DNA of 64,000 nucleotides from Pirellulales bacterium (GTDB lineage Bacteria; Planctomycetota; Planctomycetia; Pirellulales; PALSA-1355): the NCBI GenBank assembly GCA_963733035.1, contig CAVTBU010000005.1, positions 2,144,001 through 2,208,000 of the forward strand, read 5' to 3'. Position numbers and translations under genes: made by a program. Positions 1 through 64,000 of this stretch are shown in pieces. The notes below the pieces were generated by a model, which was not told the origin of the DNA, did no database searches, and saw only the letters and a program-made list of their open reading frames with translations. The first letter of the stretch is position 1; each line of letters opens with the position of its first letter.

Positions 1-2
1 AA

Positions 3-1190
3 ATGGTGGCGGCCTACGGCCGGCACGTCGGGCGGATGCTCCCCCGCGATCGCTGGCTGTCGATCAGCCGCCGCGACATCGATGCCCCCCAGTTTCGCAT
101 CACCCGCTACAGCGGCTGGACCGAGGCCATCAATCCCTGGAAGGAGCAAGACCGCCTGCCGGTGCTCGCCGGCGGAATTCTCGGCGAGCTGCTCTATTCG
201 GGTGAGCCGCGGATCATCGACGACCTGCAGCTTGACGACGATGATCCGGCCGTCGAGTTTCTTGCCGGACAGCGTTCGCTAATGGCCATTCCCATGCTCG
301 ACCAGGGCGAAGCGCTCAACATGGTTGTCAGCACGCTCGGCCGGCCTGCGGCGTTCGACAAGGAGCGGTTTCCGGAGATCGTGTGGACGGCGATTCTTTT
401 CGGCCGCTCGACGCACAACCTCGTGTTGGCCGACCAGGTACGCACCGCCTACAACATCGTCGATCGCGAGCTGCAAGCGGTCGGCAACATTCAGCGTTCG
501 CTACTGCCGTCGGTCGTGCCCGACATTCCGACCATGACACTGGCGGTTGACTATCACACCTCGCAGCGGGCCGGCGGTGACTACTACGATTTCTTTCCAC
601 TGCCTGATGGCCGGTGGGGAATTCTAATTGCCGATGTCAGCGGCCACGGCACGCCGGCCGCCGTAATGATGGCCGTCACGCATAGTATCGCACACATGTA
701 CCCAGGCACTTCGGCGCCGCCAAGCGACATGCTCAACTTCGTCAATTGCCATTTGAGCCGGCGGTATACCGACAACGTCGGCTCGTTCGTCACTGCGTTC
801 TATGCGATCTACGATCCGCTGTCTCGCCAGCTGACCTACTCGTCGGCGGGCCACAATCCACCCCGTGTGCGGCGCTGCGCCACGGGCGAGATCCTCGCGC
901 TCGACGGTGCTCGCTCGTTTCCGCTCGGCATCACGCCCGAAGTTCACAACGAAGATGCAATCATCCAGCTTCTGCCGGGCGATCAATTGCTCTTCTACAC
1001 CGACGGCATTACCGAGGCGACCGGTCCCGACGGCGCCATGTTCGGGGTAGCGCGTCTCGACGGAATACTGGCCCGCTGCCGTCACGACGCCGACGAAATC
1101 AAAACGGCCATCGTCGCGGCAGTCGAAGATTTCACGGCCGGTGCCCCCGCCACCGACGACCGCACCATCGTCGCGGCAAAGATTCTATAG
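3..1190 (+). CDS. GAF + PP2C/SpoIIE (RsbU-like) serine phosphatase, possibly 5'-truncated by the window edge
   Basis: PP2C motifs GGDYYD, IADVSGHG, SAGHNPP, YTDGITEA, DDRT; N-terminal GAF-like segment (RSLMAIPM). Confidence 0.9.
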   Translation: MVAAYGRHVGRMLPRDRWLSISRRDIDAPQFRITRYSGWTEAINPWKEQDRLPVLAGGILGELLYSGEPRIIDDLQLDDDDPAVEFLAGQRSLMAIPMLDQGEALNMVVSTLGRPAAFDKERFPEIVWTAILFGRSTHNLVLADQVRTAYNIVDRELQAVGNIQRSLLPSVVPDIPTMTLAVDYHTSQRAGGDYYDFFPLPDGRWGILIADVSGHGTPAAVMMAVTHSIAHMYPGTSAPPSDMLNFVNCHLSRRYTDNVGSFVTAFYAIYDPLSRQLTYSSAGHNPPRVRRCATGEILALDGARSFPLGITPEVHNEDAIIQLLPGDQLLFYTDGITEATGPDGAMFGVARLDGILARCRHDADEIKTAIVAAVEDFTAGAPATDDRTIVAAKIL

Positions 1191-1307
1191 GTCTGCCGCT
1201 CGGTATTCGTTTTCGGCAATCACTGGTCGGGGATCGCGCATTTCGACCCCGCGGCCGCTACAATGCCGGCGTGTCATTGTTAAGATTTCGCCAGGGGGAC
1301 CATCACG

Positions 1308-1796
1308 ATGCTCGATCAACTACCTGCGCTGCACGAGTTTCAGCTTCGCTATATTCAAATGCTCGCCGCCGATCTCGACGATGATGATTTGGGCGTGGCG
1401 CCGTTTTCGGGGGCGAATCCCGCCGTCTGGATCCTGGGACATCTGGCCGTGGCCACCGACTATGCAGCCCGCATGCTCGGCCAAAAGCCCGAGTGCCCGC
1501 GCGAGTGGCACAAGTATTTCGCGCCCGGCAGCAATCCTGCGGAGGTGCCGCTGCCGTATCCCACCAAGGCCGAGTTACTGGCAGCCATTGAGAACGGCCA
1601 CCGCCGCTGTGCCGCCGCCCTGGCCGCGGTCGACAAGGAAATGCTCAACCAGCCCCACAGCGTCGAGTTGCTAAAGCCTACCGCGCTGAAAACCAACGCC
1701 GATGTCCTCTGCCACCTGATGGCGACCCACCCAGCGTTCCACGTATCGCAGCTCTCTGCGTGCCGACGGAAGAAAGGGAAGGGGCCGGTGGTGTGA
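1308..1796 (+). CDS. DinB family protein
   Basis: N-x-x-x-W-ILGHLA and H-x-x-x-H (HPAFH) motifs; 162 aa; purine-rich RBS upstream. Confidence 0.8.
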   Translation: MLDQLPALHEFQLRYIQMLAADLDDDDLGVAPFSGANPAVWILGHLAVATDYAARMLGQKPECPREWHKYFAPGSNPAEVPLPYPTKAELLAAIENGHRRCAAALAAVDKEMLNQPHSVELLKPTALKTNADVLCHLMATHPAFHVSQLSACRRKKGKGPVV

Positions 1797-2017
1797 CAGA
1801 GTCGAGCGAGGTGATCGTGCGGTGCGGCTCATCGCGCTCGCGTTAGCTTGCTAGCGTGACAGCCTCGCCAGGGATTTCCCTGCGCCGAAGGGCTTTCGAC
1901 TCGTTCGCCTTCAACCGGTCTTGTTCCTTTTCCCCGTCTCGCGTTACACTGCCGGCCCTTCACTGAAATAGGCTCATTGCCGGCAGCTTCTTCTTGCGAC
2001 GGAAAGGATTCCGGGCC

Positions 2018-3097
2018 ATGCCGACGACTCTTGCGGCACTTGCGCAGCTGGTGGGTGGCGATCTGGTGGGCGACGGTTCGGTCGAGATCGCCGGCGCGGC
2101 CACTTTGTTGGATGCCGGTCGCGAAGACATCACGCTCGTCGATAAGTGCGAAAAAGCGGGCTCGCTGGCGTCAAACTGCGCTCGGGCGGCCGTCGTGCCG
2201 GTTGGTTTTCCGCTGGAAGGCCTCTTGATGCCGGTCATCGTCGCCGACGACGTTCACAAGGCATTCACCACGTTGGTCACGCATTTTCGGCCACCGCGAC
2301 CCGAGCTGCGGACTGGCATCGCCCCCGGGGCAAACGTGCATCCCACGGCCAAGCTGGGGCAGGACGTCGACGTGCACGCCGGCGCCACGATCGGTGCCGA
2401 CGTCGTCGTTGGCAGCGGCTCGACGATTCATGCCGGGGCCCGTGTCATGGCCGGTTGCCAGTTGGGCCAGCGAGTAACGATTCATCCCAATGCGGTACTA
2501 TACCAACGGACCCAAGTTGGCGACCGAAGCACAATTCACGCCAACGTGGTGCTCGGCTGCCACGGCTTCGGCTACCGCGTGTTCGAGGGAAGCAACCTGC
2601 CCAGTGCCCAATTGGGTTGGGTCGAGGTAGGCTGCGATTGCGAAATTGGCTCCTGCAGCACCGTCGACCGCGGCACTTATGGCCCCACGATCATCGGCGA
2701 TGGCACCAAGCTCGATAACCTGGTAATGATCGCCCACAATTGCCGCATCGGCCGCCACAACATGATCTGCTCGCAAGTCGGCGTGGCCGGCAGCACAACC
2801 ACGGGCGACTACGTGGTGATGGCCGGCCAGGTTGGCGTGCGCGATCACGTGCACATCGGCGAGCAAGCGATTCTGGCCGCCAAGGCCGGCGTCAGTTCCG
2901 ATGTGCCGGCCGGCGCCCATATGCTTGGCATCCCCGCCATTCGCGAACGGGAACAAAAAATTCAGTTTGCCGCCATGAGCAAGCTACCTGAAATGCGCCG
3001 GCAACTCCGACGTCTGCAGCGGATGGTTGAGGAGCTCGTCGAACAGCAACAACCAGCGGCGCAGAATCACATCAAGCCAACCAACCATGCCGCCTAG
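2018..3097 (+). CDS. lpxD: UDP-3-O-(3-hydroxyacyl)glucosamine N-acyltransferase
   Basis: Hexapeptide repeats, GFGY, VDRGT, KLDNLVMIAHN; start moved to ATG 2018 after AAAGGA. Confidence 0.93.
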   Translation: MPTTLAALAQLVGGDLVGDGSVEIAGAATLLDAGREDITLVDKCEKAGSLASNCARAAVVPVGFPLEGLLMPVIVADDVHKAFTTLVTHFRPPRPELRTGIAPGANVHPTAKLGQDVDVHAGATIGADVVVGSGSTIHAGARVMAGCQLGQRVTIHPNAVLYQRTQVGDRSTIHANVVLGCHGFGYRVFEGSNLPSAQLGWVEVGCDCEIGSCSTVDRGTYGPTIIGDGTKLDNLVMIAHNCRIGRHNMICSQVGVAGSTTTGDYVVMAGQVGVRDHVHIGEQAILAAKAGVSSDVPAGAHMLGIPAIREREQKIQFAAMSKLPEMRRQLRRLQRMVEELVEQQQPAAQNHIKPTNHAA

Positions 3098-3148
3098 ACC
3101 GTTCACGGTGGGGCGTCACTCGCTACTTGTCGCCAGCCGTATGCATCC

Positions 3149-4087
3149 ATGCCTTCCGACCAAGAGATGCCAAGTTCCCAGGACCAAGCCGTGCCACGCG
3201 CAGTTTTGCCCGCCAAGGTAGGTCTGATCGCCGGCTGGGGACGCTACCCGCTTGTCGTGGCCGAGGCGCTCAACCGGCAAGGCGCTGAAGTCTATGGGCT
3301 GGGCATTCGCGATCACGCCGATCCGGTGTTGGCCAATTACTGTCAGGCGTTCGACTGGATTGGCCTCGGGCAGATCGGCAAAGTCATGCGATTCTTTCGT
3401 CGCCACGGCGTGTCCGAAGTGACCATGGCCGGCAAAGTGCACAAAGTGCGGCTGTTCGAGCGCTGGGCCTGGCTGCACCATCTGCCGGATTTGCGCGGCG
3501 TGCTGACGTATTATCCCCACTTCGTCAGCCGCAAAAAGACCACGCAGGACGACAGCCTGCTGGGCACGATCGTCGAGAGTTTCGGCCGCCGCGGCATCAC
3601 AATGCGGCCGGCCACGGATTTCGTCCCGGAGTTGCTCGTGAAACTCGCCTGTCTGACGGCGCCGCGGCCAACTGCCGCCCAACAACAAGACATCGAATTC
3701 GGCTGGAAGCTGGCCCGCGAGATGGGTCGGCTCGACGTCGGTCAAAGCGTGGCCGTCAAAAATCGCTCGCCGCTGGCCATTGAAGCCATCGAAGGCACCG
3801 ACGAGTGCATTCGTCGCGCTGGTGCGTTGTGCGGGGCAGGAGGGTTTACCGTGGTCAAGGTGGCCAAACCGCAACAGGACATGCGATTCGACGTTCCGAC
3901 GATCGGGATGGGTACGCTGGAAACACTGGCCCGATCCGGCGGCCAGGTGCTGGCCATCGAAGCCGGCCGGACGATCATCATCGACGAAGCCGAAGTGGTC
4001 GAGTTCGCTAACCGCCAAAAACTAATCGTGGTTGCGCTCGACGAGGCGGGGCAGGGGATCGACGTTCGCGGCAGGTTAGCCGGCTAG
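3149..4087 (+). CDS. lpxI: UDP-2,3-diacylglucosamine diphosphatase LpxI
   Basis: GLIAGWG-x-YP, DVGQSV, EAIEGTD, KVAKPQQDMRFDVPTIG; follows lpxD. Confidence 0.92.
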   Translation: MPSDQEMPSSQDQAVPRAVLPAKVGLIAGWGRYPLVVAEALNRQGAEVYGLGIRDHADPVLANYCQAFDWIGLGQIGKVMRFFRRHGVSEVTMAGKVHKVRLFERWAWLHHLPDLRGVLTYYPHFVSRKKTTQDDSLLGTIVESFGRRGITMRPATDFVPELLVKLACLTAPRPTAAQQQDIEFGWKLAREMGRLDVGQSVAVKNRSPLAIEAIEGTDECIRRAGALCGAGGFTVVKVAKPQQDMRFDVPTIGMGTLETLARSGGQVLAIEAGRTIIIDEAEVVEFANRQKLIVVALDEAGQGIDVRGRLAG

Positions 4088-4198
4088 TGGAAGCAGTCGC
4101 CAAAAAAGGTTCAGATCCACGAACAACATCGCGACGTGCGACGTCAGCGTCGTTCACGCCGGACTGATGCTGAACAGAAACAAGCAGGAGGTCACCGA

Positions 4199-4783
4199 AT
4201 GCGTCCGGTCACCACAGTCATCACAAGACCAGCCAGTTGGTTGATTGTGGGGTTCTTCTTCGCACAGTCTACGCTAGCGACGGCCGCGCCGCCCAAGGAA
4301 CCAATTTCTGGCAGTCGCCCGGCTGCTCGCCCAGGGAGCCTATCGCGAGAAAACATTGCCAGCTCAAGCGACGACTTTCGCCGCTGTCTGGAGGCGGCCC
4401 GCGAGGTGGAGGCCGCCCGACGGGGCTATGCCGAAGGGACCGTTACGCTTGCTGCTCTGCTCAAGTCGCAACAAGCGCTAACCGCGGCACAAATCAAGTA
4501 CTCGACGACGGCGACCAACGTTCGCGGCAATCCGGCCCTGCGCGATTATCTCGCCCGGCGCGGCGAAGTCGCGGCCTTGACGCGTGGCCTGTCGGAGGCC
4601 CGGCATCTGCTAGGCGAAGTTCCCTCGAACGAGCAGGAGCAAGTGCGCCAGGAAGTAACGCGCTACATCGAGGCCCTGAAGCTGGCTCAACAGGAGCTGG
4701 CTCAAGCGGAAAAAGCCTGGAAGACCGCCGATCGTGCCAAGCAGTTTCGCTACTTGAACCGCCGGGCGTTGAGTCCGCGGTGA
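4199..4783 (+). CDS. Hypothetical exported helical protein
   Basis: AGGAGG RBS before ATG 4199; signal-peptide-like N-terminus (...STLATA); helical/coiled-coil composition. Confidence 0.55.
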   Translation: MRPVTTVITRPASWLIVGFFFAQSTLATAAPPKEPISGSRPAARPGSLSRENIASSSDDFRRCLEAAREVEAARRGYAEGTVTLAALLKSQQALTAAQIKYSTTATNVRGNPALRDYLARRGEVAALTRGLSEARHLLGEVPSNEQEQVRQEVTRYIEALKLAQQELAQAEKAWKTADRAKQFRYLNRRALSPR

Positions 4784-4936
4784 GCGTCGGCGGCTGCCCG
4801 GCCGCTCCGGCAGCACCCCTCGTCTTACGACCGACGTTTGCTAGGATTACCGTAGTTGCCGGTCTCTTCTTCCGGCCGACGGCCACCGTGCGGGTGGCCC
4901 CGGTTCTGTCAGGAAGTTCTCGTTGGTGGTGCCGCC

Positions 4937-5596
4937 TTGAAGATTGTCCAGTATCCACATCCCACGCTTCGCCACGTCTCCAAGCCTCTCAAGCGAGTGG
5001 ATCAGGAGTTGCACGGCATGGTACGCGAGATGTTCGACCTGATGTATGAGGCCAACGGCATCGGGCTGGCGGCCAACCAGGTGGATCTGCCCTACAGGCT
5101 GTTTGTGCTCAATCTGAAGAGCGACCCGGACGCCAGGGAGGAAGAGCGCGTTTTCCTCAATCCGGTGTTGACCAGCCGCAAGGGGACGGCCGAAGGAGAA
5201 GAAGGCTGCCTGAGTATTCCCGGGTTGTATGCCGACGTCAAACGGCCCGAGCGAGTCGTGCTCAATGCCTACAACCTCGCGGGCGAAGAAGTAAACCTGG
5301 AGCTCGACGGACTGTTTGCCCGCGCGGTGCAACACGAGATCGACCATTTGGACGGCGTGCTGTTCATCGATCGGCTCAGTCCTACCGGCGCGATCGAACT
5401 GCGCGAGGCGCTGGCTGATTTCGAGGCCGAGTTCGCCGGCCAGCGCGAGCGCGGCGAGGTTCCCGGCGACGAAGCGATCGCCCAACGGCTGGCCGAACTC
5501 GAGCAGTTGCGCACTCAGCGCTCAAAAGTCCAGGAACGGAGCCGGCACCAAAAAGGCGTGCTGCTCGTACAGGCTAAAGTGGCCGTACCACGATAG
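4937..5596 (+). CDS. def: Peptide deformylase (C-terminus runs into the convergent gene)
   Basis: GIGLAANQ, EGCLS, QHEIDHLDG; TTG start at 4937 (LKIVQYP). Confidence 0.93.
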   Translation: MKIVQYPHPTLRHVSKPLKRVDQELHGMVREMFDLMYEANGIGLAANQVDLPYRLFVLNLKSDPDAREEERVFLNPVLTSRKGTAEGEEGCLSIPGLYADVKRPERVVLNAYNLAGEEVNLELDGLFARAVQHEIDHLDGVLFIDRLSPTGAIELREALADFEAEFAGQRERGEVPGDEAIAQRLAELEQLRTQRSKVQERSRHQKGVLLVQAKVAVPR

Positions 5597-6696
5597 GTAC
5601 TGCGTGAAATAGACAACGATCACGTAGATGGCCACCAACGGAATCATCGCCAGCCGACTGGCCCAGCGGAAGAACCAATGCCGCGGTTGCATGCGAAGAT
5701 ATGAGCGGCCCATGGCCCACCCGGCCAGCAGTCGTGCTGGAAAAATCGACACCACGAACAACAGGCTCGGCAGCCAGGCCGCTTCGCGCGGCACAATCTC
5801 AATCTTGAGCAAATAAAGAGGCAGTGCGAGCGCCAGCGTAAAGACCAGCGCAATCCACCAGGCGACCGGAGCGCGAGCAAACGCACGGCGAACCTCGCGC
5901 ACCTCAAATAGGGCTCGAAAGCGGTTCTCGACCGCAAACCACGCTTGAAGAAACGGAAGATGCGCGAGCACGATGGCCAGCAGCAGTCCGCCGAGCAAAC
6001 CAACGACCGTTCCCAACGCAGGTTTCAGGAGCGACGCGGTCGCCAACATCGTCACAGGCACAACGAGCCAGCAGAGAGCGCCGGTGAAGCCCCGCGCACG
6101 AGCCAGGCGTAGTACGGGAGCCGAAGACCGACCACAAACTCCCACACCGCATCGCGCGACTCGGAGTATGCACCGGTTCGCATTGCTAACCGAAGCGAGT
6201 GCCAGGGACGAGGCAATAGAAAGTGCTGCAGCTTGGCACCACGCAAACAACCGGTGACGATTTGAAATAGCACGCCGGCAGCGATCATGGCCACGGCCAC
6301 GTTCCAACCGATGGTAGCCCGGCTGTGCGGATCGATTAGTTGCGAGGAGAATCGTAGCGACGAAGCGATCCACAGCGGTGTCATCAACAGGGCGATGCCC
6401 AGCGCGATTTGTCCCAGCCGGGCCGCCTTTCGAATGCCGACAAAACCGTCGCGCAATCGTCCCGTGCGTCCGACGCGGCCGCTCACTTCGAGCAGGTAGC
6501 CAAGGCTCAGCAATTGTGCTAGCGGAATCGTGGCCAGCACGGCCAGCCCTACCATAAGCGTCAGCGCACCGAACCACCAATCGAGGACCCGCCCGACCAG
6601 TCGTAGCGGCGAGACGATCAGACCCCGCCATGCGAAGGACGCATCGACCGGCCGCGAGTCGCGCGATTCATCAAGGGTTAAGCCATCGACGCCCAT
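5522..6696 (-). CDS. Multi-pass membrane protein split by a 1-nt frameshift near 6100
   Basis: Two overlapping hydrophobic ORFs (6052-6813, 5522-6631) join as ...PYYAWL-G-ARGFTGALCW if one G is added; GAGGAA RBS before ATG 6696. Confidence 0.65.
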
Positions 6697-6807
6697 GGTC
6701 GATTCCTCGAATTCGTCCGGCTGGGGGCAGCACTCGCAATTCATTATAGTGGCTGGCCGGAGCCATGGACCCCGGTTAGAACCACTAGCCCCAGCGTGTA
6801 TTCGACC

Positions 6808-7137
6808 ATGCAATATGCATATTTGCTGCTCGCCGTCGCCGCGGAAGTTGTCGCCACCAGCGCCCTGAAGGCGGCGAACGGATTCACTCGCCCGCTACCA
6901 TCGCTGATTGTGGTGTTGGGGTATGGCGCCGCGTTTTATCTGCTGAGCCTGATCGTGCAAAGCATGCCCCTGGGAATCGTGTACGCGATCTGGTCCGGCA
7001 CCGGCATCGTGCTGGTGGCGGTCGTCGGCGCGGTATGGCTGAAGCAGATTCCCGACTGGCCGGCCGTCGTAGGCATGACCCTCATTTTGGCAGGCGTGAT
7101 CATCGTCAACTTGTTTTCCAAGACAGTCGCACACTAA
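6808..7137 (+). CDS. SMR family small multidrug efflux transporter (EmrE/QacE-like)
   Basis: ~109 aa, 4 TM, EVVATSALK with conserved Glu, YAIWSG. Confidence 0.9.
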   Translation: MQYAYLLLAVAAEVVATSALKAANGFTRPLPSLIVVLGYGAAFYLLSLIVQSMPLGIVYAIWSGTGIVLVAVVGAVWLKQIPDWPAVVGMTLILAGVIIVNLFSKTVAH

Positions 7138-7150
7138 CGTTGCGTTAGTG
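7132..7150 (+). terminator. Hairpin overlapping the SMR stop codon
   Basis: CACTAACG-TTG-CGTTAGTG; no U-tract. Confidence 0.35.
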
Positions 7151-7233
7151 CGCACGTCCGGCCACCCGCTTGCATGAACGAAACAGGGTCATGGCATCAG
7201 CGGGAATGATTCGTCTACCCAGACTGTAGAAAT

Positions 7234-7257
7234 ATTGCGCGTGCTCGCACGCGCAAT
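7234..7257. promoter_or_regulatory. Perfect 11-bp inverted repeat (operator-like) upstream of the DUF6065-like fusion gene
   Basis: ATTGCGCGTGC-TC-GCACGCGCAAT. Confidence 0.45.
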
Positions 7258-7340
7258 CGGTGCTAGTCCGCGCATTCCGTTGGTCCGCCTGCACCCGCGA
7301 GGATAGTATTCAGCCTCGCGGAGAGAGTTGCAGGCATCTA

Positions 7341-9035
7341 GTGAAACTGACTTGTTATCCTGTCGAATCCCATCCTCCCAGGCTGGCCCCTGCGCGGCGC
7401 GATCGCGCCTGGATGGATGCGTTGCCCAACGCCAACCGCTGCCTGCCGTTGTCGATTGCCAACTCGTATGGCTGGGAATTGCTCGCACCGGCTTCATTCT
7501 CGGTGCATTGGAATGGCGGCCCCGGTACTGACGACATTCGCATTCACACTCACGGCGACGACCCCATCGAGGGCTTCGCCCAATCGAACTTTGCCGGCGG
7601 CATCGTTACCTTTCATACCGGCTACATTTTTCGGACCGATCCCGGTTGGAACCTGATGGTCACCGGACCACTGAACGAGCCGAAGGACGGTGTTAGCCCG
7701 CTGTCGGGCGTCGTCGAAACCGACTGGCTGCCGTATCCGTTCACGATGAATTGGCAGTTCACGCGCCCGGGCATCGTGCGCTTCGAAAAGGACGAGCCGT
7801 TTTGCCGTATCCTTCCGGTGGTGGGCAAAGCCATCGAAGACGTGCGGCCCGAAATCCATTTGCTTGAATCCGACCTGGAACTCGCCGGCCAGTTTCGCGA
7901 GTGGCGCGAGCGCCGCGACATGTTTCGCGTCAACGTTCGCTCGGGCCATCAGCCCACGATTCGCGAGCGGTGGCAGAAATACTATTTCAAAGGCGAACTG
8001 GCCGACGGACAAGGCGCCGCCGTGCCGCATCACGTACAAAAGCTGCGGCTCGCCGAGCCGATTGATTTGCGGCCCAAAACGCCGGCCGCCAGTCGAGCCC
8101 CAGAACCCAGCGTCAACGTGGCCGATCTGCCTTGCTCGGAAGGCATGATTCCGGTCGCTGGCGGTCGCATCTGGTATCGCACGTTCGGTGCCGTCGGCGA
8201 CACACCACTGTTGATCGTCAACGGCGGCCCCGGACTATCGCACGACTATCTGGACGGTCTTGCCGCGTTGGCCAACGAGCGCCAGGTCGTGCTGTTCGAC
8301 CAGCTTGGCTGTGGCCGTTCGGATCGGCCGACCGACGAAGGCCTATGGAGCGTCGGCAAGCTCGTCGACGATATCGGCCAGGTGCGCCGCGCGCTGGGTC
8401 TCGACCGCGTGCATCTGCTGGGCCATTCGACCGGCGCGCTACTGGCCGTCGAACACGCCCTGAACGAGCCGGCCGGTGTTGCCAGCTTGACGCTGGCAAG
8501 TCCCTGCTTGAGCATGCCCCGCACGATGTCGGACTTTGATCGACTGCGCGATCAGTTTCCGGCCGACTTTCAGATGATCTTCGCCCGCGCGCAATCGGAT
8601 CCTTCGATCAACGGCGCCAATCATCAGGCCGCCGTGCGTACCTACTATCGCCGGCATTTTTGTCGCTTGCAGCCCTGGCCCGAATCGCTGGTGCGGGCGT
8701 TCACCGGAATGGGTGGGCACATGAACGCCGCGCTGTGGGGCCCGCGCCCACTGGCCTGCACCGGCACGCTACGCACCTACGAGATCGGCGGCCGATTGGC
8801 CGACCTCGATGTCCCCACGCTGTTCACCTGCGGCCGGCACGACTTCGCGACGCCGGAGGCCACCGGCGACTTCCAGCAGCAGGTCGCCCATGCGCAACTG
8901 GCCGTCTTCGAGCACAGTTCGCACACGCCCCACCTCGAAGAACCCGGCGCCTACCTCTCGACCCTGCGGGCGTTTCTAGTCGAAAGCGAATCGCAATCGA
9001 TTGTCGCCGAAGGCGTTGCTAGTATCGGCGACTAG
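7341..9035 (+). CDS. DUF6065-like domain fused to a proline iminopeptidase-type alpha/beta hydrolase
   Basis: N-half RCLPLSIANSYGW, G(V)VETDWLPYPFTMNW, WQKYYFKG; Pro-rich linker; C-half GGPG, DQLGCGRS, GHSTG, GRHD, SSHTPHLEEP. Confidence 0.8.
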   Translation: MKLTCYPVESHPPRLAPARRDRAWMDALPNANRCLPLSIANSYGWELLAPASFSVHWNGGPGTDDIRIHTHGDDPIEGFAQSNFAGGIVTFHTGYIFRTDPGWNLMVTGPLNEPKDGVSPLSGVVETDWLPYPFTMNWQFTRPGIVRFEKDEPFCRILPVVGKAIEDVRPEIHLLESDLELAGQFREWRERRDMFRVNVRSGHQPTIRERWQKYYFKGELADGQGAAVPHHVQKLRLAEPIDLRPKTPAASRAPEPSVNVADLPCSEGMIPVAGGRIWYRTFGAVGDTPLLIVNGGPGLSHDYLDGLAALANERQVVLFDQLGCGRSDRPTDEGLWSVGKLVDDIGQVRRALGLDRVHLLGHSTGALLAVEHALNEPAGVASLTLASPCLSMPRTMSDFDRLRDQFPADFQMIFARAQSDPSINGANHQAAVRTYYRRHFCRLQPWPESLVRAFTGMGGHMNAALWGPRPLACTGTLRTYEIGGRLADLDVPTLFTCGRHDFATPEATGDFQQQVAHAQLAVFEHSSHTPHLEEPGAYLSTLRAFLVESESQSIVAEGVASIGD

Positions 9036-9092
9036 CCGAGTCCCCAGTCGGTGATCTTTTTTTGCCGGATAGACTGGCCCACTCCCCTACTT

Positions 9093-9121
9093 TTGCCATC
9101 GGACGTCGACCGTGATAGGCT
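9093..9121 (+). promoter_or_regulatory. sigma-70-type promoter candidate for uvrA
   Basis: TTGCCA-N17-TAGGCT with TGn extension. Confidence 0.45.
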
Positions 9122-9163
9122 TTTAGGTTGGCCTACTATCGAAACTAGCCAGCCTGGCACTCC

Positions 9164-12037
9164 ATGACTCTTGCGACTGACGACGACGCCACGTATGTGA
9201 CGGGCGCCGACGAGGCGGATACCATCCGCATCCGCGGCGTGCGCGTTCATAATCTGCAAAACGTCGACATCGACCTGCCCCGCGACCGGCTGGTCGTGAT
9301 CACCGGCCCGAGCGGCTCGGGCAAGAGCTCGCTGGCCTTCGATACGCTGTTTGCCGAAGGGCAGCGTCAGTACATCGAGAGCCTCTCCGTCTATGCCCGG
9401 CAGTTCCTGCATCAGATGGAGCGCCCCGACGTCGACTTGATTGAGGGGCTGGAACCAACGATCTCCATCGACCAGCGGGCCGGCAGCCAGAATCCTCGCA
9501 GCACGGTGGCCACGGTCACCGAGATCTACGATTATCTGCGCCTGCTCTACGCCCGATTGGGCACGGCTACCTGTTACAAATGTCGAGCGACGATCCATCA
9601 GCAGTCACCAGAACAGATCGTCGAGGATCTGGCCGCGCTTCCCTCGGGCACGAAGCTGATGATCATGGCCCCGTATGTGCGCGGCCGCAAAGGTGCACAC
9701 AAGGATGTGCTCGACGCCATCCGCAAGGCGGGTTTCGTGCGCGTGCGTGTCGACGGAGAAATCGTCGACATCGACCAAATCGACACACTGCCCCCTCGAA
9801 AGAATCACAGCATCGACGCGGTCGTCGATCGAGTCGTCGTTCGCGAAGGCGCCGAGCCTCGGTTGGCCGAGTCCACACGACTAGCGATTTCGCACGGCGA
9901 AGGGGCGGTCGTGGCGGTGTATCTAGAACCCACCGCCACCGATGCCAAGGGCCGGCCGGACACGAGTGCCTGGCAAGAACGCCTCTACAGCACGCTCTAC
10001 GCCTGCCCTCATTGCAAAATCAGTTTCGAGGAACTCGAGCCGCGCACGTTCAGCTTCAATAGTCCCTACGGCGCCTGTCGCAGTTGCGAGGGCCTCGGGT
10101 CGCGAATGCAGTTCGATCCCGACTTAGTTCTGCCGGATGATAACCTGTCACTTGCCGAAGGGGCTGTTGTCGCCTGGAAAGGGGCCACACCGGCCCAAGT
10201 TCGCAAGATTAATACGCAGCTCAAGCCCTGGCTGATGGCCACGGGATTTGAGTGGGACCGCCCGCTTTCCGAACTCAAGCCCAAACAGCGGGAGCAACTG
10301 GTTCACGGTGACGGTCGCGGTTTTCCCGGCGTGCTCACCCTGCTCGAACACCAATACGCCACCTCGCTCAAGCCGGCCGAACGGTCCAAACTCGAAGGCC
10401 TGCGCGGCGTGGTCGCGTGCCTCGATTGTGGTGGAGCTCGATTGCGACCGGAGGCTCGGGCGTGCCTGTTTCATGGTTTGGCAATTCACCAGCTGACGGC
10501 GCTCAGCGTCGCGCGCGCCCGCCAATGGTTTGGTGAATTGAATCTTTCGACGAAAGAACAATTGATCGCGACGCCGATCGTCCGCGAGGTCAACAACCGC
10601 CTGTCCTTTCTTGAGAACGTGGGCGTCGAGTATCTCACGCTCGACCGGCCGGCCGACACACTGAGCGGCGGCGAATTGCAACGTGTGCGTTTGGCCACTG
10701 GAATCGGTTCCGGACTCGTGGGCGTGTGCTACGTACTCGACGAGCCATCGATCGGTTTGCACCAGCGAGACAATCAACGGCTGATCGACGCGTTGCGCGG
10801 GCTGCAAGAACAGGGAAATACCGTGCTCGTCGTCGAGCACGATGAGGCGATGATGCGGCAGGCGGACTACCTGGTCGACATGGGTCCAGGAGCCGGCATT
10901 CATGGTGGGCGCATCGTCGCCGAAGGGTCGCCAGAAGAAGTAGCCGGCAACCCTGCCTCCGTGACAGGCCGTTATTTATCAGGCGAACTGGCGATCGAAG
11001 TGCCCGCCACGCGGCGGCGCTTGGCCAAGACGCGTTCGCTGATGATTGAGGGCGTGACAACGAACAACCTCAAGGAAGTCGATGCGCAGATTCCGCTCTC
11101 GGCGCTGGTTTGCGTCACCGGAGTAAGCGGGTCGGGCAAGAGTTCGCTCATTAATGAGACGCTGGCCCGCGCCATCAGGCGGCGTCTCACGGGCGACGGC
11201 CCCAAGCCCGGTCCGCACCGCAGTCTGCGTGGCGTCAGTCAACTCGATAAGCTGATTGAGATCGATCAGTCGCCCATTGGGCGTACGCCGCGGAGCAACC
11301 CGGCGACTTATTCCGGCATGTTCGACGAAATCCGCAAGGTCTTTGCCGGCACGCGCGAGGCACGGCTCCGAGGCTACAAAATCGGCCGCTTCAGCTTCAA
11401 CGTCAAAGGCGGTCGCTGCGAGGAGTGCCAGGGGCAGGGAATTCGCCGCATCGAGATGAACTTCCTGCCCGATTTGCTCGTGCCGTGCCCGGTCTGCGAA
11501 GGAGCACGGTTCAATCACCAAACGCTCGAAGTTCGTTACCGGGGGTTGTCGATCGCCGACGTGCTCGAATTACGCGTTGACGACGCGCTGCAATTCTTCG
11601 AAAACTTCCCGCAGATCGTTCGCCAGCTCACCAGCTTGCAGGATGTCGGTCTAGGATATCTCAGCTTGGGACAATCGTCGACGACCCTCTCCGGCGGCGA
11701 AGCGCAGCGCGTCAAACTGGCCACGGAGCTAGCTCGCGTCGACACCGGAAATACCTTGTATATCCTCGACGAACCAACTACCGGCCTACATTTCGACGAC
11801 ATCAAGAAACTGCTCGTCGTGCTCGACCGGTTGGTCTCCGTTGGGAATACCGTATTGGTAATCGAACACAATTTGGACGTCGCCAAGCGAGCCGACTGGA
11901 TCATCGATCTCGGCCCCGGCGGTGGCGAAAACGGCGGCCAGATCGTGGCCACCGGCACGCCTGAGGATATCGCCGCCACGCCCGAAAACGCGACGGGTGA
12001 ATTCCTGAAGCCACTGCTTAGCGACAAGGCATCCTAA
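9164..12037 (+). CDS. uvrA: Excinuclease ABC subunit A
   Basis: Two ABC modules ([21 protein letters not shown] twice), zinc-finger CxxC pairs, [21 protein letters not shown]. Confidence 0.97.
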
Positions 12038-12059
12038 CTCACTCGTTCGCACTGCCGGC

Positions 12060-12626
12060 CTATTTGGCGGCCTTCGCCGCCGCCGCCACGTCGCTCCCCT
12101 TAGCCCGGCCACCGTGGGACTTGCTGACCTTTGCATAGCGGATGATGCCGTCACGGTCGATGACGAACGTCGACGGATAGGCGGTCTCGCGTGGGGCATC
12201 CCAACGCAGCTCATAGGCGCTGGTGAACTCGTAGCCAGGGTCCGTCACGTAATGGAAATTCTCTGGCAGCGTCTTGCCTTTGAGGAATTCCTCGGCTCGA
12301 TCCCCCAGGCCATCGATCGGACCGGGATAGACGAGGACCACGTTGGCGCCGGCCTGCTTCAGCGCGGCGGCATGCTTCATCAGGTCAGCAACTTGAACGC
12401 TGCAAATTGGACACTGATAACCCGGATAGCCTCGCAGCACAACGAGTACCACGGGGCCATTCTCTCGAAGTTCGTCCAGATTCACAGAGTCGCCTTCGAG
12501 TGTCTTCAAGGTAAAGTCAGGCGCCTGCTCTCCAACGGCAGGAATGCCGGCAATCGCCCCCCTGGCAAAGCTGACCGCGAGTAACGCCAGGCCGTAAGCC
12601 GCTAGTAACCGAATCCGCGTGATCAT
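12060..12626 (-). CDS. Exported peroxiredoxin-like (AhpC/TSA, redoxin) protein
   Basis: Signal peptide, APDFTL, RGYPGYQCPIC, YPSTFVID; TGC-TACAAT extended -10 on minus strand at 12708-12716. Confidence 0.85.
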   Translation of the reverse strand: MITRIRLLAAYGLALLAVSFARGAIAGIPAVGEQAPDFTLKTLEGDSVNLDELRENGPVVLVVLRGYPGYQCPICSVQVADLMKHAAALKQAGANVVLVYPGPIDGLGDRAEEFLKGKTLPENFHYVTDPGYEFTSAYELRWDAPRETAYPSTFVIDRDGIIRYAKVSKSHGGRAKGSDVAAAAKAAK

Positions 12627-12741
12627 GTCCTGGTTCTCCGAAGTTGAGTCGATGGATGCCGCCTTCTTAGTCGTAAGGCCGAGGCTGGCCGTTACACCAG
12701 CGGAGTCATTGTAGCAGAACGATTTGCCTAACCGTCTCCCG

Positions 12742-13860
12742 CTATCGCCGGGCAAACCGCCCGACCGCGTCCGGGTTGAGTTCAATTCCCAAACCCGGGC
12801 CACTCGGCACTTGCAGCATTCCTGCAGCGTCAATCTCGAACCGTGGCAACGTCAACTCCTCGATATACGGTACGCCCGTCTGAAACTCGACCCACCGGGC
12901 AACCGGCATCGCGGCCGAGAGCGCCAGATCGGCAGCCACTCCGATGGCCGTGTTCCAGCCGTGGGGCACGAGCAGTACGCCCTGGTCCGCGGCCATCCAA
13001 GCCAGCCGCCGTCCCTCGCTCAGCCCGCCACACTTCGTCAGGTCCGGCTGAATGATGTCCACCGCGCGGCGTGTGATCAGCGGCTGAAACGATTGCCGCC
13101 GGGTGAGCACTTCGCCGGTCGCCACCAACACGGGCGACGTCTCGCGCAGGGCGGCAAAACCGTCGACGTCGTCGGGCACGAGTGCCTCTTCGAACCAAAC
13201 GACACCATAGTCGCCGAGCATCCTGGCCGTTTCCCTCGCCCAGGTGACTCCGTGGGGCCAGAACTGTTCGCTTCCGCCGGCATCAACCATCAGCTCCACG
13301 TCGTCGCCGACTGTTTCCCGCGCCGTTTTGATCAATTGCTCATCGAGCTTACGGCTCACGCGTCCAAACGGCCGCCAGCCCATCTTGATTGCACGGAAGC
13401 CGCGGGCGAGCTGCTCGCGAAGCTTGTCTGCCAGTACCGGCGGATCATCGAACAGCATCGACGCGTACGGCTTGATCCGGTCGCGATAGTTTCCTCCGAG
13501 CAATTTGGATACCGGTTGGCCGAGCGCCTTTCCCCATAGATCCCAAAGTGCTATGTCGAGGCCACTGATCGCATGCTCCACCGAACCGCCACGGCCGAGC
13601 CAGAACGTGCTTTGTCGCATCGTTTCACTCACCCGCTCCGGCTCGAGTGCCGACTGGCCAATCAGAAACGGCTTGAGCAGTTCCAAAGCCCCTTCCACCA
13701 GGGTTCGCGTCGTGTAGCAGCTTCCCAGACCGACCGGCCCTTCATCGCTAACCACCTCGACCAGCGTATTGTATTGCACGTTGGGGTCGGTGCCGCCGGG
13801 CCAACCATGGTCGTCGGTGGCACCAGCCAGGGCAATCGTCCGCACCGAAGCGATCTTCAT
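12742..13860 (-). CDS. Mandelate racemase/muconate lactonizing enzyme family protein
   Basis: SGLDIALWDLWGK, KMG, LMVDA, WFEE, TGE, IIQPD, GPGLG. Confidence 0.92.
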   Translation of the reverse strand: MKIASVRTIALAGATDDHGWPGGTDPNVQYNTLVEVVSDEGPVGLGSCYTTRTLVEGALELLKPFLIGQSALEPERVSETMRQSTFWLGRGGSVEHAISGLDIALWDLWGKALGQPVSKLLGGNYRDRIKPYASMLFDDPPVLADKLREQLARGFRAIKMGWRPFGRVSRKLDEQLIKTARETVGDDVELMVDAGGSEQFWPHGVTWARETARMLGDYGVVWFEEALVPDDVDGFAALRETSPVLVATGEVLTRRQSFQPLITRRAVDIIQPDLTKCGGLSEGRRLAWMAADQGVLLVPHGWNTAIGVAADLALSAAMPVARWVEFQTGVPYIEELTLPRFEIDAAGMLQVPSGPGLGIELNPDAVGRFARR

Positions 13861-13983
13861 CGGTTGAACTCTCCGTCAATTGGAAAGATACTCATGGTAC
13901 CCCAAGCCACACATACTCCCAAGCCGCCGCTTCCCGCCCAATGGCCACGAACTAGGGTCACCCGCACGCAAAGGATTCTTTCC

Positions 13984-14876
13984 GTGAGCAATCGCGCCCT
14001 GACGGACTATCGCTATGAAAAGTTGACTTGGCCCGAAATCGAAGACGCTGTCGACGCCGGACAGGTTTGCATCGTCCCCTGCGGCGCCGTCGAACAACAC
14101 GGCCCTCACCTGCCGCTCGACGTGGACCTTGTCTGCCCGGGCGGCATTGCCCGAGGAACGGGCGAACAAATTCCCGACAAGGTGAAAGTGCTGCCGATCG
14201 TGCCTTACGGCTACACCGGACATGTCATGGATTTTCCCGGCACGATCAACAACGACTTCGAGCATTTTCAACACGGCGTGCTCGACATCTGCAAATCGCT
14301 GGCCTACCACGGCTTCAAAAAGATCATTCTGCTCAACGGCCACGGTTCGAACATGCCGAACCTCGATCTGGTCGCGCGGCGGTCCAATCTCGAGACCGAC
14401 GCCGAATGCGTTTGCATCGGCTGGTGGCATCTGCTGTCGGTCGACAAGGAATTCTTCCCTCGGTGGCGCGAAAGCAAGTTTCCTGGCGGCTGCGCCACGC
14501 CTGCGAACTCGAAACGTCGCTGTACATGTACCTCGACGGCGAGAACGTGCGAATGGACAAAATCAAAAACGGCGACATCAGCTTCAACCTTGAAGACAGC
14601 CCGTTCATGTGGGTCGATCTGTTTGCCGCAGGTCCGGCGACGGTCATCTCCTGGACCAGCAGCTACAGTGAAACGGGCGTGCTCGGCGAACCGGAACTGG
14701 CGACGCCGGAAAAGGGACGTCAGGTGTATGAGGAGGCGGTAAAGCAACTCGTGCGGTTCGTCACCTGGTTTAAGGACCGGCCCCGCGACCCGCGGCGCGA
14801 TCGTCACCGCAGATCGCCAACGATGCCGATTCCCTGGAATCAACGTCCGATCAATAAGAAGCACGACATACAGTGA
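13984..14876 (+). CDS. Creatininase family protein, 1-nt frameshift near 14495
   Basis: GAVEQHGPHLP, FPGT, NGHGSN in one frame; HACELETS in the next; adding one C (gcc[c]ac) gives GGCAHACELETS. Confidence 0.88.
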
Positions 14877-14883
14877 GACGGCC

Positions 14884-17671
14884 GTGTCCTTGGCTACGCT
14901 GAGAATGAGCCTGTTCATACTGGTGTCGCTGGTGGCGTTACCTGTCGCGGCCGACGAACCTCGCGCCGCCGACAACGACTTCTTCGAGCGCGACATCCGA
15001 CCCCTGCTGATTCGACACTGCCATACCTGCCACGGTGACCTGGCCGAGCCCAAGGGCGGACTGAAACTCACTTCGCGAGATGACGCGCCTGCGCGGGGGC
15101 GACAGCGGCCCGGCGGCGGTGGCCGGAAAACCCGACGAGAGCCTGCTGATCTCGGCCGTGAACTACGAAGACTTGGAAATGCCTCCGGACGGCAAGCGAC
15201 TCGACCCGACGGAAGTTGCCAAGCTTTCCGAGTGGGTTAAGCGTGGGCTTCCCTGGCCAAAAGCTACGGCTGCCTCCCTTGCTCGCGCCCAAAACCTGGT
15301 CGAGAACCAACAGATCGCCGAGGTGCAAAGAATCCATTGGGCGTTTCAGCCAATCCAGCGACCAGCCATCCCAGTGGTCCGCGATTCGAGTTGGGCCAAG
15401 ACTGAGGTCGATCCCTTTGTCTTGGCATTGCTGAAAAAGCACAACCTTACCCCCTCGCGGCCGGCGGACAAGCGGATGCTCTTGAGGCGGTTGTCATTCG
15501 ATCTGACTGGCCTGCCGCCTACTCCGGAAGAAGTCGACGCCTTTGTTGCCGACGAGGCGCCGGATGCCACCCAGCGCGTCGTTGATCGATTGCTCGCCTC
15601 ACCCCACTACGGTGAACGCTGGGCCCGGCATTGGCTCGACGTCGCGCGTTACGCCGACACAAAGGGCTATGTGTTGTTTCAGGATGGAAACTTCCCATGG
15701 TCGTACACCTATCGCGACTATGTCATTCGTGCGTTCAATGACGACTTGCCCTACGACCGGTTTCTCGTCGAGCAAATCGCCGCCGACAAGCTGGCGCTCG
15801 GTGATGACCGACGGCCGCTCACAGCGCTGGGCTTTCTTACCCTCGGCAGCAGCTTTATGAACAACCAGCAGGACGTAATCGACGATCGAATTGACGTCAT
15901 TTCTCGCGGCCTGCTGGGACTAACGGTTGCCTGCGCTCGCTGCCACGACCACAAGTTCGATCCCATCCCCACCCGCGACTATTACTCGCTCTACGGCGTG
16001 TTGGCCAGCTCGGTCGAGCCGACGGTGCCACCGCTTTTCGAAGAGCCGCCACGGACCGAGGAATACGCGGCGTTTGCCAAGGAGCTTGCCGAGCGGGAAA
16101 AGAAGCTCAACGACTACGTGGAGGGGAAGTTTGCCGAGTTGCTCACCGGAGCACGCACGCGGTTATCCGAGTATTTGCTTGCCGCCCATGCCCAGCGAGG
16201 CAAACCACCGACAGAAGACTTCATGCTGTTGGCGGATCCCGAAGATCCCAATCCTACGATGGTCATTCGCTATCAGCTCTATCTGGAACGTACGGCCCAA
16301 GGACACGACCCGGTGTGGGCTTTGTGGCACGCACTTGGTGCCATTCCACCGGAGAGGTTCGCCGACAAAGCCAATGCAACTGTCGAACGGATTCTCGCCG
16401 AGCAAACCATCGAACGACCGATCAATCCACTGGTGGCCGGAGCCTTCCTTGGCAAGCCGCTTCGCGAAATGGCCGACGTGGCCAAGATCTATGGCGAACT
16501 TCTGCTCGGTGCCGACACGCTGCCGGCGGCGAGCAACCAGAGCAATCCCGCACTGGCCGCCTTGCAGCGCGTGTTGCGAGGCTCGGAAGCCCCGGCCAAT
16601 TTGGCTCGCAATGAGATCAATACCTTGGCCCTGCTCCCTGATCGCAAGTCGCAGGGCGAACGCAAAGAATTCCTGAAGGCCGTCGAGGAATGGCGGGCCA
16701 GCGGTCCGGCCGCGCCGCCAAGGGCCATGGCGCTGGAAGATTCACCGACACCGATCGAGCCGCGGATTTTTATACGGGGTAATCCGACGAATCTCGGCGA
16801 GGCAGTTCCGCGTCGGTTTCTCCGCGTGCTCAGCGACGGTGAGCCGGCCCCGTTTACCGAAGGCAGCGGCCGACTGGAACTCGCCCAAGCGATCGCCGAT
16901 CGAGACAATCCGCTCACGGCTCGTGTTCTGGTCAACCGCATATGGCTCGCACATTTTGGCACGCCTCTGGTGACAACACCGAGCGACTTTGGCCTGCGGA
17001 GCGACCCGCCAAGCCATCCCGCGCTTTTGGACCATTTGGCCACGGGCCTCATGGAGCACGGCTGGAGCATCAAGTGGCTCCACCGGCAGATCGTTCTGTC
17101 GGCAACCTACCGCCAGGCCAGTGATGATCGGACGGATTGCCTCAAGCTCGATCCCGAGAATCGCTGGCTCTGGCGGATGAACCGTCGCCGGCTCGATTTC
17201 GAAACGACACGCGATACACTGTTGGCGGTCAGCGGGCGACTCGATCGCACGCTGGGTGGGCCTCCAATCACCGACATTTGTTCACCCGACGCCACTCGAC
17301 GCACGATATACGGCCGCATCGATCGTCTGAACTTACCCGGTTTGTTCCGCACATTCGATTTTCCGAACCCCGACGCCACCAGCCCCGAACGTCCGCAAAC
17401 CACCGTGCCACAACAGGCTTTGTTCTTCTTGAACCATCCGCTGGTGATCGAGGCGGCCAAGGCATTTTGGTCACGGACGGACGTGCCAACGGGCAAAGAT
17501 GCCGCGCCTCGAATCGACCGACTTTACCGCGTGGCGTATGGACGTCCGCCGAGTGATGACGAATTGGATTGGGCCGAGCAGTTTATCTCGGCCGGGGTCG
17601 GAAGCGACGACGTTTGGACGGAACTCGCCCAGGCGATCTTGGCCACCAACGAATTCGTGTACATTGACTAG
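14884..17671 (+). CDS. Planctomycete cytochrome c / DUF1549 / DUF1553 (PSD1) protein, 1-nt frameshift near 15088
   Basis: Signal peptide, FFERDIRP..CHTCH, HWAFQP, YGERWARHWLDVARY, CARCHDHKFDP, PSHPALLD, TTVPQQALF. Confidence 0.9.
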
Positions 17672-17682
17672 AGACTCTCGCT

Positions 17683-19119
17683 ATGGCCACGTACGACCAA
17701 AAACATGGAGAAACGAGCCCGCGGCTCACGCGGCGGAAAATGCTCGCTCGCAGCGGCCTGGGGTTTGGCATGCTAGGGCTTGCCGGCGTGCTCGCGGCCG
17801 ACGGCGCAATGCCGCAGGTTGCCGACGCATCGACGTCCGGTGGAGCACTGGCTCCCAAACACCCACATTTTGCCGGCAAGGCCAAACAGGTCGTGCACCT
17901 GTTCATGAACGGCGGACCGTCGCAGGTAGATACCTTCGATCCCAAGCCGGCCCTCGATCAATACCACGGTCAACCTCTGCCCAGCAGCTTGCGTACCGAA
18001 CGCAAAACCGGCGCGGCGATGCGCTCGCCGTTTAAGTTTGCCCGGTACGGACAAAGCGGGATCGAAATCAGCGAATTGTTTGCGAAAACTGCACAGCACG
18101 TCGACGACCTGTGTATCATTCGCTCGATGACTGCCGACGTCCCGAATCACGAGCCTTCACTGTTGCTCATGAACTGCGGCGATGGTCGCCTGCCGCGGCC
18201 CAGCGTTGGGTCGTGGGTGACTTACGGACTCGGTTCCGAGAACCAGAATCTGCCGGGCTTCATCGCGCTGTGTCCGGGCGGCTATCCGATCGTGGCCACC
18301 CAGAACTGGCGATCCGCCTTTTTGCCGGGCGCCTATCAGGGCACCTACATCGACACCAAGCACACAGAAGTCGACAAGCTGGTCGAGAATATCCAAAACA
18401 AAATGCTTTCCCCCAATGAGCAGCGACGGCAACTCGACTTCGTGCAGCGGCTGAATCGGAGTCATCAGCAATCCCGGGCGGCCGACGCGCGGCTGGAATC
18501 CCGCATCGAATCGTTCGAACTCGCCTATCGCATGCAGGGCGAGGCCGCCGAGGCGTTCGACGTCTCGCGCGAGCCGGAGCATGTTCGGGCGATGTATGGC
18601 GACGGACTGCAAGGTCGGCAACTCATGATCACCCGCCGGTTGCTCGAGCGCGGTGTGCGGTTCATACAGGTTTGGAGCGGTGCGGGCCAGCCTTGGGACA
18701 ACCACGAAAACATCGAGGCGGGACACCGCGAGCTATGCGGCGAGTGGGACGGACCGATCGCCGCCTTTTTGGCCGATCTGAAACAACGCGGCCTGCTCGA
18801 CAGCACGCTCGTGCTGTGGGGCGGGGAATTCGGCCGTACGCCGGTTGCGGAATTGCCGAAACTGAGCGGCCGGGACCACAACCACTACGGTTTCACGATG
18901 TGGCTGGCCGGCGGGGGCGTACGCGGTGGACAAGTGTATGGCGCGACCGACGACTTCGGCTTTGCCGCCGTGCAAAACAAGGTGCACGTGCACGATCTGC
19001 ATGCCACCATGCTGCATCTGTTGGGCATTGACCACGAGCGGCTGACCTACCGCTACGCGGGGCGAGACTTCCGCCTGACCGACGTACATGGCCGCGTGAT
19101 GCGCGACCTGTTGGCCTAG
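17683..19119 (+). CDS. DUF1501 domain protein
   Basis: Twin-arginine-like TRRKML, GGPSQVDTFDPKP, WDNH, GEFGRTP, GRDH, RDFRLTDVHG. Confidence 0.93.
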   Translation: MATYDQKHGETSPRLTRRKMLARSGLGFGMLGLAGVLAADGAMPQVADASTSGGALAPKHPHFAGKAKQVVHLFMNGGPSQVDTFDPKPALDQYHGQPLPSSLRTERKTGAAMRSPFKFARYGQSGIEISELFAKTAQHVDDLCIIRSMTADVPNHEPSLLLMNCGDGRLPRPSVGSWVTYGLGSENQNLPGFIALCPGGYPIVATQNWRSAFLPGAYQGTYIDTKHTEVDKLVENIQNKMLSPNEQRRQLDFVQRLNRSHQQSRAADARLESRIESFELAYRMQGEAAEAFDVSREPEHVRAMYGDGLQGRQLMITRRLLERGVRFIQVWSGAGQPWDNHENIEAGHRELCGEWDGPIAAFLADLKQRGLLDSTLVLWGGEFGRTPVAELPKLSGRDHNHYGFTMWLAGGGVRGGQVYGATDDFGFAAVQNKVHVHDLHATMLHLLGIDHERLTYRYAGRDFRLTDVHGRVMRDLLA

Positions 19120-19123
19120 CGGC

Positions 19124-19702
19124 TCAGCCGCCGAAAGGACCGCCCATCGACGATAGGCCACGTTGCTGGCGGCGTTCCTGGAGCTGTTTCATGTACTCGC
19201 CGAACATGGCTCGCTCTTGCGGCGAGGTATTGTCGAGCATCCGCTTGCGCATCTCATTGCGCTGATTCTGGTCCATGCCACCGCGATTGCCAAAGCCGCC
19301 TGGGGGACCCGGGGGGCGCTCGCCGCTGGCGCGCCGCTTTTGCATGTCCTTGCGGAATTTTTCCATGCGGTCGATATCTTCGTCGAGTTGCGCCCTGCGC
19401 TGATCCTCGGGCAGGTCAAAGTAATCGGCGACCCTTTGCCGCATCCGTTGGGCAAACGGATTGTCGCGCATCAATTCATCGCGCTGATCCGAGGAGAGCT
19501 TTTCTGTTTCCTTCCGCAGCTCGCCAAATGCCTGGCGACGGTCTTCATCCGCCATTTTTGTATTCGGATCGAAAAGCCTCTCCTGCAACTGCTGGACCTT
19601 CACCATCTGGGGATCCGGTCGCGGCGGAAGCAAAGCCCAGGCCAGGCCACCAAATGCCGCCAAGATCAACAACGCCACGACCGTCTTTTTGTTTCTTGAC
19701 AT
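19124..19702 (-). CDS. Hypothetical membrane-anchored helical protein (Spy/CpxP-like composition)
   Basis: N-terminal TM; R/E/Q/M-rich helices with LSSDQR, LPEDQR, TSPQER pseudo-repeats. Confidence 0.6.
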   Translation of the reverse strand: MSRNKKTVVALLILAAFGGLAWALLPPRPDPQMVKVQQLQERLFDPNTKMADEDRRQAFGELRKETEKLSSDQRDELMRDNPFAQRMRQRVADYFDLPEDQRRAQLDEDIDRMEKFRKDMQKRRASGERPPGPPGGFGNRGGMDQNQRNEMRKRMLDNTSPQERAMFGEYMKQLQERRQQRGLSSMGGPFGG

Positions 19703-19895
19703 CGCTACCAATTCCGCGGGTGCAATTACGTCTGGGCACCAGTGTAGCCTACACCTGGCCGATCGAAACATCAAACACCGCAGCCTGGTTCGAGTGTCGC
19801 GCAGGCGCGCAAGATCCCGTCACTTCACTCGATAACTTGACTTATCTGCTTCGCCGTCTCTGAGCGCGACGAAAGGAATCGCGACGCGGATGAGA

Positions 19896-20975
19896 CTAGC
19901 CGCTAGCCACGATACGATCAAAGGCTTGCATTTCGGCTGGACTGCCGACGATCAAAGGCGTTCGCTGATGAATGCTCTGGGGCTTGACGTCCAAGATCCG
20001 GCCCTGGCCGCTGCTCGCTCGGCCGCCTGCCTGTTCGGCAATATAGGCAATGGGATTGGCTTCGTAGAGCAGGCGTAGCTTGCCCTCGGGCCGCTCGTCG
20101 TTGGGAGGATAGAGGAATACGCCCCCCTTGAGTAGCGTGCGATGGAAGTCGGACACCATCGAGCCGATATACCGCGAGGCATAGCGATGTCCGAACTCTC
20201 CGGAGCGCAATCCTGCGACATATTTCCGGTACGGAACTGGAGATCGGTCGAGGTGTGCCTCGTTCATCGAATAGTAAGGCCCCGACTGTGGAATGCGGAT
20301 ATTGGGGTGTGAGAGCACGTAGGCTCCCACGGCCGGGTCCAGTGTAAATCCGTGGACACCGTTGCCGGCGCTGTAAACCAACATCGTCGACGATCCATAA
20401 AGCACGTAGCCGGCCGCAACTTGCTTGTGGCCCGGCTGCAGGACCTCGTCGGCACGAACCGGCTCGTCGAGTGGCCGGGTACGCTTCAAGATCGAAAACG
20501 TGGTGCCGACACTGACGTTCACGTCAATGTTTGACGAACCATCAAGCGGATCGAACACCACAATGTACTTGGCATGTGGCGAACCGCCGTGCGCCAATAG
20601 CGGATGCTCGTTCTCTTCCGACGCCATCATGGCCACGCTCTCGCGGACTTTGAGCGCGTGCAGAAGCATGTCGTTCGCGTACACATCGAGCTTTTGTTGA
20701 ATCTCGCCCTGGACATTCACGTCGCCTTGCACGCCAAGAATGTCGGCGAGGCCTGCCCGGCGCACCTTGGCCTCAATGAGTTTGGTGGCCAACGTGATGC
20801 CCGACAACAGCCAGGAGAACTCACCAGAGGCCCCGGCAAACCGCCGTTGTTCATTGAGGATGTGTTGCTGGACGGTGATTAATGGCGGAAAAGTGAGCCG
20901 TTTGGGCGGCTCGATGGGAGAATCGGCGTCAGCATGCACAGCAGTGGTTTCCCCGGAAACACGACAAACGTTCAT
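19896..20975 (-). CDS. fbp: Class 1 fructose-1,6-bisphosphatase
   Basis: NVQGE.QQKLD, SEE, FDPLDGSSNID, RYIGSMVSD, GKLRLLYEANP; exact start uncertain. Confidence 0.95.
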   Translation of the reverse strand: MNVCRVSGETTAVHADADSPIEPPKRLTFPPLITVQQHILNEQRRFAGASGEFSWLLSGITLATKLIEAKVRRAGLADILGVQGDVNVQGEIQQKLDVYANDMLLHALKVRESVAMMASEENEHPLLAHGGSPHAKYIVVFDPLDGSSNIDVNVSVGTTFSILKRTRPLDEPVRADEVLQPGHKQVAAGYVLYGSSTMLVYSAGNGVHGFTLDPAVGAYVLSHPNIRIPQSGPYYSMNEAHLDRSPVPYRKYVAGLRSGEFGHRYASRYIGSMVSDFHRTLLKGGVFLYPPNDERPEGKLRLLYEANPIAYIAEQAGGRASSGQGRILDVKPQSIHQRTPLIVGSPAEMQAFDRIVASG

Positions 20976-21239
20976 TTCAGTTGACGGACCGCCTGGAGCA
21001 AGTATCTCAGCCCGACCCAAACACGGCAATGGCCACCGGCGCCGAGAAAGCTGGGTGGAAAACATGGATCGCCATATCGCACCGGATTGTTCGGCGGCCC
21101 GTCGCCTGGCCGGTTTCTGGCAGCGGCGGGTCTTTGCGAGCGCAATCGTGCGGCTGTCACTGCTGGTGATCGCCCGAAGCGTGGCAGCGAGCGTGCCGGT
21201 GCCGTCGCCGAATAGCCAACAAGTCAGCAAATCGGTGCG

Positions 21240-22280
21240 TTAGACGCTAAAGCGAATATTCAGGATGTCACCGTCCTGAATGACGTAATCCTTGGGCTCT
21301 TGCCGGACGAGCCCATGGGCTTTGATTTCGCGTTCGCTTCCCAGGCGGATCAGGTCCTCGCACGTCATGACCTCGGCTCGAATGAAGCCGCGGGCCAAGT
21401 CGGTGTGAATGTTCGCGGCCGCTTCCAGCGCCGTACCACCTTGCCGCAACATCCACGTGCGAACTTCTTTTTCGCCGGCGGTGAAATAAATCATCTGGCC
21501 TGACACGTCCATCAAGGTGCGAATCAGGGCATCGCGATCGTACCCGCCGACGCCCATCTCCTCGCGAAATGCCACTCGTTCCGAGGGATTCATCCGAGCC
21601 AATTCGAGTTCCAGGCCGACCGGAACAGCTGCCGCGCGAAGCGGTGGCGTACGGTTGGCAAGTTCGTCGAGCAGCCGCTGCGGATTGTCATCATCATCGG
21701 CCGCGTTGAAAACGACAAACTTGGGCTTTTCGGTCAGCAGTCGAAATGAGCGGGTAACCTTGAGTTGTTCTTCATTCATGCCGACGTCGGAAAGTGGCGT
21801 GCCGGATTCGAGTGCACTCAGCAAGGGCTCGAGCGCCGCCAGTTCGGCCAGTTCCTGATCGCGTCCTGGTCGGGGTTTCTTGGTACTCTCGCGAAGCCGT
21901 TCGACACGCCCGGAAACGATCTCCATGTCGGCCAGTAGAAAATCCTCGGCAAAGCTGTCGACGTCGGTCAAGGCCTTGGCGTCGCGTTGGTGGGCACCCA
22001 CGACGAGGACCAGGCAGCCCGCCTCACGAATCTGTGCCAACCGGGCCGCGTTGCCCTCATGCGTACGGCTTAGCCCGGCCGTATCAACCAGTTCCAGCGC
22101 GGCCAGGGTGATCTTCTTGGGGCTATAGATCTTGCAAAGCGCCTCGACTCGCACATCCGGGACGGTCGCCATCGCGCTCTGCGAGGCATGCGCCAGGGCC
22201 GGATCCGGGGGAACCCCCGTCAGCCACTCGAAAAGCGTGCTCTTGCCCGAACCCTGATAACCGATGAGACCGATTTTCAT
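21240..22280 (-). CDS. YchF/OLA1-like ATPase (divergent, C-terminal DUF933/TGS)
   Basis: P-loop GYQGSGKST, VPD.RV, DTAGL, FTAGEKEVRTW, IHTDLARGFIRAEV, KDYVIQDGD. Confidence 0.88.
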   Translation of the reverse strand: MKIGLIGYQGSGKSTLFEWLTGVPPDPALAHASQSAMATVPDVRVEALCKIYSPKKITLAALELVDTAGLSRTHEGNAARLAQIREAGCLVLVVGAHQRDAKALTDVDSFAEDFLLADMEIVSGRVERLRESTKKPRPGRDQELAELAALEPLLSALESGTPLSDVGMNEEQLKVTRSFRLLTEKPKFVVFNAADDDDNPQRLLDELANRTPPLRAAAVPVGLELELARMNPSERVAFREEMGVGGYDRDALIRTLMDVSGQMIYFTAGEKEVRTWMLRQGGTALEAAANIHTDLARGFIRAEVMTCEDLIRLGSEREIKAHGLVRQEPKDYVIQDGDILNIRFSV

Positions 22281-22377
22281 AATCGACGACTGGAAACCGG
22301 GTGGAGCCCGGCTGCAAGCGGTGTGAATCGCGAATGGCGGGCCGCACCGATCTCCAAGTCCGTGATGCGGCGCGAAG

Positions 22378-24725
22378 TCAGCGTGACCGGGTTAGCGCGA
22401 GTTCTAATTCGGTCAGCGCATGTTCTACCGCCTCTGCTTCCCGCTTGTCTAGGGTCCGTCCGCCAAAGCGGACACGATAAAACGTGTCGACGATTCGTTT
22501 CGGCAGGTGGGCGATCGGGCGATGATCGGTCCGCTCGGCCAAATGTCCGCAGGCAGCCATCGCATACTCGTGCGCCGTCTCGCCGGTTGGCGGCTCATTC
22601 CCAGCCGCTCGAGGGCCGTTTCGAGGCGACGATACATCTCCAGCACGGGTGCACGCTCACCCGCCTTTCTGCGGGCTATCCAACCCCGACGCGACAACCA
22701 TCGCCACGTGGCGCGCAACCCCACAACGGCGGAAAACAGAAACAGCGAGAACGTCACGGCCACCAGTCCGCCGCGCCAGCTGAACCAATGGCGCCGATAC
22801 CAAAACCAGAACTTTGCCAGCCGGCTTTCTTCGAGTGTTCGAAGCCGGTCCTGCCAAACTTGTACGCTGGTCAGGTGGTCCACGGCGGCTTCCACGCCCG
22901 CCACCAAAGGTTCGTAAACACCCTGCCGCTGTCGTTTGGCATTCAGGCTCGCCACGTAGTTAATCCACAGGACGCGGCCGTAGTCGATCAGCTGCCGCGC
23001 ACGCGCGATCAACCCGGACCCTGTGCCAGACGAACCCTCTTGCGTGCCCTCCGTCGGATCGAGTACCAACCATGCCGCTGATGGAAGACTCTCCCCGGCA
23101 AACTCGTCGGGCGGTATCTGTCCCTGTTCGAGATAGGCCTCGACCCAAGAATGGGCATGCAATTGTTGGACCTGATAGTAGCTGCCGACTTCGTTCCACT
23201 CGCCTCCCTTGAATCCTATAACCATCCGGGCTGGAATACCCTGACTTCTGAGCATCATCACCAACGCCCCGGCGAAGTACTCGCAGTGTCCGCCCTTATG
23301 CGCACTTACGAAATCCTCGAGTGGATCAAGCTCTGGGTCGCGTTCCTGCGGATCAAGCGAGTAGAAGAACTCTCCGGAAAGATGGAAATAGTCGGCTAGC
23401 GCGCGTGCCGCGCCGATGCGATCCGAGCGAGGATCGATTCCTTGATCGCTAAGTATTTTTGCGGCCAGGGCAGTCAACGCGGGAAACGGATTGTCGGCGA
23501 GATCATTCGCAAATGGCTGCAACAACCTCCTAAACAGACTAGACCTTGGTAGCTCTGGACAGGGCAACACCACTCGCTGCCGATCGCCTCTTATACCTGT
23601 CGTTCCGATGTCGAATTCCACTTGTCTCGAACGCAGTTCGTCGGAACGAAAGAGTTGGCCCGAATACGGATCCAACCTCAGGCGCGAATCGGGCTCGTCG
23701 ATTGCAACGGCCGGAGCCACGTGGAAAACCTCCGCGACATCGAGCGGCTCAAGTGAGATCCGCTGTCGCGCGATGGTACTACCGGCCTCGGCCGGCAGCC
23801 GAATGGAGTATGAATTGACCGCCTGCGACCACGTGCGGTCCTCGTATCGGGTGACAACCGAACCACGAAACAGGGGCTCTCCTTTCAACTGTATTGGGCG
23901 ATTGCCCCGCCCGCGATAGAAGGTCACCCGCATCACGACATCGGGATTCTGGATCACTTCGCCCAACTCACCGAGCATCACCGTGTTGGTAAATCCAACT
24001 GTGCGCAATGGCTCGGTGTCAGTCGTTTCGTATTCCGCGGTACCCCACCTGGGCAAAGCAAAAAATATCAGCCCGGCCGATACCGTCGCGAGTAAGCACA
24101 GGAGGATTGCCGTCGGCAGAAGACTCTTCAATAACGCTGGAGGATCGACTGGCAAAGCCCGACCTAGCAAGACAATCGTTTCTGGGGCGAGCGGGCCGGC
24201 ATCATCGCCTGTCGTGGCGGGCGCCGTTTTTCGGCTGCCCAGGTTAAGCTCGTTCGCTTCGCTGGAAAGCAACAGCGTGGCAAACCCGACAACGCCTAAG
24301 AGTAGATAGATCAACAGGAACCACCCGAAAGCCGGACCCGGATACAGCGTGGAGGCGATGGCAATCTGCCCCAAACTCAATAGCGCCAGCTGCCAATAGA
24401 CGCGGGCCGTCTTTGTTTGGAACAACAGCACGTATTGCAAGTACGATTGTAGATTCGCGACTAGGATCAATAGCCCCTGCCGATCCGTGCGGAACGCCGC
24501 CACGGCCGATGCCAACATGATGGCCAGCGCGGTGAGGTCAGCGACGGGCTGGGTGAGGCGAAACATCTTCTTGGAATCGGTGACATACGCCGACACGCCC
24601 ACCATGGCCAAGGTCAGCACGAGAATCAGGACACTCCCCTCTCCCAAGGCCAATAGCACGGTTGCCACAAGCACCTGCAACATGATCAGAAGACGTGCAA
24701 GTTGTCGCAGTTGAGGAGATCGCAT
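22378..24725 (-). CDS. Transglutaminase TgpA-type membrane protein (DUF3488/DUF4129), 1-nt frameshift near 22584
   Basis: N-terminal TMs, GHCEYFA, HAHSWVEAY, LDPT; adding one G restores RQPGETAHEYA into ORF 22378-22560. Confidence 0.87.
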
Positions 24726-24736
24726 CGGGCCGATGG

Positions 24737-25915
24737 CTATGCGTGGTGGGGAATGATGGGTGAAAAATAACTTGCGAGTTCACCGCCAGCGATATCGACG
24801 GCCAAAATCTGCCGACCGTCAAGTTGCGAGTCGCGCTCGGCGGCTGCCCGATTGAGAACGTTCCAGTCGACCGATCGCGTGCTAATAATAAAGGTTGGCG
24901 TCGATGAAGGAACAAGCGCCAAGGCATGCCCGAGTTCACGCGGGAAATCGGGCTGCTCGTGCGCCTGAACCAGCGCGAGCGCGTCCATCTGCTCTTGTAA
25001 AAATACGGGCGAACCAGAACCTGCGTTGGAAAACGGGCACCGCGCGGCAACCTCGATCAAGAGTTGAGCGCCAGGTTTGCGGCAGACCTCGGCAATCAGC
25101 GTGGCGACAAAACTGACCGCCGTCTCGACGCGTTCCAAGTCCTGTTCATTTGGTTCGCCCGGTTGCCACAGGTCGAGCAGAATCGCCAGGTTTTGGCTGC
25201 GTCGCTGCTCAAACTGCCGCACGATCAGCGCTCCCCGACGCGCCGACGTGCGCCAGTGAATCCAGCGGCGGCTATCTCCCGGCCGCCATTCCCGCAGACC
25301 ATAAAAATCGGCCTCGAGCATGCCGCGCCGGGTGATCCGCTGACTGCCGGATTCGTGCTCGTGTACCATCTTTTCCCAGCCTGGATTCAATTGCCCCAGC
25401 TTGGGATGAACCAACAGCTCGTTGTGCTCAGCCGCGATCAGGCTGTGGCGTATCAACCCCAGCGGAAACCGAGTCGCCGCCCGTAGCGGACCGAAAAAGT
25501 ACCGTCCACGACGGGCCAGTTTTCCTTCATAGAACGATTGCCGCGACTGGGACGCCGGCACATACGGAAAAAAAACGCCGACCCGGGCGGACTCCCCGGA
25601 CACGCCCTCGCGCTGGACCGAATCCTCGACCTTCAGGCCCCACAGGCCCAGCCAACGGCTGGCATTTCTGACCGTGACATCTATGCGCAAAGGTTCGCCC
25701 GCGTGCAAATGCGACGGCAGTCGCCGCTCGACACGAACCCGGCCGAGCGTCAGTCGCCCGTAGAACAGGCTGAAAAGCAGCGGGCCTGCCATGACACAGC
25801 CCACTAGCATCAAGAGGTTCAATTGGCGGCTCACGGCCCCAATGAGCACCGCCAGGAACACGATTATATAGTAGAGCCCTTCGCGGCAAATCCTCAGTTG
25901 GCGCTGGCGAGGCAT
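24737..25915 (-). CDS. DUF58 domain protein
   Basis: N-terminal TMs, RRG.Y, FPLGL, LREWRPGD.RRWIHWRTSAR. Confidence 0.9.
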   Translation of the reverse strand: MPRQRQLRICREGLYYIIVFLAVLIGAVSRQLNLLMLVGCVMAGPLLFSLFYGRLTLGRVRVERRLPSHLHAGEPLRIDVTVRNASRWLGLWGLKVEDSVQREGVSGESARVGVFFPYVPASQSRQSFYEGKLARRGRYFFGPLRAATRFPLGLIRHSLIAAEHNELLVHPKLGQLNPGWEKMVHEHESGSQRITRRGMLEADFYGLREWRPGDSRRWIHWRTSARRGALIVRQFEQRRSQNLAILLDLWQPGEPNEQDLERVETAVSFVATLIAEVCRKPGAQLLIEVAARCPFSNAGSGSPVFLQEQMDALALVQAHEQPDFPRELGHALALVPSSTPTFIISTRSVDWNVLNRAAAERDSQLDGRQILAVDIAGGELASYFSPIIPHHA

Positions 25916-26051
25916 GCAAATCACCGATCGCGGAAACCGATTCTTCCCAGACCTGCCCGCCGTGTGGTCCACAGATAATGCACCCGTGGCCCCGCAATTG
26001 CTTCCGGGCCCTGGCCCCCTCATTGTACCAGTTTCATCCGCAGTGGGTTGG

Positions 26052-26993
26052 CTAGCGCGGCACCGGAATTTCGTCGACGAGCCGCCCGACCAAGTCTTCC
26101 ATTGCCTGTCGATGCGTCCCCTGCAAGTAACCCTTGGCAATCACCCGATGCGAGAGCACGGGCACGGCCAGGCGTTTGACGTCGTCCGGAATCACGAAAT
26201 CTCGGTTCTCCACCAGGGCCAACGCCTGACTGGCACGATAGAGACATAGCGCCCCTCGCGTGCTGACGCCAACGCGCAATTCGTCGCAGCGCCGCGTGGC
26301 GTCGACGATATCCAGCAAATAACCGTTGATGCTTTCTTCCATTGACACTTGCCGTACGGCCTGTTGCAGCGTCACCACCTGGTCGGCATCCAGCACGTGC
26401 TCCAAGTTGTCGATCGGCTCGCCAACCCGGTGACTACTCAGCACCTGCAATTCATCGTCACGCTCGGGATATCCGACGGCGATCCGCATCAGGAACCGGT
26501 CGAGTTGGCTCTCGGGCAGCGGATAGGTTCCCTCGAACTCGAACGGATTCTGCGTAGCAATGACCATGAACGGCTGCGGAAGCGGGTACGTCTGCCCGTC
26601 GATCGTCACTTGGTGATCGCTCATCGCTTCCAGGAGCGCGCTTTGCGTGCGCGGAGGCGTGCGATTGATCTCATCCGCCAGGATGATGTTGCCGAAGATC
26701 GGACCGCGGGTGTAGACAAACTGCCCGGTTTGCGGGTTATAGACGTTGCCGCCGGTGATGTCGCTAGGCAGCAAGTCGGCGGTGAACTGGATGCGGCAAA
26801 AGGCTGACGAGATGCTCTTGGCCAGTGCCTTGCCAATCAGCGTCTTTCCCACACCGGGAACGTCTTCTAGCAGGACGTGATCGGCCGCCAACAGTGAAAC
26901 GATGCATAGCCGCACAACCTCGCCTTTGCCCAATACGACCTGGGCGATATTTGCTTCGAGTTCGGCTACGAGGTTCTGCAGCTTGGTGGTCAT
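26052..26993 (-). CDS. MoxR family AAA+ ATPase
   Basis: LEDVPGVGKT, RIQFTADLLPSD, DEINR, ATQNP.E.EGTYPLPESQLDRF. Confidence 0.95.
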   Translation of the reverse strand: MTTKLQNLVAELEANIAQVVLGKGEVVRLCIVSLLAADHVLLEDVPGVGKTLIGKALAKSISSAFCRIQFTADLLPSDITGGNVYNPQTGQFVYTRGPIFGNIILADEINRTPPRTQSALLEAMSDHQVTIDGQTYPLPQPFMVIATQNPFEFEGTYPLPESQLDRFLMRIAVGYPERDDELQVLSSHRVGEPIDNLEHVLDADQVVTLQQAVRQVSMEESINGYLLDIVDATRRCDELRVGVSTRGALCLYRASQALALVENRDFVIPDDVKRLAVPVLSHRVIAKGYLQGTHRQAMEDLVGRLVDEIPVPR

Positions 26994-27146
26994 GCAACTG
27001 CTCGCTGCCCGCTCTCCGCCGCGAGCGTGCCATGCCATTTAACGTGGTCGATCCGGCCCCGCGCACGGCCAGCGTCCGAGCGCCGCCGGAACGCGAGACT
27101 TTCTATCCTATCCAGGCCGGCCGCCACCGGTCCAGCCCCGACGGGC

Positions 27147-28034
27147 TCAGGTCAGGACTTCTCGGAGGTGAAAGTGAAATTTTCCGAGTCGGCCCCCGTA
27201 GTTGCCGGCAGTGATGGCCAAAACACCGGGACCGCTGGCGGCTCGGATGCCGACAGACATGGCTCGGCTAATTGCCGCTTCGTCGCTACCGTCGATCACG
27301 ACTTCGTAGGCCGCGTTGGCTCCTGCCACCAATTTCGTTTCCACTCGGCCGCGCAGCGTCGGGCAATACGCGTCGGCCGTGGACGCTTTCAATGCCTTGT
27401 AGCGCGATCCCACCTTGCTGCCGCTACGGGCCACGCCACCTGGAAATGGCGTGATTACGCCTGGTAGCGGGTCGATAGCTTCGATCGCCAGCCGTGCGGC
27501 AGCCAGTGCGGCGACTTGGGAGGTACCCTGCAGGATGAAGTTGCCACCGCCAATTCCTTTTGCAACGTGGACCATATCTTCAACGATGAATTCGCCGTCC
27601 ATGACTGGCACGCGCCAGTAGCGACGATCGCCGATGAGCTTACTTTTTTGATAGCCGTCGCCAAAATAGCGGATCGTCTTGCCGAGCGGAATTCGCGATT
27701 CACCACCTGACAGTCCGTCGTACACGGCCGTGGTCGGACAGGTCATCACGCACTGTCCAAGGCGATTCGGCACGACGGCGGCCAATCCGTCGGCCGAAAA
27801 ACCAAACAGCAGAATTGCGGCCCCAGGCCGGCCGTCGGGCGTTTCCTGCGGCGTGAGCAGACATTCGCGGCCGGCTTCGCTATCGCAGGAAATTATCGAG
27901 GAACTATAGCCCGTGACTTCGCGCACCGCTTCGTCGAGCCAATGGTCGTCGTGGGCGGTGACGATCAACCGCACGTAGCGCATTCGGAATGCTTCGGCGA
28001 AGGTGTCTTCGATGTGCGTTCCGTTCAGCTTCAC
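27147..28034 (-). CDS. fhcD: Formylmethanofuran--tetrahydromethanopterin formyltransferase
   Basis: IEDTFAEAF, ETPDGRPG, GQCVMTCPT, FGDGYQ, PFPGGVARSGSKVGS, AGNYGG.LG. Confidence 0.93.
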   Translation of the reverse strand: MKLNGTHIEDTFAEAFRMRYVRLIVTAHDDHWLDEAVREVTGYSSSIISCDSEAGRECLLTPQETPDGRPGAAILLFGFSADGLAAVVPNRLGQCVMTCPTTAVYDGLSGGESRIPLGKTIRYFGDGYQKSKLIGDRRYWRVPVMDGEFIVEDMVHVAKGIGGGNFILQGTSQVAALAAARLAIEAIDPLPGVITPFPGGVARSGSKVGSRYKALKASTADAYCPTLRGRVETKLVAGANAAYEVVIDGSDEAAISRAMSVGIRAASGPGVLAITAGNYGGRLGKFHFHLREVLT

Positions 28035-28243
28035 GCAATTGGCCTATGTAAACGGGAGGGAGGGGCAAGTTCGATGTCCGGCACGACCATCATGATCGCG
28101 CCCGCCCGACCTGCCAAGTGTAGGTAGTGCCGGCGACATCGGGCCGCGAGGCCGCAGACACGTCATTTACTTGCAACGTTTCGATCATTTTACGATACTT
28201 GGAGGCGGCAGCGGTTTAGCCTTTCCCAAGCGAGGAGCGGACG

Positions 28244-29155
28244 ATGCACATTCCCAACGGCTTTCTGACGGATCCTGTCTGCACGGTCTCAACCTTGGCT
28301 TCGGCCGGCGCGATCGGCTATGGATTCTCGCGCATTCGCCAAGCCGACAGCTCCCGCTCCGGGGCTTTGATGGCCGCCACCGGCGCCGGTATCTTTGCCG
28401 CTCAGATGGTGAACTTTCCGATCGACGGAGGCACCTCGGGGCACGTGCTGGGTGCGGCCGTCGCTGCCATTGCCCTGGGACCGTGGCGCGGCATGCTGAC
28501 GATGGCCATCGTGTTGGCCGTGCAATGTCTGATATTTGGTGACGGTGGGCTAAGCGTGCTGGGCGCCAACGTGCTGAACATCGCCGTCGTGGGTACCTTG
28601 GTGTCCTGGGGCGTCTATCAATACACCACGCGCCGTGTGAGTGGCATGTCTGGCAAGCTGCTGGGAGCAGGCGCGGCAGCGTTTGGTTCGGTGTTGGCCG
28701 CCGCCACCATTTGTGCCGCTGAATTGGCCGTAAGCGGCACGTACGCGATGAGCGAAGTCTTTTCCGCCATGTTGAGCGTGCACTTGCTAATCGCCCTGTG
28801 CGAAGCGATTGTCACGACCGCCGTGGTTGCTGCCGCGATCGCACTGGCGGCCGAACATCGACTTAGCTCGCCGCGCAGCGTGATGTCGGTTGGACTGGCG
28901 CTGGCGATTGCCGTGGCTGGTTTGCTCGCCCCGCTGGCCTCGTCGTCGCCAGACGGCCTGGAGCGCGTGGCCCAGGACCTGAACTTTGCTGCGTTGGCAA
29001 CCGACTCGTTCGCCCTGGTAGCTGGCTATGAAGCACCGGGCGTCGCCTGGCCGGCAGCCGCCGTGGCCTTAGCAGGCATGTTCGGCGTGTTGGTCGTTTT
29101 CGCCAGCAATTATACTTTGGCCCGCGCGGCAAAAGTTCGCCTGCCGAAGCGATAA
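28244..29155 (+). CDS. Co/Ni ECF transporter S component CbiM/NikM fused to a PDGLE (NikN-like) domain
   Basis: MHIPNGFL N-terminus, FAAQMVNFP, GTSGH, FGDGG..LGAN, C-terminal ASSSPDGLE. Confidence 0.9.
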   Translation: MHIPNGFLTDPVCTVSTLASAGAIGYGFSRIRQADSSRSGALMAATGAGIFAAQMVNFPIDGGTSGHVLGAAVAAIALGPWRGMLTMAIVLAVQCLIFGDGGLSVLGANVLNIAVVGTLVSWGVYQYTTRRVSGMSGKLLGAGAAAFGSVLAAATICAAELAVSGTYAMSEVFSAMLSVHLLIALCEAIVTTAVVAAAIALAAEHRLSSPRSVMSVGLALAIAVAGLLAPLASSSPDGLERVAQDLNFAALATDSFALVAGYEAPGVAWPAAAVALAGMFGVLVVFASNYTLARAAKVRLPKR

Positions 29156-29186
29156 CGCAACGCCCCCCATCAACCCAAGCCCAGTC

Positions 29187-29223
29187 GCACCGCGTCGAGC
29201 AACTCGCCGCGGTGCTTTTTCTT
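29187..29223 (+). terminator. Intrinsic terminator after the cbiM-like gene
   Basis: GCACCGCG...CGCGGTGC stem followed by TTTTTCTT. Confidence 0.75.
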
Positions 29224-29319
29224 GCGCCGTTACCGCCAAAAGACGACAAAAATGGTTCCCGGGGGCGGGTGCGGACAATGACAGTTTCCAATGATGAGTT
29301 GAAAATGGCGCCAGAACTT

Positions 29320-29625
29320 CTAACCCTTTTTCGATGGTGGATCCGTCTGCGGCATCTGGATTAGAATCGCCTTGGCGACGGCTCTCATAGCGGCCATGTC
29401 CGGGTGAGTAATTAGCGCTTCACAAGATATCGTTTGATCGGTTTGACTGAATTCGTGTAGAGATCTGCCAAAGCGACGAAGAAAGTCATCGATCTCGAGG
29501 CTGAACACCAATCGGCCACGATCTAATTCATGCCCGAGGCCGGAATCGTCGAAGAGCTGGCAAACTGCTTCCATGAACGACGATATCTCGCCTTCGCCAG
29601 AGGATAGCCAACGCCTTCGCTGTAA
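29320..29625 (-). pseudogene. 5'-truncated remnant of a small acidic protein (possibly immunity-type)
   Basis: Frame QRRRWLSSGEGEISSFMEAVCQLFDDSGLG...; visibly more AT-rich than flanks; abuts the inverted repeat. Confidence 0.4.
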
Positions 29626-29686
29626 TGAAAAAGGTTCCTGGCACCTTTTCTGCAAAACCGAAAAAGGTGCCAGGAACCCTTTTTCA
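29626..29686. repeat. REP-doublet (REPIN-like) inverted repeat
   Basis: TGAAAAAGGTTCCTGGCACCTTTT ... AAAAGGTGCCAGGAACCCTTTTTCA; each arm has its own internal dyad. Confidence 0.75.
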
Positions 29687-30397
29687 GGTCGTGGCGGACC
29701 AGGTCCAGTGGCGGTCGGTGGTGGGTTGAACGCTTTGGCCGTCGAAGCCGAGTTGCGAGATGAGTGCGCGAATATCCGAGACCGAGAGCGCAGCACGTAA
29801 CGAATCGTCAAACAGCTTGCGCTGGTGGGCGTTGCAGTTAGCGGCGTAGGTGTCGACCAAGTGCCGCACTTCGGCGTCGTCTCTTGGTCGTGAAAGATCC
29901 CGAAAGAACGCCAATCCGCCGGGCTTGCGCAGCACGCGCACCGCTTCGGCCAGAGTTGCCAGCGGCTCGGGAATGTGGTGCACGATGCTGTTGCTGACGA
30001 CAGCGGCGAAATGACCATCCGCAAAAGGGAGTCGTTTGGCGTCGACTTGCTGCAATTGGATTCGGTCTGTTAGGCCCGCTCGCGCGACGTTTTCGGCAGC
30101 CAATCGCAGCATTTGGGCCGAAAGATCGATGGCCAGGACGCGAAGGGTGGGGCTCTGCCGGCAAAGTTCGATCGGAATTTGCGCCGTGCCGGTACCGAGG
30201 TCGAGCACCTCGACATCCGACCGCAAGCCGGCAGCCGCAAGCGCCGCCAGAAAATCCGCGGCGAAGCGGCGGTTCACCTCGCTGTGATCCATCGCGTCGT
30301 AGTCGCAGGCTTCCTTGGCGGTGTCCATAACCTCCGATTCCAGGACGCGGGTGAGACACGAGTGGTCGGAGGCAAGTGCAGGAATCGGACCGATCAT
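29684..30397 (-). CDS. Class I SAM-dependent methyltransferase
   Basis: RVLE.EVMD, YDAMDH..VN, VLDLGTGTA, DAKRLPF, SNSIVHHIPEP; start uncertain. Confidence 0.88.
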   Translation of the reverse strand: MIGPIPALASDHSCLTRVLESEVMDTAKEACDYDAMDHSEVNRRFAADFLAALAAAGLRSDVEVLDLGTGTAQIPIELCRQSPTLRVLAIDLSAQMLRLAAENVARAGLTDRIQLQQVDAKRLPFADGHFAAVVSNSIVHHIPEPLATLAEAVRVLRKPGGLAFFRDLSRPRDDAEVRHLVDTYAANCNAHQRKLFDDSLRAALSVSDIRALISQLGFDGQSVQPTTDRHWTWSATT

Positions 30398-30462
30398 GGG
30401 CGATGTAACCAGGGACGGCCATCCCCGGGCTCTCAATGTAAGGTGACCTCTTGCCGCTGGAA

Positions 30463-31719
30463 TCAACGGTTGCCGCTGGCAACTTCGTCAACTTTGATAT
30501 CAACACCCAGCGCGGCTTTGGCCACCCGCGCTAGCGTCGACTTGTCGCCTTCGATATGGAAGGTCGACTGCGTGTGCATGATCGACTTGCCGGTTGGCAG
30601 TTGAGCGGCCGGCGAGAGCGATTCGAGTTCATAGAATCCGCCGAGGGCCGGCTTACCCGGTTCAGGCGGTCCGTCGTTGTAGCTATTGAAAACGTCTCCC
30701 TGGTAAGGCTCTTTCTGCTTACCCCAATTGTTGTTTACATATCCGTACTTCGCCGGATCATCGGGCATCGAGAAGTGCACGAGGGTTAGCACACCGTTCT
30801 CCAAATCGATCGAGCCGGCCACCGGTTTAACGCGGGCCTGCGAAACACCGATCTTTGAGCGAAATTCCCCATCGCCAACGAACCAAATGGCCTGCGAATT
30901 AACCCGCAGCCGATCGGGCGGAACGGCACCGAAATAGTCGGCATTGACGATCGGCCCCAGGGCAGGGTCATCGTCACTCTTGTAGGGAATGATGATCGAC
31001 GTGCGCGGACCGGCGGGGAACTGTCCGAGGCTCCAAATCGCAATCAAGCCTTTGTCACGACTCATTGCCGTGCCACGGTTGACGACCATGTTGATGGTCT
31101 GAAAACCCACCATCCGAAGTTTGCCTTCCGTGACCGCGCTTTGCGCCTCGCTACCGAACAGCTTGCCAAAGTGATGGATTTTTTGCAGGTGAATTTCGCG
31201 ATGGACTTCGAGGTCGAACACCGTGCGTGAAGCATTCTGAAAACGCATCCGGCGCGAAAGTCGGTAGTGCGGATCGGTGTCCTTCGACGTGATTTGGTAG
31301 GCACCGTCGTTCAGGGCCTGCGGCGTGTACCAATTGGCTAGCGTCTGGGAGGCACCAGGTGCGAACCACAGGCTGAACTGGCCCCCTTCGGGTCCTAGCC
31401 ACAGCCGGTCCTCGCCGCCGTAGTTGTTGAAGTGCTTGTCGTCGGCACCACCGGTGATGAACTTCCGATTGATCCAACCATGACTCAGACCGTCGGCGTC
31501 GCTGGTGCTGGAGGTCATCACACGCCCTTGGTACTCAGGGCAGATCGCCACGCGCTCACCATTTTCGCCGGTCAATTGCACGACTTTGGTATGCGAAACG
31601 AGAAAGTTGAACGCTTCCCCATAGGTTTCTCGCTCGGCCGCCTGGGCACGGATCCCGAGCGTGCACGCCAAAACTCCCACCAGAGCGAACGCACCGCACG
31701 TCATCCCATGATGATGCAT
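30463..31719 (-). CDS. Exported DUF6786-like protein
   Basis: Signal peptide, QGRVMTS, GWIN, GGEDRLWLGPEGGQFS, NSYNDGP, FYELESLSPA; AGGAGG RBS. Confidence 0.75.
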   Translation of the reverse strand: MHHHGMTCGAFALVGVLACTLGIRAQAAERETYGEAFNFLVSHTKVVQLTGENGERVAICPEYQGRVMTSSTSDADGLSHGWINRKFITGGADDKHFNNYGGEDRLWLGPEGGQFSLWFAPGASQTLANWYTPQALNDGAYQITSKDTDPHYRLSRRMRFQNASRTVFDLEVHREIHLQKIHHFGKLFGSEAQSAVTEGKLRMVGFQTINMVVNRGTAMSRDKGLIAIWSLGQFPAGPRTSIIIPYKSDDDPALGPIVNADYFGAVPPDRLRVNSQAIWFVGDGEFRSKIGVSQARVKPVAGSIDLENGVLTLVHFSMPDDPAKYGYVNNNWGKQKEPYQGDVFNSYNDGPPEPGKPALGGFYELESLSPAAQLPTGKSIMHTQSTFHIEGDKSTLARVAKAALGVDIKVDEVASGNR

Positions 31720-31926
31720 GAGAGAAACCTCCTGATTCGCGCTGGCCCCCCAGCAGGGGCCAAGCTGAGTTGAGCCCACGTCCTGTGTCTTGGCCGGCAG
31801 TCGTTGGCTGTCGGATTGCGGCGGGCCAGGTTCAATGCCGGAACGAACAAAGCGAATGTCCGCGACGGACTTTCGAATGTTCCAACCTGTGTTCTCCAGC
31901 GAGCTTAAACCTTCCCGAATGGGGCG

Positions 31927-32048
31927 ATTATAGCGAATCGCACGTCGTTTGGGAGACGGCTGTGTTGCGGGTGTTCAAATGGTACAATTCCCCAGCTGTC
32001 GGGGTGCTGGTAGCTGGACGGGAAACGCAGCAATTGGTTTGCTACAAT
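31927..32048. promoter_or_regulatory. Divergent sigma-70-type -10 elements
   Basis: TATAAT on minus strand (31927-31932); TGG-TACAAT (31980-31988) and TGC-TACAAT (32040-32048) on plus strand. Confidence 0.5.
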
Positions 32049-32141
32049 GCAGTTCGGGCTGGTTCTGCTCCCTGACGTGCAGCTGTGCCCTGGCCGCAAC
32101 CGACCTCTGGCGCGCCATTTCCTCTTTTTTTGTTCCCACCT

Positions 32142-32169
32142 TGAACTCCGCGCTCGGGCATCGCGTAGT
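32142..32169 (+). promoter_or_regulatory. ECF-type promoter candidate (autoregulatory, probably leaderless)
   Basis: TGAAC-N17-CGTA, ending 7 nt before the sigma ATG at 32175. Confidence 0.5.
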
Positions 32170-32174
32170 GACAA

Positions 32175-32822
32175 ATGGATAAGGTCATAGGAAACTCGCC
32201 AACAACGGAGGTTTCTGATCGGGCAGCCGTGTCCGATGAGGAGCTTTTGTTGGCCTACCGCGATCAGGCTGATCGAGACGCATTTACCCAGTTGGTACAT
32301 CGCTACGAGCGGGAGCTGTATAGCTACCTGCGGCGCTACCTGGGGGACGCTCCGATGGCCGAGGACGTATTCCAGGCGACTTTTTTACAGATTCACCTGA
32401 AATGCGATCAGTTCGAGGAAGGCCGCAAGTTTCGACCCTGGCTCTACACCATCGCAACGAACCAGGCCATCGACGCGCAGCGCCGCAACAAGCGGCACAA
32501 GAACGTCAGCCTGGACCGCAATACCCGACCGGAGGGCTCCGATGACATCGGCACGTTGATGGACTTGTTGTCCAGCAACGAACCCGCCCCTGAACGCCGC
32601 ATGGAAGCGACCCATGAACGCGATTGGGTCCGCAGTGCCGTCGAGGCACTCCCCGAAGGCCTGCGGCAGGCCGTTAACCTGGTTTACTACCAAGGCATGA
32701 AATACCGCGAGGCTGCGGACATCCTCGATATTCCTGTGGGTACCGTAAAAAGCCGGCTGCATTCGGCGATTCTGAAACTCAATGAAGCCTGGATGCAAAA
32801 CCACCCCCACGCCAACGATTAA
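32175..32822 (+). CDS. ECF RNA polymerase sigma factor
   Basis: AEDVFQATF, FRPWLYTIATN.AID, region 4 Y.EAADILDIPVGTVKSRLH. Confidence 0.95.
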   Translation: MDKVIGNSPTTEVSDRAAVSDEELLLAYRDQADRDAFTQLVHRYERELYSYLRRYLGDAPMAEDVFQATFLQIHLKCDQFEEGRKFRPWLYTIATNQAIDAQRRNKRHKNVSLDRNTRPEGSDDIGTLMDLLSSNEPAPERRMEATHERDWVRSAVEALPEGLRQAVNLVYYQGMKYREAADILDIPVGTVKSRLHSAILKLNEAWMQNHPHAND

Positions 32823-32840
32823 GCTGAGAGTGTGAGTGCG

Positions 32841-33806
32841 ATGCGAGAGAACCTGATCGGCTACTTGTTGAACGCGTTGGAACCGTCGGAGCAGGCGCTG
32901 GTCGAGGCCCATTTGAGCCGCGACCCGCAGTTGAAACACGAATTGGACCTCCTGTCCCGGAGCCTGCAGCCGTTAGCCGCGGACCGTGCTGAACATGTTC
33001 CCCCGGTCGGGCTGGCGACGCGAACTTGCGAATTCATCAACGTGCAGACCAAGGTGACGCTTCCGCCTCCGGTGACGAGCGTGCCGGCACGTTGGTCGAT
33101 GGCGGATTTGGCGGTCGCGGCCGGAGTCTTTCTGGCGGCGACCTTGCTGTTTTGGCCCGCCATGAACCAGAGTCGCTTCGCCGCCAGAGTGCGCAGTTGC
33201 CAGAACAACCTGCGCCAATTGGGCGTGTCATTGAGCACCTACAGCCAGCATTATCCGGGGCAGTTCCCCACGATTGACGTCAACCACAAGCTCAGCCGAA
33301 GCGGCATCTACGCGGTGATCTTGCGCGAGCAAGGACTGCTCCCCGAAGCGCGGCTCGTCATTTGTCCTGCGTCGGATTTGGCTGAACGGAAGGACGACTT
33401 TAACGTCCCTACTTTCGATCAGTTGATGCGAGCCCAGGCCGAAAAGCTCAATGCTCTGCGAAAACAAATGGGGGGCAGCTATAGCTACAGCCTCGGATTC
33501 TACCAAGACGGCAGGTACCAACCGCCGAAAGATCGGCGTCGCGCGACACACGCGCTGATGGCCGACGCACCCAATCATCAAGCTCCGGACCGGTTCTCCT
33601 CGAACCATGGCGGATGCGGCCTGAACGTGCTGTTCGAAGATCTGCACGTGGGCTACATCACCACGTGCCGCACTCGGGGCTGCGGCGATCATATTTTCGA
33701 GAATCGGCTCGGCAAGCCTCACGCCGGCGTCGATCGGGACGACGTGGTCCTGGGTAGCAGTGACGCGACGCCAGTATTGGTTCCCGTCGCTTCGGATGCC
33801 CCGTAG
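32841..33806 (+). CDS. Putative anti-sigma factor with TM and DUF1559/H-X9-DG pilin-like C-terminal domain
   Basis: LIGYLLNALEP.E...VEAHL; TM then PAMNQSRFAAR...CQNNLRQLG; ICPAS; NHGGCGLNVLFEDLHV. Confidence 0.75.
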   Translation: MRENLIGYLLNALEPSEQALVEAHLSRDPQLKHELDLLSRSLQPLAADRAEHVPPVGLATRTCEFINVQTKVTLPPPVTSVPARWSMADLAVAAGVFLAATLLFWPAMNQSRFAARVRSCQNNLRQLGVSLSTYSQHYPGQFPTIDVNHKLSRSGIYAVILREQGLLPEARLVICPASDLAERKDDFNVPTFDQLMRAQAEKLNALRKQMGGSYSYSLGFYQDGRYQPPKDRRRATHALMADAPNHQAPDRFSSNHGGCGLNVLFEDLHVGYITTCRTRGCGDHIFENRLGKPHAGVDRDDVVLGSSDATPVLVPVASDAP

Positions 33807-33836
33807 CAGCCCCACACCATCGTCAAAATCCTCCGC

Positions 33837-33867
33837 GGGCTCGCGATCAGCGCGAGCCCTTTTCTTT
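33837..33867 (+). terminator. Intrinsic terminator of the sigma/anti-sigma operon
   Basis: GGGCTCGCG-ATCAG-CGCGAGCCC-TTTTCTTT. Confidence 0.8.
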
Positions 33868-33930
33868 GCGTGCTGCATCTCGCGCCGCAATGCCATCCGT
33901 TGCCCGATGGCGACATTCGCCCGCGCCTGG

Positions 33931-33948
33931 TGATGCAATAATGCAACA
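33931..33948. promoter_or_regulatory. Candidate enhancer (bEBP binding site)
   Basis: TGATGCA-ATAA-TGCAACA near-palindrome about 100 bp upstream of a -24/-12 motif. Confidence 0.4.
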
Positions 33949-34050
33949 TCATGACCGCAAATTTTCCCGCTCCAGAGCGCCGGATCGGGACACGAAAACT
34001 TTACCGAGCCGTCATTTAAGTCGATCCACATATCTGCTCCGGCAACTCCC

Positions 34051-34065
34051 TGGCATCGACTTTGC
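34051..34065 (+). promoter_or_regulatory. sigma-54 (-24/-12) promoter candidate
   Basis: TGGCATCGACTTTGC, GG-N10-GC spacing, intergenic. Confidence 0.6.
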
Positions 34066-34214
34066 GATCTTTCGCATGCCAAGGCAGGGCTTCTCTAGAG
34101 CCGGCTGCCAGAGCCTTGGTCCCCTCAGGCTCTGGTAGCCGTTTTTGCGCCCGTGTCCCGCACCGAATCCTTGTTCAACTTTCTCGGTGCCATCTTGCAA
34201 AACGGTCGCAGTCG

Positions 34215-35057
34215 ATGCACGCAGGCGAGTTGGTCGAAGTCGCGGGAATCGTGGCCTATCACGGCCCGCTGCTCATTGGCGGTGCGCGGGCGTTGTCACC
34301 CGGTCCGCTCGAACAGTATTGGGCCACGTCCAAGTGCCGCTGCGAAAACTGGAATCGAACGTTCAAGCAAACCGCGACGCCAACAGCGGACGGCAAACCG
34401 CTGGAATCGTCCGACCTCCGCATGCTCTTGGCAACGTTGGAGGAAATCTTCGTCAGTGAAATCCTGGTCCGAGTCTGGACGACCGTGCTCGTCGCTCACG
34501 ATCGCCGCCTGGGCGCGGGCATCGACGAACCCCTGGCCCGCAGCGTGTTCGACTCACATATGGAAGCCCGCCGTCGGGCACTCAAGCTTTTGCTGCGATC
34601 CAGCGCATTTACCACGCCACAGGCGGTGGCCATAAATCGCCTGCGTCGCCGATCCGAGCGCTGGAGCGATGTGCTGATCGGCGGGCTCCTGACTGCATGC
34701 GATCTTCCGGAGTTCGCTGTCGATGCCCAGCGTGCGGCTGACTTTGCCGACTCCCTTTCACGCCGTCAGAGTCAACCGGGCGGGCGGCACGCTTGGCGTC
34801 TGACGCTCGTTTCGCTGCGCAGCGCCTTTCGCGACGTTCTGGGCCAGCAAGCAGCCAACGCCGATGCCAATGCTCGCGTTACCGCTAGCATCCTGGGCTG
34901 TTTTCCCGGCGAACTTTTCGATTCGACCGGAATTCTGAAGTCGCTGTGGATGACGCGATTGTCGGCCGTTGCCAGCGATGCCCAGGGATTGATCACCGAC
35001 CTGCTCGGCGAAGCGACTCGGGTATCGGTCGAGGCGGTACGTCGCCGAAATCGCTAG
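34215..35057 (+). CDS. Hypothetical all-helical protein
   Basis: 280-aa ORF with host-like codon usage; YWATSKCR, EIFVSEILVRVW, RRRSERWSD. Confidence 0.7.
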   Translation: MHAGELVEVAGIVAYHGPLLIGGARALSPGPLEQYWATSKCRCENWNRTFKQTATPTADGKPLESSDLRMLLATLEEIFVSEILVRVWTTVLVAHDRRLGAGIDEPLARSVFDSHMEARRRALKLLLRSSAFTTPQAVAINRLRRRSERWSDVLIGGLLTACDLPEFAVDAQRAADFADSLSRRQSQPGGRHAWRLTLVSLRSAFRDVLGQQAANADANARVTASILGCFPGELFDSTGILKSLWMTRLSAVASDAQGLITDLLGEATRVSVEAVRRRNR

Positions 35058-35335
35058 GACCGGGTTTTGCAAGCTTGCTGCCCGCGCGAGCGGACGGCCG
35101 CATCGGCCAGACTCCTGGTCTGAGCTATCTGGCTCGACCCTCACCTCTGCCTCCCTTTCATGCTGCTAGCATCACCCGCATTCGCGGGGCGAACCTCTGT
35201 TGCCCCGTTTCCCTCCGCTCTGTACTCTATGGCCCCTTGATGAACGTGCAGCGACGTTGTCTATCGCGAGCGCGATCGAGCGGGCGGTTCACTGGGGCGA
35301 TCGATTTTTGTTTTGCCAGTGAGGATCGACGAAGT

Positions 35336-38300
35336 ATGCGAAATCACTACCAGTCGCATGGCCAATACTTCACGCGATTATTGATGCAACTCGCATGTGC
35401 GGCGTTCGTGGTCTGCACGGCAACCGCCAGTGCCAAGGAAGCCGAATGGATCTGGTCGCCCGCATTTGAGAAAGAACTCGCACCCGAGGGCGAGTGCTAC
35501 TTCCGCAAGACCTTCGAGTTAGGCATGCCCGAAACCGGCCAGGTGCAAATCGCCTGCGATGACAACTATGAGTTGTACGTGAACGGCCGCGAGGTGGGCA
35601 CTGGCTCGAACTGGAAGATGCTCGATTCGTACGACGTGACAAAATACCTCGTCGAGGGCACCAATACCGTGGCTGTCAAAGCCGTCAATGCCGAAGGCGG
35701 CTCTGCTGGACTCGTGGCCCGCGTCGTCGTCAAGCAGCAAGGCGGCACATATGTTGATCATTCGACCGACGCAACTTGGAAATGCGCGTTGAAGGAATTC
35801 GGCCAATGGCACAAGCCGCGGTTCGACGACGAGCAGTGGCTGGCCGCGCGCAGCTTTGGCCCACTGAATGCCACGCTGCCCTGGGGGAACGAGGTCACGC
35901 TGGCCGGTGAAAACGGCCGCTATCGCATCACACCCGAGTTTCACGTCGAGTGGGTCGTCGACCCTAAGGAAACCGGCTCGTTGATCTGTATGACTTTCGA
36001 CGAATTTGGACAGATCATCGCGGCCCGCGAAAATGGTCCGCTGGTGATCGTTCGCGACAGCGACCGCGATGGGCTGGTCGATACGGTTTCGCCGTTTTGC
36101 GATGAAATCAAGAATTGCCAGGGGCTTCTGGCCGTTAGTGGCAAGGTCTATGCCGTGGCGGACGGTCCGCAAGGCGCGGCTCTCTACCGACTCAGCGACG
36201 AAGATCAGGACGGCCGCATCGACCGCGTCGAGTCCGTGCTCAAATTCGGGGGAGAGATGGGCGAACACGGACCGCACGCGCTCACGCTGGGTCCCGATGG
36301 ACTGTTGTATATGTTGCTTGGCAACTTCACGCAATTGCAGAACAAGTTCGAGGCCACGAGCCCGTATCGCGACTTCTACGAAGGCGACCTGGTGACGCCG
36401 CGCTACGAAGACGCCGGCGGACACGCCGTCGGCATCAAGGCGCCCGGCGGCACCATCATTCGTACGGACACTTCAGGCACGGCCGTCGAGGCATTCGCCG
36501 GCGGAATGCAGAATCCGTACGACCTGGTCTTCAATCAGGACGGCGAGCTATTCACCTGTGACTCGGACATGGAATGGGACTCGGGTATGCCTTGGTATCG
36601 CCCGACTCGTTTAAACCACGTGGCGGCGGGCGGTGAATTCGGCTGGCGCAGCGGCTGGGCAAAGTGGCCCAGCTACTTCATCGACAGCCTGCCGCCCGCA
36701 ATGGAACTCGGGCGTGGCTCTCCGGCCGGCATGGAAGTTTACGACCACTTCATGTTCCCTGTCCGCTATCACAATACCTTGTTCGTGGCCGACTGGTCGC
36801 GGGGGCGGATCCTGGCGGTGCGAACGCGGCCGCACGGTTCCACCTACAAGGCCACGGCCGAAGTCTTTCTGGAAGGCCAGCCGCTGAACGCCACCGACTT
36901 GGCCATCGGCCCCGACGGTTGGCTCTATTTCTGCACCGGCGGCCGCGAGACCGAAGGCGGCATCTACCGCGTGGTGTGGGAAGGCAAAGTGCCGCCCGAA
37001 ATCATGCAACATGGACGCGGGCTCATGGCGGCCATCGAGCAGCCGCAAATCAACAGCGCCTGGGCGCGGCAGCGGATTGCGCTGGTAAAGCAACAGCTCG
37101 GCGACGATTGGGCGAAACAGCTCACCGCGTTCGTGCAGAACACCAAGAACAAGCCGCTCCAACGCGCACGCGCGCTCGACCTGATGCAATTGTATGGCCC
37201 TCATCCACAACCCTCGCTTTTGATCTTAGCCTCGCGCGACAAGTCGCCGGGACTGCGAATCAAGGCCATCACGCTAATGGGAATCAACCCCGACAAGACG
37301 ACGCAGACGCGTCTGAAGGAAATGCTGGCGGACAAGGACCTGGCCGTGCAACGTTCCGCGGCCGAAGCGCTAGCCCGCAGTGGCGGGACTGCGTCGGTGG
37401 CTGAACTGGAAGGTCTGCTCGGTTCGCCCGACCGTCACGTAGCCTGGTCGGCCGCACGGCTCCTGCAGGAAACTCCAGCGGGTACCTGGCGATCGCAGAT
37501 CCTTGAGCACGAGAACTCGCGCGTGTTCCTCGTCGGGGCCATGGCCTTGCTGTGGCAGTCACCCGACCGCGACGTGGTTGATCAGGTGCTGGCGCGGTGC
37601 CAGTCTCTGCTCGACGGCTACTTAGCCGACGACGACTTTATCGGCCTGTTGCGGATCATCCAGGTAGGGCTCATCAAGGGTGAAGTCAAACCCGACGAGG
37701 CCATTACCTTGCGGGTGAAGCTGTCGGCCGAGTACCCGGCTCAAGATGAACACATGAACCGCGAGTTGATTCGGTTGCTCGTCTATCTGCAGGATCCGAC
37801 GCTCGCCGAACGAATGGTCGAGCAATTGGCCACCGAGATGCCGAGCGTCGAGAAGATGCAAGTTCTCACCCACGCCCGCTTCCTCACAACGGGCTGGACG
37901 CTATCGCTCAAGCTCAAAATGCTCGAAGCATACGAGGAAGCCCGGCTGATCGAGGGCGGCCATAGCTTTGCGGGCTACATCGAAAACGTCTCCCGCGATT
38001 TCTTTGCGACGTTCAATGAAGATGAGCGGCGTTTGGTGCTGGCCGATGGCGTACGTTGGCCGACCAGCGCCTTGAGCGTGCTGGCGAAGCTGCCCAAGAA
38101 CCCCAGCCCCGAGACGTTGCGCGAGATTGAGCGGCTCGACCGCCAGGTCAAGAAACTCGATACGGAAGCGGCCAAGCGGCTGCGCATTGGCATTGCCGCG
38201 GTGCTCGGTGCCAGTGGCGATCCGGAGGCGATGGCCTATCTACGCGTGCTTTACGAAACCGAGCCGGACCGGCGGGTGCCGATCGCCATGTGCTTGGCGC

Positions 38301-39136
38301 AACGGCCCGACGGTGAAAACTGGCCGCTACTCGTGTCATCGCTTTCGATTGTCGAGGGCGCGGCTGCTCAGGAAGTACTGATGCGGTTGGCAAAGGTCGA
38401 CCAGACGCCCGACCGCGACAATGCGGAAGTCTATCGCCAGGCGATCATCCGCGGCCTAATGCTGCGCGAGAACGGCAGCCGTCGGGCCGTCGCATTGTTG
38501 GAAAAGTGGACGGGCGAGCAGCACGGTGCGCCGGAGGATCCTTGGGATCAAACGTTGGCCGCGTGGCAGAATTGGTTTGCCGAGAACTACCCAGACTCAC
38601 CTCCGGCCACATTGCCGCAGGACAGCGAAAAGAGCCATTGGACGTACCAAGAACTGCTGAGTTTCCTCACCGGGCCACAGGCCTCCGAAGGCGTGGCCGC
38701 ACGGGGAGCGGCAATTTTCGAGAAGGCACAATGCATCAAGTGCCATCGCCACGGCACGCGTGGCGACACGGTCGGTCCGGACCTGACCAACGTCAGCAAG
38801 CGCTTCCAGCGGAAGGAGATTCTGGAGTCGATTCTTTTCCCCTCGCAGGTTATCTCCGACCAGTATGGCAGTCAGACGATCGTGACGACCGACGGCAAGA
38901 CCTACTCCGGTCTGGTGGCACCCACGGGTGACGGCTCGTACGTCCTGCTGCAGGCCAGCGGCGAAAAGGTCACGATTCCGGAAGAGGAAATCGAACAGCG
39001 GGTCCGAAACAAAACTTCGGCGATGCCCGAAGGCTTGCTCAATGAGCTTACGCTCGATGAGATCGCCGACTTGTTTGCCTACCTGGCCGGTCCGCCTCGG
39101 CACGACGTGGCGCGACGGCCAACCCGAGATAACTAG
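35336..39136 (+). CDS. PVC-type exported protein: sugar-binding-like N-terminus, sorbosone-dehydrogenase-like propeller, HEAT repeats, C-terminal cytochrome c
   Basis: WIW..YFRKTF, CDDNYELYVNG, EHGPH, DSDMEWD.G.PWYRPTR, CIKCH, GPDLT, SAMPEGL. Confidence 0.88.
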   Translation: MRNHYQSHGQYFTRLLMQLACAAFVVCTATASAKEAEWIWSPAFEKELAPEGECYFRKTFELGMPETGQVQIACDDNYELYVNGREVGTGSNWKMLDSYDVTKYLVEGTNTVAVKAVNAEGGSAGLVARVVVKQQGGTYVDHSTDATWKCALKEFGQWHKPRFDDEQWLAARSFGPLNATLPWGNEVTLAGENGRYRITPEFHVEWVVDPKETGSLICMTFDEFGQIIAARENGPLVIVRDSDRDGLVDTVSPFCDEIKNCQGLLAVSGKVYAVADGPQGAALYRLSDEDQDGRIDRVESVLKFGGEMGEHGPHALTLGPDGLLYMLLGNFTQLQNKFEATSPYRDFYEGDLVTPRYEDAGGHAVGIKAPGGTIIRTDTSGTAVEAFAGGMQNPYDLVFNQDGELFTCDSDMEWDSGMPWYRPTRLNHVAAGGEFGWRSGWAKWPSYFIDSLPPAMELGRGSPAGMEVYDHFMFPVRYHNTLFVADWSRGRILAVRTRPHGSTYKATAEVFLEGQPLNATDLAIGPDGWLYFCTGGRETEGGIYRVVWEGKVPPEIMQHGRGLMAAIEQPQINSAWARQRIALVKQQLGDDWAKQLTAFVQNTKNKPLQRARALDLMQLYGPHPQPSLLILASRDKSPGLRIKAITLMGINPDKTTQTRLKEMLADKDLAVQRSAAEALARSGGTASVAELEGLLGSPDRHVAWSAARLLQETPAGTWRSQILEHENSRVFLVGAMALLWQSPDRDVVDQVLARCQSLLDGYLADDDFIGLLRIIQVGLIKGEVKPDEAITLRVKLSAEYPAQDEHMNRELIRLLVYLQDPTLAERMVEQLATEMPSVEKMQVLTHARFLTTGWTLSLKLKMLEAYEEARLIEGGHSFAGYIENVSRDFFATFNEDERRLVLADGVRWPTSALSVLAKLPKNPSPETLREIERLDRQVKKLDTEAAKRLRIGIAAVLGASGDPEAMAYLRVLYETEPDRRVPIAMCLAQRPDGENWPLLVSSLSIVEGAAAQEVLMRLAKVDQTPDRDNAEVYRQAIIRGLMLRENGSRRAVALLEKWTGEQHGAPEDPWDQTLAAWQNWFAENYPDSPPATLPQDSEKSHWTYQELLSFLTGPQASEGVAARGAAIFEKAQCIKCHRHGTRGDTVGPDLTNVSKRFQRKEILESILFPSQVISDQYGSQTIVTTDGKTYSGLVAPTGDGSYVLLQASGEKVTIPEEEIEQRVRNKTSAMPEGLLNELTLDEIADLFAYLAGPPRHDVARRPTRDN

Positions 39137-39185
39137 CGACGGCAACGCCGCAGTCCTCGGCAGAATGCATGCGTGACGCCGGCAA

Positions 39186-40646
39186 CTAGGCGATTGTGTC
39201 ATGCGTCAGCGAAGACTCGGCAGTCTCGCTGTCGCGCGACGAATTGGCCGACATCGGCAGTCGCACGATGAACATCGCGCCATGTCCTGGTGTGCTATCG
39301 GCCGCGATCGCACCTCCGTGGGCAAGCACGATTGACTGGCATATGCTCAAACCCAGCCCGCTTCCACCGGCGAAGTTCTCGCGCTGCCGCGACTTGTCGC
39401 CTCGGTAAAACCGCTCGAAAATGTGCGGCAGGTCTTCGGGGTCGATTCCCATTCCGGTGTCGGTCACTCGAAGGACGGCCTGTTTCTGTTCATCATCGGC
39501 TCGCAGAGTGACCAGCACGTGTCCGCCGGCGGGGGTGAACTTCAGGCTATTGTCGATCAAATTATTGATCACCTGGCGCAGGCGGTCGGCGTCGCCGTCG
39601 ATCATCATCGGCTCACCGCCGCTGGCGGAAAATCGGACGTCCCGTTCCTCGGCAGCTCCCCGAAACATGTCGGCCGAGCGCTCGACAAGTTTGTCGAGCC
39701 GCACCGGACGCTTGGAAATTGGAAAACGCTGGCCGTCGGTTTCCGCCAGGAGCAGAAGCTGATTGACGAGCACCCGCAACTGGCCGCACTCGTCGGCAAT
39801 TTCGCCAAGCATTTCCTGGTAGGCCTCGACCGAACGTTCGCTGTTGAGAGTCACCTCGATCGCGCTCTGTACGGCGGCCAGGGGCGATCGCAATTCATGC
39901 GCCGCGTTGTCGACGAACTCACGGTGCCGCTCGAGGTAGTCGTGCAGCAGGTCCAAAAAACGGTTGATCGTCATCGAGAGCTTGTCCAACTCGTCACCGG
40001 TACCGCGAATGGGGAGCCGCTCTTTCAATTGGCTGGGACGCAGTCGCGCGGCGGTGGTGATAATCCGCCCCAAGGGGCGCGTGGCGCGGCCGGCCAGAAA
40101 ATATCCCAACAGTGGGGCCACGAATAGAATCACGATTCCCGCGGCCAACATCAGGCGGCTCAACTTGAACATGTCGTTTTGAATGCTCGTCAACGACGCG
40201 CCAACTTGGACCGTGAAATTCGGTAGCCGGCCCTTTTGTATTCGACGCGAAGCCACGCGAAAGCCGTCGATTGTCGTCAACAGGGGTCGGTCCGGTGCCG
40301 GCAGCGCCACGTCGCGCAGGCCGGGTGGCTCGCCCGTCTGAAACACGAGCCCGCCTTGCGCGTCGAGCAGTCGCACGAATAGCTGCCGGTCCAGGTGGCC
40401 GGATGCCTTGCGCCGCATTTCAGCCTTTATCTCGTCGAGGTCCGGATAGTAGCTCTCGACTGCCAAGACAACTTCCTGGGCGTCGTCGAGCAGCACGTGA
40501 TCATTTTCGTTCATCAACGCGAAACGTAAAGCTTCGCGCAGACCCAGCAGCGTGACCACGACGATTAGGAGCACCGCCGCGGTGTTCCACGCACTGAGAC
40601 GGAACCGCAGCGACTGAAATACTGACTTAAGCTGCTCGAAGCGCAT
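39186..40646 (-). CDS. HAMP sensor histidine kinase (CusS/CopS-like)
   Basis: 2 TM, HAMP (GTGDELDKL), AAHELRSPL, NLIDNSLKF, DTGMGI, IFERFYR, GSGLGLSI. Confidence 0.93.
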   Translation of the reverse strand: MRFEQLKSVFQSLRFRLSAWNTAAVLLIVVVTLLGLREALRFALMNENDHVLLDDAQEVVLAVESYYPDLDEIKAEMRRKASGHLDRQLFVRLLDAQGGLVFQTGEPPGLRDVALPAPDRPLLTTIDGFRVASRRIQKGRLPNFTVQVGASLTSIQNDMFKLSRLMLAAGIVILFVAPLLGYFLAGRATRPLGRIITTAARLRPSQLKERLPIRGTGDELDKLSMTINRFLDLLHDYLERHREFVDNAAHELRSPLAAVQSAIEVTLNSERSVEAYQEMLGEIADECGQLRVLVNQLLLLAETDGQRFPISKRPVRLDKLVERSADMFRGAAEERDVRFSASGGEPMMIDGDADRLRQVINNLIDNSLKFTPAGGHVLVTLRADDEQKQAVLRVTDTGMGIDPEDLPHIFERFYRGDKSRQRENFAGGSGLGLSICQSIVLAHGGAIAADSTPGHGAMFIVRLPMSANSSRDSETAESSLTHDTIA

Positions 40647-41298
40647 AGCCGCGCCCTCGGACGGTCTGGATGACGGAGCCTTCGTAGCCCTTGTCCAGTT
40701 TACCCCGCAGGCGGTTGATGTGCACTTCGATGACGTTTGTTGCCCCCTCCCAGTCCGTTTCCCAGAGATGTTCGCAGAGCATCCGCCGAGTGACAACTTG
40801 CCCCGCGTACCGCATGAGAAGTTCCATCATGCTGAATTCGGTGGGAGTCAGGTCGATGTCCTTGCCGTCACGCGTTACCCGCCGCGTGGTCAGATCGAGC
40901 GTCAGCGGACCGGCGTGCATCACCGCCGGCGGACGCGTCACCGTTCGGCGGCAAACCGCCTCGAGTCGGGCCATCAGTTCAACGAGTGCGAACGGTTTGA
41001 CAATGTAGTCGTCGGCACCGGCTTTCAGGCCGTCGACTCGCTCGTCGACCGAACCAAGCGCGGTGAGCACGATGACCGGCGTTTGAATGCCTTGCGTGCG
41101 GAGCTGGCGAAGCACTTCGAGGCCCGGACAACCAGGAAGCATCAGATCGAGGATGATCGCATCAAACTGTTGTCCGCTGGCTAGTTCCAGCCCTCGCTTC
41201 CCGTCCTTGGCCCACATGCACCCATGTCCCAATTCGGAAAGACCCTGCCTGAGGGTCTTCCCGATCAGCGGATCGTCTTCGATCACCAACAGTTCCAA
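40627..41298 (-). CDS. OmpR-family response regulator (CusR/CopR-like)
   Basis: IEDD, ILDLMLPG, LTA, GADDYIVKPF, TNVIEVHINRLR, TVRGRGY; start may instead be ATG 41337. Confidence 0.93.
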   Translation of the reverse strand: MELLVIEDDPLIGKTLRQGLSELGHGCMWAKDGKRGLELASGQQFDAIILDLMLPGCPGLEVLRQLRTQGIQTPVIVLTALGSVDERVDGLKAGADDYIVKPFALVELMARLEAVCRRTVTRPPAVMHAGPLTLDLTTRRVTRDGKDIDLTPTEFSMMELLMRYAGQVVTRRMLCEHLWETDWEGATNVIEVHINRLRGKLDKGYEGSVIQTVRGRGYALRAA

Positions 41299-41403
41299 GG
41301 TTTCGTTTCGGCAGGAAGTCGCCGCTCCAGGATTCATAGCACGATTCCCCATTCAAGTGTATGATCGCCATTTGGCGCGAAGTCGGGCACCAGTGCTGGG
41401 TTG

Positions 41404-41420
41404 CTTACAAATTCGTAATT
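41404..41420. promoter_or_regulatory. cop/CusR-box-like dyad upstream of the response regulator
   Basis: CTTACAAATTCGTAATT (TTAC-N6-GTAA) in an AT-rich patch. Confidence 0.45.
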
Positions 41421-41792
41421 AGGTGAACCATATTGATTTTACGCAGGCTACGGATCCGTGGCCAATTTGGACGACAACGGACAGGGGGATTCGATGCGGA
41501 CACCTCCCGAGGGGAACTCGTCCAAACGTTCTCCGTGCGGGTGTGCGGGGGTTGGAAGCGATCCGGGAAGCTAAGCCGAGAAGTCCTGGACAAATTAGTC
41601 TACAACCCTGCGGCAAAACGCAGGAGCAACCTGATTTCCCCCGGGGTCTGACCGCACGCAAAGGTGCGATGCCGCTGGGTCTGATTGCGCTGACGCCTCC
41701 CTCGCCGAAGGGTTTCTCCCCCGATATAATAGATCGCTTATGGCCGGATGCGAAGTTTATCCGCCCCCCTCTCCCCAGCAAGAAGTGCCATC

Positions 41793-42885
41793 ATGGACCG
41801 GGAATTGATTGATCGGGCGGAAGCGATTCGTCAGCGAGTTGTCCAACTGCGAGACTCTCTTTGACTACGCTGCCAAGCAGCAGGATACCCAGTCCATCGA
41901 AGCCAAGATGGCTCAGCCGGGATTCTGGGAAAATCAAGAAGTAGCCCAAGCCACGATCGCGGACCTGAAGTCGCTGGGGTCGATTCTCAAACCGCTCGAA
42001 GAAGCCATCGGCGCCGCCGATGACCTGGGGGCGTTGGTCGAAATGGCCGAAGAGGATCCTGCCCTTGTGGGCGAGGTCGCCGGCGAAGTCGATCGACTGG
42101 AAGCACTCGTCAATCAGCTTGAGCTCAAGGGTCTGCTTAACGGACCGTTCGATGCCAAAGGCGCGATCATGACGATCCACGCCCGCGACGGCGGCACCGA
42201 CGCCAACGACTGGGCCGAAATGCTTCTGCGGATGTACATTCACTGGGCGCAAAAGAATGAGTACGAGGTCGAAATCCTCGATCGGCAGGACGATATCGTC
42301 GCCGGCATTCAAAGCGCCGCTTTGGCAATTCGCGGACCGATGGCCTACGGCTATCTGAGGGGGGAGACCGGTATGCATCGACTGGTGCGCATCAGCCCTT
42401 TCAATGCCGAAGGCAAACGTCAGACCAGCTTCGCCGCTGTTGACGTGTCACCGGAGATCAGTGATTCAGTCGACATCGAACTTCGCGATGAAGATATTCG
42501 TGAAGATGTCTTTCGCGCCAGTGGCGCCGGCGGACAACACGTCAATAAGACTTCCAGTGCGATTCGACTGACACACATTCCAACCGGCATCGTCGTGCAG
42601 TGTCAGAACGAGCGTTCTCAGCACAAAAACCGGGCCACGGCGCTCAAAATGCTCCGTGCTCGATTGGCACGAGTTGAGGAAGAAAAACGCGAGGCCGAGC
42701 AGGCCGCCAAGTATCACGAGAAGGCCAAGACGGGCTTCGGATCGCAAATTCGCAATTACTTTCTGCACCCCGATCAGCGTGTTAAGGATGTGCGGACCGG
42801 CTACTACGTGGGCAACTTCCAGAGCGTGCTCGACGGCAATATTGACGGATTTCTAGACGCGTATCTTCGCTGGCGGGCGGCCTAA
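41793..42885 (+). CDS. prfB: Peptide chain release factor 2 with programmed +1 frameshift
   Basis: ATG 41793 reads MDRELIDRAEAIRQRVVQLRDSL to CTT TGA C (41859-41865); +1 frame has GGTDA, SPF and GAGGQ. Confidence 0.96.
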
Positions 42886-42891
42886 CGGAAC

Positions 42892-43428
42892 ATGCAGAAT
42901 ACCAGTGCCCCCCCAGAGCAACTGATGGAAGCGGGCGATTTGCGCGTTCGCTTTTTCTGGCAATCCGATCGTTATGCTCATGAGATCTCGCGCCGCGCGA
43001 TGAACGTTTGGCACCCGGCGTGGATGTCGGTCGAAGGTTCGCCGGCCGACGATTGGCCCCCCAGCCCGCCGTTTCAGTCGCTCCATATCCAGCAGCGAGA
43101 CGATGGCCGGACGCTAGCCCTGTTGGTGGGCATGGCAGGCAAGAGCCATTGGTCGGCCAGCATCGAAATCGAAGCGGAATCCCCAAGTGTGCTGTTCGAC
43201 GTCGCTTGTCGTGTGCGCGATTGCGAGGCCGGACCACTGGGAAGCACCTATCGCGCGGCAAAAGGGGCCATCGGGGGCGATGTCGGTCTGGCGATCGAGC
43301 TTTCGCGCCGCTTTGGCCCGGCAACGCTGCAACATGCCGCCGGCCAAACCCGTGTCGTTGCCCAATCGTCGGCGGTCGCGGCACCCCAGACCGTTCGCTG
43401 GGACTATCGCCTGTGCCTTGACGAGTAG
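42892..43428 (+). CDS. Hypothetical protein
   Basis: Starts 6 nt after prfB; DRYAH, SVEG..DDWPPSPP.Q, LVGMAGKSHWSAS, FDVACR. Confidence 0.7.
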   Translation: MQNTSAPPEQLMEAGDLRVRFFWQSDRYAHEISRRAMNVWHPAWMSVEGSPADDWPPSPPFQSLHIQQRDDGRTLALLVGMAGKSHWSASIEIEAESPSVLFDVACRVRDCEAGPLGSTYRAAKGAIGGDVGLAIELSRRFGPATLQHAAGQTRVVAQSSAVAAPQTVRWDYRLCLDE

Positions 43429-43470
43429 TCTCCGGCACGCGCGCCGTTGGTTGTTTCGGCGTTAACTTCG

Positions 43471-44208
43471 CTACTCAGATCCGGCGAGGCAAAGCTGCGC
43501 AAACCCACCCAGTACTCGGCGGCTGAAGGGGGCCATCGCGGCGAGCCCCGCGGGCGTGCCATCACGAATTCTGGCCGGGTCGATGTAGGGAGCCTCGGCA
43601 AGTTCGACGCACATGCTCGGGGCAGCAAGCCAGGTCTCGACCATCTCTGCGGTCATTTCCAGGTGAAATTGGAGCCCGTAGGCACTGGGCCCGTGGCGAA
43701 ACGCCTGATGCCCGCAGGTCTGGCCGCGTGCGAGCCAAGTGGCCCCCTCCGGTAAATCGAAAGTGTCTCCGTGCCATTGGAAGACGGTTTCTCGCGGCGG
43801 GCCGCCGCCGAAGAGGGGATCATCGCCGGCGCCGGGCATTCGTTCGACTTCGTACCAGCCAATTTCCTTGACGCGATTCGCGTACACCGGACTGCCCAGC
43901 GACTTGGCCAGGAGCTGAGCGCCCAGGCAAATACCGAGCGTGGGTAGCTCGGCACTGGTGGCAGCCCGTAGCCAGTCGACCTCGGCAGCCAAATAGCGAT
44001 ACTCGTCCGTCTGATCGACGTTCATCGGCCCGCCCATCACGACCAGGCCTGACCAGTCGGTGGGACGAAATCCGACGCGGTCCAGGTTGATCCACTGGCC
44101 GGCAAAGCAGTCGACGATTTCGAGCTTGAGCCCAGCCGTGCGCAGCGTCAACTCGAGATTGCCGAGCGCCTCGTGGGCAGCATGGCGAACGACCAGCACG
44201 CGCTGCAT
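43471..44208 (-). CDS. Type 1 glutamine amidotransferase (GMP-synthase-like)
   Basis: MGGPMNV, GICLGAQL, EIGW, FQWHGD, LQFHLE. Confidence 0.92.
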   Translation of the reverse strand: MQRVLVVRHAAHEALGNLELTLRTAGLKLEIVDCFAGQWINLDRVGFRPTDWSGLVVMGGPMNVDQTDEYRYLAAEVDWLRAATSAELPTLGICLGAQLLAKSLGSPVYANRVKEIGWYEVERMPGAGDDPLFGGGPPRETVFQWHGDTFDLPEGATWLARGQTCGHQAFRHGPSAYGLQFHLEMTAEMVETWLAAPSMCVELAEAPYIDPARIRDGTPAGLAAMAPFSRRVLGGFAQLCLAGSE

Positions 44209-44417
44209 GGAAAGAGACTCTTAAGTGAGAGCCGGCGGAAGCAACGACATTGTACTCACGGCCGGCGTGCATCGCCAAGCGTGGCGCGATTGCCACCGGT
44301 AAGCTGCGCTGGTGTTTTCGCGGGTCGTTTGTTAACTTGACCCAGCGGATACCGATGACCCGCTTGACACGCCAGAAGCGGGGGCGCGGGGACTAGAAAT
44401 CAGCCGTGGGAGGCATT

Positions 44418-44864
44418 GTGAAGGCCGACGCAAAACTGACCAAGCCAGCTCGCGATCAAATACCCGAGGGCGAAGTGCTGTGCGCTTATTGCACGGCGAA
44501 GTGTTGTCGTTATTTCGCCCTCCCGATCGACCAGCCCGACTCGTTCGAAGACTGGGAATACGTCCGCTGGTACCTGCTGCATCAGGGAGCGACCGTATTC
44601 AAGGAAGACGATACCTGGTATCTGCTGGTGCACGCGGTTTGCAATCATTTGCAGCCCGATCAACGCTGCGGAATCTACGAAACCCGTCCGCAGATTTGTC
44701 GGGACTACTCGACCAGCGAATGCGAATACGAGGACGACTGGTTGTACGAGCAATACATCGAGACCGCCCAGCAGGCGGCCGAGTACGCCGAGGCCATTCT
44801 GCCGAAAAAGAAGGGGGAGAGCATTCGTAGCCCGAAACCGCCGATGCTACCGATCCTGCATTGA
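44418..44864 (+). CDS. YkgJ family cysteine-cluster (Zn/Fe-chelating) protein
   Basis: CAYCTAKCC, C.HL, CGIYETRPQICRDY; start 44406 or 44418. Confidence 0.85.
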   Translation: MKADAKLTKPARDQIPEGEVLCAYCTAKCCRYFALPIDQPDSFEDWEYVRWYLLHQGATVFKEDDTWYLLVHAVCNHLQPDQRCGIYETRPQICRDYSTSECEYEDDWLYEQYIETAQQAAEYAEAILPKKKGESIRSPKPPMLPILH

Positions 44865-44955
44865 GTCGGCGCTGTTCATTCCCTTGCATCGGTCCGGATG
44901 GCGATGCATTTCCAACGCGAAATCGCCGGGCCAACCCGGTCAGGCTGCAATCCAC

Positions 44956-46293
44956 GTGAACGACGTTCAACGCATCGAGCCGCGCACGCTGAAGGGCTTT
45001 CGAGACTATTTGCCCGAGACGATGATTCCGCGCGAATGGATCATCGACACCGCGCGGCGGGTCTATCGCTCCTACGGGTTTGCCCCCATCGATACGCCGG
45101 CGCTCGAGTATCTCGATATTCTGACTGGGAAGGGAAGTGAGGAAACCGACAAACAGCTCTATAAGTTTCAGGACCACGGCCAGCGCTGGGTCGGCATGCG
45201 GTTCGATTTGACGGTGCCGCTGGCGCGGTTCGCGGCCCAGCACATCGGACAACTGGGCACTCCCTTCAAGCGCTATCACATCGCCACGGTGTGGCGCGGC
45301 GAGAACACGCAACGCGGCCGCTATCGCGAGTTCATGCAGTGCGACTTCGACACCATCGGCACGCTGGCCCTCTCGGCGGACGTCGAGACGGCGCTTGTGA
45401 TCCACGATCTGTTCCAGTCCCTGGGAATTCGCGATTTCGCGATCCGCGTCAACAACCGCCAGGTGCTTACCGGTTTGCTCCAGCGGTTCGATTTGTCGAG
45501 CCAGGCAACCGCCATGTTGCGAGCGCTCGACAAGCTTGACAAGGTCGGCCGCGAAAAGGTGGCGGCCGAGATGGAAGCCACGGCAGGCGCAACGCCCCAG
45601 CAGGCCGACCAGGTATTGCAGCTGGCGGAAATCGAGGGGGCCAACGACGAGATTCTGCAATCGCTCGAACAATTGGCGAGGGGAAGCGAGACCGCGCAAG
45701 CGGGAGTTGCCCGCCTGGCCGAATTGGTTTCCGCCGTCACGGCCGCCGGTGTTTCGCCCCAGCGGATTCGGATCACGCCGTCGATCGCCCGCGGCCTGGA
45801 CTACTACACCGGCACGGTGTTCGAAACGTTTCTGGACGATCTGCCCGGCATCGGCAGCGTTTGTTCCGGAGGCCGCTACGACAATCTGGCGGGGCTGTAC
45901 ACCAAGGAGCAGCTGCCGGGCATCGGAGCGTCGCTGGGGCTCGATCGCCTGTTGGCGGCACTGGAAGAATTGGGCAAGGTGGCCAAGGTAAGCACACCGG
46001 CACCTGTATTTTTGGCGTATTTCGATGCCGGCAGGCTGCACGACTACCTACGATTGGCGGCCGCCATTCGCGCCGCGGGCGTTGGCGTTGAGTTCTATCC
46101 CGAGCCGAAGAAACTGGGGGCTCAACTCAAGTACGCCGACCGCCGCGGCTTCCGATTTGCTATCGTGGCTGGCGAAAACGAATGGTCCTCCGGGACTTGC
46201 CAAATCAAGGACCTGCAAAGCGGCTCGAGCCAATCCGTCACCCTGTCGGAAGTGCCCGAAACACTCCTGTCACTGCTGTCACGAACGGAGTAG
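44956..46293 (+). CDS. hisS: Histidine--tRNA ligase
   Basis: KGFRDYLP, RFDLTVPLAR, GRYREFMQCDFD, RGLDYYTG, GGRYDNL. Confidence 0.97.
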   Translation: MNDVQRIEPRTLKGFRDYLPETMIPREWIIDTARRVYRSYGFAPIDTPALEYLDILTGKGSEETDKQLYKFQDHGQRWVGMRFDLTVPLARFAAQHIGQLGTPFKRYHIATVWRGENTQRGRYREFMQCDFDTIGTLALSADVETALVIHDLFQSLGIRDFAIRVNNRQVLTGLLQRFDLSSQATAMLRALDKLDKVGREKVAAEMEATAGATPQQADQVLQLAEIEGANDEILQSLEQLARGSETAQAGVARLAELVSAVTAAGVSPQRIRITPSIARGLDYYTGTVFETFLDDLPGIGSVCSGGRYDNLAGLYTKEQLPGIGASLGLDRLLAALEELGKVAKVSTPAPVFLAYFDAGRLHDYLRLAAAIRAAGVGVEFYPEPKKLGAQLKYADRRGFRFAIVAGENEWSSGTCQIKDLQSGSSQSVTLSEVPETLLSLLSRTE

Positions 46294-46436
46294 CCGGCGC
46301 GCTGGCGTTGCTTTACTTCCGCACAAAACCTGCAACAATGGCACTAGCCATCTTAGGGGGTGCGATCGATCCCTCGGTGTCGTCACCGGAACGTTCGCAC
46401 GACCTTTCCGACATTCAAAGGCACTGCGGACTTGCC

Positions 46437-46964
46437 GTGGCCAAGCGCGACAACCACTACGAAGCAGCGTTCGAAGCCTGGCTCCGCGAGCGGCGGCTGC
46501 CGTATGTTGCGGTGGACGAGGCGCGGCGAAGTCGGTTCCCGGGAGGCTCGATCAAGAGTCTCGATTTCATCGTCTCGCCCTGTGACGGCTTCTCCTGGCT
46601 GGTCGACGTCAAGGGGCGCCGCTTTCCCTCGGCTGGCGGCAAGCAATACTGGAAAAACTGGTCGACGCACGACGATTTGGTGAGCCTGGCACGCTGGGAA
46701 CGCTGGTTCGGTGAGCGATTTGGCGGCCTGTTTGTGTTCGCTTATAATGTGGTGGGAGATCGTTCGCCGCTCCCCGCCGACCGATTGTTCGAGTTCCGTG
46801 GCGGACTTTATGCCTTCGTGGGCATTCGGGTTCGAGATTACGCAATGCACGCCCGGCGGATTTCATCCCGTTGGAATACGCTGGCAATCTCGGCTCGTCA
46901 GTTTCGACATCTAGCGGCGGCGGCGGAAGACTTTTTTCAAATCGAGAAGGTGGCAACCGCATGA
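46437..46964 (+). CDS. HYExAFE family protein (PD-(D/E)XK-like)
   Basis: NHYEAAFE, YVAVDE, KSLDFIV, LVDVKGR. Confidence 0.8.
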   Translation: MAKRDNHYEAAFEAWLRERRLPYVAVDEARRSRFPGGSIKSLDFIVSPCDGFSWLVDVKGRRFPSAGGKQYWKNWSTHDDLVSLARWERWFGERFGGLFVFAYNVVGDRSPLPADRLFEFRGGLYAFVGIRVRDYAMHARRISSRWNTLAISARQFRHLAAAAEDFFQIEKVATA

Positions 46965-47230
46965 ATCGTTCGCAAGCTTTGCCGGCGCCCTGGTATCGTC
47001 GTTGGTCGCAGCGCATGGTGGTCGCAGCGTTAATTCTGAGCTGTTTGTCGTTCACACCCACGACGGCTCTCGCCGCGAAGAAGAAAAAAGAGGAAGCGCC
47101 TCCAACGAAGTCGTACGTGCTGCCGTACATGATTGTAATGATGATGGTGGGCGTGGGTTTGATGACCGTTTGCCGTCCCGGCAAACGACTCGAACGCGCC
47201 GACGGCAAGAAGGTGGAAGAGGGCGAATAG
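46961..47230 (+). CDS. Small membrane protein (signal peptide + C-terminal TM)
   Basis: ATGA overlap with upstream stop; two hydrophobic segments; CRPGKR after TM. Confidence 0.65.
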   Translation: MNRSQALPAPWYRRWSQRMVVAALILSCLSFTPTTALAAKKKKEEAPPTKSYVLPYMIVMMMVGVGLMTVCRPGKRLERADGKKVEEGE

Positions 47231-47267
47231 CTTCCAACAAAATCACGCCGGACACGGCAAAACAGCA

Positions 47268-47306
47268 AGGGGCTCGGAATCGCATGGTTCCGAGCCCCTG
47301 CCTTTT
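47268..47306. terminator. Terminator hairpin between convergent genes
   Basis: AGGGGCTCGGAA-N8-TTCCGAGCCCCT then GCCTTTT. Confidence 0.75.
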
Positions 47307-47336
47307 AATCTCATCGTTGGATCCGCCAAGCGGCGT

Positions 47337-48530
47337 TTAGCGAACGCCCGTACCAAAGAATCCCGCAATTGCCCCAACCACGGTCCGCTGTTCGCGCGCC
47401 GTCAGTTCAGGAAAGATCGGCAGCGCCAGCGTCTCCTCGGCGGCTCGTTCGCTCTCGGGCAAGCTTCCCTCGGTGTAACCCAGATCCGCGAAGCAGTGTT
47501 GCCTATGAAGCGGAACCGGGTAATAGATCTCCGTTCCGATCTTCTGTGCCGTCAAATGGCTTCGGAGCGTATCGCGGCGGCCGTCCGGAATACGGATCAC
47601 ATATTGATTCCACACGTGTCGACAATTCTGCTTGGCAACCGGCAGCGTAACAACGCGATCGACTCCGAATTCGGCGAATAGCTCACCGTACCGGACAGCA
47701 TTGGCTTGCCGCGCCTCGGTCCAGGCATCGAGATGAGGCAGCTTGACGTTCAATACGGCGGCCTGCAGCGTATCCAAGCGGCTGTTGATGCCAACCACAT
47801 GGTGATAGTAGCGGGGCTGCATGCCATGAGCTCGCAACAGCCGCAGCCGATCGGCCAAACCAGCGGTCGTGGCGGTCAGCATGCCCCCGTCGCCAAATCC
47901 GCCGAGATTCTTAGTCGGGTAGAAGCTGAGGCAACCGATGGCTCCCAGACTGCCGGCCCGACGGCCGTTGAGTTCGGCACCGATCGCCTGGCAGGCGTCT
48001 TCTACGACGTACAAACCGTGCCGCCGAGCGATGGGCGCCAGAGCGTCCATGTCGGCACACTGACCAAATAAGTGAACGGGAATGATCGCTTTCGTTTGCG
48101 GCGTGATGAGCTTCTCGACCAACGCCGGATTGAGATTGAACGTGACCGGGTCGATGTCCACAAACACCGGCCGGGCACCAAGTCGCCAGGCAGCGCTAGC
48201 CGTCGCGAAAAACGTATAGCTGGGCATCAAAACTTCATCGCCTGGCCCCACATCGCAGGCCATCAATGCCAACAACAGGGCATCGCTTCCCGAAGCGCAT
48301 GCCACCGCGTGCGGTGCCTGGCAATAGGTGGCAAGATCGGCTTCCAGTTGCTCGCAATCGGGCCCCAACACGAACCGACCGCTCTGGCAAACCTGGGCGA
48401 TCGCCGCGCCGATTTCCGACTGGAGCGTCTGATACTGCCGACCAATGTCGAGCAACGGGACGCCCACCGGCACACCCGTGACCGAAACCGTGCTAGCGGC
48501 CAGTGAATGCTGGGAGGGAGCGACGCTCAT
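47337..48530 (-). CDS. DegT/DnrJ/EryC1/StrS PLP-dependent aminotransferase
   Basis: SGSDAL, IPVHLFGQ, EDACQAIG, SFYPTKNLG, NSRLD. Confidence 0.95.
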   Translation of the reverse strand: MSVAPSQHSLAASTVSVTGVPVGVPLLDIGRQYQTLQSEIGAAIAQVCQSGRFVLGPDCEQLEADLATYCQAPHAVACASGSDALLLALMACDVGPGDEVLMPSYTFFATASAAWRLGARPVFVDIDPVTFNLNPALVEKLITPQTKAIIPVHLFGQCADMDALAPIARRHGLYVVEDACQAIGAELNGRRAGSLGAIGCLSFYPTKNLGGFGDGGMLTATTAGLADRLRLLRAHGMQPRYYHHVVGINSRLDTLQAAVLNVKLPHLDAWTEARQANAVRYGELFAEFGVDRVVTLPVAKQNCRHVWNQYVIRIPDGRRDTLRSHLTAQKIGTEIYYPVPLHRQHCFADLGYTEGSLPESERAAEETLALPIFPELTAREQRTVVGAIAGFFGTGVR

Positions 48531-48787
48531 GACGGATTACCCCTTGGCGATGAGTTGGATTTGCGAGGATCGGGTTCGCCCTGCACGCCTAGCGTTCCGC
48601 CGGCTCGGCAGACAAGGGCCGCAAACGGTACCGAAAGCGGAGCCTGCGAGTCAAGGTCGACAAACCGGCGATCACGGCAGCAGGCAGCTGCGCGGAGCTC
48701 ACAGTCAAACCGAGCTTACGCCGACTGGCCAGCTAGCCTATCCTGCAGGACTGTTGAACTGTTTGCCTATCGACCTTTGTGCGCCCC

Positions 48788-50128
48788 ATGGCTGCGAGCG
48801 AACGCGTTTCCAGTTTAAGGTTCATGCTGCGGGCCCTCCGCTACCACAACTATCGATTGTTCTTCGGTGGGCAAATCGTCTCGTTGGTGGGCACCTGGCT
48901 GAGCATGGTTGCCAGCAGTTGGTTGGTCTATCGACTTTCCAGTGAACAAGGCTACCCGACGGCCCTCATCCTGGGTCTCGTCGGCTTTGCCGGACAATTC
49001 CCCGTTTTTCTACTCACGCCCGTAGCGGGCGTGTGGATCGACCGCTGGAACCGGCACGGCATTTTGGTTGCTACGCAAAGCCTGTCGATGTTGCAATCGT
49101 TTGTGTTGGCCGCGCTCACACTGGGTGGCTGGATCACCATCTGGCAAGTCGTGGCGCTGGCAGTTGTACAGGGATTAATCAACGCGATTGACGTTCCCGC
49201 CCGACAGGCATTCGTCGTCGAGATGGTGGAGAATCGCGAGGATCTGAGCAACGCCATCGCGCTGAATTCGTCGATGGTGCACAGCGCGCGGCTCATTGGT
49301 CCGGCATTGGCCGGTTACCTGATCTATCGCGTCGGCGAGGGGTACTGTTTTCTTGTAGACGGTTTCAGCTACTCGGCCGTGATCGTCGCACTCTTGTGCA
49401 TGAAGCTCAGCCACGCCGCGCGGCATGCGCCACCCACGCGCGCGTTCGATGCTTTCAAGGAAGGGCTGCGATATGCGTTTCAGTTTGCGCCGATTCGGAC
49501 GCTGCTCGTGATGGTGGCCATCACAAGCCTGTCAGCCATCTCACAATCCACGTTGATGCCAATCTTCGCCGACACGATTCTGGGCGGCGGTGAGCGCACA
49601 CTCGGATGGCTGTTAGGAGCATCAGGCTTGGGTGCGCTAGGAGGCAGCTTGTACCTGGCGGCGCGGCGAAGCGTTCTCGGTCTGGGACGCGTCATCGCCC
49701 TGGCCTCGGCGACAGTCGGCGTGATGCTGATTCTGTTTTCAATGTCGCGATCATTCCCTCTGTCGCTGGCGCTGCTAGTTGTTTGCGGGTTCGCGCTAGT
49801 CACGCAGATGGCTGCTTCGAACACGATCTTGCAAACTCTGGTCGACGACGATAAACGTGGCCGCGTGATGGCCCTGTTTTCCATGGCCTTTCTGGGAGTC
49901 GCGCCGTTGGGCAGTTTGCTGTCGGGTGGAATTGCCACCCTCTTCGGAGCCCAAGTTTCGCTCGCGATTTCAGGCGGCGTGTGCCTGATCGTCGCCGCGG
50001 CATTCATCCGGCACCTACCGAACTTGCGGGCCTTGATCCGTCCCATCTACAGAGCAAAGGGAATTCTGCCCGAAATCGCCGCCGGAATGGAAGCGACCGA
50101 AACGATCGTCCCCACGACCCCGGAATAG
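48788..50128 (+). CDS. MFS transporter
   Basis: About 12 TM; NYRLFFGGQ.VS.VGTW, PARQAF, NAIALNS, RGRVM. Confidence 0.92.
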   Translation: MAASERVSSLRFMLRALRYHNYRLFFGGQIVSLVGTWLSMVASSWLVYRLSSEQGYPTALILGLVGFAGQFPVFLLTPVAGVWIDRWNRHGILVATQSLSMLQSFVLAALTLGGWITIWQVVALAVVQGLINAIDVPARQAFVVEMVENREDLSNAIALNSSMVHSARLIGPALAGYLIYRVGEGYCFLVDGFSYSAVIVALLCMKLSHAARHAPPTRAFDAFKEGLRYAFQFAPIRTLLVMVAITSLSAISQSTLMPIFADTILGGGERTLGWLLGASGLGALGGSLYLAARRSVLGLGRVIALASATVGVMLILFSMSRSFPLSLALLVVCGFALVTQMAASNTILQTLVDDDKRGRVMALFSMAFLGVAPLGSLLSGGIATLFGAQVSLAISGGVCLIVAAAFIRHLPNLRALIRPIYRAKGILPEIAAGMEATETIVPTTPE

Positions 50129-50198
50129 CTCGTGCGAGGTTTAACCGTTGGATTTAAAATGGAATCGGCGTCCCGATTCGTGAGAGGGTTTCAGAGAC

Positions 50199-50609
50199 AT
50201 GAACAACGATCTGCAAGACCGCCGTGGCTCGTTCCTGCATTTGCTTGCCGTGGGCGCGGCGCTCGCCGCACTGATTGCCGTGGTACTCGTAATCCAAACT
50301 ACGAGCGGGTGGAAAACTGCCGTGCCGTTGAAACCGAGCGATTCGCTCTCGTTGTGGCGTGCATCCAGCGAGGACGAGAAACGCGTTACGGCCGAAGTGA
50401 TTGTGGACGAACTTCGAGCGGCACACGTGCTCGGCCCGCAGACCTCCGCGAAGCTCGACCAGCCTGGTGGGAAGAAAGAACTCGTCGACGCACTCATTTT
50501 AAAACTTGATGAGGCCACGAATCCTGATGTCACAGCGTATGTCTCCCCCGGCGACACGATGATCAAGACCGCAGAAGAAGTAGCTCCCCAAGAAGGCTGG
50601 GACCAATAG
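50199..50609 (+). CDS. Hypothetical single-TM protein
   Basis: N-terminal TM; fills the gap between the MFS gene and the liv operon. Confidence 0.6.
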   Translation: MNNDLQDRRGSFLHLLAVGAALAALIAVVLVIQTTSGWKTAVPLKPSDSLSLWRASSEDEKRVTAEVIVDELRAAHVLGPQTSAKLDQPGGKKELVDALILKLDEATNPDVTAYVSPGDTMIKTAEEVAPQEGWDQ

Positions 50610-50656
50610 TGCGTCTCCCCGACCCGCGGGCCGATGGCAATCGAAGTTGATGTCGA

Positions 50657-50685
50657 TTGACGCAATATTTGGCCTGCGCTAAAAT
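50657..50685 (+). promoter_or_regulatory. sigma-70 promoter of the liv-type operon
   Basis: TTGACG-N17-TAAAAT. Confidence 0.65.
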
Positions 50686-50745
50686 CGCTTGGCGGCGGAC
50701 GTTAACCCTGATACTCACACGACTTGCTCACGACGCCGCACACTG

Positions 50746-51960
50746 ATGGCCCGCTTCCTGCCACCGCTGCTGCTCATCGCCCTGCTGGTGGTCACCATGA
50801 TCGTGGGGCTGGCCGGTTCGGGTGGCGGTAATCCGCACGTCATCAAGATTGTTTCCAGCCTTCCGCGCACCGGCAGCGCGAAGGCGCAGACCGACACGAT
50901 CGTCGGCGGAATCAAGATTGCCCTGGCCGAGGCCAACTACAAGGCCGGCGAGTTCGACATCGAGTTTGCTGACTGGGACGATGCCACGGCCGGAGCCGGC
51001 CAGTGGACTGCCGAAGCCGAAACCGCCAACGCCAACCGCGCGGTGAGCGACCCGGACGTGATGATTTACATGGGAACCTACAATTCCGGCGCGGCCAAGA
51101 TATCCATGCCCATCCTGAACAAGGCCGGTCTGCTGATGATTAGTCCGGCCAACACGTGGCCCGGCCTTACGAAGCCGGGCATGGGAGACCCGGGCGAACC
51201 GGACATCTACCGCCCCAGCGGCAAGGTGAGCTACCTGCGGCTCGTGCCGACCGACGATTTGCAGGGCCCGCTGGGGGCCGTTTGGGCCAAGGAGCTTGGC
51301 GTTGGCCGCGTCTATGTCCTCGATGACAACGAGGTCTATGGCAAGGGCATTGCCACGCTCTTCATCGATGCCTGCCAGGATCTGGGTATTGAAGTTCTCG
51401 GGCACGAAAGCATCGATGTTAAGGCCCAGGAGTTCAAACCGCTGATGGCCACGATCAAGGGCCTCGACCCGGACCTGGTTTATTTTGGCGGAACGACACA
51501 GAGCAAAGGAGGACAAATCGCCAAGGACATGGTCGCCGCCGGACTCGACTGCAAGCTGATGGTTCCCGACGCGTGCTATGAGGAGGCGTTTATCGAGTCG
51601 GCAGGGCCCGAGAACGTCAATGACCGCGTGTACGTCACTTTTGGCGGTCTGCCGCCGGAACAACTGACCGGGCCGGGCAAGGCGTTTGTCGACAACTATC
51701 AAAAGCGGTTTGGCAAGTTGCCAGAGGGCTACGCGATTTACGGTTACGAGGCAGCCAAGGCGGCACTCGAGGCAGTTCGTCTGGCGGGTATCAAGGACCG
51801 CGAGGCGATTCGGCAGGCGGCGCTAAGCATTCACAACTTTGACCGAGGCGCGTTGGGCACCTGGTCGTTCGACGAAAATGGTGACACCACGTTGACCACG
51901 ATCAGCGGCATTCGCATTCACAACGGAAAGTTCGAGTTTGTCAAAATCCTTGGCCAATAG
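50746..51960 (+). CDS. Branched-chain amino acid ABC transporter substrate-binding protein (LivJ/K-like)
   Basis: N-terminal hydrophobic anchor, GTYNSG, ISPANT, DDLQG, YGKG.A, G.WSFDENGD. Confidence 0.92.
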   Translation: MARFLPPLLLIALLVVTMIVGLAGSGGGNPHVIKIVSSLPRTGSAKAQTDTIVGGIKIALAEANYKAGEFDIEFADWDDATAGAGQWTAEAETANANRAVSDPDVMIYMGTYNSGAAKISMPILNKAGLLMISPANTWPGLTKPGMGDPGEPDIYRPSGKVSYLRLVPTDDLQGPLGAVWAKELGVGRVYVLDDNEVYGKGIATLFIDACQDLGIEVLGHESIDVKAQEFKPLMATIKGLDPDLVYFGGTTQSKGGQIAKDMVAAGLDCKLMVPDACYEEAFIESAGPENVNDRVYVTFGGLPPEQLTGPGKAFVDNYQKRFGKLPEGYAIYGYEAAKAALEAVRLAGIKDREAIRQAALSIHNFDRGALGTWSFDENGDTTLTTISGIRIHNGKFEFVKILGQ

Positions 51961-52011
51961 TTCCTGCCCTCCAGGATCACGTGCGGCGTTGGGTATCCAC
52001 CGGGCCGGAGG

Positions 52012-52977
52012 ATGCGCGCCGTGATGTCACCCATGTTGTTAGCCGCCGCCGATGCAAACGCCTGGCAGACTTTGCTGCAATACACCCTCATCGGCCTGAC
52101 CAACGGGGCGCTGTTCGCGCTGATTGCGCTCGGCTACACGATGGTCTATGGGATCATCGAGTTGATCAATTTCGCGCACGGCGAAGTCTTCATGCTAGGT
52201 TCCTTCCTGGCGCTGGCCTTGATCGGGGTGCTCGGTCTGGAGGACGCGAGCGCCGTGCATTTCTGGCTCGGCATCGTCGCACTGTTAATCGCGGTGCCAG
52301 CCTTTTGCGGTGGATTGAATATGGCGATCGATCGCATCGTGTATAAGCCGCTTCGCAACGCGCCCAAGCTCGCGCCGCTGGTGTCCGCCATTGGCGTTTC
52401 GTTCGTGCTCATGAACGTTGGCCTGTTGTGGGGCGGAGCCGCCGACAAGCACTTTCCGGACCTGGTGTCACGTCACAACCTGTTCGGCGAGCAGGCCGCG
52501 GTCAGCTTCACCAACAAGGACTTGATGGTGATGGTCGTGACCGTGCCGATCATGATCGCCCTGACCTTGTTCGTCAAAGGCACCAAGCTCGGCAAGGCGA
52601 TGCGAGCCACCGCCCAGGATCCGGTCGCCGCACAGCTAATGGGTATCAATGTCGACCGCGTCATTGGAGTCACCTTCGCTCTCGGTGGAGGGTTGGCCGG
52701 CGCGGCGGCAGTGATCTACGGGCTGTATATCAACACGGTCAGCTACCAGATGGGCTTTACCAACGGCCTGTACGCGTTCACGGCCGCCGTGCTTGGAGGC
52801 ATCGGCAATATTCCCGGCGCGGTGCTGGGCGGACTGGTGATTGGGTTGGCTCGCTCGTTTGGCTCCGGTTACGTGGGTGAACGTTGGACGAGTGCTCTGG
52901 TGTTCGTGATCCTGATTGCGATTCTCGTGTTCCGCCCAGAAGGGCTGCTCGGCACGCGCACGCGGGAGAAGGTATGA
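52012..52977 (+). CDS. livH: Branched-chain amino acid ABC permease
   Basis: LIALGYTMVYGII.LINFAHG, GKAMRA, AFTAAVLGGIG. Confidence 0.93.
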   Translation: MRAVMSPMLLAAADANAWQTLLQYTLIGLTNGALFALIALGYTMVYGIIELINFAHGEVFMLGSFLALALIGVLGLEDASAVHFWLGIVALLIAVPAFCGGLNMAIDRIVYKPLRNAPKLAPLVSAIGVSFVLMNVGLLWGGAADKHFPDLVSRHNLFGEQAAVSFTNKDLMVMVVTVPIMIALTLFVKGTKLGKAMRATAQDPVAAQLMGINVDRVIGVTFALGGGLAGAAAVIYGLYINTVSYQMGFTNGLYAFTAAVLGGIGNIPGAVLGGLVIGLARSFGSGYVGERWTSALVFVILIAILVFRPEGLLGTRTREKV

Positions 52978-54089
52978 CGCGTCCCAAACGCCACCTGCCA
53001 AAATGGATTGAGAGCGGGCGGGTGTGGCCAGTGTATCTGGCTGTGCTGTTCATCTACCCGCTATTGGTCTATCCCGACCAGGTGCTCTTTCGCTGGACGC
53101 AGATCTCCATCGGGATGCAACTCACCTATATCTTCATCTATGCCATTTTGGCCCTCGGTCTGAACGTCGTCGTTGGCTATACGGGCATCTTGCATTTAGG
53201 GATTGCCGCCTTCTTCGGCATCGGGGCGTACATCACGGGCATCCTGGCCGTCCCAGCATATCCTTTTGGATTTGGATTCTTGGCGACTCTCGTGTGTGCC
53301 ACGGCCGGCGCGGCACTCACGGGCATTCTACTCGGAGCCCCGACGCTACGGCTGCGGGGTGATTACGTGGCCATTGTCACCTTGGGCTTTGGCGAGGTGA
53401 CCCGTTTCACACTCCGCAACCTCGAGGAGATCACCGCCGGCACGCGCGGTTTGAATCCGGTGCCACCGCCACATCTGCCGGCCTTCTTGCATCGCCCCCT
53501 GGGCTGGCTGGGAATCCAACCGGATTGGAGTCTCGACTATCGGCTGTTCTATTACCTGGCGCTGGGCATTTTACTACTCGTCGTGTTGTTGCTGCGAAAC
53601 CTCGAACGGTCCCGCCTAGGCCGCGCCTGGATCGCGATTCGCGAAGACGAATTGGCCGCCACTTGCATGGGCATTAATGCCGCCCGGGTCAAGCTCTCCG
53701 CTTTTGCCCTGGGCTGTGGTCTGGCCGGCATGGCTGGTTGTCTGTATGCCACCGCGCTAACCAGTACGGCCGGACCCGATGCCTTCGATTTCAATCGTTC
53801 CGTGATCATGCTCTGCTGCGTGATCCTCGGCGGACTGGGAAGTATTCGCGGCACGCTGCTGGGCGTGTTCCTGCTGGTCGGATTCGACAATGTCGTTGCG
53901 CCGGCACTTGACGGGATGCTGCAGCGAGCGAACATCAACCCCGGCGGCAGCGCGCTGCTGACCTTCAGCAATTGGAAGCTGATGATCTTCGGCTTGGCAC
54001 TGATCCTGATGATGCGTTTCCGACCCGAGGGCCTGCTGCCCTCGCAGGAGATTGAAGCGGAGTTGCACGCGGCGGGAGGTGCCCGGTGA
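52974..54089 (+). CDS. livM: Branched-chain amino acid ABC permease
   Basis: LGLNVVVG, RLRGDY.AIVTLGFGE, GRAWIAIREDE, RPEGL; ATGA coupling to livH. Confidence 0.93.
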   Translation: MTRPKRHLPKWIESGRVWPVYLAVLFIYPLLVYPDQVLFRWTQISIGMQLTYIFIYAILALGLNVVVGYTGILHLGIAAFFGIGAYITGILAVPAYPFGFGFLATLVCATAGAALTGILLGAPTLRLRGDYVAIVTLGFGEVTRFTLRNLEEITAGTRGLNPVPPPHLPAFLHRPLGWLGIQPDWSLDYRLFYYLALGILLLVVLLLRNLERSRLGRAWIAIREDELAATCMGINAARVKLSAFALGCGLAGMAGCLYATALTSTAGPDAFDFNRSVIMLCCVILGGLGSIRGTLLGVFLLVGFDNVVAPALDGMLQRANINPGGSALLTFSNWKLMIFGLALILMMRFRPEGLLPSQEIEAELHAAGGAR

Positions 54090-55417
54090 GCCTGCTGGAA
54101 CTGGAAAAATTGACCGTGCGGTTCGGTGGTTTGACGGCCGTCGAAAACGTCGAGACGCGCGTCGAGCAGGGCCGCATCTTTTCGATCATCGGACCCAACG
54201 GCGCCGGTAAGACCACCGTCTTCAACGTCATCACCGGCATCTACGATCCAACGTCCGGGCACGTCAAGTTTCGCGGGCGTGAACTGATGCGACTCTTCAC
54301 CTGGAGAGTCGGCCTGGCCGCAATGCTGGTCGGTCTGGTGACCGGACTCGTAGCAGCGCTCCTGGCGCTGAACGTTGACGCGCTGTGGCGGGCCACGATC
54401 AAACGCAACTACGCGGGACCCGGAGCAACCTTTTCCTATCGCGCGGCCTGGGACGACGCCGGGAACTACCTCGACGGCAAGTTGGCCCTCGAACCGATTC
54501 GCGGCGGTCGCTGGGCGGTACGCACCGCCGATGGCCGGCGTACGTTGGGATTTGCCAAAACCCGTAAAGCCGCGGAACAATCGCGCGAGCAATTCAACAA
54601 GCTGATTGATGCCGGCCGTCGCTATAACAATGGTACGAGCGATCCAATTCGCCAGCAGAATGACCATTGGGTGATCACCAGCGACGGCCTAGCGCTGGCC
54701 ACATTCAACTCCGAGTCGGACGCTCGCTCGCTGCTCGACAAGTACGCCAACCTCGCGCACGATCCGGTTTCGCGCAAGCGCGATAGCCTGCTTGCTCTCT
54801 TCGGAGGCATCGTGCTCGGCACCGCCGGCACACTCGCCGTTTGGAGCCGGGCTCGCCGCTCACCCGAAGTGATCGCCCGGGCCGGGATCGCCCGTACGTT
54901 TCAAAACATTCGGCTGTTCCAGAACATGACCGTGCTCGACAACGTGCTGACGGCGATGGACCGCCGCATCCGTGGTGGCGTCATTCGCATGGCTCTGCGA
55001 ACGCCTGGAATTCGTCGCCATGAGCGTGAAGCCCGCGAGCAGGCCCAGGAGTTGCTCAATTTCGTCGGCTTGGCCGACCAACAGCACATGCTTGCCAAGA
55101 ATCTGCCCTATGGCGACCAGCGACGACTGGAGATCGCCCGCGCGCTGGCCACACGGCCTGATCTCGTGCTGCTCGACGAACCGGCCGCCGGCATGAACCC
55201 GGCCGAATCGCTTGAGTTGAACGGTCTCATCCAGGAAATCCGTGCCCGCGGGCCGACCGTAATGCTGATCGAACATCACATGAACGTGGTGATGGGGATT
55301 TCCGATCGGATTGCCGTGCTGGAATATGGCCGCAAGATTGCCGAGGGAACGCCGGACGAGATTCGCAACGACCCAAAGGTCATCGCCGCGTATCTTGGCG
55401 ACGAAGAGGTGACTTGA
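54086..55417 (+). CDS. livG: LivG-type ABC ATPase with a ~190-aa two-TM insertion
   Basis: GPNGAGKT, ARTFQNIRLF, LPYGDQRRLEIARALA, LLDEPAAG, LIEH; 443 aa. Confidence 0.9.
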   Translation: MSLLELEKLTVRFGGLTAVENVETRVEQGRIFSIIGPNGAGKTTVFNVITGIYDPTSGHVKFRGRELMRLFTWRVGLAAMLVGLVTGLVAALLALNVDALWRATIKRNYAGPGATFSYRAAWDDAGNYLDGKLALEPIRGGRWAVRTADGRRTLGFAKTRKAAEQSREQFNKLIDAGRRYNNGTSDPIRQQNDHWVITSDGLALATFNSESDARSLLDKYANLAHDPVSRKRDSLLALFGGIVLGTAGTLAVWSRARRSPEVIARAGIARTFQNIRLFQNMTVLDNVLTAMDRRIRGGVIRMALRTPGIRRHEREAREQAQELLNFVGLADQQHMLAKNLPYGDQRRLEIARALATRPDLVLLDEPAAGMNPAESLELNGLIQEIRARGPTVMLIEHHMNVVMGISDRIAVLEYGRKIAEGTPDEIRNDPKVIAAYLGDEEVT

Positions 55418-56130
55418 TGCCGCCGCTGTTGGCCGTTGAAAACTTGCGGGCGGGCTACGGCCCGATTGAAGTCCTCAAGGGCCTGTCGCTCGAAGTGCGG
55501 CCGGGCGAAATCGTGGCACTCATCGGCGCCAACGGTGCCGGCAAGACGTCCACGCTGATGAGTATCTCGGGCTGTGTGAGGCCGCGTTCCGGGCGGATTC
55601 GCCTCGCTGGTCGAGAGATCCACACCTTGGCGCCTCACGAGATCGTACGGCTGGGTGTCTGCCATTCGCCCGAAGGTCGCAAAATATTTCCCCGACTGAC
55701 GGTGCTCGAAAACCTGCAGATGGGCGCGTTCGCCAGTCGCAACAAGCCGCAAATCGAACGCGACCTGGCGCGTGCCTTCGAATTGTTTCCGATTCTCAAA
55801 CAGCGACGATCGCAAGCCGGCGGCACGCTCTCCGGTGGCGAACAGCAGATGCTAGCCGTTGCGCGAGCCATGATGGGTGGGCCCAAATTGCTGCTGCTCG
55901 ACGAACCTTCGCTCGGGCTGGCACCTCTCATCGTGCTGAAGATCTTCGAAGTCGTGCGCAAACTGAACGACGACGGGATTTCGATCCTGCTCGTCGAGCA
56001 GGCCGCAAGGATGGCGCTCAAGCTCGCCCATCGAGGATACGTAATGGAAACCGGCGAGATCACGATGAGCGGATCGGCGGCGGAACTGCTGGCCGACCCG
56101 CGGGTACAGGATGCTTATTTGGGTGGGTAG
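55417..56130 (+). CDS. livF: Branched-chain amino acid ABC ATPase
   Basis: GANGAGKT, PEGRKIF, LSGGEQQML, LDEPSLGLAP, AYLGG. Confidence 0.94.
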   Translation: MPPLLAVENLRAGYGPIEVLKGLSLEVRPGEIVALIGANGAGKTSTLMSISGCVRPRSGRIRLAGREIHTLAPHEIVRLGVCHSPEGRKIFPRLTVLENLQMGAFASRNKPQIERDLARAFELFPILKQRRSQAGGTLSGGEQQMLAVARAMMGGPKLLLLDEPSLGLAPLIVLKIFEVVRKLNDDGISILLVEQAARMALKLAHRGYVMETGEITMSGSAAELLADPRVQDAYLGG

Positions 56131-56291
56131 TGTAAACGAATGACCGCGAATCGCTCCACCGTTTTCCAAGTCGCTCGATGTGCGTGCGTGGCAGTGAAAG
56201 CCACCATTCCTCTTGTTCCCCGCGCTCGCCACGAATAGACTTCGGGCGTCGGAAACGCATTCGAGTAAATCGTTTGGCAGAGGGATGTCGC

Positions 56292-56850
56292 GTGGTTCAG
56301 CACGAACAACTTTGGGCCCCTTGGCGGCTGGCGTACGTCAGTGGTGAAGCCGCGGCCGAGGCGGCGAAACAGCACGCGGCCGAACTAAAACTGCTTCCAG
56401 GCGCCGATCCCGAGTGCTTCATTTGCCGCGCCGTGGCTGATCGCGATGACCGCGGCAACCTGGTCGTCGCTCGAACCGAACTCTCAATCGTGATCCTCAA
56501 TCGCTTTCCTTACAACAATGGCCACTTGCTCGTCGCGCCGCGCGTGCACAAGGGGCGCCCAGACGAGCTGAACGATTGCTGAACTGCTCGACATGCAGCA
56601 GCTTATCGTCAAGTACATGGAACTCTACGAGCGAATGATGGCTGCCCAGGGCTTCAATGTCGGCCTGAACCTGGGCAAGGTCGCGGGGGCCGGTCTGCCG
56701 GGCCACTTGCACTGGCACGTGGTGCCTCGCTGGCACGGTGATACGAACTTCATGCCGGCCCTGGCGGGCGTACGGGTCATTCCGCAAGCGCTCGATGCGC
56801 TGTGGGAAATGCTGCAGCCTGACGAATTGCCCCCCGAGGAAGAGTTCTAG
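56292..56850 (+). CDS. HIT family hydrolase, 1-nt frameshift near 56577
   Basis: LWAPWR, CFIC, LNRFPYNNGHL, then GFNVGLNLG..AGAG..HLHWHVVPRW; removing one T gives ...NDAELLDMQ. Confidence 0.9.
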
Positions 56851-56853
56851 CGG

Positions 56854-57996
56854 ATGGGCGCCAAACGCACCGACGATTCGCCTGTCTTGCCGCTACGGTT
56901 GATTGCCGATCGTGAGCGGGTGCTACTGGCACCATACGCGATGCACAGCGCCCAATCGGCAGGCCGCGAACATCCCGAGCCGGAGCATCCCTATCGTGGA
57001 CCTTTCCAGCGAGACCGCGACCGCATCGTTCACAGCGCCGCTTATCGCCGGCTTAGCGACAAGACCCAGGTCTTTACTGGCGAGCTAGGCGACTATCATC
57101 GTACGCGGCTGACGCACACGATCGAAGTTGCGTCGGTCGCCCGCACGGTTGGCCGCGCGCTGGCGCTGAACGAAGACTTGATCGAAGCTCTGGCGCTACT
57201 GCACGACATCGGCCACCCGCCGTTCGGACACGCTGGCGAAGACACGCTCGACAAACTTCTCCGCGACGAAGGTGGCTTCAGCCACAATGCACAGGCGCTG
57301 AGGATCGTACGCCAATTGGAGACGCGATACTACGAATTCCCGGGCTTGAATCTCTCTCGCGAGGTGCTCGAAGGACAAAGCACGCGGATCAAGCACGAAA
57401 GTGGTCCCCAGTCTCCGCTATTGGAAGTGCAAGTAGTCGAAGCGGCGGACAGCATCACCTACGACACGCACGATGCCGACGACGCACTGGAGCTCGAGTT
57501 GCTTTCGCTTGACGATCTGCTCCAGCAGCCGCTGTGGGCCGCCGCCGCAAAACGGGTGCGGCAGCGGGCAGCTGGCATCACGGGCAACGAACTTCGTCGA
57601 GCGGTGCTTCACGAACTGATCGATTGGCAAGTGTCCGACCTCTTAGAGCGCGCCTCCGGTAGTTTGTCGGATGGTCGACTCGATAGCCCTCAGGCCGTAC
57701 GCGGCAGCGAGATTGTGATCATTTCCAGTCCGGAATTAGCCGCCCAGAAGCGCGATCTGGAACAGTTTCTCCGCGAGCGGGTCTATCGTCATCCGAACGT
57801 GCTGGCCCATCGCCAGGCGGCGCAGGCGGTACTTGAGGAAATGTTTACCGGTTATGTGGCTCATCCGGAGAATATGCCCGTCCGCTTTCAGCGCCGAGCC
57901 GAACAAGCTGGCCTGAGGCGGACGGTAGGCGACTACGTGGCCGGCATGACCGATCGCTACGCGCGGCGCGAATACGATCGGCTGTTTCGCCGCTGA
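56854..57996 (+). CDS. dgt: Deoxyguanosinetriphosphate triphosphohydrolase (HD dNTPase)
   Basis: FQRDRDRI.HS, KTQVF, RTRLTH, HDIGHPPFGHAGE, HDADD, DYVAGMTD. Confidence 0.92.
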   Translation: MGAKRTDDSPVLPLRLIADRERVLLAPYAMHSAQSAGREHPEPEHPYRGPFQRDRDRIVHSAAYRRLSDKTQVFTGELGDYHRTRLTHTIEVASVARTVGRALALNEDLIEALALLHDIGHPPFGHAGEDTLDKLLRDEGGFSHNAQALRIVRQLETRYYEFPGLNLSREVLEGQSTRIKHESGPQSPLLEVQVVEAADSITYDTHDADDALELELLSLDDLLQQPLWAAAAKRVRQRAAGITGNELRRAVLHELIDWQVSDLLERASGSLSDGRLDSPQAVRGSEIVIISSPELAAQKRDLEQFLRERVYRHPNVLAHRQAAQAVLEEMFTGYVAHPENMPVRFQRRAEQAGLRRTVGDYVAGMTDRYARREYDRLFRR

Positions 57997-58092
57997 AAAT
58001 CAGGCGGTTGGCAAGCGGCGCGTCCGAGACCTACAATAAAGGTACGCGTCGCCCCCATTGCCCCATCACATCGCTGAAAGTGCCGGCCACGT

Positions 58093-59139
58093 ATGGGCCT
58101 GATCATCCTGCGAGTCTTATTTGTATTGGTGGCCGCCGGTGTAGGCGTGCAACTCATCAATGCCGACGTTTTGGCGTCCGATCCGGCATATATACCTTGG
58201 CTTGTGTTCGGCGGGGTGATGATGCTGGCCGCGGGCGTGATCGCGCTTGATTCGTTCGTGCGCCAAAAGCGCATCGATACCATCTCGGCCGTCTACCTGG
58301 GTCTGATCGTGGGCTTGTTCTTGACCTACGTGTTGCGGTTGGCCCTGAGTCCCATGCTGTCGGCGAAGAGTCCGGTCGTGCCGTATATCGAATTGTTCCT
58401 GGGATCCGTGCTCTGTTACACCTGTATCAGCCTGTTGCTGCAAACCAAAGACGATTTTCGATTCATTATTCCCTATGTCGAATTCGTCAAGGAAATCAAG
58501 GGCCTCAAGCCCTACGTCCTGGATACCAGCGTCGTCATCGACGGCCGCATTGCCGACGTCGTTGAAACCAAGGTGCTGGACAACCAGTTGATCATGCCCC
58601 GCTTCGTCATTTCCGAGTTGCAGAACATCGCCGACAGTTCGGACAAGCTGCGCCGCAGTCGCGGCCGGCGGGGGCTCGATATTCTTAACCGGCTCAGCAA
58701 TGCCAGTGACGTCGACTTCAAAATCTACGACCGCGAGCTGCCCGAGTTCACTGGCCAGCCAGTCGATCTGAAACTCGTGCTACTGGCCAAGTACTTGCAA
58801 GGGAAAGTGGTCACCAACGACTACAATCTCAACAAGGTGGCTCGTTTGCACGGCGTGGGTGTGATCAATCTCAATGACCTGGCCAATGCGCTCAAGCCGA
58901 TCGTACTACCCGGCGAGGGCCTGGAAGTGCGAATCGTCAAGCAGGGCGAAGAGGCCGGACAGGGAGTTGGGTATTTGGACGACGGCACGATGATCGTCGT
59001 CGAGGGGGGACGCGACCACATCAACCAAACGGTCAAAATCGCCGTCACCAGCGTGCTACAAACCAGTGCCGGCCGTATGATCTTTGGGCGCTACGATCAG
59101 GTCATCAAGCCCCAACCAGTCGGGCAATCACACGACTAG
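58093..59139 (+). CDS. Membrane PIN/TRAM domain protein (YacL-like)
   Basis: 4 TM, LDTSVVIDGRI, RGRRGLDIL, TNDYNLNKVA, GVGYLDDGTM; TTGGCA-N18-TACAAT upstream. Confidence 0.92.
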   Translation: MGLIILRVLFVLVAAGVGVQLINADVLASDPAYIPWLVFGGVMMLAAGVIALDSFVRQKRIDTISAVYLGLIVGLFLTYVLRLALSPMLSAKSPVVPYIELFLGSVLCYTCISLLLQTKDDFRFIIPYVEFVKEIKGLKPYVLDTSVVIDGRIADVVETKVLDNQLIMPRFVISELQNIADSSDKLRRSRGRRGLDILNRLSNASDVDFKIYDRELPEFTGQPVDLKLVLLAKYLQGKVVTNDYNLNKVARLHGVGVINLNDLANALKPIVLPGEGLEVRIVKQGEEAGQGVGYLDDGTMIVVEGGRDHINQTVKIAVTSVLQTSAGRMIFGRYDQVIKPQPVGQSHD

Positions 59140-59197
59140 CAAACCGTCGCTCAGCCCTCACGCGGCAATCGCATCGCGGCTTGCGCAAAACGGCCGA

Positions 59198-61165
59198 TTA
59201 CATCTTGTCGACGACTTGTATGCCCAGCAGTTCCAACCCCTGCTTGAGTGTGCGGGCGGTGAGATCGCACAGCAGCAGCCGACTCGTCTTCGTTGTCTCG
59301 TCGGGAGTCTTGAGCACGGGACACTGCTCGAAAAAGGTCGAGTAGCGATTGGCAACCTCGAACAGATACGCCGTAAGCAAATTCGGGCGATACTCCGTGG
59401 CCGTCACTTCCAAGGCCTCGGAGAATTGCAGCAAGCCCATCACCAGGGCCCGTTCGGCCGGATGTGACATGGCAATCTTGGCATCGCTTCGCCGAACTGC
59501 CTCGATATCGATCTTGCCGCGTGCAAAAATCGACAGCACGCGCGCATAAGCGTACTGCAAATACGTGGCCGTGTTGCCGTTCATGGCCAACATCCGATCG
59601 TAGCTAAACGTGTAGTCGCTGGTGCGGTTGACCGCCAGATCCGCATGCTTTAGCGCGCCGATGCCGACGACCTCGGCGACCTCGGCCCGTCGCTGTGGCG
59701 AGATCTCCGGTCCTGAGGGTTTCGCGTCGTCGTTGGCGCTCACAACGTCCCGCGCCTTGCGCACTGCTTCATCGAGCAGACCTTCAAGCCCCACCGTGTC
59801 GCCCGAGCGAGTTTTGAACGGCCGGCCGTCTTCGCCGAGCACGGTGCCAAAACTAACATGCACAAGTTCCAGGTTGGTATAGCCCCATAGCCGGGCCGCG
59901 CCGAACAGCTGTTCGAAGTGCAGGCTCTGGCGATGGTCAACGACGTACAAGATCGCATCCGGATTCCAACGCTCAGCGCGATACTGGATCGTGGCCAGAT
60001 CCGTCGTGCCGTAGAGGAACGCCCCATCCTGTTTGCGAATCACCAGCGGCGCTGTCTGCTCCGGCAGGAAGATGCAAATCGCACCGTCACTTTCCTTGGC
60101 GATGCCCCGCCGAGTGAGATCGTCCACTACGCCAGGAAGCCGATCGTGATAAAAGCTCTCGCCCAGTGTTTCGTCAAACGTGACGTGCAACCGGCGATAG
60201 ATCCGCTCAATATCGGCCAGGCACGGCGGTAGAAACTCGCGCCATAGCCGTAAATTCTCCGCGTCGCCGTGATGCAGCTTGGCCGTTTCAGCCAGCACGG
60301 CCCGGTCAATCTCCACATGCGCGGCGACCCGTTTCGACAGCTCTGGATCGCTTTCGACTAGCGCGATTCCCCGCTCGCGGTCGGCGAGCGTCCGTTCGAG
60401 TTCCTTCAGGTTGTTTTCGGCGCGGCGCAGCGATTTGGCGGCACTTTTGTCTTTCGCGTTCTCGACGACGTCGGCCGATTGCCGGGCAATCTCGGTCCGC
60501 AACGTGTCGATCTGTTTCCGCAAAGCTGGCAGCGACTGTTTGGCCTCCTGATGAGAGACCAGTTGGTTGACCAGCCGGTACAACCGGCCCAGTTCGGTTA
60601 CCGCCTCGGCACGATAGGCTTTCTCGTCGAGAAAGTGTTTGTAGCCGTAGATGATCATGCCGAACTGGGTGCCCCAGTCGCCAATGTGGTTGTCGGAAAC
60701 GACCTTGTGCCCCAGGAAGCTGAGCGTCCGCTTGAGCGAATCGCCGATTACCGTCGAACGAATATGGCCCACATGCATCGGCTTGGCCACGTTCGGCGAG
60801 GAATAATCGATGATGTATGTCCGCGGCGCGACGGCCGGCGCGATTTCCAAGCGATCGCTCTTGAGCGCCCGAGCAGCGGTGTCGACCAGCCACGCGTCAC
60901 TAATTCGCAGATTAATGAAGCCAGGGCCGGCAACTTCCGGTCGTTCGCAGAGGTCATCGACCTGAAGCTTGGCCACCACGTCGGTGGCAATGTCGCGCGG
61001 TGGTCGGCCCAAGCGCTTACCGAGCGGCATCGCAAAGTTGGCCTGGTAGTCGCCGAACTTCGGATCGCCACTGGGGCGGATCATCGCCAGCAGTTCGGCC
61101 GGGTCGTCGACCAAATCGACCAGCGCGGCCCGAAACCGAGTTTGCAATTCCGCCAGAATGTTCAT
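59198..61165 (-). CDS. argS: Arginine--tRNA ligase with helical insertion
   Basis: GDYQ.N, GPGFIN, SSPNVAKPMHVGH, GDWGTQFG, GESFY, KTRSG, YLQYAYAR. Confidence 0.97.
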   Translation of the reverse strand: MNILAELQTRFRAALVDLVDDPAELLAMIRPSGDPKFGDYQANFAMPLGKRLGRPPRDIATDVVAKLQVDDLCERPEVAGPGFINLRISDAWLVDTAARALKSDRLEIAPAVAPRTYIIDYSSPNVAKPMHVGHIRSTVIGDSLKRTLSFLGHKVVSDNHIGDWGTQFGMIIYGYKHFLDEKAYRAEAVTELGRLYRLVNQLVSHQEAKQSLPALRKQIDTLRTEIARQSADVVENAKDKSAAKSLRRAENNLKELERTLADRERGIALVESDPELSKRVAAHVEIDRAVLAETAKLHHGDAENLRLWREFLPPCLADIERIYRRLHVTFDETLGESFYHDRLPGVVDDLTRRGIAKESDGAICIFLPEQTAPLVIRKQDGAFLYGTTDLATIQYRAERWNPDAILYVVDHRQSLHFEQLFGAARLWGYTNLELVHVSFGTVLGEDGRPFKTRSGDTVGLEGLLDEAVRKARDVVSANDDAKPSGPEISPQRRAEVAEVVGIGALKHADLAVNRTSDYTFSYDRMLAMNGNTATYLQYAYARVLSIFARGKIDIEAVRRSDAKIAMSHPAERALVMGLLQFSEALEVTATEYRPNLLTAYLFEVANRYSTFFEQCPVLKTPDETTKTSRLLLCDLTARTLKQGLELLGIQVVDKM

Positions 61166-61368
61166 GAAAGACGAGCCGAAAAGAGACCGTGCGACACCGT
61201 CCGTCTAGGGATGGGTGGCGGGGAATCACTCACAATTAGCGGCATCAGTTTGCCACCTTGTGCAAGTGCCTCGCAACCCCAAACCCGCTATCTCGCTCAA
61301 GAGGAGCAAGTGGGAAATGTCAACGGCGCGGGATCTCTACTCCTGAGATGCGGCGGCGTCCGTCGGGC

Positions 61369-61779
61369 TCACTCCCGTGCGCGTCTCGGTGGACGACTCG
61401 AACGGTACGCGCTTGCGCCGGCCCAGAGGTTTTCCAGGTCGTAATACTGGCGCGTTTCTTCGTCAAACAAATGCACGACGACGTCGCCAAAGTCGAGCAG
61501 GATCCACCGGCTCTCCTCGTAGCCCTCCCGGCCTAGCCGCTTGTCGCCAAATTCGTGGCGCAGCACCTGATCGATTTCCTCAGCGATCGCATGCAGTTGT
61601 CGGCGACTACTGCCGGTGGCCAGCACGAAATAGTCGAAGACGGGCGTCAGCTCCCGCAGGTCGATGATCGTGATGTCGCGCCCCCGATTCATATCGGCGA
61701 CCCGGGCAGCGGCCTGGGCGCGTTCCAAACTACGGCTGTGTTGATGGCCCAGTTTTGTGGCGGGACTAGCGATGGCCAA
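61369..61779 (-). CDS. rsfS: Ribosome silencing factor (possible frameshift near 61413; alternative stop at 61337)
   Basis: DYFVLATG.S.RQ, EG....WILLDFGDVVVH.F....R.YY.LE.LW; TTG start after AGGA. Confidence 0.92.
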   Translation of the reverse strand: MAIASPATKLGHQHSRSLERAQAAARVADMNRGRDITIIDLRELTPVFDYFVLATGSSRRQLHAIAEEIDQVLRHEFGDKRLGREGYEESRWILLDFGDVVVHLFDEETRQYYDLENLWAGASAYRSSRPPRRARE

Positions 61780-62098
61780 TCGTTCCTGTTTCCTGGTGCT
61801 ATCGGGATGCGGAGCCGGTCGTACCGACCACGGATGGTGACACCTCCATTTTAACCACCCAGACGGCGAAAGCGAAGAGCCTGGAGCCTCTGACGAAGAG
61901 CAACCAGTTCCACGGCGCAGCGACGGAAAGCCGACCTGGGAGGCCCCTCGCGGGCGCTTTTGGGATGGGTATCCGTCGAAATCCGGCAATTCGTCTTTTG
62001 TGTTCGCGTTTGAGCCCTTGCCGGTGGCTATCGGCTCGATATGGTAACGGGACAGTTCCGCGTGCGTTTCGGTTCGTTTTTCTAGGAGACCGTTGGCC

Positions 62099-62572
62099 AT
62101 GGGTGATTGGGTTGAACCGGGCAAGAAGGCCCCCGATTTCACGCTGCCGAGCGACGATGGCGGCAAGGTCAAGCTTTCGAGCCTCCGCGGCCAGCCCGTC
62201 GTGCTCTATTTCTATCCTCGCGACAACACTCCCGGTTGCACGCGCGAGGCCTGCGCCTTTCGCGACCAGAAGAGCTCGCTAACCAGGCTCGGTGCCAAGG
62301 TGCTGGGAGTAAGCACCGACACGGTGGAAAGTCACGGTAAGTTTCGCGACAAGTTCAAGCTGAACTTTCCGCTATTGGCCGACGTGGAGCACAAAGTGGC
62401 CGAGAAGTACGGTGCCTGGCGCGAGAAGAATATGTATGGCAAGAAGTCGATGGGGATTCAGCGTTCGACATTCCTGATCGACGCCGAAGGCAAAGTGGCC
62501 AAAGTCTGGAAAAAGGTCAGCGTCGACGGCCACGATACCGAAGTGATCGCGACGCTCAAAGAGTTGAAATAG
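62099..62572 (+). CDS. bcp: Thioredoxin-dependent thiol peroxidase (BCP/PrxQ)
   Basis: YFYPRDNTPGCTREAC, RSTFLID, GH. Confidence 0.93.
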   Translation: MGDWVEPGKKAPDFTLPSDDGGKVKLSSLRGQPVVLYFYPRDNTPGCTREACAFRDQKSSLTRLGAKVLGVSTDTVESHGKFRDKFKLNFPLLADVEHKVAEKYGAWREKNMYGKKSMGIQRSTFLIDAEGKVAKVWKKVSVDGHDTEVIATLKELK

Positions 62573-62719
62573 CCGGCCTCGAGGCTCGTCGTTACTGTTT
62601 CCCCTGGCGATGACGTGCCGCACGTCACAACTTGCAACCAATCGTAGAATCGCACGACCGCCTCATAGGATGCGACGAGGCGCTGCTGTTGGCATGATGT
62701 GCCAGCGCGCGATGCGGAA

Positions 62720-63274
62720 CTAGGCCCGGACGCTCCGCAAACCCGGCAGGCCGTCGATGCTGCGGCCGTTATGCTCAAGCTTGTACGCTTCGAGTTTCTC
62801 AGGACCGTTGGTTTCAGCATATTTTGTCAGTTGCGTCCGCTGTCCGACATACTCGTAAAGCGGCACGCCGAATCCGCACGACTCTGCAATTCGCTCCAGG
62901 TCGACGACCACGATGCTGCGCGTTCCGGGCAAGCGAGGGAAACTGGCGGCGAATTGCTCCCACTCCGCGTCTTGCGGCTCAACCACGCGCCCACGGCCAT
63001 AGAGCCGCACGATCTGCGGGACCCCGGTGAACGTGCAAAACATGATCACGATCCGGCCGTTCTCGCGCAAGTGGGCGGCCGTTTCAATCCCGCTGCCAAT
63101 CAGATCCAGATAGCCGACCGTTTTTTCGTCGAGCACGCGAAACGACTCCAGCCCCTTGGGCGAAAGGTTCACGTGCCCCTCGGCCGCCAATGGTGCTGTG
63201 GCCACGAAGAACATTTGCTGCCGGGCGATCGATTCCCGCAGCTTGTCGTTGAGCTGGGCGAACACGTTTCCCAC
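62720..63274 (-). CDS. Pyridoxamine 5'-phosphate oxidase-like FMN-binding protein
   Basis: QQMFFVATAP, VNLSPKG, GSGIETAAH, SCGFGVP, SIDGLP; GTG start at 63274. Confidence 0.88.
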   Translation of the reverse strand: MGNVFAQLNDKLRESIARQQMFFVATAPLAAEGHVNLSPKGLESFRVLDEKTVGYLDLIGSGIETAAHLRENGRIVIMFCTFTGVPQIVRLYGRGRVVEPQDAEWEQFAASFPRLPGTRSIVVVDLERIAESCGFGVPLYEYVGQRTQLTKYAETNGPEKLEAYKLEHNGRSIDGLPGLRSVRA

Positions 63275-63363
63275 GGTAGGTCTCCTTCGCGGAAGCGACT
63301 CTCGATCGTAGGTCGGGAACACTTTGCCAGAGTCGATCGGAGCCGCGTAGGTTCGCGCGGAAA

Positions 63364-63531
63364 CTACCCGCGACCACCTTCGCAGCAGGTTTCGCAGATC
63401 GTGTGGCACGCGGAGCACTGCAGCTTGCCGCGGATTTCGATCAAGTGGCCGCCGCAGACAGGGCAGGCCGCGCGGCAGTTTGTCGAACGTTCGTGAGCCG
63501 ATTCGGCCGAACCCGAGTCTTTTCCATCCAT
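63364..63531 (-). CDS. 55-aa Cys-rich zinc-ribbon-like protein (not in ORF track)
   Basis: Manual translation MDGKDSGSAESAHERSTNCRAACPVCGGHLIEIRGKLQCSACHTICETCCEGGRG*. Confidence 0.7.
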   Translation of the reverse strand: MDGKDSGSAESAHERSTNCRAACPVCGGHLIEIRGKLQCSACHTICETCCEGGRG

Positions 63532-63661
63532 CAGAACACTCCGGTTGATTGCGGTTCGATCTCAGCATCCTAAACAACCGCTGCCGCAGATGTAAACGTT
63601 GCCAACTTTTCCACGACGAGTTCCATTCTCTGTCCTCTGCTCCACCCGGCGACTTCCATCC

Positions 63662-63690
63662 TTGCGCGGCGGGTGGCCGTCGCCTAGAAT
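63662..63690 (+). promoter_or_regulatory. sigma-70 promoter implying a leaderless mRNA
   Basis: TTGCGC-N17-TAGAAT, 6 nt before ATG 63697; no RBS. Confidence 0.6.
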
Positions 63691-63696
63691 TGTCTC

Positions 63697-64000
63697 ATGC
63701 CGATTCGCCTGTCCAACATTCGCATGAGCATTGACGAGTCCGAAGGGGCGCTGCCGCTACGAGCAGCGGCGGCCCTGGATGTTCGCCCGGATGACATCGC
63801 GCGGTGGAGAATCCTGCGCAAAAGCCTGGACGCCCGCAACAAGTCGCAGATCGAATACGTTTACTCCCTTGAGATATGCGTCGGCGATGGTGCCGACGAA
63901 ATGCATTTCGTAGACCAGGCGAGCAGCCACTCGCACGGCATCGCGGCCGAACTCTATCGAGCCGCCGAGTTCGAAATGCCCCACCCCGGCACCGAGCCGC
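63697..64000 (+). CDS. Probable NAD(P)/FAD-dependent oxidoreductase, N-terminal part (runs off window)
   Basis: Manual translation MPIRLSNIRMSIDE...WRILRKSLDARNK...YVYSLE..., open to window end; RKSLDAR resembles that family's N-terminus. Confidence 0.65.
   Translation, partial: MPIRLSNIRMSIDESEGALPLRAAAALDVRPDDIARWRILRKSLDARNKSQIEYVYSLEICVGDGADEMHFVDQASSHSHGIAAELYRAAEFEMPHPGTEP

Follow-up and report, generated by a model that had tools for sequence, protein, structure and literature searches.

ABC importers are generally taught as soluble ATPases working with separate membrane subunits, and the canonical LivG ATPase is a soluble protein of about 255 residues. The closest described relatives of the protein analyzed here are the LivG subunits of LIV-I/HAAT importers (E. 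coli NP_417912.1; family model NF008449; MJ1267, PDB 1g6h, 1gaj, and 1g9x). The livG gene studied here lies in a 64,000-nucleotide stretch of Pirellulales DNA (the window) and shares with these systems the gene order of E. coli livK-H-M-G-F, the ATPase motifs, the combination of PF00005 and PF12399, and the fold. It differs in carrying an insert of 188 residues, with two predicted membrane helices, where canonical LivG has a plain span of 53 residues. An earlier note on this DNA did not recognize the architecture, and our search of open-access articles likewise found no description of a hairpin nested in LivG. The layout is real and is apparently an undescribed variant of the LIV/HAAT importer.

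An ABC ATPase subunit with a transmembrane segment of its own is known from TagH of Bacillus subtilis, where the segment reportedly matters for transport under stress (Yamada et al. 2018, doi 10.1099/mic.0.000674). The TagH system is an exporter, whereas the window system is of the importer type. The TagH segment is reportedly a single helix appended after the nucleotide-binding domain (NBD) and not a hairpin nested inside the fold. A second parallel is LptB2FGC, in which the LptC helix is an accessory membrane helix that takes part in the coupling of ABC ATPase and permease (PMC9544173). LptB is the closest solved fold to the window NBD. However, LptC belongs to an LPS-extracting system and is a protein on its own, whereas the window helices are covalently part of the ATPase. 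Closer to the locus itself, LivM-LivG fusions tie LivG to the membrane and to LivM in 9 of 31 complete insert-free sister operons examined, by a C-terminal gene fusion to a plain NBD rather than by an internal hairpin. The two genes form a single fused ORF at L194, L195, L225, L228, L230, L238, L249, L260, and L264.

The window operon comprises one binding protein, two PF02653 permeases, and two ATPases in the order livK-livH-livM-livG-livF (Table 1). There is a 4-nt overlap between the livM stop and the GTG start codon of livG, and a 1-nt overlap between the livG stop and the livF ATG. The Walker A/B, Q-loop, signature, and H-loop motifs of LivG are intact. Both the coupling to livM and livF and the preserved motifs had been noted earlier. 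In operon content and in these motifs the locus corresponds to a LIV/HAAT importer. The LivG tail matches PF12399 at 54.8 bits (cut-off 25.5). The whole protein, with 443 residues and two hydrophobic helices, departs from the soluble form of about 255 residues and reaches 301.9 bits against NF008449 (cut-off 362). LivK scores 87 bits against NF011933 (cut-off 477) and is 24-31% identical to the binding proteins of distant plain operons. All models of the urea importer UrtABCDE (TIGR03407-03411) scored under their cut-offs, for example UrtD with 201.6 against 304.1. With all catalytic motifs present, the operon should encode an ATP-driven importer, whose substrate is assumed, from the family to which it belongs, to be an amino acid or amide.

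A livK-like gene lies upstream of livH in nearly all long loci of the clade. The leader of window LivK (50746-50830) is long and hydrophobic and has no lipoprotein cysteine; the LivK leaders of relatives appear by eye to be of lipoprotein, Sec, or Tat type. A 136-aa ORF directly upstream of livK (50199-50609) has one hydrophobic N-terminal segment and a weak Pfam match only, and had no match in the fetched clade loci. The flanking MFS, 136-aa ORF, HIT, and dGTPase genes are not kept with the operon outside close relatives.

Table 1. Features of the liv operon and of the LivG insert, in window positions
Feature	Position	Strand	Evidence
livK-like substrate-binding protein	50746..51960	+	404 aa from ATG at 50746, matching the protein record (404 aa); PF13458 E 5e-34
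livH-like permease	52012..52977	+	PF02653; NF008011 E 8e-68, under cut-off
livM-like permease, short N-terminus, no DUF3382-type extension	52974..54089	+	PF02653; NF008450 E 2e-63, under cut-off
livG-like ABC ATPase, 443 aa, 188-aa insert	54086..55417	+	PF00005 in two stretches, PF12399 tail
Walker A GPNGAGKT, LivG residues 36-43	54191..54214	+	Motif reading
Predicted membrane helix 1, residues 73-95	54302..54370	+	KD 2.56; model helix 73-94
Two amphipathic helices (97-108, 118-130) around F116; conserved core	54374..54475	+	Model; median hydrophobic moments 0.38, 0.45
Repeat unit 1 (three strands and one helix; residues 132-182), optional within the family	54479..54631	+	Model, profiles
Repeat unit 2, residues 186-232, continuing into long helix that leads to membrane helix 2	54641..54781	+	Model, profiles
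Predicted membrane helix 2, residues 234-253, Gly-rich, ends at invariant W253	54785..54844	+	KD 1.91
Q-loop glutamine Q273 of LivG	54902..54904	+	Motif reading
Signature (340-344; LPYGDQ), Walker B (360-365; DE 364-365), H-loop H397 of LivG	55103..55276	+	All intact
livF-like ABC ATPase, normal length	55417..56130	+	NF008626 E 3e-75, under cut-off

The span from Walker A to the RTFQN motif measures 241 residues in window LivG as against 53 in plain LivG, giving an insert of 188 residues. Positions 54287-54856 translate in frame into 190 residues without a stop, which bears out the earlier claim of an in-frame insert of about 190 residues between Walker A and the Q-loop. Only two 19-residue segments in the whole of LivG exceed a Kyte-Doolittle (KD) value of 1.5, at residues 77-95 (2.56) and 234-253 (1.91), and these are the two hydrophobic helices that had been read as bounding the insert. 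The GC content across the insert (0.64-0.65) is slightly above that of most flanking segments (about 0.58-0.62).

AlphaFold2 modeling of LivG from a 75-sequence alignment gave a mean pLDDT of 89.9. The model has a helix at residues 73-94, short helices at 97-108 and 118-130, two units of three strands plus a helix, and a long helix (210-258) that ends as the second hydrophobic segment. The insert folded alone showed the same elements (pLDDT 88.4). The best Foldseek matches of the NBD were LptB and MJ1267. The polar loop of some 140 residues described earlier is present, except that it starts with the two amphipathic helices, which belong to the conserved core. The likeness of the two units in this loop did not stand out in pairwise comparison within the window protein (115 of 2000 shuffles reached the score) but emerged from family profiles (hhalign 95.4%, E 1.8e-8).

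A misassembly was ruled out because homologues carry the same insert. The case rests on these homologues and not on reads, support from which is thin: of the two junctions that the earlier note proposed to cover by read mapping, the left was bridged by one contig with 0 differences, and the right by no contig extending 31 letters or more. Read joints that skip the insert seem to derive from genes of other organisms, pieces of which match at low identity. Of 8000 candidate proteins, 81 matched the insert region at E<=1e-3, an insert profile matched 174 cluster representatives at 50% identity, and the junction pattern was found in at least 119 genome loci, of which, among those listed and judged by eye, one has a plain LivG and two are too short to judge. 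Among the matches listed, 80 have long flanks, and 71 of these 80 have both motifs in one frame; all 71 have a span of 129-359 residues, compared with 53 in plain LivG. The carriers among the matches listed are by record title Pirellulales, Gemmataceae, Phycisphaerales, Myxococcota, Verrucomicrobia, and Hydrogenedentales, and all are MAGs.

The order livK-H-M-G-F was found in nearly every locus long enough to judge, and L055, L112, and L128 are without some of the flanking-gene matches. The insert was seen almost only within LivG: no free-standing hairpin turned up among the proteins of 49-189 aa searched, which does not prove its absence, and the 21 profile matches without NBD motifs look like fragments, frameshifted or degenerate LivG, and a few probable chimeras. 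An origin of the insert by copying of LivH or LivM helices is not supported (hhalign probabilities of 0.7% and 1.1%). Among MAGs of Planctomycetota, Myxococcota, Verrucomicrobiota, and Hydrogenedentota, the insert is the mark of a single livK-H-M-G-F operon lineage. The operons at L059, L063, L071, L086, L092, L101, L121, and L126 carry the titles Kuenenia, Bifidobacterium, and Alcaligenaceae, yet they or their near sequence relatives are placed among planctomycete rows; they may be mislabelled MAGs or transfers.

Within the window's phylum (401 genomes), 23 genomes matched the insert profile, one of them falsely. LivH identity across this phylum is bimodal (>=55% or <=48%), and the insert is present in 22 of the 26 genomes of the upper group. 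In the other 4 livG could not be linked: in three it is cut off by a contig end, and of the four checked, G069 did carry the insert, while the two genes of G185 are on separate contigs. Of 251 genomes from a Myxococcota centre, the 13 that have the clade LivK are the same 13 that have the insert. The LivH and LivM trees unite all insert carriers (46/46) in a single clade, with SH-like support of 0.997 and 0.904, respectively; the concatenated, LivG, and LivF trees do not. Their nearest relatives have plain LivG, in some cases fused to LivM. The gene trees omit 18 near-duplicates as well as 3 of 94 operons in which the LivH match was wrong or which were duplicates; 8 of 58 near-duplicates were left out of alignments A3-A5, and the outliers L057 and L095 out of the N-terminus comparison. 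Two plain-clade LivG proteins have smaller additions of their own, one of 24 residues at the same pre-Q-loop site (L179; G073:C17) and one of about 42 polar residues before the signature (L178; G089:C2).

The core of the insert is a fixed hairpin of about 88 residues, to which up to about five outer units may be added, with span sizes clustering at 138-143, 189-221, 226-247, and 327-411 residues. The short form, found in 29 of 51 aligned members, consists of helix 1, helix 2, and between them a pair of amphipathic helices flanking an invariant Phe. Residues F116, G245, W253, and R257 are invariant in 51/51. Helix 1 has a KD value of at least 1.6 in 49 of the 51 homologues; helix 2 reaches 1.6 in 41 and 1.3 in all. 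The homologue search suggested earlier thus returned a widespread insert in which the helices and invariant residues are kept. The hydrophobicity of the helices throughout these homologues, together with the confidently predicted model, supports the proposal of a membrane-anchored LivG with an outward-facing part. All parts of the insert have dN/dS values of 0.18-0.49 in four groups with intact operons. Foldseek returned nothing for the insert at E<=1e-3, VIA-align gave generic helical hairpins (best Z 6.3, rmsd 4.2, 73 aligned), and the ESM Atlas gave no match for the insert alone, while one short-form member matched three LivG-type clusters. These searches do not show a new fold.

The explanation that we consider probable, if by a modest measure, is that the hairpin is an accessory membrane subunit built into LivG, which anchors the ATPase, is most likely packed on LivM, and aids the assembly or holding of the complex. 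LivG of a LIV/HAAT-type importer would thereby have turned into an integral membrane protein. A module of about 88 residues would enter the membrane as a helix, lay two amphipathic helices on the outer leaflet, and return as a helix, with both its exit from the ATPase domain and its re-entry located at the rim of the groove into which the coupling helix of the permease fits. Hydrolysis of ATP by LivG and LivF would still drive uptake in the window genome, and the two outer units would be an optional, lineage-tuned extension. What is observed is the insert sequence with its conservation, modularity, and selection, and its retention in relatives without a working ATPase (below); that the module crosses the membrane, contacts LivM, and plays a structural role is what we infer. 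Modeling of the insert in complex with LivH and LivM scored 0.30 against a mark of 0.32, which speaks neither for nor against a contact. Residues P97, F98, R208, E211, and L227 of window LivM are near-invariant in the insert clade and different in sister operons. LivM residues 96-98 and 208-227 are candidate contact sites, a pattern that shared ancestry explains equally well. Against the anchoring role stands the fact that nothing in the permeases has visibly been replaced: the need for a hairpin is not obvious because sister operons manage with plain LivG and with LivM and LivH of the same build.

Relatives without a motor bear on what the insert does. A degenerate LivG query matched, at E<=1e-70, 136 of 161 genomes in a single family of the same order, among them 19 of the 21 of genus g354; these counts refer to kin and not to independent events. 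In the g354 LivG proteins (L335:4317-8887 (G829:C5), L336, and L367-L383), GK(S/T), the Q-loop Gln, and the signature Gly are each kept in 0/19 and the H-loop His in 0 of 18 readable sequences, while the Walker B Glu is kept in 17. No livF lies downstream of livG in any of the 17 loci with downstream sequence, and no LivF orthologue was detected in any of the 21 genomes (63-95% complete), where the best matches have 35-37% identity and the one tested is LptB; PF12399 was found in 0/5. Further degenerate insert-bearing LivG proteins occur in two other genera: a copy at L384 (G932), and partly decayed ones at L385 and L386 (G915 and G967), where livF is present with 40-42% identity to that of the window.

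The livK, livH, livM, and livG reading frames of g354 are open and under purifying selection. Median pairwise dN/dS is 0.055 for the insert (0.045 for its repeat part) as against 0.148 for the dead NBD, and 0.052, 0.081, and 0.052 for LivK, LivH, and LivM, respectively; these are NG86 estimates on related, non-independent genomes, omitting for g354 codon pairs outside dS 0.2-1.5. The neighbouring recQ has a value of 0.10 (one pair). Identity within LivG is 80% in the insert and 57% in the NBD. Intact operons that appear to be related show the opposite order, with 0.137 for the NBD and 0.18-0.30 for the insert (a pooled estimate). Since the insert is under strong selection where the catalytic motifs and any detectable LivF are gone, gating of ATP hydrolysis, which the earlier note had entertained, cannot be its only job, and on our best reading the insert is not mainly an ATPase gate. 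Within g354 the constraint is strongest on the repeat part, which points to a specific contact more than to simple tethering. LivK of g354 also differs at several positions that its intact relatives conserve. Compared with the intact consensus, LivH residues 191-217 and LivM residues 213-240, which we take to be the coupling segments, keep 7/27 and 19/28 identities. Because the LivH segment has decayed where livF was lost and that of LivM has been kept, the pattern suggests that LivF pairs with LivH and LivG with LivM. We put forward, tentatively and as less probable than the anchoring role, that the nested hairpin is a functional membrane subunit and that at least one genus of planktonic-type Pirellulales relatives has made the importer ATP-independent. 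Binding protein, LivH, LivM, and a dead LivG scaffold might then sense a ligand or serve as a carrier, whether facilitated or ion-coupled, and the window protein would be the still-powered form.

The strong constraint on both the repeat part and LivK in g354 (0.045 and 0.052) could also reflect a role for the outer face of the insert in docking LivK or placing it on the permease, in the manner of the MalF P2 loop. The amphipathic helices and F116 are kept in all forms, and a clade LivK or LivH accompanies the insert in 13/13 and 22/22 judgeable genomes of the two phylum samples. However, this co-occurrence is expected from operon linkage, and LivK N-termini are mixed (lipoprotein, Sec, Tat, uncleaved) with no evident tie to repeat number by eye. 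Moreover, the number of repeat units varies within single taxa, and the 29 short-form members have none. Because these 29 are almost without the outer domain (mean loop 37 aa), the earlier suggestion that it serves generally as a sensor or as a dock for the binding protein does not hold for the family, and we regard LivK docking as unlikely.

The position of the insert on the ATPase allows a further explanation, that of a trans-membrane lever by which a signal or lipid outside tunes ATP hydrolysis, by analogy with the tuning of LptB2FG by the LptC helix. Residue A264 of LivG corresponds to LptB A76, so helix 2 runs into the equivalents of LptB L72 and H73 (LivG P260 and E261, just after the helix). 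These two LptB residues gave in vivo cross-links in the groove that faces the membrane and accommodates the coupling helix (PMC5082905). From this rim, a hairpin could plausibly pass into the membrane next to the permease. In the model, helix 2 is continuous with the helix lining the groove, 20 residues before the Q-loop, and an accessory helix can modulate an ABC ATPase (PMC9544173). Yet constraint on the insert rises instead of falling where the ATPase is dead and LivF has been lost, and the putative sensor part is optional. A lever thus seems to us slightly less credible still than a dock.

The insert may instead have arisen by accident and become entrenched, the stability or solubility of the permease now depending on it with no new function gained. 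It is absent from sister operons, its repeat units come and go, and no loss of the hairpin core was found within the insert clade. A second, sequence-unlike hairpin, at a different surface of the protein, has also appeared in LivG, an observation that fits the preferred explanation as well. In 18 of 206 LivG proteins the span from Q-loop to signature is 113-135 residues as against about 67, with two hydrophobic segments in 17 of them. All 13 Myxococcota genomes have the longer span, and two segments exceed the threshold in 11. Carriers (L052, L053, L115, L119, L233, and L313-L325; P0086 and P0098) are mostly Myxococcota, and their LivG has up to four predicted membrane helices. On a quick tree, which contained hairpin-1 columns and was hence unused for counting hairpin-1 gains, the second hairpin sits in at least two places, two members lying outside the main group. 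The specific invariant residues F116, G245, W253, and R257 and the very low dN/dS of the outer repeat in g354 speak against mere entrenchment, which we hold to be improbable. It overlaps the preferred explanation, the main difference being whether any benefit exists.

Topology was read from hydropathy, flanking charge, and the folded model, which agree on a two-pass hairpin. In another reading, the helices do not cross the membrane but form a re-entrant or in-plane anchor at the cytoplasmic face, with the repeats as cytoplasmic binding modules. The repeat units resemble in predicted topology DUF2188 (PF09954) and YegP/UPF0339, which are small soluble proteins. Weak PF09954 matches occur in 7 of 19 insert members (best E 7e-4) and none for the window protein, which stays under significance; Foldseek related the repeat weakly to YegP (2k8e), with a probability of 0.44 and E 0.29. 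Unlike DUF2188 and YegP, the window units are nested between membrane helices and vary in copy number within the family. Helix 2 is Gly-rich and only moderately hydrophobic. Lys/Arg residues just before it number 0.8 in short forms and 3.3 in long forms, whose loop is net positive, and this basic cluster fits an outside location less well. However, two hydrophobic helices of about 20 residues are present in all members, and in short forms about 3 Lys/Arg on each inner flank of the hairpin against the 0.8 before helix 2 give a clear charge bias. A non-crossing anchor is the least probable of these alternatives.

Finally, the insert does not replace the DUF3382 extension (PF11862), the extra two-helix membrane element of E. 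coli-type LivM, an idea that arose from long LivM N-termini in 8 of 16 distant plain operons (one read by eye): the nearest insert-free operons are also without DUF3382, with short LivM N-termini (43-92 codons), and profile similarity is lacking (hhalign probability 0.4%, E 0.17; no PF11862 match on the insert).

The LivG protein of the window departs from the textbook division between soluble ATPases and membrane subunits, with predicted membrane helices threaded through the ATPase fold beside the coupling groove in an operon lineage that spans several phyla. Annotation overlooks the insert, for which no Pfam or NCBIfam model scores above cut-off. The family is a natural series for the coupling of ATPase and permease, because its members differ in the number of outer units (from zero to about five), in having a single hairpin or two, and in whether the ATPase is live or dead. 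The pattern of gene loss predicts the pairing of LivG with LivM and of LivF with LivH; no permease structure came to light for this family, a PDB search having returned no LivM relative. Should the motor-less form remain capable of transport or sensing, it would represent an ABC-derived system that runs without ATP hydrolysis.
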